NCBI GenBank assembly: GCA_951406725.2
Contig: OX597824.1
Location: forward strand, 80,910,001 to 80,974,000
Origin: Octopus vulgaris
Taxonomy: Eukaryota
DNA: 64,000 nucleotides
Direction of reading: 5' to 3'
Shown: positions 1 through 64,000 of the stretch, one piece after another
How positions within the stretch are numbered: the stretch's first letter is position 1
Layout of the letters: each line of letters begins with the position of its first letter
Position numbers and translations under genes: made by a program
The notes under the pieces: generated by a model
Seen by the model: the letters and a program-made list of their open reading frames with translations, nothing else
Told to the model about the DNA's origin: nothing
Databases searched by the model: none

Positions 1-755
1 TATATATATATATATATATTATATATATATATATATATAACACACATATACACACGCAAACATATATATATATATATATACATACACACACACATATGCA
101 CACGCAGACTTATATATATATATTTCTATAATGTGAGTGTTTCTACGTATATATGCATTTATGTTTGCGTATCAATGTATACGTACATATGTCTGTGGCC
201 CTTGTAACATTTAGTGAAAACAAATTTGTTGGCCTCGACCTGAGAAAAAAAATCCTTTCGACCGTGTCTGGCACGCAAATCCTGTTCCTGTCAGAATTGC
301 CCGCCTATAAGCTCCATCCGTCTCATGTTTGTTAGATCCTGTCAAATCGCTCGAAGTCTAACCTGGCACTATACAGCAATAATAACAACGGCAGCAAGAA
401 ACATAAGAACGGGCTCATGTTGAAGAGTTAAAATCGTGTCTACAACGTCTCAGTGTAAATCCTCAATTACCTTGATTCCTAAGCGTATTATATTGCAAAT
501 AATTATGCATGTATATATATATGAATATACCTTCTGTACATAAATAAGATTGATTGATTTATTAATATGTAAAGAGATAGACATACAATAGAGAAAACAT
601 TAAGTCTATCATTAAATACGCCCGTACGGGTTATATATATATATATATATATATATACGTCACTTTGCAATCACGTAACTATGGTGCCTTGGGCAAATGC
701 TTTCTGCCATAGCCCTGGACCAACCAATGCCTTGTGAGAGAATTTGGTAGGAGGA

Positions 756-830
<75 letters not shown>

Positions 831-842
831 TGATAATAATAA

Positions 843-925
<83 letters not shown>
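756..925. repeat. (AAT)n microsatellite
   Basis: Direct reading; source of the poly-Ile ORFs. Confidence 0.95.
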
Positions 926-929
926 GTCC

Positions 930-1335
930 TTTCTACTAAAGGCACAAGGTCTGAAGTTTTGTTGGGATGTGGGTACGAGTCGATTACATCGACCCCATTA
1001 TTTCACTGGTACTTAATTTATCAATCCCAAAAGGATGGGAGTAAATGTCGACAGCAGCGGAATTTGAACTCAGAGCCTAAAGACGGACGAAATGCAGCTA
1101 AGCATTGTGTCTCGCGTTGTGCTGCATTAACAATCATAATAATAGTAATGGCTTCAAATCTTGTCATAAGGACAGCATTTTGGGGGAAAGGGTTTAGTCG
1201 ATTACATTGACCCCCACTATGCAACTGGTACTTATTTTATCGATTCCGAAAAGATGAAAGGCAAAGTCGACCTCCACGGAATTTGAACTCAGAACATAGC
1301 GACGGGCGAAATACTGCTAAGCATTTAGCCCGATA
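930..1335 (-). mobile_element. Two decayed family A SINE copies
   Basis: Family motifs actggtactta..ttatcga, aaggatgaaaggcaaagtcgacctc and ggaatttgaactcag (B-box on minus strand); boundaries approximate. Confidence 0.8.
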
Positions 1336-2270
1336 ATACCCAAAATAAGCTCACTCCAAAACCAAGCTATTTCTCTCACCTCTTCACATGTTTGAGCGCT
1401 ACCACTGATAAACCACACACAAGTTGCAACTATTAACCACCACAAATAACAAGTACTGTCTCGATCTCTGGGATTCTTTTGGTTTCCATGACGCATAAAT
1501 TACTAAAATCACATTATCCCCCTACACAAGCCTCCAGTCAGTCGCAGGTAAGCGAACTGATACAACGTAATATGAAATGTCTTGCTTATGTAAACAACGT
1601 ATCACCCGGATCAGGAATCGAAACGACGGTCTCGTGATCGTGAGTTCAAAAAACCATAAACCCACGCCCCTAAAAACCAAATTACTTCCCTTCGCCCCTT
1701 CACGATTTTAAACCCTCCAATTAGATCCCAGTAAACAAATTAACGAATATAAGCGAAACACGTTCATACAAAACAAAAACGAAAGACAAAACAAACAAAA
1801 CACAGACTCAAACATCCACCTACATACAAACAAGCGTGCACGCATATACACATTCATACTTAGACATACAGACATATAGGTGACAATCACTCAAGTACAC
1901 ATACACGCAAACTGTGTATACAACTTTCTAATGACGCCAGAGTATTGTTTTATAAGCCACGATTACCTGACACTCAGCAGGAAGTGCGCTTGTTGCAATC
2001 CAGACCGGACATTGTTTGTTACAGAAGGTGTTCAATTTCCATTTCTGTACTGTACACATCTTCAATATACGAGAGGTTACTTCCGTACGGCCAACACTAA
2101 TTGTTATATATCGTTTAGAAATCAACCTTCCTCCATAACCATCCCGCACCATTGCCGCCGCTCAAATTATACTTGTGAAAGCCTTTTATTTTTTGTAGAT
2201 TTTTCAGTATATTTATTATTTCTTCTTCACTAACACGCCATTTCCTTTTACCTCATCTCTTCACTCATAC

Positions 2271-2351
<81 letters not shown>

Positions 2352-2510
2352 TGTATGTATGTGTATGTACATATATGCATGTATGCTTTCTCACTCTGTT
2401 TTTGTCAATGTATATACACACACATATATATATATATGGATAAATAAAGAGGAGAGAGCATATATGCATATATGCATATATGTATATTCACATATACACA
2501 TATACACTCA

Positions 2511-2557
<47 letters not shown>

Positions 2558-2719
2558 CCATAAAGATACGTGTGTGTGTATATATAATGTGTGTATATGT
2601 ATACGCATATATGCGTGTATATATATATATATATCTACATATGTTAACCATATACAGGTATATATATATTCATATATTATACATATATATATATACATAT
2701 ATATGTATATATATATGTA

Positions 2720-2781
<62 letters not shown>

Positions 2782-3135
2782 TACACACGCACACACATGG
2801 ATACATACACAAACAAACACACACATATATATGCTTTAGTTCTCATTAGCGTTTGTCATTAATTTTAATATTCCACTCTTTCGTTCTTTCATATCATTCA
2901 CTCTTTCTCTCCTTCAGTCTCTTATTTTCTTTTATTTCTCTTTTTCTCTTTCCTTTCGACTTTCCCTTATCTTTCATTCACTCATTTTTTCTCTCTTTCT
3001 GCCGTATTTTCTTTCACATCACCGCCAACCCTCACTACTTTTCTTCCTAACTTCGTTCGTTCGTTCGTATTGAATATCCTCATCGTCCTCATTACAAAAA
3101 GCAAAAAAAAAAGCAACAAAATACACACTCACACA

Positions 3136-3185
<50 letters not shown>

Positions 3186-3384
3186 TAGACATAGGTGCAC
3201 ATACATACAAACATACACATACATATGTACACAAAAGGACCCCACCGAGAACAAAGATGTCGTCTGCTTTTTTTATTTTTATGGTTATCATAAAATGCTC
3301 AATCAGTCAGCTAACCAATTCGAGACAGCGGGATATTTTGTGTTGTTAGCACAATGGCTGACACAAACGCATATAGATATAACC

Positions 3385-3433
<49 letters not shown>

Positions 3434-3790
3434 GTACATATGTAGGCACATTCAAACATATGCAGAGAAATACGTTAAAAATGGTCGACAGTAACATGAT
3501 AGACAACATAATCCGAAAATGGTACTGCTTCATTTCTCGGTATAACTAGGAGTTAAATGTATCGTATTCAACTCAGACGAGAATTATATATTAGTTTATT
3601 TATTTATTTCATTATCTATTTTGCTGATATGTTTTTTATGCATTTATTATATTTATTTTTCTGCTTTCCATCAATCGAACGTAGCAAATGGAGGAAAAAG
3701 TTTACTGAAGCTTAACGTTGCAAGCAAGATTTACCTCTGTCTGTGTGTCTGTCTCTCTCTCATTGTCTTTTCTCTTTTTTGCTTTTATTA

Positions 3791-4080
3791 TACAGGGGTT
3801 GGACAAAATAATTGAAATACCCGGCTAAATGGATGTGTTATTATTTAATAGGGAGTTGGTCTACCTTTGACAACAGTCACAAATTTAATACGTCGCGGAA
3901 TTGACTCATACAGGTTCTGAAATGACGATAGAGGAAATTTGACACAAATTCAAGTAAAACATGCTTTAGTTACTTCAGTGACGATGGGAAGTGAACCTCT
4001 TTGCATAGCTTCTCCAAAATGCAACAAGTGTGTGATTATGCTGAGAACTGGGGGGTGGGGGGTGGAGAGTCTCAATGGTT
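3791..4080 (-). mobile_element. Tc1-like transposon 3' end with right TIR
   Basis: TA-CAGGGGTTGGACAAAATAAT terminus; minus strand reads NLYESIPRRIKFVTVVKGRPTPY*, like the Tc1 transposase C-terminus; frameshifted. Confidence 0.75.
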
Positions 4081-4164
4081 TATTTCATTTTTGCGCTCTT
4101 TGTGGCAATATTGAACAACATTAGCTACATGAATTATTATCCTGGAATATTGTTTTCTACTCGA

Positions 4165-4578
4165 GGCAGAAGGCCCGAGATTTTTGGGAGGGAGGGAGTA
4201 GCCTATGAGATCGACAAAAGTACGCAACTGGTACTTAATTTATCAACCCCGAAAGGATGAAAGGCAAAGTCGACCTCGGAGGAATTTGAACTCAGAACCT
4301 AAAGATAGACGAAATACCGCTAAACGTTTCGCGTGGCGTGCTAATGTTTCTTATTTCTTTATTGCCCACACGAGGCTAAACATAGAGGAGACAAACAAGG
4401 ACAGACAAAGGGATTAAGTCGATTAGATCGACCCCAGTGCGTAACTGGTACTTAATTTATCGACCCAGAAAGGATGAAAGGCAAAGTCGACCTCGGCGGA
4501 ATTTGAACTCTGAACGTAACGGCAGACGAAATACCGCTAAGCATTTCGCCCGAGGTGCTAACGATTCTGCCAACTCGC
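4165..4578 (-). mobile_element. Family A SINE head-to-tail dimer
   Basis: Two consecutive family A bodies with different 3' tails. Confidence 0.85.
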
Positions 4579-4922
4579 AGAATAATATTGACGGTGACTA
4601 TGCAGTTTTTGCCAGCGAAGTCATCATCTGGTTGCTCAACTTTGGCTTGGTTGGCCGAATATTTGAAGCCAAAGTCAATACAACTTTTCTTTCTTTTGTC
4701 TTTCTGTTATGTGTTTCAGTCATTTGACTGCAGCCATGCTGGAGCACCACCTTTAGTCAAGCAAATCGACCCCAGGACTTATTCTTTGTATGTGTATGTA
4801 TGTATATATATATATATACGCACATACATACATGCATACATACATACATACATACATAAATACATACATACATATATATATATATATACATATACATCTA
4901 CAGATATATACATACACTTCTA

Positions 4923-5340
4923 GGCGTAGGAGTGGCTATGTCGTAAGTAGCTTGCTTACCAACTACATGGTTCCGGGTTCAGTCCCACTGCGTGGCAACT
5001 TGGGCAAGTGTCTTCTACTATAGCCTCCGGCCGACCAATTTCTTGTGAGTGGATTTGGTAGACGGAAACTGAAAGAAGCCCGTCATATATATATATATAT
5101 ATATATATATGTACGTGTGTGTATATGTTTGTGTGTCTGTGTTTGTGCCCCCAACATCGCTTCACAACCGATGGTGGTGTGTTTACGTCCCAGTAACCTA
5201 GCGGTTCGGCAAAAGAGACCGACAGAATAAGTACTGGGCTTCCAAAGAATAAGTCCTGGTGTCGAATTGCTCGACAAAAGGCGGTACTCCAGCATGGCCA
5301 CAGTCAAATGACTGAAACAAGTAAGAGTAAAATAGAAAGA
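4923..5340 (+). mobile_element. Family B SINE, full length (tRNA-like head, CORE-like segment, central TA/TG microsatellite)
   Basis: Head ggcgtaggagtggctatgtcgtaag..ccgggttcagtccc; gtggcaacttgggcaagtg resembles the CORE domain; 3' half recurs many times in the window. Confidence 0.85.
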
Positions 5341-5732
5341 GTATGCCCAAAGAAATGCAAAGAATGTCATTTGTAGGAGGAGGGCCGTTGATAGAGGAAT
5401 GGTGTGGAACGATGAGGATTGGCCAAAGTGTCCCTGGTAATATACTTATAATTTGCTAGTGAGTCAATGTGTCGTTTAGCAACAACCGCTGTGAGATATT
5501 CTCGTAATAGATGTGTTAAATAGTTTTAGAAGACGGCATAGATCCAGGATTGCAAAACCCATATGAAGCCAGGTGGAACGAAACGAGACCAAACAAAACT
5601 AAATACGAGTGTATGCAGTCGTCTAACAGATGTAAAATCGCCGCAATACATACGTAAGTACATATATACATACATACATATATACATACATACATATATA
5701 CATTCATACATACATAAATACACACCGTTATG

Positions 5733-5779
<47 letters not shown>

Positions 5780-5853
5780 TTGTAAGAGTATATGTGTGTA
5801 TATATGTATATATGTTATATATATATTATATCTATATATATATATTATATACA

Positions 5854-5905
<52 letters not shown>

Positions 5906-5921
5906 GAGTTTGTGTGTATGT

Positions 5922-6118
5922 GTTTGTCCCTGTAGCATTGCTTGACAACCGATGCTGGTGTGTTTACGTCCCCGTCACTTAGCGGTTCGGCAAAGAAGAG
6001 ACCGATAGAATAAGTACTGGGCTTACAAAGAATAAGTCCCGGGGTCGATTTGCTCGACTAAAGGCCGTGCTCCAGCATGGCCGCAGTCAGATGACTGAAA
6101 CAAGTAAAAGAGTAAAAG
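5922..6118 (+). mobile_element. Family B SINE 3' half
   Basis: Matches about 5140-5330 (cttagcggttcggcaaa..gctccagcatggccgcagtca..actgaaacaag). Confidence 0.85.
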
Positions 6119-6217
6119 ATTAGAGATATGTAACTATAAATATATTTATATATGTACATAAGTATGTATCTATGTATATATATATATGTATATATATGTA
6201 TATATATATATATATAA

Positions 6218-6248
<31 letters not shown>

Positions 6249-6376
6249 AAAGCATATATATATATATATATATATATACACGCACTCATATATAGATGTA
6301 TATGTTCACAGATTAGTCTTTTCTGTCTCAATTCGCTGGCGTTTTCTTCAAGAACGTCACTGCCATCAAAACGATT

Positions 6377-6419
<43 letters not shown>

Positions 6420-7171
6420 GCAGCAGCAGCAGCAGCAGCAACAACAACAACAACAACAGCAGCAATGAAAACTGAAAATACACTTCGAATATTACTGACA
6501 ACACCAACACCAACTACGACAACAACAACACCATTTCCGCCAAAGCCCGCTACCGTCATCATCATCTACGCTGCCGCTGCCGCCGCCACTACCAACGCCA
6601 ACACCAACACCAACACCAACAACAAATTACAATAACAACTAAAACAACATCAGCGAGAACAACAACGTCTTCATCAAGCATTCTAAAACGAAGATTTGCC
6701 TTGAAATATGAGGTTTTTTCAACCATTTTCCAAAGTAACGAATGGAAAACTATGAATTAATCTCCGAATCAATGTCACACACACAGAAACATGACACATG
6801 ACGAGGAATTCAAAGACCGCGTTCTCGTGTTGCAAATCTAGGCCTAACTCCAAAGAGAAGCTTCAAAAGAATTTGGTCTATTACAGTTAGTTTTTAAGTG
6901 TTCGCTGTTGTTGTTATTCTTGTTATTGTGGCTGATGTTACAGTTTGTTTTAATGGTGTATTATGGGATGGCTGTAATCGCTAAGAATGTCGGACAAAAA
7001 GCGCTATGTTTGTTTTCTAAGTTTAAATCTCTCTAAAGTTCAAACTTGTCTTTTATCCTTTCGGAGACGATGAAACGAAATACCAGTCTCGTACATATAT
7101 ATATAGATACATATATATATATATGTATATATGTGTGTGTACATAAAAGAAATTATGTAATAGCTTTCATT

Positions 7172-7252
7172 AGCTCACAGCTGTTTCAGCTATATGATGT
7201 AATATACTCATAGTTGAATGTTTGTGTATCACCATATAGCTTCGCCAGAGCT
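7172..7252 (-). ncRNA. Degenerate type I hammerhead-like motif
   Basis: Minus strand: AGCT CTGGCGA AGCTATATG..CATATAGCT GAA ACAGCTGT G AGCT; A6>G and G at the cleavage position suggest it is inactive. Confidence 0.6.
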
Positions 7253-7323
7253 TTAAAAATGAAGTGCAATTTTATTTGAAAAGCATTTATATAATTAGAA
7301 AAATATTACCATCGAACATTTAT

Positions 7324-7366
<43 letters not shown>

Positions 7367-7373
<7 letters not shown>

Positions 7374-7474
7374 ACCGAGCAGGTTATCAGATGTTGCTAT
7401 ACATCACTGGTCACAATGCGCTTCGTATTGTTTTAGCCTTCATATGACGCCACCCCGCTGGCTAAGCGAGTAGG

Positions 7475-7478
<4 letters not shown>
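7367..7478 (-). mobile_element. Family C SINE tail-2 fragment inside (TA)n
   Basis: Reverse complement matches about 26087-26200 and 16434-16550. Confidence 0.85.
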
Positions 7479-7512
<34 letters not shown>

Positions 7513-7519
7513 TAATAAT

Positions 7520-7565
<46 letters not shown>

Positions 7566-7793
7566 TAATAATAAAATTAGGGAATAGATCCAAGCTTACA
7601 GGGAAAAATTAGATTTAGGATTAAATCCAATTTTATAGTATAAATATATTATATTATATTATATTAAATTAGAGATAAAACCACTATTAGGCAAATCAAA
7701 CTATGAAAAACATAAGCCAATACATAAAATTAATTTAAAAATATAAATGTTAAAAAGTAAAAAATTATTTAAATAATTTAAACTTATAAATTT

Positions 7794-7847
<54 letters not shown>

Positions 7848-7970
7848 TATATATATATGTATATATTTTTATATTTATATATCATTTTATTTATTAATTA
7901 ATTAATTAATTTATTTTTTAAAAAATAAATATCAAAAGTATTAAAAGTTTAATAAAAGACAAATAGTAAA

Positions 7971-8065
7971 ACACTACGATCGTTTCATGGCTGTACCAAT
8001 TCGAATAACAATAATTTAAAATCAATTAATAATTCGAGTTATGGTTACAGTCAATCTTCAGGTTA
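7971..8065 (-). ncRNA. Hammerhead-like motif, left arm
   Basis: Reverse complement of the 9532-9626 motif. Confidence 0.6.
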
Positions 8066-9531
8066 ATTGAAATATTTTTAAAATAATTAGAAATATTTAA
8101 ACAATATTATAAAGATATAAATAATATAATAATTTTACTTATAATAAACTCTAATATTATCACTAATTTTAGCTTATAATTATAAGAGCATTGGGAAAGA
8201 CTTTATAGTACGTTGAGGAGTTACTATAAAAAATTTTTTTTATATATTTATTAATCATATAAGATTTTTAGAGTATATTTGATAATTAGTGGTTTTTAAT
8301 CATTTAAATTATTTAATTTATTCTGTATTAAGTATTATTTATCAAAGTTATTTTATTAATAAATCTTATAGTATAGAGTGATTTTATTCTTTATTTGTGA
8401 ATTCATTCTATTTACACTTATTGATAAACCATTACTGTTCCCATTCACAATCTTCATTGATAAAGTGTATTTGTTACTCATGCTTAATGAATTCTTCAAC
8501 AATTTATTCTTTTTTGCTAATAACGTAATTCCACAAGTATTATTATAAACGCTGTAAAGACGTTTTCCGATTCAAAATTTTAGTTCATTACAAAACGTCG
8601 CTAAGATAAATATTTATTTATATTTAAGATCTTTAAATTGTAAATTTTAATATTTTATAAGTCTTTGGTGTAATAATATTTTTCTTATGTAAATATCGTT
8701 GTTTATGTAATGATCTAATCATCGTAATTTTCTATATTATTAGATATTAAATTTAAGTTTATTCGTAAGATATTACTTAGCGATAGATTTGTTGTTTGAC
8801 AGCAAGTATACGAGTTGTCTAAAGTTAGGTTTATGTATATACATGTATTAATAGTATTAATTGTAGTTTTAAATTTCTTATAATTAAAATTAGATAAACT
8901 TAGATAAACTTAGATATATTTCGACCAAAGTTTGGTCCAGGCCATGTCTAACTTAATAGCATAACTTAGTTATTGTCTTTTTAAATTGATATTAGCTAGT
9001 TTATTCCCATTGATAAATATATTTATAGTATTTATAGTATTTATTCGATACTATATAACTACGAATTGATTATTTCTATAAGTATTTTAAATAAGATTTC
9101 CGAAAGTTCGTTTAAGTTTGTTTGTTTGTATTTTTAAAATTAGCTATTTCATCTTCAAATATGAAAAATTAATTCATTAGGTCTTTATTATATGTGCATA
9201 TATATTTATTTATAGAGATTATTTTAGATCTTAATTATAATATTTATATACATTTATATATTTTCATTGATAATTTATATATAATAGTCATTTTTTAAAA
9301 ATATTTATGTAATTAGATATAGACTATTACCGATATTAGATTATTGGTGGGTTTCTTACCTTAAAAATTAAAATTAATATTTAACATTATAATCGATTTT
9401 GATATAATCATAATTGTTAAGTTTTAAGTTTCTAGTTTGATAATAGAGTTTATTATAAGTAAAATTATTATATTATTTATATCTTAAAAATATTGTTTAA
9501 ATATTTCTGATTATTTTTAAAATAATTCAAT

Positions 9532-9626
9532 TAACCTGAAGATTGACTGTAACCATAACTCGAATTATTAATTGAATTTAAATTATTGTTATTCGAATTG
9601 GTACAGCCATGAAACGATCGTAGTGT
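9532..9626 (+). ncRNA. Hammerhead-like motif, right arm
   Basis: CTGAAGA (9536-9542), T.T, long helix II TGACTGTAACC..GGTACAGCCA, GAA, palindromic ACGATCGT, GTA site at 9622; helix I weak. Confidence 0.6.
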
Positions 9627-9915
9627 TTTACTCTTTATCTTTTATTAAACTTTTAATACTTTTGATATTTATTTTTTTAAAAATTAACAAATAAATAAAT
9701 TAATAAATAAAATAATATATAAATATAAAAATATACATACATATATATATATATATATATATTTGTATATATATATTTAAAATTTATAAGTTTAAATTAT
9801 TTAAATAATCCTTTAATTTTTAACATTTATATTTTAAAATTAATTTTATGTATTGGCTTATGTTTTTCACAGTTTGATTTGCCCAGTAGTTGTTTTATCT
9901 CTAATTTAATATAAT

Positions 9916-9963
<48 letters not shown>

Positions 9964-10242
9964 GAATGTGTGTCAGGCTTGTAAGTATGTATTTTTCATT
10001 AAATACACGACTTGTTACCCTTTTACTTGTTTCAGTCATGTGACTGTGGCCATGCTAGAGAACCGCTTTTTATATTTCATATTTTATATTTTTGTATTTT
10101 CTTAACAGTCGATTTTCTTCAACAGTCGATTTTCTAAATCCGTCTCCAACGTTTCTAGAGCTTCACAGTTTCATTTTGATGTTTGTGTGTTTCTCATACA
10201 CAGATTCAATTTGCGTTGACACTGTTTGAATTATACTATACC

Positions 10243-10474
10243 TATTTCTTTATTAGCCACAAGGGGCTAAACACAGAGGGGACAAACAAGGACAGACATA
10301 GGTATTAAATCGATTACATCGACCCCAGTGCGTAACTGGTACTTAATTTATCGACCCCGAAAGGATGAAAGGCAAAGTCGACCTCGACGGAATTTGAACT
10401 CACAACGTAACGCAGACGAAATACCGCTAAGCATTTCGCCCGGCGTGCTAACGTTTCTGCCAGCTCGCCGCCTT
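10243..10474 (-). mobile_element. Family A SINE, full length, 22-bp TSD
   Basis: TSD actgtttgaattatactatacc at 10221-10242 and 10475-10496. Confidence 0.95.
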
Positions 10475-10614
10475 ACTGTTTGAATTATACTATACCAGTC
10501 ACGTGTTGATTTGTTTGTTGCGGTCAAACCTTGATTTTTACTTTAACGCCTGCAGCTACTAGTTAATTTCTTGATTTGTGTTTGTCTGGTGATTTTGGAA
10601 TTGTATTGCGACAT

Positions 10615-11092
10615 GATTACGTCCCCGCAACTTAGTGGTTCGGCAAAAAACTGAGATAGAGTAAGTATCAGGTTTGGAAGACAGAACCCTGTTCAATTCA
10701 GTCGACAAAAAGATTCTTCAAAGCGGTGTTCCAGAATGGCTGGAGTGAAATGACTTAAACAAGTATGAAATGAATGATAAGGCACTTTCTTCATAACCAC
10801 ATGGTTCCGGGTTCAGTCCCACTACCTACCAATGTCTTGTGAGATGGTTCCGGGTTCAGTCCCACTACCTACCAATGTCTATATTTATATGAATATATTT
10901 ATGCGAGTGTATCTTTTTGGCAACCGATATTGGTGAGTTGACGCCTCCGTAAACTAGCGGTTCGGAATAAGAACCCATAGAATAAGTACTTAGCTTACAA
11001 AGAATATGCCCTGGGGTAGATTTCTTCGATAAAATAATCTTTTAAGGCGGTGCTCCAGCATGACCGTAATCAAATGACAGAAACGAGTAAAA
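10615..11092 (+). mobile_element. Decayed family B SINE pieces
   Basis: Family B 3' motifs twice, plus a duplicated head fragment near 10800-10880. Confidence 0.7.
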
Positions 11093-11670
11093 GATTAAAA
11101 GAAAGTGTGAGAATTTCATAGAATTAAACAAGCATTGATTGACAACAGGCACAAAGGAAATGCTTGAACCAAAGATAGAAAAATCTTCGAAGGATTGGAC
11201 ACGTAACAGAAACCCTCGTAAAACGCCCACACAAAATGCATCATAGCAGTCCGTAAAATTAAAGCAATAATATAATACCAAGAATCGAACCTACGAACTT
11301 ATGATCATGAGACCAACAACGTTATCCAATAGGCCACAAATATATTTGATTTCTATATTTTTCTTTGTTTCTTCTACATGACTTAGTGTGTGGTTTGGCT
11401 GCACATACTCATATACAGACACACACACACACAGACACTCACACGCACACACACACACGCACACATACATACCCACGCACGCACACACACGCACACACAT
11501 ATACACAAAAACAAAGGCATAAACACATGCATATGCATTATGTAACCACCTCTCGCTCCCTTCCTTCGCACTTTTTCTCCTTTCTCTCTCCCTCTCTCTC
11601 TGTTTCTGTCTGTCTCTCTCTCTCTATCATTCCTGCTCTCTCTCTATATATATATCTATACATATCAATT

Positions 11671-11728
<58 letters not shown>

Positions 11729-13225
11729 TAGATAGATGCGTAAATACACACACACTCACACACATAGAAAGGCACGCACATATATACATAAATATATATG
11801 TATATATGGATATTCATGAGGCACACACACATACTTATATACTTATAGACATACATACATTTTATGTATATATAAGTATATATATTTATATATGTGTGTG
11901 TTTGTATGTTTATCTATATATTTATATATGTAAACACTCACACACACACACACATATATATATATACACATACACACACATATTTTTCTATCTATCTATC
12001 TATTTGTTCATCTCTCTCTATATGTATACACACACACACACACATACACATATATATATATATATACACTCATCTTTATTACATATGTTCGATACTGATT
12101 GAAGTATTATCCCCCACCCACCATTCTGCTATATCCTTGCTCAATGATCAAATATTTATTTTTGAGGAAAGGAAATACATCTATCGACAGTTAATTCTGC
12201 TAATATATTCCACCAGGCATTTAATCCCTTAAGTAAGCACAGCATTTAATCAACAGAATGACGTCTGAGCTTGTCTGTCAGTGGCAGCCGAATATCAAAG
12301 CGCTGCCTACGTCAGATTGATAGATGGAAAAGCCCTTACACAACAGACAGACGATTTCTCACGGCTAAGGCTCTGCACGCACATCGCTACACACGTAAAA
12401 TGACAGCTAAATAAATTGATAAATATATATACATATATATATAACGTCGTGGCCAAATGAAATAAAAGACATCCCTTGTGAATTGAACATGGCAGGGAAT
12501 GAAAATATAGTCATGACTGGTGTAGTTGATTAGTGATGCCACACTCCACCTACAGATCAGAGCTGATCCTGTAGATTTAGATCAATGGCATTCCAGCTGT
12601 GAACGTCCTATCTTCTTTAGAGATATCTATGATAATAATTTTCCCAGTGTGAACCTTTCATGTTTTAAGACAGCAACTAGGGTGTGATTTTATAGGGGAT
12701 TTGGTTGTTACTTCTAGCGGATCTTTGATTCAGAAAATTGACTTTGTTGTGGTTATTGTATTTATCTAAACTACGAATCAAACCTGGTCCAGGAGACTTA
12801 TATTCAAAACAGTTCCATCGGAATCAACTCAGAATTATTTAAGATGTATTTAAGACGGTGATCCTCAACCATTTGTAGCTTAGCATCCCCTTTCACTGAA
12901 TGGCATTTTATAAAATGAGCCGCCCTGTATTTTATAAAAAAATGCCCAGCAAACGTAAAAGCAAACAGCATGCTATTACACTCATAGTAAAAAAAAAAAT
13001 AATAGAAAAATTATTATTTCTAAATCTCAGAACGTGAAACATTCAGTAACAGTACTCTAGAGTAAAGATTATTTGCCAACATGATGTGGCAGACCTGCGT
13101 CTACATAACAGTAACATTCATCTTAACCAGTACTGCAATATTATGTTGGCAAATAATCTTTATTTTAAAGTACTATTACTGAATGTTTCTCGTTCAGAGA
13201 TTTAGAAATAATGATTTTTCTATTT

Positions 13226-13608
13226 GGAAGCACTCCGTCGGTTACGACGACGAGGGTTCCGGTTGATCCGAATCAACGGAACAGCCTGCTCGTGAAATTA
13301 ACGTGTAAGTGGCTGAGCACTCCACAGACACGTGTACCCTTAACGTAGTTCTCGGGGATATTCAGCGTGACACAGAGAGTGACAAGGCCGGCCCTTTGAA
13401 ATACAGGTAAACAGAAACAGGAAGTAAGAGTGAGAGAAAGTTGTGGTGAAAGAGTACAGCAGGGATCACCACCATCTCCTGCCGGAGCATCGTGGAGCTT
13501 TAGGTGTTTTCGCTCAATAAACACTCACAACGCCCGGTCTGGGAATCAAAACCGCGATCCTATGACCGCGAGTCCGCTGCCCTAACCACTGGGCCATTGC
13601 ACCTCCAC
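13226..13608 (-). mobile_element. Family C SINE (tRNA-Arg-like head, tail-1), 12-bp TSD
   Basis: TSD atttttctattt at 13214-13225 and 13609-13620; near-identical copies at 14424 and 37212. Confidence 0.95.
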
Positions 13609-13707
13609 ATTTTTCTATTTATGAGATCAGAGACTGTGTGTCACTTTGAAAAATTTATATTTCGAACAAGATTTTAGTGTCACCATCTCTAGCCGAGCAG
13701 TTATTCT

Positions 13708-13747
13708 GTGCTGATGAAGCTAAATAACCCAGGAATCATTGGTACAC
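13708..13747 (+). ncRNA. Degenerate hammerhead-like motif
   Basis: GTG CTGATGA ..GGAATC attg GTA CAC; the GAAAC half is decayed; lies at the tip of a long imperfect hairpin. Confidence 0.5.
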
Positions 13748-14167
13748 TGATATTGCTTTAGAGCTGAGTGGGGACACTAAACTCCCTTGTTTGAAAATAT
13801 AAGGACACAGGTAGTGCGTCGATAACCAGCTGGAAATGATATTGCCCATGGGCTAAATAATACTAACATTAGTCCTACCCAGGACTGCCACATTATAATA
13901 ATCTTTACTCTAAAAACATTTATGCTGTGTTTTATTCTTCAGATTTTCTTTCACTAACTTATCCAGCATGCACCTTTTTTCGGCTTTCTCTTTAGGTATT
14001 TGAGGGTTTTAGTAAACAAATTATATTTCTGTGGAATTTAGTAAGGTAATGACTTCAGTAATGAAAGTATATTACCCTTCGGCACATTATCTGTCATGTT
14101 TCTGTTGACTGATAACATGGTATCTGATTCACTTCAAAGTGTTGAAAAAATAGCTTTTGCTATATAA

Positions 14168-14215
<48 letters not shown>

Positions 14216-14423
14216 AGTGTAGCTGGATGAAATATTTCATTTTTGAAATGAACCACGCCCTTTATAATCATCTATCATCTCTTAAAGCGATCCCTTAACG
14301 ATTTTATTTTTAACTGCACATCAACCACAAGAGGTCGTTTCAGCCATAGTAGCTCTGAACAATTTCAGCTATCAAGTTTTAACTTACAATTGCTTTTACT
14401 GATAAAATCATTAATATTGATAT

Positions 14424-14813
14424 TTGTGGAAGCACTCCGTCGGTTCCGACGACGAGGGTTCCGGTTGATCCGAATCAACGGAACAGCCTGCTCGTGAAAT
14501 TAACGTGTAAGTGGCTGAGCACTCCACAGACACGTGTACCCTTAACGTAGTTCTCGGGGATATTCAGCGTGACACAGAGAGTGACAAGGCCGGCCCTTTG
14601 AAATACAGGTACAACAGAAACAGAAACAAAGAGAGAGAGAAAGTTGTGGTGAAAGAGTACAGCAGGGATCACCACCATCCCCTGCCGGAGCCTCGCGGAG
14701 CTTTTAGGTGTTTTCGCTCAATAAACACACACAACGCCCGGTCTGGGAATCGAAACCGCGATCCTACGACCGTGAGTCCGCTGTCCTAACCACTGGGCCA
14801 TTGCGCCTCCACT
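14424..14813 (-). mobile_element. Family C SINE (tail-1), 10-bp TSD
   Basis: TSD atattgatat at 14414-14423 and 14814-14823. Confidence 0.95.
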
Positions 14814-15379
14814 ATATTGATATATCACTGATTAATTAAAATCATTGCTCCACGTTCAAATAGTCCGAAATCATACTGGAATAAACATAAAAGGAAGTGA
14901 AACCGGTAGAGCGGATAATTTGTTCGGTGCCTGTTTTGATCTGTAGCGTGGACTCCAGCAGATATGTATTCGACGCCCGTCAGCAGTTCAATCATGGTGT
15001 GCACTGCTTCTGTCATAGTTTATGATATAAAATGTTTACCCATATTATTGCTGCAATGTACGTGTATGTATGTATGCATGAGTATGAATGTATGAATGTA
15101 TGTATGGATGTATGCATGTATGTGTGGATGGAGAGATGTAGATATGCATGCATGCACGTACGTATGTATATATGTAAGTATGTATGAATGTAGGTATGTA
15201 TGCATGCATGTATGTATGTATGTATGTATATATATATGTATGAGTATGTATGTATGCAAGCATGCATGTACGTATGTATATATGTATGCATGTATGTTTG
15301 TATATATGCTAATATATATATATATATTGTTTTTGGATTTGGTTTGCAAGATTCTTTATATGAGTTCGTGTGTTGAAGC

Positions 15380-15621
15380 ATATTCTGTTGTGTCTGGGGA
15401 GAGTCATTCTCTTTTAGTGCCTTATTATTTAACACACTCACCGGTAAAATTTCCACTTATTTCTTATTTTTTATTTTCTAAGAGTCAAGACTATTGAAAA
15501 GGTTGCAAGACGCAACGGAAATTTTAGAAAATAAAAAATAAGAAATAAGTGGAAATTCTATCGGTGAGTGTGTTAAATAATATGGCACTAAAAGAGAATG
15601 ACTCTCCCCAGACACAACAGA

Positions 15622-15625
<4 letters not shown>
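15380..15625. repeat. Fold-back element, about 102-bp inverted arms with a hammerhead-like motif in the loop
   Basis: 15380-15481 is the near reverse complement of 15524-15625; flanked by TA-rich microsatellite. Confidence 0.9.
15491..15527 (+). ncRNA. Minimal hammerhead-like motif, U3:A8 core variant
   Basis: CTA TTGAAAA G GTTGC aagac GCAAC GGAAATTT TAG; one substitution from GAA-AATT-T. Confidence 0.5.
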
Positions 15626-15683
<58 letters not shown>

Positions 15684-15802
15684 ATGCATGTATGTATGTG
15701 TGCGTTTATGTATCTATGTATGTATGGATGCATGGTTATAGAATCACTATATATATAGAAGCGTATGTCTTTGCCAGAACGTATTCAATAATATAGCGTG
15801 CT

Positions 15803-16326
15803 AGTGCTAGCATATTAAAATCTGAAGATACAGAAAAATTATATTACATACATATAAGAGGGATGACCACTACATGTACATCCATATGCTAGAAGTAGCA
15901 ATCAAATTTTAGCAAACGCCAGAACGTAAACGAGCAAGACAAATGAAAAGAAACAAAATATAGATTAATCACAAACTAGTTTCGCTATTACCACTTACGT
16001 TATTACTTACGTAATTGTCAGTAGCTCATCAGTGTGATCGTCTTTGCAAATGTAATTTGTAGAACTATACACGAGAATTGTTCAAGAATTTTTCCGTATC
16101 TTCAGATTTTAATATGCTAGACCACTGATTTTAATTTAATATTAATCAAATTGATATTCAAGTTTTCACCCTTCTTATTTTAAATTTAAATTTAAATAAC
16201 TATGTTCTCTAACCGGCAAAATTCACTGCAGAAATTTATTTTCTGCACAATTATTTTCGGTGTAATTGGTAGAACTGTGCACATGTTCAATCTCATGCGG
16301 ACGTTTCATGTATAGTTCTGCAAATT
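15803..16326 (-). mobile_element. Relative of the 518-bp hammerhead element with its second half inverted
   Basis: Shares cagtggtctagcatattaaa, cggttagagaaca and aaatgtaatttg with 22481-22998; 16088-16326 is in the opposite orientation. Confidence 0.75.
15968..16038 (-). ncRNA. Type I hammerhead ribozyme, canonical core
   Basis: Minus strand: ATCACA CTGATGA GCTA..TAGC GAA ACTAGT T TGTGAT; 6-bp helix I, palindromic helix III, GUU site. Confidence 0.85.
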
Positions 16327-16552
16327 GTGAGTGTTTATTGAGCGAAAACACCTAAAAGCTCCACGAGGCTCCGGCAGGGGGTGGTGATCCCTGTTGTACT
16401 CTTTCACCACTCTTTCTCCCACTCTTTCTTCTGTTGACCTGCTCGCTTAACCAGCGGGGTGGCGTCATTCGAAGGCTAAAACAATGCGAACGCATTGTGA
16501 CCAGCGATGTGTAACTACATCTGATGGACTGGTCGGTCACGTGATCACGTGA
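16325..16552 (+). mobile_element. Family C SINE (tail-2), 5'-truncated
   Basis: Matches 25976-26209; ends at (TA)n. Confidence 0.9.
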
Positions 16553-17097
16553 GATATATATATATATATGGGGGGGGGTGTCTGTGTTTGTCCCCTCACC
16601 GATAGAATAAGCACTAGGCCGACAAAGAATAATTCCTTTGGTCGATTTGTTCGACTAAATGCGGTGCTCCAGCATGGCCGCAGTGAAATGACTGAAACAA
16701 TTAAAGGAATACACGAAATAACATATATGTGTGTATATACCTACATGTGTATTACTATAATGTTCGTGCGCTTTTGTGTGCGTTTACGTGTGTTTGTACG
16801 TCCATTTGTGTTGTGTGCGCGTATGTGTATGTGTGTGTGTGTGTGTGCGCGTGTGCATGTTTGTGTGCGTGTATGTGGTATGTGTGAGTGAACGTGCGTG
16901 TTAGTAACCACGAGCTTTGTTGCAATCGTTGAAAAAGATCATTGAATTGATGGCATTTTGAATCTGACAATAGATTCTTTTAAACGAATCACAATCTTTT
17001 AAGAGTGTGTTGGAAGTATGTGTATATAAGTACGAATGTGCAACGAATGCACGTATTTGTGTGTATCTACACACATACACACACACACGCGCGCATA

Positions 17098-17187
<90 letters not shown>

Positions 17188-17249
17188 CGATTATTACGAA
17201 TTAGAGTAACACTACCTTAACACTGACTTATATATATATACATATATAT

Positions 17250-17310
<61 letters not shown>

Positions 17311-17311
17311 A

Positions 17312-17375
<64 letters not shown>

Positions 17376-18016
17376 AATTATCTTTGTATGCTCGTGGATG
17401 TGTCCGGGTTAATCATACACACACACACACACACACATACACATACAAACGCAAGCACATATACATGGTTAAAAAGAACACTTATTAAGAGAAAGACAGT
17501 CAGAGGTGAGTGAAAGGGAGAGGATTGTACGGACGTGTGTCATGTGTGCGCGTGTGTGTGTGTGTGTTTGTGTGAGTGTGTGTGTGTATCTTTGTGTGTG
17601 TGTGTGTGTAAACCTGTTTGCCTTATAAGCCTAGTAACATTTTCCCGAAATGTCAAAATGCGAAACGAGTTGGTAAGATCACAAAGATATGTCAAAATGT
17701 GATAAAAGCCTTTCGGCTTAATTTGTTCCCCTTGTATGCGGAGCCATCGTTTTAAACAAAACTTCAATTTTTATCTACTTTGTTTTTTTGGAGGTGGGAG
17801 GGTTGGGGGAGGATCTGGGGGTCATATTTTTGCATCTACTAATTGTATATATATATAGTTATATGAACGTATATACACGCATATGTAAATATGTATGTAT
17901 GTATGCATCTACCAATCCATGCATCCATCCATCCATCCATCTATCTATCTGTCTAACTGTATGTCTGTCGGTCTAATCTATCTGTCTGTCTGTCTGTCTG
18001 TCTGTCTGTCAGTCTT

Positions 18017-18079
<63 letters not shown>

Positions 18080-18114
18080 GTCTCTATCTATCTGTTTATC
18101 TATCTATCTATCTG

Positions 18115-18182
<68 letters not shown>

Positions 18183-18448
18183 ATTTTCTCTTATATGCCT
18201 TATCTGTTTATGTATATTTTGAAGATATAGGTAAGATGACAGTATACGTAATGTGATCTTTTCAGAGCCAGAGCATTCTCTACGACCACTAGAATTTTAC
18301 CATTATACTGTGAGTTTCTATTCAATAGATTATCGTCCTTTCAACGGCGAAAGGGACACACAGAGGTTGCTTTCTTTCGTTCCCCTACTTCAAATTGTAT
18401 AGATTCATATACCTGTGGTTTTCAAACCATAAGGAAATAAATAATATT

Positions 18449-18850
18449 CTTTTCTTCTCTAGGCACAAGGCCCGAAAATTTGGGCGAGGGGGAAGGTCGA
18501 TTAGATCGACCCCAGTACGCAACTGGTACTTAATGTATCGACCCCGAAAGGATGAAATTCTAAGTCAACCTCAGCGGAATTTGAACTTAGAAAGTAAAGA
18601 CAGGCGAAATACCTATTTCTTTACTACCCACAAGGGGCTAAACACAAAGAGGACAAACAAGGACAGACAAACGGATTTAAGTCGATTGTATCGACCCCAG
18701 TGCGTAACTGGTACTTATTTAACCGACCCCGAAAGGATGAAAGGCAAAAGTCGACCTCGGTGGAATTTGAACTCAGAACGTAAAGACAGACGAAATACCA
18801 CTAAGCATTTTACCCGGCGTGCTAATGATTCTGCCAGATCGCCACCTTAC
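18449..18850 (-). mobile_element. Family A SINE dimer within one TSD
   Basis: TSD ggaaata(a/g)ataatatt at 18433-18448 and 18851-18866; internal junction cgaaatac|ctatttcttt near 18612. Confidence 0.9.
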
Positions 18851-20327
18851 GGAAATAGATAATATTAAATCAATGATGAAGGCGGGTAACTGGGAGAATC
18901 GTTAGCAAACCACGCAAAATGCTCGGCGGCATTTCGTCTCTCTTCACGTTCTGAGTTCATATTCCACTGAGGTCGACTTTGCCTATCATCCCTTCGGGAT
19001 AGATAAAACTAGAGCCAGTTGATTACTGGGGTCGATGTAACTGACAAAATCACTAGCCTTGTACAAAAATTTTAAATCAAAATTACATCATTATGTGGTC
19101 TTAGAGTCAGATCCTGGCTGCTATTGTCAGCATGGCGGTATCTCGTAGATTCCCTAAGTTATAATTTTAATAATTATTATCATCTTTGAAGGTTCTTATT
19201 TCCATGCTGGCCACTTCATAAGATCGTTATTTAATTTAAATCAACGATCTTATCCTTATTTATGTATATATATATATATATCCCACAGGCTTCTTTTAGT
19301 TTCTGTGTATCAAATCCACTCACAAGGCTTTAATCGGCTGGAGGATGAAGTAGAATACACTTGGACAAGGTGCCATGCAATGGGACTGAGCCCCGGACCA
19401 TGTGGTTGGGAAGCAAGCTTCTTACCACACAGCCACGCCTGCTCTTTCATCAGTTTCACCCAGTCACCAATGGCCACACTGTAGCATTACATTCAACGGC
19501 TTATGCTATTGGCACGCTAATTTAATAATTTTTTTCCAGAATCTATTTATTTTTCTTCGTTTGTACTTAGAAAGTTTAAAATATTTTTCGTTTCTAAAAA
19601 GAAAATTTAACTTGGATCGTATTTGAAACGGGGAATGATTTAAATAATGCAAGGAAATTCCACAGCGATATATATTCCATTTGTTTAGCAATTCTTCAGT
19701 CTGCTGAGGCATTCTTTATTGTGAATACGTATATTTTTTCGCATTCTTTCCATGTTTACATTAGATTTATTGTTTTAAATGAGATTTGAGAAAAATCTTT
19801 TAATGTCTGTCTTCGAAATATTGCCACATGTCTAAAATCAAAGTTGAAATCAAGTCGTTGTTTACTTCTGGGTTTTAACAGACACCAGACATGTCATTGC
19901 ATTGAATAATAAGGTCCTGCATTATAGACTCTTGGCTAATGCTGTGGATTACTTCATTCGGGATTACAACAACAGTAACAACAACAACAACAACAACAAC
20001 AACAAGAGGAAGAACAGCAGCTGATCAAAAATAAAGAATGCAAAATAAAACCTAACGTCGACGCGATCATCGGGAAAGACAATGATGATGGCGTCTCTGG
20101 CGATGTTGAATGAGGATTATGGTGGTTCTGGTGAAAATAATGGTGTAGGGGAGAAGGGGGGAGGAGGGGGGAGAAGGGGATCAGGAGTAGGAAGAAGAGT
20201 CTCGAAAGACGATGGGATTTGAGGGTGGGAAACGAGAAAGTTGAACGACAGAGTAGAACGAGAGTGGAAATGGAGAGATGAAGAAGAAGGGAGCAGGGGA
20301 GAAGAGAAAGGGAGAATAATAATAATG

Positions 20328-20361
<34 letters not shown>

Positions 20362-20373
20362 TGATGATGGTGG

Positions 20374-20419
<46 letters not shown>

Positions 20420-20608
20420 GTTGATGATTTCAAATTTTGGTGCAAGGTCAACTTGGTGGAGGGTACTAAGTCGATTATATCGACCCCAGTGCGTAACTGG
20501 TACTTAATTTATCGACCCCGAAAGGATGAAAGACAAAGTCGACCCCGGCGGAATTTGAACTCAGCATTTCTTCCAGCGTGCTAACGATGCCAGCTCACCG
20601 ACTTAATG

Positions 20609-20700
<92 letters not shown>

Positions 20701-21384
20701 CAATAATTAATTATATGAAAAAGGGAAGGCTACATTAATATGAGGATAAGTTACAAGCAATTAGAAGCGACCCACAATAATTGACTGTCACTCGTTTAAA
20801 GACCCCGGGAAAGATCAAAGGCATGGATGACTCCCCAGTGGGATTTGAAAAGATAAAACATGAAAGATCGATCGCACCACTCCAATAATTGAATTAATAT
20901 AAAATTGAAGATTAATTAGCTAAATATTAAAATAAATGTAAATAAATATATCGTTTCGTCATTTGAGGTAATGAAATAGTGTCTTCCTTAAAATCCCTCT
21001 CTTGTTTTTATTTGTCTGTTATAGTAGTGGTGGTGGTGGTGGTGGTGGTGGTGGTGGTGGTGGTGATGGTAGTAGTAGTAGTAGTAGTAGTAGTAGAAGT
21101 AGAAGTAGTAGTAGTAGTTCTGGTTGCTGTTTAGCACTAAACTCTTCTATAGTAAACCAATGATTAATGACGTTTCACCCGTGGCCATCCCGTATTTAGT
21201 CATTCTTTTCACTATACTCTGCTGAAACTGTGTACAGGCCGGATGCTTTTGCAGTTCGCTCACCCTCCAGCCGTCCCATTCTTGGTGTTCTTAAGCATTT
21301 GTTGCCTACGAGTCACTTTGATTCTTATTATACTCAACTGGACCCCAATGTTAAAAAAAAAAAGAGGAAAGATCCTATTATATT

Positions 21385-21546
21385 AGGTACAGGAGTGGCT
21401 GTGTGGTAAGAAACCTGCTTCCCAACCACATGGTTCCGGGTTCAGTCCCACTGCGTGGCATCTTGGGCAAGTGTCGTCTGCTATAGCTTCAGGCCGACCA
21501 AAGCCTTGTGAGTAGATTTGGTAAAGGGAAACTGAAAGAAGCCGGT

Positions 21547-21621
<75 letters not shown>

Positions 21622-21835
21622 GTATATATGTATGCATTTGTTATTTGTGTCTTTGTTTGTTCCCCATCATCGCTTGACAATCGATGTTGGTGTGTTTGCA
21701 TCTCCGTAACTTAGCGGTTCGGCAAAAATAGACCGATAGAATAAGTACTAGGCTTACGAAGACTAAGTCCTCGGGTCAATTTCTTCGACTAAAGGCGGTG
21801 CTCCAGCATGGCCGCAGTCAAATGACTGGAACAAA
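21385..21835 (+). mobile_element. Family B SINE, full length
   Basis: Colinear with 4923-5340. Confidence 0.9.
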
Positions 21836-21843
21836 TGACGCAA

Positions 21844-21931
<88 letters not shown>

Positions 21932-22430
21932 GTACTGAGGCAGACAAACAGACAGAGAAAATGAGAGAAAGGGACCTATTACGTATCACTGTCAAGGAAA
22001 TATTCTCATTATATCTAACTGGAACTAAATGAATATTTCGTCATGTTTTGAAATAATTTAAGTAGAAATCTCTTGAGAGGATTTAACTGACATCAATATG
22101 TAAGTATATAGCTCACACTATACACTTAGTTCAAACATTTCTAAATGGCAACAAGCTGTTATTTATTTTACTATTCGTCGCCATCACGGCATTAGTTCCA
22201 AGCTGTCGACGAAAATAATCACGTGGTACTGTGAAATGTTGTCGATGCATTTTGCAAGAGGTGTATATATATATATATATATATATAAGTGTGCATGTAT
22301 GTGTGTATGTGTGTGTACATGTGTACGTGTGCACACATATATATACATGTATATATACATATACATATACATGTATATATACATATACATATATATATAC
22401 ATATATCTATATATATACATAAATATATAC

Positions 22431-22485
<55 letters not shown>

Positions 22486-22637
22486 AATTAAGGACTGAAC
22501 ACGAAAAAGTGGACAGTCAACATGCTAGATATAGACGTCAAATCGCCATTCTCCACAAAAAGTCTATGTTCTCAGATCAAACTCAACACAAAACCAAAAC
22601 AATAAACAAGTGAAAAATATACGAAATAAATATTTAC

Positions 22638-22703
22638 CCATGTACTAAATTTAGTTTCGGCTGTTATTTTCCGCAAGGAAAAGTGCAGCCATCATCAGCA
22701 TGG
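22638..22703 (-). ncRNA. Type I hammerhead ribozyme, copy 1
   Basis: Minus strand: CCATG CTGATGA T GGCTG cac TTTTCC ttgc GGAAAA taa CAGCC GAA ACTAAATTTAGT A CATGG; GUA site. Confidence 0.9.
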
Positions 22704-23155
22704 TCCCATATAAAATGTAATTTGCTATACTAAATGCCAACACGATACCGAAATATCGCGTGCATGGAGTACGGCCTATTACATTTGAAATATATATTTC
22801 AAATGTCTCTAATTTTGGCGCGATGAGACCCGAGAAAACTAGCCTGCAGCTAATAGTTAGCAGCAGTTAATTTATCGGTTAGAGAACAAATATTTATATA
22901 AAATTAAAATTAAATTTAGGGTAAAAATTGATATTTATCAATTAGAACCAGTGGTCTAGCATATTAAAGAAAGAATCCGAAGATTAAAATATTTATATAT
23001 ACCAATTAAGGACTGAACACGAAAAAGTGGACTGTCAACATGCTAGATATAGACGTCAAATCGCCATTCTCCACAAAAAGTCTATGTTCTCAGATCAAAC
23101 TCAACACAAAACCAAAACAATAAACAAGTGAAAGATATACGAAATAAATATTTAC

Positions 23156-23221
23156 CCATGTACTAAATTTAGTTTCGGCTGTTATTTTCCGCAAGGAAAA
23201 GTGCAGCCATCATCAGCATGG
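23156..23221 (-). ncRNA. Type I hammerhead ribozyme, copy 2
   Basis: Identical to 22638-22703, 518 nt away on the same strand. Confidence 0.9.
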
Positions 23222-23442
23222 TCCCATATAAAATGTAATTTGCTATACTAAATGCCAACACGATACCGAAATATCCCGTGCATGGAGTACGGCCTATTAC
23301 ATTTGAAATATATATTTCAAATGTCTCTAATTTTGGCGCGATGAGACCCGAGAAAACTAGCCTGCAGCTAATAGTTAGCAGCAGTTAATTTATCGGTTAG
23401 AGAACAAATATTTATATAAAATTAAATTTTATATATATATAT

Positions 23443-23480
<38 letters not shown>

Positions 23481-23482
<2 letters not shown>

Positions 23483-23581
23483 TTATTTTATAGAAGGAGT
23501 TTACAGGACTAGAACTGTTTCATTCAAATCATTTGAATGAAACAGTTCTAGTCCTGTAGAAGCTCCTTCTATAAAATAAAT
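23481..23581. repeat. About 100-bp near-perfect palindrome containing a hammerhead-like 3' half
   Basis: Centre at 23530 (caaat c atttg); right arm reads GAAAC AGTTCTA GTC CTGTA; associated sequence continues to about 23650. Confidence 0.85.
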
Positions 23582-23646
23582 TAATTTACTCTGCTATGTA
23601 TTGAGTACCTTATTTACTGTGGTTAACCCCGACTCAACCCGGGACC

Positions 23647-23690
<44 letters not shown>

Positions 23691-23732
23691 TATACATAAA
23701 TATATACATAAATCTATTTGTATATATATATA

Positions 23733-24186
23733 TACAAACTACAGTAGCATCCACCCTTAGGGGTTAGCCATATTCAAATGGCAAATATGCGTCACAATGT
23801 GTTACCGCTACTGTTTATAACTCGCTCTGAGATTTATCATTGTTTGATTTCACTTTTTCAATATCAGTGTCAATCGACACTGGAAAAAGTATATGTATTT
23901 GTGAAGGGAGCTGACTTCTCGTCGACAACTGTGATTGTCACACGCTGATGATAGGTAAACACCTTGAAACTCGAGTACGTGTGTATCATAAGTTGAAGAC
24001 GGGAAGGATGACTTCCTTCACAAATACTGATAGGGCACAGATAGTGTGTCTATAGCCAGCTGGAGGAGATATCTTCCTGGGGCTACAAACTACAGTAGCA
24101 TCCACCCTTAGGGGTTAGCCAAATGGCAAATATGCTTCACGATGTGTTACCGCTACTGTTTATAACTCGCTCTGAGATTTATCATT
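23733..24186 (+). mobile_element. Retrozyme-like element, 351-bp unit, about 1.3 copies, inside (TA)n
   Basis: Direct repeat 23733-23841 / 24084-24186; hammerhead at the tip of rod-like stem 23895-24027. Confidence 0.85.
23939..23983 (+). ncRNA. Minimal type I hammerhead ribozyme
   Basis: CACACG CTGATGA T AGGT aaac ACCT T GAA ACTCGAGT A CGTGTG; predicted cleavage after 23977. Confidence 0.9.
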
Positions 24187-24285
24187 ATATATATATATAT
24201 ACATGTACATATATATACATATATATATATATATACATACATACATATATATATATATACATGTATATATGGTTTTATCTCTAAT

Positions 24286-24320
<35 letters not shown>

Positions 24321-24814
24321 CGATATACATATATACATATATATACACATACATACAATATGCATATATATATAAGCACACGTGTACAAACACACGCACG
24401 CACGCATACGTGCACGCACACGCGGACACACGTACCAAACACTCATACACACAAACAGACATGCACTCACACATATATGTAGCTTGTTCGGCAGACAGAT
24501 ACATAGCAATATCATATTAATTAATTAGTTCAGGTTAAAAAGTTCGCCCTGATATGCAAATTAAGCAGATCTTTCACCATTATGTCTGTGTCGGTGCAAA
24601 CTACAAATAACACTGAACTTATTTTTGCACGTGAACAGGAAATGCGTAACTGACTCTGATTAGCACTATTAAACATAGAAACCTGGGTGAACGCTGACGT
24701 CTTCTATCCACAAAATCGTGGCTTTAACACTGATAGTAATTTTCACAGCAAGGACGCTTGCACGACACAAGTTCATTTACTTAATTACACTAAGGAAGTG
24801 GCATATGTCTGTGT

Positions 24815-24865
<51 letters not shown>

Positions 24866-24866
<1 letters not shown>

Positions 24867-25166
24867 TAGCAGTATCGCCCGGTGTTGCTCGGGTTTGTAA
24901 GGGAAATAACTATATAAGCATTTTCAGATAGTTACTTCCCTTATATAATAGCAAAAAATTGCATTAAAAATGGGAAAAAATGATGGTAAATTTTTTAAAA
25001 ATCGGAGACTCATCGTAGACGCGAGCTAATACCCAGAAGGGCTCGATATGAATCACGACTATAAGATATCTGCTTTTGGTTAAACTGCACCGCAAAATGT
25101 GGGAGTAGTTAGGAATCTAATCGTAGGAGACAGACACTCACACAACTTCACTTTTATATATAAAGA
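24866..25166 (-). mobile_element. Non-autonomous Helitron
   Basis: Minus strand begins TC and ends CTAG with subterminal hairpin cccgagcaacaccggg; sits between A and T; second copy at 42567. Confidence 0.8.
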
Positions 25167-25224
25167 TATATATATACGGAAAAAGTCAAGATAGAAAATG
25201 CTAAAATAATTTTATAAAAAAACA

Positions 25225-25266
25225 TTTCAATACCGGTTTCAGACATTAAGACTTTTTCAACTGCAA
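25225..25266 (-). ncRNA. Minimal hammerhead-like motif, U3:A8 core variant
   Basis: Minus strand: TTGCAG TTGAAAA AGTC ttaat GTCT GAA ACCGGT A TTGAAA; palindromic helix III, GUA site. Confidence 0.55.
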
Positions 25267-25730
25267 GTATGGAAAATAATTAAATTTAGAAAAATCAAAA
25301 GAAACGTTTTTTAAAAACAATATTTGTATAGTGTTCAAATACAAGTGACATTTTCCTTGTTTCTGCTTGTCTCTGTCTCTCTTGTTTATTCTTGTGGGTT
25401 AGAGTACATACACACATATATATATATATACATGTGAATGCGTGTATGTACACTTACATACATGCCTGCACACATATGTATACACCGACACACGTCGTTT
25501 AACAGAATTAGTTTATTTCTCCAGTATTAAAGGTTTCCTTCAATATATAAATAAATGAATTTTAAAAAAAATACCTGTATTTATTGCATCTCAATTTGGA
25601 AGTACGGATAACTCAGTACCATGTGTTGACTGTCTCTGTACCCGTCTTTCTGTGCATCTGTCTCTCTGCCTTCTCACTTCCTCCTCCTCCGTCTCTCTGT
25701 CTCTCGTTCTTTCTTTCTGTATATATATAA

Positions 25731-26209
<479 letters not shown>

Positions 26210-26519
26210 ATATATATAGATATATGTAGTTGAAAATTGATTCGAGATCTATACAAATCAGATTTTTATTCATAAAAGATGGAGATGGAAATAGCATAGA
26301 TGTATGTCTAAGACATTTCAATTTAAGAGGGAATTTGGTAAAAGAATTTCTATAAAGAAAATATACCCGGTTTCAATTTATAAAAATTTGAAGTAAAAAC
26401 AGCTAATCTTCTGACTGAGGGTCAAGAACATGCTCTTGACCCCACCCACCAGACAGAAGATAAACACTTCCATCTGATATATATATATATATACATACGT
26501 ACATATAAGATATGTATGT

Positions 26520-26672
26520 ATTCTCTCTGTTTATTTTCTCTTATTTCTTTCCGCTGATGAGCGTAGACTCGAAACTTAAAAGACTTTTCATGTTTCCGAG
26601 CGTCAAGCTAATACATCTTCTTGTTGTTCATACACCTGTCTTCGTCTTTTGCTTTTCTTTAAAATTTCAACT
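26520..26672 (+). mobile_element. Short interspersed family E copy with hammerhead-like core
   Basis: tctttccgCTGATGAgcgtagactcGAAACttaaaaga; homologous to 37856, 38514 and 41595. Confidence 0.7.
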
Positions 26673-27416
26673 ATGTATTGCAAATATAATTCTACCAAAG
26701 AGACTAAATTGAAAATATCCGCTACATCAATGCCTGTATGCTCGGCCAATAACCCCAGCCATAATTAACTTTTACAGTGCTATATTTCGCTGGAAAATAA
26801 TATTATTGTGAAATCTTGTATCCTTGACGTAAGGCTTCATTTCCACACGCGCTAGCTTAATTTAATTCGTCCATAGTCGATAGACACCCGTTGTTATGTC
26901 CTGTTATTATTTATATTTTCATTGTATTTGTGTAACATTGTCCGTTTTGTACCGTCCTTGTTTTTGTATACATTCGCTGCTTCCTTCCAAGGAATCTGAT
27001 GCTCTTAAGTTAGTCCTTTCTTGGGGCTGGCCAGATTAGAGCAATCTCAAGTATAATCAGCCGAAATTGCGAAGGTAATCTGGTACTTGACTGAAGAAAG
27101 AAAATTTCGAATGACCCGTACTTGCTTTCTTTGTATCGTCTATCTGAATGTTGTGTTATCCCATTTTTGTATCACCTAACTGTCCGGATGTTTTGCGTTC
27201 TTGTTCCATTTTGTATTATATATACATATATATATATATGTGCGTGTGTGTGCGTGTATATATATATATATGTACGTTCACATAAATGTATATATGCATG
27301 TATATATGTACATACATACATTCATATATATGTATATGTCTCTCTCTTTATATATATATAATATACATACATATATACACATATATATACATACATATAT
27401 TTGTATATATATATAC

Positions 27417-27536
<120 letters not shown>

Positions 27537-27824
27537 CACTTGTGATAAAGGCTTTTATAAGATGTTTTTCCATCAGGTACATTTCGTTGAAGCATGAGGA
27601 ACGAAAATAGTAATAAAGAAAATTAATGTATAACTAAAATGTACATATGTTATTATTCATAATTTAGATAATGGTATTATTGTTGCTAACAGCAGTGCGG
27701 TATCATATGGAAGTGCGTATGTATGTGTACCTTCATATATCATAATGATTCATATATGTCTATGTGTGTATATATGTATATACGCATGCATGATTGCAAA
27801 TATGTATGCGTCTGTATATATGCC

Positions 27825-27893
<69 letters not shown>

Positions 27894-28147
27894 CAAATAT
27901 ATGTGTGTATACTTTGGTAATGACGCGACGGGTTAACGCTTGTTAATTGCTTTTTCTTCATCTTGTTCTTGTTGTTGTTATTGTTCTTCTTCATCATGAT
28001 CATCATCATGGTCATAATCCGTAAGAATTGTCAAAAACTATAAACAATATCGTTGGAAACAAAACAATCATACGCACACAAACGCATACAATAATAATGA
28101 CAACAACAACAACAACAGCATCAGCAACAACTATGAAAATAATTGTG

Positions 28148-29285
<1,138 letters not shown>

Positions 29286-29301
29286 GAGAATGAATCTGTA
29301 A

Positions 29302-29692
29302 AAGAATTTGATAAACTTAGCTTTTATAAGGACCTAGAAATTGAAATACCAAAAAGTGTGGTACCTTGAAGCAAAAACTGTTCCTGTTATTTTATGTTCT
29401 CTATGCACGATGAAAAGAGGGTGTCAGAAACAGCTAGACAACATCCCAGGAGAACCATGTTTCAGAGAAATCCAAAAGATTGTGCTGACACGTACTGTCC
29501 ACATTCATAGAAAAACTCGATCAATTTAAATGTCTGTGCAGTATTACATGGAGATATTTTGCTACTACCCTTCCCAGTTTCCCTCCCCATGCATTCAGTT
29601 TTACTGTAACATCTCTTATACTTCATTCGCCTTAGGATGCCGGGTATGTCTTGGCGAGTGATCGCAACAATCATGTAGATTAAAATCAAATA
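29302..29692 (+). mobile_element. R4/Dong-like (restriction-like endonuclease) LINE 3' fragment
   Basis: EFDKLSFYKDLEIEI/VWYLEAKTVPVILCSL..IPGEPCFREIQKIVLTRTVHIHRK matches the C-terminus of RLE-type LINE ORFs; one frameshift; in AAT-related repeats. Confidence 0.8.
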
Positions 29693-30599
29693 ACAGCAAC
29701 AACAACAACAACAATGATAATAATTTATTCTTTTGTTTGCCACAAGGGCCCGCATACAAAAACATTAAATGACATACTCCACGATTTCAAATTTGAATAT
29801 CTAACCTTGACATAATTTAATCTACAAGTGATTATCTCCCTTGCAATAAACTGCAACCAGGGCATACTACATGGTTTTACGCATAGATTTTCGGAAATTA
29901 CCGGGCTAGAAAATCCTGGAATTTTCTCTTGGAGTTAGTCTTCAGGCTAAAAGCTTTTCTGGGATGCTGTTCAATTCATAAACGATGATCTTCATCGAGA
30001 GCCAGACACTCCAATAGAACGTAGTTTTTGTACCTCACCACTGGAACTATTTTAAAGCTAACCTGTAGGATCCAGGCGAGAATTTTATGGACAGTACCTG
30101 TATCTTCATTGGATTATACGCTCGAAAAGCATTCCAAAGAGATAGGCACGGTTCGAAATTGCATAATAAAAGAACATGTTTAAAATCATATTAAGTAGTA
30201 TGGCAGATGACAATGTAAGATTAATGATATTATGGTCCATAGCTAAGTGGAAAAGCCAGATTATGTATTCGCAGGTCTTAGTGTATTCATGTATGAGAGC
30301 ACATACATACACACGTACGTAAATACATACTTGTATGTTTACATTACAGATGTACACACTATTGTGTGTGTGAGTATGTGTAAGTTTGTATGTGTGTGTG
30401 TGTGTGTGCGTGCGTGTGTGTACGAGCGTATTTGTATATATGTACGTCAGCATGTAAATATATATGTATAAAAATATAGCTACAAACGACGCTGATTACA
30501 CACTTGTATGACACGCGGACACTTAAACGTAAAGATACCCCGAAATACATAAGAACAACAAACACATACACATATTTATATATGTGTGTATATGTATAA

Positions 30600-30654
<55 letters not shown>

Positions 30655-30726
30655 TGCATATATATGTGTGTGTATATATATATGTGTGTAACACAGACAT
30701 ATTTATATATGTGTGTTTATGTATAA

Positions 30727-30777
<51 letters not shown>

Positions 30778-31245
30778 TGCATATATATGTGTGTGTTTGT
30801 GTGTTTGTGTGTATGCGTATTTGTATGTTTATATGTATGTATGCCGACATGTTCTTGTAGAGCTTAATATAATTTGCAGCGAAAGGAAGAAAATACTTGT
30901 GTTTATAAGAACGATGACAGAATTGAAAATGTATATAAGTAGTGGGGGGGAAAAAGACACGAATGAGAAAGAGTGTAAGGAAAATGTGAAGAAGAAGAAG
31001 AAGAAGAAGAAGAAGAAGAAGAAGAGGAGGAGGAGGAGTAGGAGAAAAATGAAGAAGAGACATAGATAGAGAAGCAGAGAGAGATTTAGTGTTAAAGAGA
31101 GCGAACGAAAGAGAGAGAGAGAGAGAGAGAGAAGCATGATTACATGAAAACCTAATTCATTTAAATATACGTACGTATACTCCTTCATATACATACATAC
31201 ATACATACATACATACATTCATACATACATACATACATACATACA

Positions 31246-31281
<36 letters not shown>

Positions 31282-31348
31282 TATGCACATACAAATATAC
31301 ATATATATGTGCAGTTATACATTGATTACAAGTATATATACATACAAA

Positions 31349-31403
<55 letters not shown>

Positions 31404-31755
31404 TTTTCGTGTGTGTGTATATATATATATATATTTATTTATATGGTGAAAATAGAGAGAGAGAGAGACAGACAGACAAACACTCATACATACATATACA
31501 GAAAAGGGAACATGCATAGCAACACATAAATATAAGACATATACATACGCATATATTAATACAAACATGGACACATACTGACATACATACATACATTTAC
31601 ATACATTAGTTTTGAAGTGTAATCTTATATCCGGGACAAACTACTTTGTTATTTAAGACGAAATGTGGCGTAATCACTTATGATATTTCGTAAATAATGT
31701 CCCACATTTTGACAGGCGACTTACATCATATAACTAATGTGACATATGTGTGTTC

Positions 31756-34062
<2,307 letters not shown>

Positions 34063-34443
34063 ACAAAAATTATAATCCCTACCGTCTTTCGTAGTATAAT
34101 ATAAAAATAAAAGCTTAATAACCACATTATTTCAATTAATCAATTTATAGGCAGGATTAAACGCTAACTTAAATAAAACTACAGCAAAGAGACATATAAA
34201 ACAATGTACATTGTATCGGTATAATAGTAAACTGCAATAACTGAAACATATGCTAAATTGCGACCAATCTTTAAGTGCATACAAATAACAATCCCACCAG
34301 TCTTCCATAGATACTGCTATAATGAAAGTTAAAGCTTTATATAAATCTCTCCAAAACAAAACAAACACGACCGAAATTAATTTAACTAATATTTTTAATG
34401 AATGAAAGTTAATAATAAAACACTACATCCTCATTAATATACC

Positions 34444-34664
34444 TATTTCTTTACTACCCACAAGGGGCTAAACACAGAGAGAACAAACAAACGGATTAAG
34501 TCGATTGTATTGACCCCAGTGCGTAACTGGTACTTAATTTATCGACCCCGAAAGGATGAAAGGCAAAGTCGACCTCGGCGGAATTTGAACACAGAACGTA
34601 GCGGCGGACGAAATACGGCTATACATTTCGCCCGGCGTGCTAACGATTCTGCCAGCTCGCCGCC
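34444..34664 (-). mobile_element. Family A SINE, 10-bp TSD
   Basis: TSD ttaatatacc at 34434-34443 and 34665-34674. Confidence 0.93.
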
Positions 34665-35243
34665 TTAATATACCACCACTATAAGCTATAATATTAAATT
34701 ACCTGTAACTAATGTAAACATTAAATTTCATTAAGTACTTTTAATTAACTATTATTATAAACCTGGCTATGTTTAAAGCAAATTAAAACTGCTTCAAAGA
34801 TAAAACTACAAGTATTAACACTTATATATTTAATCAGACAGGCGGTTCCTTCACCAAGAATTTAAAAGGCCAATTAACTATTGATGACGTAGAGCGTAAT
34901 TACTACTTCCTCCATTGTCTCAATATTGGAGACGCAGTAAGCAAATAACTCGGATCCTTACAAATATTTGCTTACAAATATTCCAAATCCTTACAAATAT
35001 TTGCTAAGCTGAAGACTAGACATTACCCCATATTTATTTAAATTTTCAAATTTCCTACCTAAACAGCGATTAAAAGTGCCAACCAATCTACTATATTTAT
35101 ACTCTTGTTTTACTAAATGTTTTAATGGCTCATTTAGTCCTTACAAAAATTTATTAGCATTATTAATAATAGTACAATGTCTAATAATTTGCCCTGCAAA
35201 AAAACCATGACCAATAACAGAAGGAATTTTACTATATATATGT

Positions 35244-35295
<52 letters not shown>

Positions 35296-35727
35296 GTATA
35301 TATATATATATATTTATATATAGATACATACATACATGCATAGATATAGGTGCATTCATGCACAATACATATATACATATACAAATATATGTGTGTGTTT
35401 CTCTGTGTGTGTAAGTGTGTGAGTGTGGATGTGTATGCAACACCCTAACCATGGGGCTTAAGGTTTAGTGGTTAGGGTTTTGCCCTCACGATTGCGAGAT
35501 CGGGGTTTTAATTGCTGGACTGAGTGGCCCGTTTTATTTCTTGAGAAAATCACTTCATCGTGTGGCACACCGTGTACCTCCTCAAGAAGCGCCAATTTGA
35601 TGCAAGGTGAGAGCTAATGTATACCATATACATTTGATCACTATAAGCAAATCATTTGTTAGCTGTTCAGCAAAGAATTACAGAACCGTCTTTTCCGGAA
35701 CACGTGTGGCTACCATCTATCTATTTT

Positions 35728-35813
<86 letters not shown>

Positions 35814-36282
35814 CTCTATCTATCGTCTAGTGAATGCTTCAAAAAAAATATGGCTAAGTGTAGCATGGATGGCACGTGTGAATGACGGAGCCAGCTTGAG
35901 CATAATCCTATGAACCAAAAGAAAAAAAAACGAAAGGAAAAAAGAGACCCACTAACGGTGATGTTTTTTTCTTTTTGCATAATACTATTGCCCAAGGTTC
36001 CCGTGGTCTTTTCTGCAAGCTTTTCTATCCACGGGCAAACCTAATCTGTTTTCCCTTTTCACATTGAGATTTCTGTGATACACGATCCCTATTGATCTGC
36101 CCCACATTTTTTCAAGATCCCTTTTGATCGGATTTCGCCCCACTCTTTCCCTCCCTCCACTTCTTCCCAAAAAGAAAAGCTCTACTTTGTATTTTGTCCG
36201 TTCTGTGTTCAGCCCTACGTGGCCAATAAAGAAATGTATGTATTATGGATGGATGCATGTATCTAAGTATGTATGTATGTAG

Positions 36283-36318
<36 letters not shown>

Positions 36319-36327
36319 GTATCTATG

Positions 36328-36373
<46 letters not shown>

Positions 36374-37211
36374 CTAGTCTGTCTGTTTGTCTATATATTT
36401 TTATATGAATATGTAAATGTGTGTGTACATTTCAAATCGTCAACATCGTATTTAATATAACCACAAAAGCCAATTTTTCAGATATCATTCCAAAGAATGA
36501 AAAAATTAAAAAAAGTGCGGAAATTATTATCAAATATTCAATCGCGTTTAAATATGGCTTCTTGTAATGGAGAAGATGTAAACGTTGTCCTCCATACATA
36601 GTTTGCTGACGTGGATTTGCATCAGAATTGTAACAGACAAAAATGTAAAATTTGTTTCAGCACATGGAGTGCTACGTTCAAATCCCGCCAAGTTCTGCTT
36701 TATCTATCCTCCTGTATGGATATAAAAAAAGTTCAAAACCTGAATGGTAAACTAGCATATCTGTTAGGGGTAGAGTCCCTTAAGGTTTCTGTTCCAGTTC
36801 TTTATATTCCACATAAGTGTGTGAGGAAATTGGCCTTAAGCCATTTTGGCATTGAAACTATATTACTTATTTTTTATATGATCGTTTGTTCTAATGTTCT
36901 GTAAAATTAATATAAACTACATGACATCATAGGCTTCAGACTTTTATTGTTGGAATAAGCATGAGATGACAAGCAGTGGCAGACGACAAGCAGTGGCAGA
37001 CGACAAGCAGTGGCAGACGACACAAAAGAAAAACTGTGTAAGGGAAGCAACACGAGCTGTTGCATCCGCTTCGGTGTAATATTTCAACATTTTTTTCCAA
37101 TAAAAACGCCACAAAGACAATTTTTTTCTAGCAAGAGCTGATAACGAATAGTTTTAGATGTTAATAAATACTTATACGCTTAGATTAAGTTTCTGTCAAT
37201 ATGCAATACCT

Positions 37212-37595
37212 GGTGGAAGCACTCCGTCGGTTACGACGACGAGGGTTCCGGTTGGTCCGAATCAACGCAACAGCCTGCTCGTGAAATTAACGTGTAAGCG
37301 GCTGAGCACTCCACAGACACGTGTACGCTTAACGTAGTTTTCGGGGATATTCAGCGTGACACAGAGAGTGACAAGGCCGGCCCCTTTGAAATACAGGTAC
37401 AACAGAAACAGGAAGTAAGAGTGAGAGAAAGTTGTGGTGAAAGAGTACAGCAGGGATCACCACCATCCCCTGCCGGAGCCTCGTGGAGGTGTTTTCGCTC
37501 AATAAACATTCACAACGCCCGGTCTGGGAATCGAAACCGCGATCCTATGGCCGCGAGTCCGCTGCCCTAACCACTGGGCCATTGCGCCTCCACTC
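37212..37595 (-). mobile_element. Family C SINE (tail-1), 9-bp TSD
   Basis: TSD gcaatacct at 37203-37211 and 37596-37604. Confidence 0.95.
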
Positions 37596-37855
37596 GCAAT
37601 ACCTATGATATATGTAACCTTACATTGTTATGTATCACTTACATAGCAAAAGGGAAGCATGCGTACGATTGGTGGCAGAAGCAGTGGAATCATATTACGA
37701 TACCAAAGCGTGGTTTATTTACCATTGCATTGCTTACCAGGGTTCAACTGTCGATAGTATGGTGCATTATATATCGCACAAGGTACAGGGGAGTATCTTG
37801 TTCGAAACGGTAAGTCTTTCGACTAACAATTTTTAAGGATGTGCCTCAACATAGC

Positions 37856-38067
37856 CGTCGCCATGTTGATTCGTTAGCTACTGCACGCATTTTTTTCTCT
37901 CCTTCTTTCTGTGTTTTTTTTCTCTCTGTGTATCTTTCTGTTGAAGAGCGTAGGCTCGAAACGTTAAAGACTTGTTTTATTTATATTTCCTGAGCGCCAT
38001 ACTAATACAATTGTTCGTTTGTTTTCCACCTGCCTTCGTCTTTTGTCTATTTTCATAAAGCTTCCCG

Positions 38068-38069
<2 letters not shown>
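37856..38069 (+). mobile_element. Family E copy with hammerhead-like core (37933-37970)
   Basis: TCTTT CTGTTGA A GAGC gtag GCTC GAA ACGT T AAAGA; ends at (TA)n. Confidence 0.75.
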
Positions 38070-38120
<51 letters not shown>

Positions 38121-38129
<9 letters not shown>

Positions 38130-38319
38130 AAGCTAATAAAAAGGGCTAGCAGCAGGATGCTTCGCCTCATACCGAAGGAATTAGAAATGGCAGTCAAAGA
38201 CTGTTTTTTCCATTTAGAAATGGTAGTCAAAGACTGTTTTGTTTTTACTGCCATATCTAATTCCTTCGGTATGAGGCGAAGCAGCCTGCTGCTAGCCCTT
38301 TTATTAGCTTTACTATATA
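38121..38319. repeat. Fold-back with 73-bp inverted arms, followed by a decayed hammerhead-like motif
   Basis: 38121-38193 vs 38247-38319; then CTGACGA (38338)..GAA ATTTACCGGTAAAT A (38385). Confidence 0.85.
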
Positions 38320-38513
38320 CTGAACCTTACAAAGTTCCTGACGATGAATTTGTCATATTTACATACCGAAATTTACCGGTAAATAATTGTTGGTTACATG
38401 AAAAACCACAGAAAAATTATTTACCATTTTTATTGTATATATATATATATCACTACTACTTTGTTATCTCCCCTACTTCTTAGCTCTCCTGTGTAACTCC
38501 TCTGTCCGGCATT

Positions 38514-38640
38514 CGCCATGATAGAACGCTAGCCACTACACACATTTTTTCTCTCCTTGTTTCTTTCCGTGTTCCTTTCTTTGGAAGAGCGTTTTCTATA
38601 CCACCTGTCTTCGTCTTTTGCTTTTTTGTGAATTCTCCCT
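38514..38640 (+). mobile_element. Family E copy with internal deletion through the core
   Basis: ggaagagcg joins directly to the 3' part ccacctgtcttcgtc. Confidence 0.7.
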
Positions 38641-38931
38641 ATATATATATATATATATATACATATATTTATATATATCGTTGTTATTATGCAAAAGTGT
38701 CGTAAGTCCAAAACTTTGCTTTTACAGAAGAGGAACAATAGTTTCACCATTTCATTTCTCTTTGTATTAAGAACGGGTTGAGCTTAAAACAATAATATTT
38801 TGTTGGATGTATAAAATCGTAAATCTATGTACGTATGATATTTTCTGTCAGAAATATTTTTGCAAGACTGTCGTATGTGGGACTAGTAAAAATTTGTAAA
38901 ATCTTTATTACCCAGATATTATTAATTATAC

Positions 38932-38962
<31 letters not shown>

Positions 38963-39004
38963 TGTATGTATGTATGTATGTATGTATGTATGTATGTATG
39001 TATG

Positions 39005-39087
<83 letters not shown>

Positions 39088-39092
<5 letters not shown>

Positions 39093-39298
39093 ATCCAAAC
39101 AAGAAAACATAAAAACACAACAACGCGAGGACGGGGAACAAATATAGTATTATTGGACGCTCAGGAAAGAAGGAAAGAAGGAGGGTTTAACCTTTCGAGT
39201 GGAGCTCTTCGTCGGAAACATAGGAGAAGGAAAGATCCAGAGAAGGGAAGACAGAGGAAAAAAATCGCCAACGGTACACACGAGGTCACATTTTGAAA
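39088..39298 (-). mobile_element. Family E2 copy (uninterrupted)
   Basis: Reverse complement colinear with 45548-45682 plus 46008-46062. Confidence 0.85.
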
Positions 39299-40095
39299 GC
39301 AATATATATATATATATGTATGTATGTATATATATGTGGGGTTGTGTACAAGACATTTTTAAGCTGTCAAAGTTCTATAAATTATAGAATAGACAGGAAT
39401 ACCTGTGCAACACACGACACGATGATGTCAGTTGCTAATTGGTGTAACATATCAGCTTGTAGTTAGAGAGCTTCTGAATTAGTAACGATTAGGAAAGGAA
39501 AATGAGATTTGATTTGTCAAGCTCATCCTGTTCAACATGTCTATATGCTTAACATGGTAAAACAGATTTGTTTAGAGTTCATTTCGTGTTTAGATATTTG
39601 TTTAGAGTTCATTTCATGCTATCAAAAATTGAGGCGTGATTCACCTCTCGTGAATGAATTTGTCCGTCTTTCTGCCTTCGAATTTTCTCGCGCAGACGTC
39701 TGTATACATAAATAACATATTTTTTGCGTCTATGTTTAAGAGTAAAAGCTTTACATAATGTTATGATACACATTACTTCAAGTAATAGAGTATGTTATAT
39801 TATTATTATTATTATATAGGCGGATAGTTTACAGAATTAATCCTATCCTGGTACTTGGGAACATGTTCACAGCTTGATTAGTAGAGCAACAAGATTAACT
39901 AACAAATACATACACGAATACCTACATATATTTATATATATGTATGTATATATATATGTGTGTGTGTGTGTACGCACATTTATACGTGTATGTATATACG
40001 TGTGTGTGTATATGTGCGTGTGTATGCACGTTTAAACATGTGTGCTTATACAAGTATATATGCATGTACATATACATACATACATATATACATAT

Positions 40096-40153
<58 letters not shown>

Positions 40154-40175
40154 ATGAATGTATGTATGTACATAT

Positions 40176-40526
40176 CGTCGTCGTAGCACTCCGTCGGTCA
40201 CGACGACGAGGGTTCCAGTTGATCCGATCAACGGAACAGCCTGCTCGTGAAATTAATGTAAAAGTGGGTGAGCACTCCACAGACACGTGTACCCTTAATG
40301 TAGCTCTTGGAGAGATTCAGCGGGACACAGAGTGTGACAAGGCTGGTCCTTTGAAAAACAGGTACAACAGAAACAGGAAGAAAGAGTGAAAGAAAGCTGT
40401 GGTAAAAGAGTACAGCAGGGTTCGCCCCACCCTCCCCGCCGAGGCCCCGTGGAGCTTTTAGGTGTTTTCACTCAATAGACACTCACAACACCCGGGCGGG
40501 GAATCGAAACCGCTGCCCTAACCACT
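40176..40526 (-). mobile_element. Family C SINE (tail-1), head partly deleted
   Basis: Colinear with 14424-14813. Confidence 0.9.
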
Positions 40527-40685
40527 GTATGTACCTATATATATATATATATTCTTTTATTCTTTTATTTGTTTCAGTTATTTGACGGCCATGCTGAGGC
40601 ACCGCCTCGGTGCCATGGAGTGGGACTGAACCCGGAACCATGTGGTTGGTAAGCTAGCTATTTACCACACAGCCACTCTTGTATG

Positions 40686-40768
<83 letters not shown>

Positions 40769-41520
40769 GTATATATACATATATATGTGTGTGTGTGTGT
40801 GTGTGTGTATTTAGAAACCACTATTTACCTCATGCATACATACTCCTATAAACACTCATATGTTTGTATGTCAATCTACCTATCTATCTACATATATGTT
40901 TACACCTATGTGTGTATACGTGTGTGTGTGTGTGTGTGTGTGTGTAGGAATATGAATCCGTACATGAGTACGTTTATTACTCTGCGTGCGCGCACGTGTG
41001 CTGTATGTGTCTGTGTGTACATGTGTGTGTGTGTGTATAAGTGCTTGATTGCGTATAATACTGACTGAAAATACTTAACCGTATGTTTCTTAAACAATTT
41101 GACATGGACGATACCAAACGTGTTGAAAACGATATCACCACACACGATGATTTATATATATATGCGGCACCATTTCGTCCTGAGTAATCTACGTATAATC
41201 TTATCTGAATCTTACCGCAATCCTTCTCCACCCCCCATCACGATCACTATCAATAATTCTGCCGCGACCAGCGCCAGTCTCGCCTTAAGTACTTCTAGAT
41301 GTTTGTAATACTTTCATGAGTGCTTAATATATACATAGCAATAGACGTTATGTAAGAATATATACACAGGCCTAGCTGTGGGGGTAAGAAAGCTTGCTTC
41401 CCAACCAGATGGCTCCGGGTTCAGTCCTACTGAGTGGCACTTTGTGTCTTCTACTATAGCCACGAGCTGACCAAAGTCTTGTGAGGGGATTTGGTAGACA
41501 GAAACTGAAAGATGCCTATC

Positions 41521-41594
<74 letters not shown>

Positions 41595-41595
<1 letters not shown>

Positions 41596-41786
41596 GAGGG
41601 AGAATTCACAAAAAAACAAAAGACGAAGATAGGTGGTGTAAACAACAAATAGATTTATTAGTATAACACTCGGGAAGTAAAAAAGTCTTTAACGTTTCGA
41701 GCCTACGCTCTTCCACAGAAAGGCATACAGAAGGAAACAAGGAAAGAAAATAAAGAATGTGTAGTGGCTATCGATCTGTCAGGGCG

Positions 41787-41787
<1 letters not shown>
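41595..41787 (-). mobile_element. Family E copy
   Basis: Minus strand CTTT CTGTGGA A GAGC gtag GCTC GAAACGT T AAAG; flanked by microsatellites. Confidence 0.75.
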
Positions 41788-41878
<91 letters not shown>

Positions 41879-42049
41879 CTGGCTCGATTACGTTGCCCAG
41901 ATGATCAATGTGGACGAAATTTATACGTAAAGATCTTCAGGACTCTTGGTTGCCTTATCACTCAGCCTCGCTGCATCCGAAGAATCAAATATTTTTATGC
42001 GCTTGTTAAACTTTGAGTATTGACTTTGATTTGTATTTGTTTTAGAGGT

Positions 42050-42551
42050 TAAGATTTGTTTCGGATGGTCCAACACAGTTGGAATCAAAACATCAAACCT
42101 TTCAGCTAGATCATGCGTGCTTTGAGATATATCCGCTTCCACTACAGTTTCCAGCTCATCATTAACCACTTTGCTCTCAAGTCTACCATAGGGCTGATTT
42201 TGGAGAGTAAAATCACCAGACCGGAACTTATCGAATCATCGACGTACAGTGCGCTCAGCTTCACCAAACACCTCATTGATGTTTCGAGCTGTCTGGGATG
42301 CATTGGGTTCCACGACGAAACTCATATTCATGAACAACACGAATTTTTGATCTGTCCATGGGTTCATAATAAAATTGATTTACAAGAGAAAATTCACAAT
42401 ATAATCAGACACCATGAATTGCATTTCGAAAAGGGATGATGTAGCTTTTTAGTATTATAAAACAAAGAATTGTCAGGACAAAACATTAGAGCTAACAATT
42501 GTCAAACTTGGTGCATAAGAAAATCGGACATTTCATTCTTACTAACGTGAT
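42050..42551 (-). mobile_element. Mariner transposon 5' fragment
   Basis: ATG at 42359: MDRSKIRVVHEYEFRRG/..TARNINEVFGEAERTVRR*FDKFRSGDF..VVNDELETVVEADISQSTHDLAERFDV (mariner HTH domains); decayed TIR-like end near 42550. Confidence 0.85.
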
Positions 42552-42566
42552 ATATATATATATCTA

Positions 42567-43067
42567 TCTATATATATAAAACTGTAGTTGTGTGAGTGTC
42601 TGTCCCCTTCGATTTAGATTCCTAACTACTCCCACATTTTGCGGTGCAGTTTAACCAAATTCGGGTATCTTATAGTCGTGATTCATATCGAGCCCGTCTG
42701 AGTATTAGCGCGCGTCTACGATGAGTCTACGATTTTAAAAATAATTTAACATAATTTTTTATTCCATTTTAATGCATAATTTTTCGTGTGTCGATGGCGT
42801 CCCTGGTCACACCTGCACCTGTTTGCTTCTCCCCTTTCTTCCCTCCCTCGTGAAAAACGTGGGGAAGGGAGTGTATTAAATCAACGTCGTAATGCGTTGT
42901 CAAGGAGACCAGCGTTCTTTTAGAACAACGACTTCATGGCTTGAAGACACCAAAACAGAGATGGCTAAGAAAGCCCGAATTGACATCTATAAGGGAAGTA
43001 CACTCTCTAAAAATGCTTATATAGTTATTTCCCTTACAAACCCGAGCAACGCCGGGCGATACTGCTA

Positions 43068-43068
<1 letters not shown>
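42567..43068 (+). mobile_element. Non-autonomous Helitron, longer variant
   Basis: 5' TC, hairpin cccgagcaacgccggg 43041-43056, 3' CTAG; homologous to 24866-25166 with an extra internal segment. Confidence 0.8.
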
Positions 43069-43117
<49 letters not shown>

Positions 43118-43251
43118 GCGGGGTAGATGAAACAGGGACAACTGAATAAGAGGAATATTCTTTATGTTGCATGTCTTGTTTCTATGTTTTTGGTTTGTGT
43201 TTTCGTTTCTCGTTGTGTTCAACGTTTATCTTTGATGTCCTGTACCTATAT

Positions 43252-43283
<32 letters not shown>

Positions 43284-43609
43284 AAATGTAGGTATGTACA
43301 TATATATATAAATGTAAGCATGTACATATATATTTGATTTACGGGAAGGGCTGTTGCATGTCTATATTATGGCTGCCCCCTCGTAATCGAGTATGGCCAT
43401 TGCACGAAGCTGGTGCTGTGATCGAATGTGACTTTTTAGCCCAGCCAAAGATTTACAATGTCTTGTAAAGAATTGGCAACTAAAACCTTTACCGGTAATA
43501 GCTGGCTGTAGTTGTAACTGGGCTTCATGTATCATTGCATATGCATATATTTATATATTATTTATATTATAATATAATTGAACGCCACGCATCCTTTTCC
43601 AAGTAAGTT

Positions 43610-43685
<76 letters not shown>

Positions 43686-43753
43686 ATATATATATATATA
43701 TATGTGTATGTATGTATGTATATGTGTGTGTGTGTGTATGCCTATATATATAA

Positions 43754-43815
<62 letters not shown>

Positions 43816-43891
43816 TTAGATAGATATGTACTCATATATATATAGACAGATAGACAGACAGATAGACAGACAGATAGATAAATAGACAGAC

Positions 43892-43976
<85 letters not shown>

Positions 43977-44405
43977 TAACAGAGAGGTAATGTGCGTGTT
44001 TATTGTTTCATCCCTGGGTAAATACTCAGCATTGTTTCCATTACCGGAGCGCGGACGACGACAGAACGACAATGATTTTTATCTACGGTCGACGGAGTAT
44101 CACGAAACGTTTATAAGCTTCACTTTTGTATATTTACTTTGGAGAATTCAGCTGAAATGAAAACCGACTGAAACATATAATCAAGTTTCTGATCCCAGCG
44201 AGTTTCCACCCATATGTGTGTGTGTATGTGTGTGTGTGTGTGTATTTATAGCTACATGTGTGCGTGTGTGGGGCGGCGTGCGTGTATACAATACATGTAC
44301 GTTTATTTTTCCTCCATTTCCGTAGGAATCCTGGCTTCGCTGTTCTGTTCGACGTTGTACATTTGTATTTTGCTTGTTTAGTCATTTCGCTATTCTCCTG
44401 ATATC

Positions 44406-44530
<125 letters not shown>

Positions 44531-44677
44531 CACACACGCACAAACACACAAACACACAAAGTATGCATGTAGATTATATATGTACATATATATATATCTG
44601 TGTGGATGCTCGGGTGTGTGCGAGCGTGTGTATATGTATTTATACATATACGTATATTTGTACAAATATGTATAATG

Positions 44678-44721
<44 letters not shown>

Positions 44722-44811
44722 AGTATAATGAACATATGTATATACATTCATTTTTACGTTTCCATCTTCCTGTGTGCGTATTTATGTATATAAACATACA
44801 CATACATACAA

Positions 44812-44853
<42 letters not shown>

Positions 44854-44998
44854 AATAATAAGGGTAAAATTAATTAATTAGATATTAATTATTTTACCAA
44901 GCAGTGTTCAGTATGTATATATATCCATATATATATAGACATATACATAAATACATATACATACATATATACATATACACGCACACATATATATATGT

Positions 44999-45033
<35 letters not shown>

Positions 45034-45547
45034 TATATATATTTATATGTGTGTGTGTGTGTGTGTGTGAGCACATAGGTGTATGCTTTGCAGCGAGTAA
45101 TACACACCGTCGTCTCACGATATAAAGCAAACTTTTAGAGAAGCGAGAATATTCTTTCAGATTTGCTATAAATGTTATATTGTTGATGTTGTATTGTTTT
45201 TGTTGCTGTAGCTGGTGTTCGTGATACTGTTGTTGTTGTTGTTGTTGCTGTTGTTGTTATTGTGGTTGTTTATAAATCAAAAACCTGTGTATTTCCTTTG
45301 CTATACATTATTGCTAAGTAAACAACGCCTGACAGAGAGATATCTAAACAACCTTTGACATTCTAAACGTTCGAAATCTAAGAACAGAGTTTTCGGTTAA
45401 CACTGGAAGAACCTACGAGTATGTACGAAGGTATGTGTCTGCTACGTACGAACTTACGTACGTACTTATGTATGTATATATGTATGTATGCATGTATATA
45501 TGTATCTGTGTATGTGTGTTGGGTGTATGGTGTATGTATGTGTGTGT

Positions 45548-46062
45548 ATCGTTGGCGATTTTCTTTCTCCGTCTTCCTTTCCTTGGACTTTTCCTTTTTT
45601 CTATGTTTCTGACGAAGAGCTCCGCTCGAAACGTTAAATCCTCCTTCTTTCTTTCCTTTCCCGGGCGTCCAATAACACTATAGTAGAGGCACATGGCCTA
45701 GTGGTTAGAGCAACGGACTCGCGGTCGAGGGATCGCGGGTTCGAATCTCAGACCGGGCGATGTGTGTGTTTATGAGCGAAATACCTAAGCTCCACGCGGC
45801 TCCGGCAGAAGGTAATGGCGAACTTCTGCTGACTCTTTCGCCACAACTTTCTCTCACTCTTTCCTCCTGCATCTTGCAACCCACCTGCGACGGACCGGCG
45901 TCCCATCCAGGTGGGGAACCTATACGCCAAGGAAACTGAGAAACCGACCCCTATGAGCCAGGCGTGGCTCGAGAAGTAACAAACAAACACAAAAAAATAA
46001 CTCTATACTTGTTCCACGTGTTCGCGTTGTTGTGTTTTCGCTTTTTTCATGTTTGGATTAAC
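45548..46062 (+). mobile_element. Family E2 copy with canonical hammerhead core (45605-45639), split by a SINE
   Basis: GTTT CTGACGA A GAGC tcc GCTC GAA ACGT T AAAT. Confidence 0.8.
45683..45995 (+). mobile_element. Family C SINE (tail-3), 12-bp TSD
   Basis: TSD aataac(a/t)ctata at 45671-45682 and 45996-46007; empty site visible in the 39088 copy. Confidence 0.93.
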
Positions 46063-46384
46063 TATGTATGTATGTATGTATGTATGTATGTATGTATGTA
46101 TGTATGTATGTATGTATGTATGTATTAGGTTTAGTAAAACGTAAGCAACGCATCGCCATGTTCAGGAATGGAAACCACAATCTTACGATCATGAGTCCAA
46201 CACCTTAACCACTAAGCCACACACCTCAACTTTCACATGCATGCATACATATATGTATATATGTGTGTGTGAGAGCGTGTGTGGGTGCGTGCGTATACGA
46301 ATCAGTTAGTGCATTTGTCTCTGTGTTGAAACGTAAAGAAATCCATCTTTTACACGAACTGTCAATGCTCTGGAGACTAATCGT

Positions 46385-46680
46385 TTGCTAAAATTTTCGC
46401 CGTGTCGAGTGGACGAGAGAATTGCAATCGGTTGAATCTGAAGGCCAGAAATCGCGACTGGTGATGTCGTAGAAATTCTCCTGCAACAACTTCTGACTGT
46501 TTGGCGTTGCTACGGCATAGACCCGAATCATTTGCCATACATATGGCCTTCCAACAGCAACCCGCTCCAGCCAGGGATTGATCTCAATCTCCAGCAGCTT
46601 CACATAGCCGTTTAAATTGAGGCGAAGGCTCTGTTCCTACAGTTGCTGGATGAATTCCGGCGTGGAGATGCAGGCAAAAT
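46385..46680 (-). pseudogene. Tc1/mariner-superfamily catalytic-domain remnant (DD37D-like)
   Basis: PWLERVAVGRPYVWQ..SQKLLQENFYDITSRDFWPSDSTDCNSLV resembles YVFQQD..WPPNSPDLNPLD. Confidence 0.7.
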
Positions 46681-46850
46681 CTCTGAAAACATTTTCTTAA
46701 GATGCTGTGCCGAGGGACTGAAATCAGAATCATGTGGTTGTAAAATGAGCTTCTTATCCACACACCCATTGCGTGCGCTTATGTTAATTTTCCTGATGCC
46801 TAACTAATTCTGCCATTCTTAGTCTTTAATAAAGACATCGAAGCAATATA

Positions 46851-47082
46851 TATTTCTTTACTACCCACAAGGGGCTAAACACAGAGGGGACAAACAAGGA
46901 CAGACAAACGGATTAAGTCGATTACATCGACTCCAGTGCGAAACTGGTACTTAATTTATCGACCCCGAAAGGATAAAAGGCAAAGTCGACCTCGGCGGAA
47001 TTTGAACTCAGAACGTAACGGCAGACGAAATACGGCTACGCATTTCGCCCGGTGTGCTAACGTGTCTGCCAGATCGCCGCCT
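46851..47082 (-). mobile_element. Family A SINE, 13-bp TSD
   Basis: TSD tcgaa(g/a)caatata at 46838-46850 and 47083-47095. Confidence 0.92.
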
Positions 47083-47235
47083 TCGAAACAATATAATGAT
47101 GCTTGTTACCCCGATCACTGGCAGCCATCGACGTCCTCATTGTGTCATTATTGTAAATACACGTGATTGATTCAAAAGTCTCTATGAATCAACAACAACA
47201 GTTATCACCAGATGTGCTATTACGAGTTCACAATG

Positions 47236-47897
47236 AGTAGTAGTAGTGGTGGTGGTGGTAGTGGTTTTGGTGGTGGTAGTAGTAGTGGTGGTGGTGATGG
47301 TCGTGGTGGTAGTGGTGTTGGTGGTGGTAGTAGTAGTAGTAGTGATGATGGTGTTGGTGGTAGTGGTGGTGGTGGTGGTGGTGGTGGTAGTAGTAGTAGT
47401 AGTGGTGATAGTGGTGTTGGTGGTGGTAGTAGTAGTAGTGATGATGGTGTTGGTGGTGGTGGTGGTGGTGGTGGTGGTGGTGGTGGTGGTGGTAGTAGTA
47501 GTAGTGGTAGTAGTGATGATGGTGTTGGTGGTAGTGGTGGTGGTGGTGGTGGTAGTAGGAGTGGTGATAGTGGTGTTGGTGGTGGTAGTAGTAGTAGTGA
47601 TGATGGTGTTGGTGGTAGTGGTGGTGGTGGTGGTGGTGGTGGTAGTAGTAGTAGTAGTGGTGATAGTGGTGTTGGTGGTGGTAGTAGTAGTAATGATGAT
47701 GGTGTTGGTGTTGGTGGTGGTGGTGGTGGTGGTGGTGGTAGTAGTAGTAGTAGTGGTGATAGTGGTGTTGGTGGTGGTAGTAGTAGTAGTGATGATGGTG
47801 TTGGTGGTAGTGGTGGTGGTGGTGGTGGTGGTGGTGGTGGTAGTAGGAGTAGTGGTGGTAGTAGTAGTGGTAGTAGTAGTAGTGGTATTGGTAGTGT

Positions 47898-47935
<38 letters not shown>
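47236..47935. repeat. Compound (GGT/AGT)n tract with higher-order repeats
   Basis: Marker ggtgatagtggtgttggt at 47404, 47563, 47659 and 47755. Confidence 0.9.
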
Positions 47936-48939
47936 TTTGTAGTGTGTATTCAAAACAGCGGTAACCATATAGAGCTTGTTATATTAAAAAATACTGTTCT
48001 TATAAACTGTTTCTTATTTAAAAAAAATAAATTGTTCCTATGTATGGCGACTTTTGAATCATTCTGTAGATTTACTTGTCTAAATCTGACATAATGAAAT
48101 ATAGAGTAACATTGTAACTTATATATTGGTGTTCTTTTCCAACATCTAACACTTTTAAAACACTGTTCTATAATACTATGTATACGCTCCGCCTGTTTGA
48201 TATAGCAACTTAATTTTCTTCGTACTATATCCAGCAGTCTTTGAAAGCAAAAGTGAATGACTTACTGAATTTTTCATTCCGATATGTATTATGAATAATA
48301 AATAACAGTAAATAGGTGCTGGCACCGTAGTATGGTTAAGAGGTTCGTTTTGCAGCCACGTAGTTTCGGGTGCAATTCCACAGCATAGCGCTTTGTGCAA
48401 GTGTCCTCTTCTGTAAGCCAGGGCCGACTAGTACTTTATGAAGGACTTTGGTAGACGAAAACTGTGTTTTTGTGTATGTGTGTACGCGCGTCTTTGAATG
48501 TATTATGTATGTACGGGATGCACACATGTATGTATGTATGTATGTATGTATGTATGTATGTATGTATATTTTATTGTTTCTGTTTGTGTCAACTACTGCT
48601 TGACAACCGGTGTTGGTTTGTCTATGTAGCTGTAATATAAGCATAGAGAAGATAGAGTAATTATCAATTTTACAAAAATGTACTAGAGTCGAACTGTTCG
48701 ACTACACCCTTCCTGGCGATACCCCGCGTGGCTGCTGTCCAATGATTGAAGACAAGTTAAAGACAAAAGAGATAAGAAGTTGGTCGTGACTGTAATATTT
48801 CCTCAAATTGGAGGCATTCTCTATCAAAGAAAAACAAACATTAAAATCCAGTAATTACAAGACTTACAAAACATATCCACCATCACCAACAGCATCTTTA
48901 GTATTAAGCAACAACAAATCAACAATGGTTTCAATTTTT

Positions 48940-49548
48940 TGCACAAGGCCAGTAATTTGGGGGAAGAGGGTAAATCGATTAGATTAACCCTAGTGATCAA
49001 CTGGTACTTATTTTATCGACCCGAAAGGACGAAAAGCAATGTCGACCTCGGCGGGGTTTGAACTCAGAACGTAAAGACGAAATACCTATTTCTTTATTAT
49101 CCACAAGGGGCTTAACCTAGAGGGGACAAACAAGGACAGACAAACGTATTAAGTCGATTACATCGACCCCAGTGCGTAACTGGTACTTAATTTATCGACA
49201 CCGAAAGGATGAAAGGCAAAGTCGACCTCGGCGGAATTTGAACTCAAAACGTAGCGGCAGACGAAATACAGCTAGGTATTTCGTCCGGCGGGCTAACGTT
49301 TCTGCCAGCTCGCTGCCATGATAATAATAGTAATCTTTTCTACTAAAAGCACAAGGCCTGAAATTTGTGGGAAGGGGACTAGGTGATTACGTCGACCCCC
49401 AGTACTTAACTGGTACTTACTTTATCGACCTCGAAAGGATGAAAGGTAAAGTCGATTTTGTCGGAGTTTGAACTGTGATCGTAAAGGCGGATGAAATGCC
49501 GCTAAGCATTTTGTCCGGCATACTAGCAATTCTATCAGTTCGCCACCT
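48940..49548 (-). mobile_element. Cluster of three family A SINE bodies
   Basis: Includes junction cgaaatac|ctatttcttt near 49085. Confidence 0.85.
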
Positions 49549-49784
49549 TAGTAATAATAGTAGTAGTAGTAGTAATAGTAGTGGTGATGGTGGTGCTCGT
49601 GGTGGTAGTAGTAGTAGTAGTGGTAGTAGTAGCAGTAGTGGTGGTCGTGTTGGTTGTGGTAGTAATACTAGTAGTAGTAGCGGTGGTGGTGGTGGTGGTG
49701 GTAGTAGTAATAGTAGTAGTAGTGGTGTTGATAGTAGTAGTAGTGGCGATGGTGGTGGTGGTGGTAGTGGTGTTGGTAGTGGTG

Positions 49785-49826
<42 letters not shown>

Positions 49827-50386
49827 AACATTGGTGACATCAACATATTTAAAGCCTATTTCTATTTCTATGGCGGACGTCAAAAATGTCATAATCTTGA
49901 GGTATCTAAAAGGAATCTAGCTTATTATAATGGCATCACTATTAAAGTAGGTTCCTCTGGGCAGCAAGCTGGCTGATAGAATGCTTGACTTAAACAGACT
50001 TAAACAGTTCTTGCGTCTTATCAAAGTCGAAATCAAATCTTTTCTCTCTCTTTTTTTTTTTTTTTTGAATATCTTATTTTAACCATTTGGCTTTAATTCC
50101 TCATTCCGTAATTCCTAAAAAAAAAAAAACGAAAAAAAAAAAAGATAAAAATTAATTGTTCTTTTGTAATGCATCGTTTAGAATTTCATTATATGTTCCT
50201 TCATAACAAAAATCTCTTTTCGTTTAGAGTTACGTTCTTCTATGTTATGTTCTGAGATTAAATCCCCTTCTGGATCGAATTTCTCCTTTCATCCTTTCTA
50301 CGTCGGTAGAACAAGTACTACTAACGTTAGTAGTACTTACCCTACTTTGTGTACGTATGTATGTGTGAGTGTATATATATATATAC

Positions 50387-50545
<159 letters not shown>

Positions 50546-51187
50546 TATATATATACACATATATATATACATAAATATATACACACACGCAGTGAGAGAT
50601 AAATATCATTTAATGTATATAGTATTTAAAATAAGAGCAACTAACAGAGATTTATATAACGCGCCTTGTGTCTCCAAGCAATCTTCAAGGTGGAAATATT
50701 GGCAACTAGCTAGCTGGGCCAGCCAGCCAGCCTTGGGCAATACATTAAACTGCATCCCATAATGAGGTTTCATCTTCGGAATTCAGGTGTTTTTTGATGA
50801 GTATAGAGTTCATCTTAGTTGGTAGTACTACTCTCAGGTCTTCTATTCTGGCTCGAGAAACGAAGTGCCTGTTAAGGGTCCTTGTCACGGATGAAATAGC
50901 AGAAGATGACCTTGAGTCTAAGTTATGCAAAATCCCAAACAGAACTGGCTGCTACGCACGTGTCTCACAGCCCTAAACCCTATCATGTCAACCAGGCCAT
51001 CCAACTAGAAGAGAGTTTAAGATAGGCACAGTGACGTAAGGGTAATATCGGAAAAGCGCAGATTACCAGAGTATTTTATAAATAAATCGGCAGAAAACAC
51101 TATTGTATCTTCGATACCACACACACAAAGTTATGAACCTTCAAACCTCGGCATAGAGGTCCATGGTCATCAATACGTATTGGTATA

Positions 51188-51594
51188 CTCTTTACTCTTT
51201 TACTTGTTTCAGTCATTTGACTGCTGGAGCACCGCCTTTTAGTCGAGCAAATCGACCCCAGGACTTATTCCTTGTAAGCTGAGTATTTATTCTATCGGTC
51301 TCGTTTGCCGAACCGCTAAGTTACGGGGGCGTGAACACACCAGCATCGGTTGTCAAGCGATGTTGGGGGGAACAAACACAGACACACAAACATATGCACA
51401 GACATACATATATATCTATATACATCTATGTGACAGGCTTCTTTCAGTTTCTGTCTACCAAATCCACTCACAAGGCTTTGGTCGGCACGAGGCAATAGTA
51501 GAAGATACTTGCCCAAGGTGCCACGCAGTGTGACTGAACTCGGAACCATGTAGTTGGTAAGCAAGCTACTAACCACACAGCCACTCCGGCACCT
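51188..51594 (-). mobile_element. Family B SINE, full length
   Basis: Reverse complement of the 4923-5340 pattern. Confidence 0.9.
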
Positions 51595-51659
51595 ATAGGA
51601 CACAAGGAACCTATTTTTTTTATTTATATATGTGTAAATCCTGATATCCTCAACACAGT

Positions 51660-51890
51660 ATATAACAAATTTTCTGTATCTTGTAAGTATATTTATTAGC
51701 CTTTGTGCTCTCTACGTAATATATGTGCTGTTTCTAATAACCCATTTTCTGTATCTTGTGTATATATCTGTTAGCCTTTGAGCTCTCTACGTAATATATG
51801 CGCTGTTTTTAATAAAGAATTTTTCTTTATGTTGTCCTGGGGTTTTGATTAAGTATTTGACGGTAACTTCTTTGTGTTGAGCTTATGGAG
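51660..51890 (-). mobile_element. Possible RLE-type LINE extreme 3' fragment with a 75-bp tandem duplication
   Basis: Minus strand LLKTAHILRRE and LLETAHILRRE resemble the LLxTAxILR C-terminal motif; duplication at 51671 and 51746. Confidence 0.5.
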
Positions 51891-52427
51891 GAAAAATGAA
51901 AAGAATAGAGCTATTGTCATGCGCTTCCCGTATTTCCTTTTCTATTTAAGTATATATGTATAAATGTATGTGTGTGTATATATATCTATGTAGATGTTTC
52001 ATTCTTTTTTTATTTATCGCTCTTTCAGCTATTGTCGTCATTATTCAGACACATTAAGACACCACTCCCTGTTACTCTGTTAGATTTTTGGTAAAGTCAT
52101 TGTTTAAATAATTGTGTTGACGCTCTCTGTCACTTTTCCTTCCGTACCTACATCTAATATCTTTATTTTCCTGCCTCTCCCCAACTCTGTTATGAATTCA
52201 AATATACAATGTCTCCTTTCAAATTCCTCTCCCGTGACGACGAGGGAGCTTTTCACTCGGTCCTTCAACAGACTAAAAATAGCTCCCACTTCTACAACAA
52301 ACCACACCTCAATGTCTTTAAAAAAAGAGAGGGACATCCTGAACGTTCTGTGAAATATATTATTATGTATTACGGAGATGTACTTGCACAGCAAGTGACC
52401 TGATCTGAGATCGTGTGCTGAAACAAA

Positions 52428-53153
52428 ATCAATTGCAGCGTGGAATGTGTTTATAAGCCATTTAAAAACACACAAAAAACCGTTAGATTCACTTCAACAT
52501 TTAAATTTAATTTGTCAAAATATTTTCGTCGCTTTGAAACCGCAACCTGTTCACTGACGAAATTCCGTGCTGCATCTGAGAAAGCAACAGGTAGTTCATA
52601 ATATGTATGCATGTATGTATGTATGTATGTATGTATGTATGTATGTATGTATTATGTATGTATGTATGTATGTATGTGTGCATGTATGTTTACATGCGTA
52701 TATGTATGTATGTGTGCATGTATGTATGTGTGCATATATGTATGTGTGCATGTAGTACACATGTGCATACGCACATACTTATAAGCACGCATACATGCGT
52801 ACATACATGCATACGTACATAATGCATACTTACATGCACATATGCACGCATACTTACATGCACACATACATACATATATGCACATATAGATGCATAAATA
52901 CGAATATACGTACATACATACACCCATACATACATACATACCTACATCCATCCATCCATCCATCCATCCATCCATCCATCCATACATACATACATACATA
53001 CATATCATGAAATAATTGTTACCTTCTCAGATGCAGCACGGAATTTTGTCGGGGAACAGGTCGCGGTCTCAAAGCGATGAAAATATTTTGACATATTAAA
53101 TTTAAATGTTGAAGTGAATCTTAAATGGCTTATAAACACATTCCACGCTGCAA
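52428..53153. repeat. Inverted pair of a repeat carrying G3:C8 hammerhead-like motifs
   Basis: About 52428-52600 vs 53007-53153, separated by TATG then CATA microsatellite. Confidence 0.85.
52511..52562 (-). ncRNA. Hammerhead-like motif, G3:C8 core variant
   Basis: Minus strand: TTTcGTCA GTGAACA G GTTGC ggtttcaaa GCGAC GAA AATATT T TGACAAA; second copy on + at about 53045-53095 (core GGGAACA). Confidence 0.6.
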
Positions 53154-53439
53154 GTGTATTATTATGTAGTTCTAGCTGAATTATTTGTGTATTTATTTCA
53201 GTCATTTGACAGCGGCCATGCTGGAGCACCATCTTACAGTGTTTCAGTTGAAGAAATCTACTCCAGGACTTAATCTTTATAAGCCTAGTACTTATTCTAT
53301 CGGTCTCCTTTCCCGATCTGCTAAGTTTCGGAGACATAAACTCACCAACATCAGTTGTCAAACGATGGCGGGGAAACGAACAGAGACACATACACATACA
53401 AATATGTACATACATACATACATACATACATACTTATGC

Positions 53440-53520
<81 letters not shown>

Positions 53521-53526
<6 letters not shown>

Positions 53527-53688
53527 TACATTTACTCAGTAGTCTGAGTTTCAGATGCCGAAGTGGAAATCCACAACACCATCTCTTCGGTTATCTGGCC
53601 AGATAACCGAAGAGATGGTGTTGTGGATTTCCACTTCGGCATCTGAAACTCAGAGTTTTATCTTGACTATTGAGTAAATGTAACATAT
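53521..53688. repeat. Head-to-head palindrome with a 112-bp perfect, spacer-less core (53543-53654)
   Basis: Centre tgg|cca at 53598/53599; left arm lacks 12 nt present in the right arm. Confidence 0.92.
53601..53663 (+). ncRNA. Hammerhead-like motif, U4C variant
   Basis: AGATAA CCGAAGA GATG..CATC T GAA ACTCAGAGT T TTATCT; 6-bp helix I. Confidence 0.6.
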
Positions 53689-53782
53689 TATTTTATAGAT
53701 AAATTTCCTCTATTTACATAATATTGTGGTCTCTTTCTTTCTTTTGTTATCTTACCGTTTTTGCCAATATATATATATATAT

Positions 53783-53879
53783 ATAAGCAACAAGGATATC
53801 CAGACGTAATGCAGTACGATCGTTTCAAGCGACTCCGTTTAATTGAACCGCATTACCTCTGGATATCCTTGTTGCTTAT
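53783..53879. repeat. Short fold-back with a hammerhead-like 3' half
   Basis: About 33-bp arms; minus strand has GAAAC GATC GTA. Confidence 0.75.
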
Positions 53880-54794
53880 TTTGATTTTAATCACCTTATT
53901 TGAAATTATATGGATAATACCGTACTAAATTCTGGTGCCTCAACTTAAGTACCATATTCATCTGAATCTAAATTATACATATATATATGCAACGGGCTTT
54001 TTTCAGTTTCCGTCTACCAAATCCACTCATAAGGCTTTGGTCACCAGAAGACACTTACCCAAGGTTCCAGGCAGTGGGACAATGTATGTATGTATATATG
54101 TGCGTGCATGCGTACATACATACATACATACATACATACATACATACATACATACATACATACATACATACATACATGCATGCATGCATACATATATTCA
54201 CACGCAAAAAGCTTTAGATATTTCCGTCCACCAAAGTTACGCAATAATCAACTCGAGACTAGAATTAGAAAATACTACTTGCACAAGATATCTCTGCTGT
54301 GGGTTCGAACCGGAAACGACGAGGCAGCAAATTTGCAAAGTGAACCTCTTAACCACAGATTCCACGACCGCCGCCTCCTCGTTAATAGAACAACAGGTGG
54401 AAAGCTCCAACGCGTATTGGAGCGTTATGTCTTATAATCAATCTCTCGGTTCGTTATTTCTCTTCTCGCCAATGTCGGCATTGTTTAGAATCAGATACCA
54501 TTCATTGTTGTTGGTGATGTTACTGTCACCGCTGTTTCCTTATATGTTTCTGGTACATTTCCCGTTCTACATTTCTCTTATATTTCTTCGTTATCTTCCT
54601 TCGCAACTTCGCTCACCCTCGCCATGTTTTTTTTTTGTTTCCTTGTTTTCCTTCCTTACCACATTTCTTACTTTCTTCTATTGTGTTGTGTGTTTGTTCA
54701 TCCATCTCCTTCATGAGACGCAGATAGGCGTACACTGATACGCATGCGCTCACACTCACATGATAGTGGAGACATTCACAGAATACACACTCAG

Positions 54795-54835
<41 letters not shown>

Positions 54836-54844
54836 TACACACAG

Positions 54845-54904
<60 letters not shown>

Positions 54905-54998
54905 CTACTTACATTTATATACATACACGAAGGTAGCTACATTATACGCACATGCAAAGAAAATACAGTTACACATAGGTCCATATATATATATGTAT

Positions 54999-55040
<42 letters not shown>

Positions 55041-55951
55041 CTACTTACATTTATATACATACGCGAAAGTAGCTGCATTATACGCATATGCAAAGAAAAT
55101 ACACTCACATACGCATGCCACACACACATAGATACACGCGTAAATCCGTAAACACGCGCACACGTACATACACACACACACATACATACGCATACAGACA
55201 CACATACCTGTACACACTTATACATAAACCCTTTCGCTCCAGTTCATTCTGTATTGCCTCTCTTCCTCTTCCTCTTTGAATCTGTTTCTTCCTCCCATAG
55301 TCTATCTTTTTGTCTCTTCTTCTTCTTCTGGTTCTTCTTGTTCTTCTTGTTCTTCTTCTTCTTCTTCTCATCCCCCTCTCTTCTTCCTCTCCACCTGTGC
55401 TACTCCATTATCAGAAGATAAAAATGTAGTGTGGATTGGTAGACAAAATACCTCGCGTTATTTCGTGCGTCCCCTCATTTCTCGACTTCAAATCCCGCTA
55501 GATAATATTTTACCTTTTTATCTTTTCAGGGTCGGTGTTTAGCCCATGACTACCTTACGAGAGCAGACCTACGATCAAAGAGCTCGTATATAGGACAAGA
55601 TCATATATAATATATCCTTAATTTATTTTAAGATGGTATGATGCTCTTTGATGAAGATTTAGCGGCATTTCGGCTTTCGGTCCTTAGTCTGTAAGTAATA
55701 CTCCTCACAGAACAAGGGGCCAGTTCATTGCAAGATCAGTCCCTAGATGCCATTGGTACATTCTTTCTTTTTGTACATTCTTTCAGTACTGAATCAACAT
55801 GAAATAAAATACCCTGTCCAAGGACATAACGCGTTGCCTCATGCGAGGATCGAACGCACACTCAATCAGTCTCGAATTCAGACCCAAACTATTAGGTCAA
55901 GCGCTTTCATGGCTACCACGTAGGGTTGATATAATAAGTATCAATCATATA

Positions 55952-56313
55952 GTAGAGGCGCAATGGCTCAGTGGTTAGGGCAGCAGAGTCGCGGTCGTAG
56001 TATCACGGTTTTGATTCCCAAACCGTGCGTTGTGAGTGTTTATTGAACCAAAACATCTAAAGCTCCACGAAGCTCCGGCAGGGGGTGGTGGCGAACCCTG
56101 CTTGTACTCTTTCACCACAACTTTCTCTCACCCTTTCTTCCCGTTGTGGTTGTGCCTGTATTTCAAAGGGCCAGCCTTGTCACACTCTGTGTCACGCTGA
56201 ATATCACCGAGAACTACGTTAAGGCTACACGTGTCTGTGAAGTGCTCAGCTTCTTGCACGTTAATTTCACGAGCAGGCAGTTCCTTTGATCAGATCATCT
56301 GGAACCCTCGTCG
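55952..56313 (+). mobile_element. Family C SINE (tail-1), older copy, 3' end clipped
   Basis: Colinear with the reverse complement of 14424-14813. Confidence 0.9.
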
Positions 56314-56693
56314 ATTGTGAGTAAATACTTGTGACTTAGCTGGAGTTTTCTATTGGTTTTCCTTATCAAAATATTGCGTAATGAAATCGGTTCCTTCACT
56401 ATGAATAATCCTGTATAGAATCAGTTAAGAACTGGGGGCAATGATATCGACTAATTCTCTTCTCTTTTCAGTTTCTGTCAAGCAAATCTACTCGTAAGGT
56501 TTTGGTTGACCCGAGGCTATAATAGAATACGCTTGCCCAAGGTGCCACGTATTGGTATTGAACCTGGGATCATGTAGTTATGTATGCTTATGTATATATA
56601 TATATATATATATAGGAAAAGAAGACCCTTGCCCAAGGTGCCACACATTGGTACTGAACTCGGGGCCATGTGGTTATGTATGTATGTATGTGT

Positions 56694-57258
56694 ATGCAGG
56701 AAGTAGTTAGACACCTTTAATTTTCCAAATTTCTGATCTAAGCGTCTTAATATGTTTTCAGCGGTGTAGAATTTACAATGTAATTATTCTTTTTCATTCC
56801 AGGTGCCATTATATTAAGCATTTGCGAATGGTAACCATGCCACGCACAGAAAATTCAGCAAAACTGTCAGAGTTTCAAAGAGGTTGTATTGTTGGGCAAT
56901 CTGAGTCTGGTCTTAGCCAGCGAAGAATTGCCGAAAATCTTCAAATTCCTCTTGCAACTGTTAATAGAATTATAGTGCAATTCAAAAAGCCAAGGAAAAG
57001 AATCAACAGATTCTCGTCCCAGCTGACCTGGTCCCTCGGAAAGGAAGCTCCGCTGTTTGAAGAGAATTGTGGAAAACGAACTCCGTTCGAAGTCTTCTGA
57101 CATTGCAAAATAGCTAGAAGTTAGTTCAAGAATGTGGGTTACATATCTGCATAGGCTTGCGTATTATGGACGAGTAGCTAGAAGAAAACCTCTCCTTTAA
57201 CCAATTAATATCAAATAAAAGATTTTGAAAATTAAAGGTGTCTATTTACTTCCTGCAT
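56694..57258 (+). mobile_element. Internally deleted Tc1-like transposon with both TIRs
   Basis: TIRs atgcaggaagta.ttagacacctttaattttc at about 56694-56731 and 57221-57258; MPRTENSAKLSEFQRGCIVGQSESGLSQRRIAENL.. paired-like HTH, frameshift, ..GRVARRKPLL; catalytic domain absent. Confidence 0.88.
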
Positions 57259-57300
57259 GTCTGTGTATATATGTGTGTTATCTCTGTCCGTCTGTCTGTT

Positions 57301-57332
<32 letters not shown>

Positions 57333-57756
57333 CTTCACTTGTCCTGAAAAGACAGGTGAAGTAACTAACATCTTCACTAGCCCTTTCTATTACTGTCCCA
57401 ACCTAACCTTACCTTACACCCTACCCATTAACCAGGGCTTCTCCAGTTGGTGCAAACCATAACAAACTGGGATCCCTTCGCCACCCCTCCTTACTACTCC
57501 TCTCCCCAACCCATATCAACATCAATACGACCAATAGCTTGTCAACATGACAGCTTAAACGTGGTCACCCCCACCTGCTAGAAAAAAGCAGCCAAATTCG
57601 CTCGAACACCTCTTCTACTTAAAGCGTGGTCAACGTGGTTTATGATTAAAAAAAAGGTTGGATAGTCACGACTGAAACGCCTTGATCAGAGGCATTCTTA
57701 ATAGGGGCAGATATAGTTTTAGACACCAACTTCAGCAATTCGTCCACCCGAATCTG

Positions 57757-58170
57757 TTACACCACCACCACCACCACCACCACCACCACCACCACCACCA
57801 CCACCACCACCACCACCACCACCACCAGCAACAACAACAACATTACCCCCATCCCCACTCGACACTACCATCAGCATTACCAACCATAACACCACCATCA
57901 GCAATTCGTCCACCCCGCTCTGTTACACCACCATCAACACCACCACCACCACCAGCAACAACAACAACAACAACATTACCACCATCTCCACCACTAATCC
58001 CAACACCACCATCAGCATCACCAACCATAATACTACCATCACTATCATGAGCATCACGATCAACAATTCCATCACGCCACCATCACCACCACCACCACCA
58101 CCACTACAACCACTAACACTTCCACCACCATGCTCCAGCCATACCATCACCATCACCACCATCACAATTT

Positions 58171-58201
<31 letters not shown>

Positions 58202-59075
58202 CCAATACTGCCACCATCACCAACTCTGACATCAGCACACCCCTACCACTACCAACAACCTCCTACAGCACCACCTCCACCACAACCACCAATACAACAT
58301 GAATTCCCTACTCGCACCACTACCAACATCATTACCATCAGCGCCAATCCTAAAATTCACCACCACTACAACCATCGCAACCACCACCATCACCACCATC
58401 AATAGTAACAACAACACTGCCATCGCCTCCATAACCACCACCACCACCACCACCACCACCACCGCCACCGCCGCCGCCGCCAACCAACGAGACTGTCATT
58501 TTCTCTACTACTATCACCACCAAAACTACCACTATCACCTTCACCACCATCACCACCACTACCACCACCACCGCCGCCGCCGCCTCCACCAACCAACGAA
58601 AATGTCATCGTTTCTATAACCACCACTACCAACATCAATAGCATCATCACCACTACTACCACCACCACCACCAAAACTACCACCGTCGCCGTCACCACAA
58701 CCATCACCACCACCACAACCACCGCTACCATCACCACCACTACCACCACCACCACCACCCACCACCAAAACTACCATCATCACCGTCACCATAACCACCA
58801 CAACCACCACTACCATCACCACCACTACCACCATCGCTGTCACCACAACCATCACCACCACCACCACAACCACCACTACCATCACCACCACCACTACCAC
58901 CACTACCAAAACTACCACTATCACCGTCACCACAACCCCCACCACCGCCGCCGCCACCACGATCATCGCTACCACAATCAACACCGCCAAAAACACCACC
59001 ACTACCAGCAGCCATAGCAACGCCACCGCTACGTCACCACAAAACAGCAACGCCAACAACAACAACAACAACCAC
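57757..59075. repeat. Degenerate (CAC/CAA/CTA)n tract with internal block duplications
   Basis: Direct reading. Confidence 0.9.
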
Positions 59076-59552
59076 CGTCCCTACCAGCAATTGCACGTGT
59101 TATCCAATTATAGGTCAACACTATCAGACGGGAACGGATCACGTGTTTGGCAAGTTTATATTTTGACTGGCTGGCCTGGCTTGACTGTCTCTCTGTCTGC
59201 CAGTCTGGCTGTCTGTCTGTCCGGCCGACCTTGCTGTCAGTGTGTCTGCTTGCCTGTCTGTCTTAATGTCTATTTGTCTGTCTGTCCGTCCGTCCGTCTG
59301 TCCGGCCTCGTTGTCTATGTCTGTCTGGCTGGCTTGCTGGTTTGTTGGCTTGCTGCCTTGTCTGTTTGGCAGGCCTAACCTGCCTTGTCTCTCTCTTTGT
59401 CACTCAGTTTATCTGACTGTCTGTATGTCTGCCTGTCTGTGTGCCTGCCTGCCTGTCTGCCTGCCTGCTGGCTGTCTGTCTGTCTGGCTGGCTGACTGAC
59501 TGACTAACCAGTCAAGCTAGCTTTACTAGTCGAGGTTAGCTTGACGGTAAGC

Positions 59553-60248
59553 GAGCTGGCAGAAACGTTAGCACGCCGGGCGAAGTGCTCAGCGGTATTT
59601 CGTCTGCCGTTACGTTGTGAGTTCAAATTCCGCCGAGGTCGACTTTGCCTTTCATCCTTTCGGGGTCGATAAATTAAGTACCAGTTACGCACTGGGGTCG
59701 ATGTAATCGACTTAATACCTATGTCTGTCCTTGTTTGTCCCCTCTGTGTTTAGCCCCTTGTGGGTAATAAAGAAATAGGTATTTCGTCTACCGTTGCGTT
59801 CTGAGTTCAAATTCTTTCGGGGTCGATAAATTAAGTACCAGTTACGCACTGGGGTCGATGTAATCGACTTAATACCTATGTCTGTCCTTGTTTGTCCACT
59901 CTGTGTTTAGCCCCTTGTGGGTAATAAAGAAATAGGTATTTCGTCTACCGTTGCGTTCTGAGTTCAAATTCTTTCGGGGTCGATAAATTAAGTACCAGTT
60001 ACGCACTGGGGTCGATGTAATTGACTTAATACCTATGTCTGTCCTTGTTTGTCCCCTCTGTGTTTGGCCCCTTGTGGGTAATAAAGAAATAGGTATTTCG
60101 TCTACCGTTGCGTTTTGAGTTCAAATTCTTTCGGAGTCGATAAATTAAGTACCAGTTACACACTGGGGTCGATGTAATCGACTTAATACCTATGTCTGTC
60201 CTTGTTCGTCCCCTCTGTGTTTAGCCCCTTGTGAGTAATAAAGAAATA
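59553..60248 (+). mobile_element. Family A SINE followed by three 157-bp tandem partial units
   Basis: Unit junctions at 59779, 59936, 60093 and 60250; possible TSD ggtaagc at 59546-59552 and 60249-60255. Confidence 0.92.
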
Positions 60249-60566
60249 GGTAAGCATTTATTTCCGTTGGTCTTTCTTTCTGTCTATTCAAGGGTAGATC
60301 GACGAGCAAAGCTGGCAAGAGCAGCATGGCTCATTGGTTAAGAAATTTCGCTTCGCATTTATGGGAGCGCGGGTTCGTTCCTACAACGTGGAGGCTTGGA
60401 CTATTATTATTACTTTTTATCTTTACTCTTGCTTCGAATCGATCCATTCTTCCTCAATAAAATTGGGTAGACGGAAACTGTGTGGAAGCCCATGGAATGG
60501 ATTGTATCTGTAATTCAAAGGCACATGCTTTGTTACAAACTGTGTCAGGCTGAATTAGCATAAGAA

Positions 60567-60765
60567 GGAGGCGCGTGGCTTAATGGTTAGGGGTGTTGGA
60601 CTCATGGTCGTGAAATCCTGGTTTCGATTCCTGGACCGGGTGACAGGATGTACGCTTGAGCAAAACACTTCATTTCACGTTGCTCCAGCCCACTCAGCTG
60701 GCAAGTCTGAGCAATCCTGCGACGAACCGGCTTCCTGTCTAGGAAACTAGGAAGCCGGCCCTTAT
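60567..60765 (+). mobile_element. Older tRNA-headed SINE with a tail-3-like end
   Basis: ggaggcgcgtggcttaatggttag..ggtttcgattcctggaccggg; cctgcgacgaaccggc..gaaactaggaagccggcccttatg. Confidence 0.75.
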
Positions 60766-61190
60766 GCATCTATCTATGCGTCTTATGGACGCCGGGAAAG
60801 TGGCTTTTATGCGTCTTATGAACACCGGGAAAGTGGCCCTTATGCGTCTATGCGTCTTATGGACACCGGGAAACCGGCCCTTATGTGTCTATGCGTCTTA
60901 TGGACCCCGGGAAACCGGCCCTTATGTGTCTATTCGTCTTATGGACACCGGGAAACCGGCCCTTATGCGTCTATGCGTCTTATGGACACCGGGAAACCGG
61001 CCCTTATGCGTCTATGCGTCGTATGGAAATTGAGTAAGCGGCCCTAATGCGTCTATGCGTTTCATGGAAACTGGGAAAGCGGCCCTTATGCGTCTATGCG
61101 TCTTATGGACACCGGGAAACCGGCCCTTATGCGTCTATGCGTCTTATGGAAACCGGGAAACCGGGAAATCGGCCCTTATGCGTCTATGAG
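60745..61190. repeat. 41-bp minisatellite, about 11 units
   Basis: Unit ggaaaccggcccttatgcgtctatgcgtcttatggacaccg; aaaccgg at 60871, 60912, 60953 and 60994. Confidence 0.93.
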
Positions 61191-61755
61191 ACTCGGGAAG
61201 GCGCTAACATCGAACATGTATATACGTATTTGGGGAACTCTCAACCATTTATATGCAAATTTAATGAGTCGGTAGTTCATCCGACTACTGAATACGCATC
61301 GTCGAAGCCGACGGAGATCCATTTACTCACCATCTAGTCACAATTATCTGTCTGTCTGTCTAGCTGGCTGGCCGTCAAAGCCTGTACCTGCAAATTTGTC
61401 TGTTTCTCTGGCTCTCACTGATTGGCTTGTCGGTTTGTATACGTGACAGTCTGTCTGTGTAACGGTGACCTCTTCACCTCGCATAATTATATGAACTAAG
61501 AGAGAAAACGGGGAAAGAGAAAGGGAGAGAGAGAGAGAAAAAGAGAAAGAGAAGAAAGGAGGAGGATGAGAAATAGAAGAAGGAGGAGGAGGAAAAGAAG
61601 ACGAAAGAAAAGAAGAAAAAGGATGAGGAGGAACAGAAGGAGAAGACAACATTGGTAGATATGGCACGTGTAAGTCTACGTATGTATGTATTTTGGCATG
61701 CCGAGAAAGAGAGAGAGAGAGAGAGAGAGACAGAAAGAGAGAGAGAGTTGAAGGA

Positions 61756-61795
<40 letters not shown>

Positions 61796-61847
61796 CATGA
61801 GAGAGGGGATGTGTATATAAGAGTACGTAATGGTAGTGGTAATAGTG

Positions 61848-61903
<56 letters not shown>

Positions 61904-62080
61904 GTCGTGCTTATTTCTGCGTATGTAAGTGTATATGTCTGCAATTGAGAGAGAGAGAGAGAGATGGAGTGGAAGAGAGAGATAGAGAGAGAGAGAGAGA
62001 GAAGGTGTGTATATAGTGGTACTTGCAGTCATGGGATACTAAATATGGTACGTTACGTTCATGCGCTTGTGTACGTACGT

Positions 62081-62126
<46 letters not shown>

Positions 62127-62879
62127 ACGTGCGTGTGCGTGTGTGTATACGTGTGTAGGTATGTGTATCTGCCTCGGTCGAAACTGAGAAGGTTAGTTAG
62201 AGAGAGAGAGAATGAGAAAAAGATATGTTTAATGTACAAAGTATATGGTTATGAACTATTAATAGTTTCATACACTGCAGATGTTGCCTAGGCAGGTTTT
62301 AATGACACGCCTAGTGTGTCCAAGCAATCGATTGGCTCTGAGCACATTCATATACACATACGTGCTTGCCTCTTCCAGTGGAAGCGTGAGAAGCGAGAGA
62401 GCAATATGTATTAAGCTTGTGCATGTATGCAAGCACAGATGCATGCCGTGCATGTGCGTATGTTTGTATGCATGCATGTATGTTTGCATGCATGATTGTA
62501 TACATGTATACATGTACACATGTGGGTATACATGCATGTGAGCATCTTTGCATATTTGTTTAAATGTATGCATCTTTGCACGTATGTATACATGTATCCA
62601 TGCATGTTTGTATGAATGTATGTATACATGTATGTATGTCTGCCTGCATGTATGCATGTATGTAAGCATGCTTGCATGTTTGTCTATATATATGCATGTT
62701 TGCATGTATGTATATATGCAAATATATACGAACGATTATATGTATATATGCAAATATATTAACAAATGTATATATCCAAATATATATATAACAAATGTAT
62801 ATATGCAAATATATATGAACAGATGTATGTATGCAATATATATATATAAACATATAAACAAATGTATGTACGCATGCCT

Positions 62880-63215
62880 TTCATACGCTTTGCGTAGCCG
62901 GCCCAACGCATCTGAGATGCTTGTGTATCCTACCTTTATAAGGATGCTCGGGCACCATGTCGAGTGCTTTGCTTCGTCGCCTGATATTGAATGTGTTCCA
63001 AGCATTTTTGATGAATGCGGTGGAGCACCTTGAGTTCACTATGAGCAGTATGTACTGCCCATTTTCAAAAACGTACAATGCAGCCGTTGGTATGCATGCA
63101 TTGGAAGCGCTCAACTTTGTCTTGGTGACGCTACGATTTGTCCACACTATCTTTGCCAGCGTCTCAAAGGTTACAGATTTTTTTTCGGTGCTATTTCTTG
63201 CAGTCTTCGAGGCCT
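62880..63215 (-). pseudogene. RTE-clade LINE ORF fragment (post-RT region)
   Basis: FETLAKIVWTNRSVTKTKLSASNACIPTAALYVFE /frameshift/ KVLHRIHQKCLEHI..QMRWAGYAKRM matches the RTE pattern TKLxVYxACVLxxLLYGxE..QLRWAGHVxRM. Confidence 0.8.
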
Positions 63216-64000
63216 CTCTCGTTTGTAGTAGTAATAATAATTGCTTACGTTGGGCTATTTCTTGCTTAACGTCTCTGATGAAAAGTGACCATCCCACGTT
63301 TTTAAGAGTACATAGGATTTCGTCAACTATTATCTCTTCTTTTCATATGATGAGGGATTTGAGCAAAATTTAACTGCTATTTCTTGCAGCTCGAGCGTCT
63401 GTGCAGAGGCTAGGAACTCGGAGAAGTTTAGCGTTGTGGAAGTGGTTTAAAGAACGAATGTAATTGTGGGTAGAGGTGAATGTGATAAAGCAGGCTAGAC
63501 ATAAGTGAACACAAGTAGAGCTAATTTTAAAGGATAAGAACAGAGATAATGTGATAATGTGCTGGGGGTGCGAAGAGAAGCGGGGGGTACTGTTAGATGG
63601 TGCAGGATCCGCATGGGTAAAGGGAGGAGGAGGAGGGAGTAGGTGCGGTCGTTGTTGCAGAAAAGAATGCGTGCTGATATGAGGTAGATAGAGGTAGTTG
63701 CGAAGATGGATAGGTGTGGACATGATGAGCTGGAAGTGCAGGAACTGAAGAAACTAAAAAGTTCAATGTGGAGATGGGTAGTGGTTGTGGTGGTGGTGGT
63801 GGTTGTGGTGGTGGTGGTGGTGGTGGTGGTTGTGGTGGTGGTAGTGGTGATGGTAGTAGTGGTGGTGGTGGTGGTGGTGGTGCTTTTGGTGGTGGTGGTA
63901 GTGGTGGGAGTGGGGGTGCTTTGGTGGTAGTTGTGGTGATGGTGGTGGTGGTGGAGGTGGTAGTGATGGGAGTGGGGGTGCTTTTGGTGGTGGTGGTGGT

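What the first reader, a model, noticed from the sequence alone, without database searches (positions are those of the whole stretch)
23733..24186. 351-bp unit with a textbook minimal hammerhead crowning a long rod-like stem
Seen: direct repeats 351 bp apart and a hammerhead at 23939-23983 with a U.U base of helix II. Helix I extends through atcat/gtgat, agttg/caact, gacgggaag/cttctcgtc and cttcacaaatac/gtatttgtgaag (23895-24027). Inference: a 1.3-mer is what reverse transcription around a circular, viroid-like RNA would leave. The 2-bp helix III with a palindromic loop suggests cleavage needs two copies.
Basis: partly seen in the sequence, partly recalled or inferred. Interest (0 to 1): 0.75.

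Follow-up and report, generated by a model that had tools for sequence, protein, structure and literature searches.

The report
Hammerhead retrozyme with Penelope-type insertion ends
This is one of more than two thousand genomic copies of a 351-353-base non-coding repeat that carries a predicted self-cutting RNA motif and sits mostly in TA microsatellites; it is a known kind of animal mobile element (a retrozyme), and its ends suggest that a Penelope-type retrotransposon enzyme copies it from two fixed start points.

Summary
Observation confirmed. The 454-bp insert is a 5'-truncated 1.29-mer of a dispersed family (2,202 exact hits of one conserved motif) with three age classes; one young insertion has an empty site in another DNA data set. 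The hammerhead is the canonical animal type I form, not the Penelope 'min-HHR'. Its U·U pair is one subfamily state; the youngest subfamily has G-C. Fold and helix III palindrome are kept across subfamilies. In 129 sampled insertions, 168 of 185 outer 3' ends fall at two sites about 43 nt apart, and 43 of 44 back-to-back insertions with both ends at these sites use one of each. That is the published Penelope (PLE) 'tail' footprint, and intact Neptune-type PLEs here end the same way. Verdict: new member of the animal non-LTR retrozymes, likely PLE-mobilised. A circular template is plausible (about 0.6) but not shown: ribozyme-less PLEs also make partial tandems. This copy has one hammerhead, so it cannot release a monomer alone. 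No PLE sharing its sequence was found; cleavage and circular RNA are untested. The scan already noted the same kind and two-site pattern in other families, in this genome and others.

The parts
23733..24186 (+). Whole insertion: 5'-truncated 1.29-mer of the retrozyme, single arm, ending at the family's 'long' 3' site
23733..23841 (+). First copy of the terminal redundancy
24084..24186 (+). Second copy of the redundancy (6-nt deletion, 2 substitutions)
23895..24027 (+). Predicted rod extending helix I, with compensatory changes between subfamilies
23939..23983 (+). Type I hammerhead motif (U10.1·U11.1, GUA triplet; predicted cut after 23977)
23969..23976 (+). Self-complementary helix III and loop 3; predicted 8-bp helix of a double hammerhead
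23741..23814 (+). Predicted four-way-junction domain that holds the 'short' 3' site (unit position 63 = 23798; 24143 in the second copy)
24144..24186 (+). 43-nt 'tail' between the short and long 3' sites (inferred reverse-transcription start sites)
   Evidence: precedent PMC11167929
23650..23734 (.). Left (TA)n-type target microsatellite
24186..24374 (.). Right (TA)n-type target microsatellite

Best explanation
The insert is one dispersed, 5'-truncated copy of a non-coding hammerhead repeat family (an animal non-LTR retrozyme) that is likely pasted into TA microsatellites by a Neptune-type Penelope retrotransposon protein acting in trans. Shown: copy number, three subfamilies, two fixed 3' ends, (TA)n targets, 12-15 nt target duplications, back-to-back arms with one end of each kind, a fold with compensatory changes, and an empty site. 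Inferred steps: (1) a copy with two or more hammerheads is transcribed; (2) two hammerheads pair through the palindromic helix III, cut, and release a unit-length RNA that a host ligase probably closes (about 0.6); (3) the PLE RT/GIY-YIG protein, probably a dimer, nicks both strands of AT-rich DNA and primes from both, one primer at each start site; (4) RT runs through the cut site for up to about 5 rounds, and the arms are joined at their truncated 5' ends or one arm is lost. The window copy is a one-arm product with one hammerhead and is likely a dead end unless cut in trans.
For: 2,202 exact motif hits against 0 for the reversed control; 353 and 464 hits for two hammerhead variants. 168 of 185 outer 3' ends at two sites, 57 exactly at position 63; 140 of those 168 abut TA; 43 long+short, 1 long+long, 0 short+short, binomial p 1.9e-12. 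Target duplications of 12-15 nt at 5 non-TA sites. Intact 781-aa RT + C-terminal GIY-YIG frames 0.5-3.5% apart, with the Neptune CxxC linker and two 3' ends into (TA)n; a second PLE family shows one long and one short arm in 2 of 2 inverted copies seen. Covariation: 18 pairs changed on both sides against 11.3+-2.0 shuffled, 92% paired against 37-47% for slid controls. All 5 units of the 5.1-mer share two variants, and neither of the two other loci carrying one of them has the pair. Only 3 of 152 arms stop within 4 nt of the cut site. Empty site in run X15.
Against: No PLE shares pLTR sequence with the unit in the 45 + 30 PLE loci tested. The one strong hit (L099) proved to be a separate older copy. 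Tail similarity to 7 PLE ends is not significant (best p 0.036 of 21 tests). Two of three PLE-retrozyme junctions have a PLE part more diverged than the retrozyme part (3.6 vs 1.1%, 9.1 vs 2.3%), so they may be later insertions with deletion. Five private variants and a sixth (L147, position 238) lie in only some units of an array, mostly across both arms, which a pure monomer circle does not explain. 12 two-arm insertions have one end at neither site. The sample was chosen by six queries, not at random, and most sets required a hammerhead. The covariation shuffle ignores relatedness, and the changes amount to a few subfamily events. In the anole PLE, hammerhead cleavage was not needed for insertion in vitro (PMC11167929), and 8 of 9 Xenopus dimers did not cut (bioRxiv 10.64898/2026.07.22.740005).
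Confidence: 0.8

Rival explanations
1. Same PLE mobilisation, but from linear uncut RNA: tandems arise by read-through of a source array or by repeated template jumping, and the hammerhead is dispensable or acts later.
For: Hammerhead mutants did not affect PAc insertion (PMC11167929). Naiads make tandems without canonical hammerheads. Variants confined to some units of an array. No pile-up of 5' ends at the cut site fits uncut RNA as well as a circle.
Against: The hammerhead core, helix II pairing and palindrome are kept across subfamilies about 20% apart. No source array with the L167 haplotype is in this assembly. Same-size mussel retrozymes accumulate mainly as circles (PMC7229834 section 14).
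Confidence: 0.3
2. An autonomously replicating viroid-like RNA that is occasionally endogenised.
For: Viroid size, a strong fold on both strands, and compensatory evolution.
Against: No minus-strand hammerhead in the unit. The youngest subfamily is only 0.3-2.3% from its majority sequence. The dominant 158-nt contig in three runs matches a genomic subfamily. All sampled arms fit one RNA polarity with fixed ends.
Confidence: 0.05
3. Copies are truncated pLTRs of an autonomous PLE that I did not find, or a DNA-level satellite expanded by unequal crossover.
For: Xenopus retrozymes are homologous to pLTRs. The genome holds 6,136 GIY-YIG candidates, of which 150 were scored.
Against: Arms continue as head-to-tail units for up to 5 rounds with no ORF, and a 3.25-kb pair of hammerheads held no PLE frame (L166). 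Arrays are short, dispersed and have target duplications, unlike satellites.
Confidence: 0.08

Closest known systems
Animal non-LTR retrozymes (Cervera and de la Pena 2020, PMC7229834; Mytilus units of 350-390 bp)
   Same: Unit size, type I hammerhead, GC 42%, tandem copies, no ORF, target duplication longer than 4 bp, strong self-pairing.
   Different: The passages read do not mention octopus, cephalopods, inverted arms or microsatellite targets (0 occurrences). Circles and cleavage were shown there and are untested here.
Retrozymes as non-autonomous PLE derivatives (Li, Clavereau and Pollet 2026, bioRxiv 10.64898/2026.07.22.740005)
   Same: Co-occurrence with Neptune PLEs; monomers, dimers and multimers.
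   Different: Their link is pLTR homology and shared distribution, mainly in vertebrates. Here no pLTR homology was found and the link is the insertion footprint.
EN+ Penelope-like elements, Neptune/Naiad structure (Craig et al. 2021, PMC8557442) and anole PAc (Frangieh et al. 2024, PMC11167929)
   Same: [quoted passage not shown]
   Different: No ORF; the tail is 42-46 nt; the hammerhead is canonical, not min-HHR.
Dimer-dependent type I hammerheads of newt and axolotl (PMC4209133, PMC7229834, PMC3088659)
   Same: 1-2 bp helix III with a palindromic loop; natural U10.1-U11.1 variants are reported (PMC3088659).
   Different: PMC7229834 found efficient monomer cleavage in the invertebrate retrozymes it tested; this invertebrate one has the dimer-type design.

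Membership tests
Animal non-LTR retrozyme | Tandem unit of 150-450 bp, dimers to multimers | tested here: met
   Period 351-353; up to 5.1 units in one arm
Animal non-LTR retrozyme | Type I hammerhead in each unit; two or more in active copies | tested here: met
   Met for the family: 28 of 129 insertions have 2 or more on one strand. The window copy has one.
Animal non-LTR retrozyme | No protein ORF; GC under 50% | tested here: met
   No frame of 90 aa or more lies within the unit; 150 G+C of 353 in the young unit. PBS and PPT not tested.
Animal non-LTR retrozyme | Target duplication longer than 4 bp | tested here: met
   12-15 nt at L034, L118, L121, L175, L216; not readable in (TA)n
Animal non-LTR retrozyme | Self-cleavage in vitro | not testable with these tools
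   Fold energies only
Animal non-LTR retrozyme | Accumulates as circular RNA | not testable with these tools
   Only contigs of runs guessed to be RNA were available; the circle junction equals the DNA tandem junction
EN+ Penelope-like element (autonomous) | ORF with RT and GIY-YIG | tested here: not met
EN+ Penelope-like element (insertion footprint) | Partial tandems, inverted 5' arm, tail at one end, microsatellite bias | tested here: met
Non-autonomous derivative of a named PLE family | Sequence homology to that family's pLTR | tested here: inconclusive
   None in 75 PLE loci; only 150 of 6,136 candidates were scored and a subset fetched
PLE min-HHR (PMC4209133) | No helix III or loop 3; helix II of 7-8 bp | tested here: not met
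   2-bp helix III with a 4-nt loop, helix II of 4-5 bp
Ribozyme-bearing viroid or viroid-like replicon | Ribozymes in both polarities (recalled feature) | tested here: not met
   No minus-strand hammerhead in the unit (helix II up to 30 nt); Rfam blank
Ribozyme-bearing viroid or viroid-like replicon | RNA-to-RNA replication | not testable with these tools
   No stranded raw reads were available

The most novel reading that the evidence does not exclude
A dimeric Neptune RT copies one ribozyme-made RNA circle from both nicked target strands at once, one subunit at each of two fixed sites. The circle recruits the enzyme by fold alone, with no detectable sequence taken from its carrier. The family would be a small, recently mobile substrate for solving how Penelope elements make tandem and inverted insertions and what their hammerheads are for.
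Probability: 0.4. Interest if true: 0.65.

Novelty: new member of a known kind. Interest (0 to 1): 0.4.

Why it matters
Which enzyme mobilises animal retrozymes, and how PLEs form tandem and inverted insertions, are stated open questions (PMC7229834 discussion; PMC8557442 section 15). This family gives a count of the one-long, one-short rule (43 of 44) for a 353-nt RNA, alongside young intact Neptune ORFs in the same genome, so a defined in vitro test is at hand. The class, the hammerhead design and the qualitative tail rule are already in print, and the scan has several similar families, which caps the interest.

Tried and rejected
Rfam: no hammerhead hit. L099 as the autonomous partner: rejected, the 83% match is a separate older copy 600 bp from the PLE end. 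L166, two hammerheads 3.25 kb apart: no PLE frame. Shared tail sequence with PLE family A, seen by eye: not significant. PLE-retrozyme junctions as proof of co-integration: L129 fits a template switch (PLE piece and retrozyme inside one TA tract), but L178 and L157 fail the age test; left open. A-to-I editing signature in copies: A>G 4 against T>C 5 among 59 single-unit variants, no excess (L147 and L148 are the same locus and were both in the 32). 5' ends at the cut site: 3 of 152, biased sample. Expression: no RNA holder listed on record. Contigs of runs guessed to be RNA cover the unit but not unique flanks, which trace DNA of a high-copy repeat would also give; not used as evidence. Hammerhead counts were not de-duplicated; one search replaces them, and its 129 insertions replace the 135 (loci with under 160 nt of flank dropped, 172 groups reduced to 129). 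The window sequence found no look-alike in earlier scan notes. Literature searches listed no paper on a cephalopod retrozyme; one search was loose (2 of 4 terms), and PMC13282606 has 0 occurrences of 'ribozyme' or 'hammerhead' in its main text. Supplements and figures were not seen (Frangieh Fig. S2, Craig Fig. 2, Cervera supplements, bioRxiv tables) and may already show the arm rule or an octopus entry.

Full report
1. Observation. The repeat, the hammerhead and the rod are present as described. The insert runs 23733-24186 between two (TA)n-type tracts. Unit positions below count from 23736. The circular 351-mer folds at z -7.9 and the rod at z -8.8. Only 133 nt are rod; the rest is hairpins and a four-way junction. 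Rfam finds no hammerhead. The host is an animal genome of 2.8 Gb in 227 contigs; 'octopus-like' is my inference from size and microsatellites and the wording of earlier scan notes, and was not tested.

2. Family. A DNA search gave 3,008 first-look candidates, 40 scored. A conserved motif has 2,202 exact hits against 0 for the reversed control. There are three age classes. The window's class (period 351-352; 353 hits of its hammerhead pattern). An older class about 80-85% identical. A youngest class (period 353; 464 hits) whose 42 full units are 0.3-2.3% from their majority. I found the youngest class through a contig variant shared by runs X1, X4 and X7. A DNA-like run holds a 3,771-nt contig that joins the flanks of the young insertion L175 without the element, so that insertion is absent there and probably polymorphic.

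3. Ribozyme. Among 170 hammerheads in 129 insertions, positions 10.1/11.1 are G-C 70, U·U 36, A-U 33, C·A 21, other 10; the triplet ends UC 143, UA 21. The 8-nt helix III segment is fully self-complementary in 155 of 170, and the common loop variant keeps pairing by G·U. The computed double hammerhead is -28.3 kcal/mol against -5.9 per monomer active fold. This is the canonical metazoan type I design, known to need a dimer, not the min-HHR (PMC4209133, parts 1-2 of 4). On 26 sequences of the three classes, 18 of 105 pairs change on both sides (shuffled 11.3+-2.0, 0 of 500 as high) in the rod, helix II and two hairpins; slid controls pair 37-47% against 92%. The structure came from two of these sequences and the shuffle ignores relatedness, so this is support, not a probability. 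The window copy has one hammerhead, and 28 of 129 insertions have two or more on one strand.

4. Insertion footprint. Of 185 outer 3' ends, 91 lie at positions 98-115, 77 at 50-70 (57 at exactly 63) and 17 elsewhere; 140 of the 168 abut TA. Of 56 back-to-back insertions, 43 have one end of each kind, 1 has two long ends, none has two short ends, and 12 have one end at neither site (p 1.9e-12 on the 44). Five non-TA sites show 12-15 nt duplications. These 129 insertions came from six differently biased queries. Partial tandems, an inverted 5' arm, a tail at one end and (TA)n bias are the PLE signature (PMC8557442, sections 6 and 15 and passages). The tail is the interval between two RT start sites, and the purified anole protein cuts and extends both strands and is predicted to be a dimer (PMC11167929, parts 1-2 of 4 and passages).

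5. Carrier. [quoted passage not shown] Six such ORFs are 0.5-3.5% apart. They end in (TA)n at two sites about 38 nt apart and carry hammerhead variants with palindromic loops, one family with U·U at the base of helix II. No family tested shares sequence with the unit. Three copies are joined directly at their 5' side to same-strand PLE sequence (L129, L157, L178). L129 lies within one TA tract and looks like a template switch; in the other two the PLE part is older than the retrozyme part. The carrier class is thus inferred from the footprint; the carrier family is not identified.

6. Circle or not. For: RT passes the cut site (3 of 152 arms stop there); 7 private variants and 44 shared alleles are uniform across all units of their arrays; the 5.1-mer's two-variant haplotype has no source elsewhere among the exact hits; same-size mussel units are mainly circular (PMC7229834, section 14 and passages). 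Against: some variants lie in a subset of units; gene conversion or a source absent from this assembly could mimic uniformity; Naiads make tandems without canonical hammerheads; PAc does not need cleavage in vitro. No usable RNA evidence was available. I put the circle at about 0.6.

7. Known versus new. The element meets every testable feature of animal non-LTR retrozymes. PLE mobilisation was proposed in PMC7229834 and argued by homology in bioRxiv 10.64898/2026.07.22.740005 (parts 1-3 of 5 read). Searches listed no paper on a cephalopod family or a count of the arm rule, but the qualitative rule is in the legend of Craig et al. Fig. 2, and supplements were not seen. Earlier scan notes describe other families with the same pattern; my reading was recorded before that, and those notes are not independent support. 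Verdict: new member of a known kind, interest 0.4.

Noticed in passing
window 22482-23429 (minus strand): A second, unrelated retrozyme-like family 300 bp upstream: a 1.85-mer of a 518-bp unit (about 512 elsewhere), 99% identical units, with a type I hammerhead at about 22638-22703 and 23156-23221 (long helix II, palindromic helix III). 1,375 first-look candidates; tandem and inverted arrays with two fixed ends about 110 nt apart.
   Followed up: partly
window 26554-26600: Hammerhead-like CUGAUGA...GAAAC with a palindromic UUAA loop but no clear helix I or cleavage triplet; probably a decayed PLE-type motif.
   Followed up: no
L129 880-1730; L212 3957-7157; L213 (reverse) 3102-4876: PLE sequence joined directly to the 5' side of a retrozyme copy; two involve the same PLE family. 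Template switch or later insertion with deletion.
   Followed up: partly
L091 906-1985 and 2245-4590: The young Neptune-type family has a 359-aa frame with no Pfam hit upstream of its 781-aa RT-GIY-YIG frame, although canonical PLEs are described with one ORF; whether the two are one interrupted frame was not checked.
   Followed up: no
L068, L079, L091, L099, L178 (PLE 3' ends): PLE hammerhead variants with U3-A8 cores (UUGAUAA, UUGAAAA) or CCGAAGA, each with a 4-nt palindromic loop 3.
   Followed up: partly
L168, L161, L175, L147: Variants shared by single units on opposite arms of one insertion; not explained by a monomer circle or by one linear template.
   Followed up: partly
window 33147-33992 and 56711-57100: Decayed RT fragment (RVT_1, E 1.6e-5) and a Tc1/Sleeping Beauty-type HTH fragment.
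   Followed up: no
runs X1-X19: The family is held by runs of four organism labels (A-D) in six studies, so it is probably shared by related species (only X1, X2, X4, X5, X7, X10, X11, X15 were laid).
   Followed up: partly
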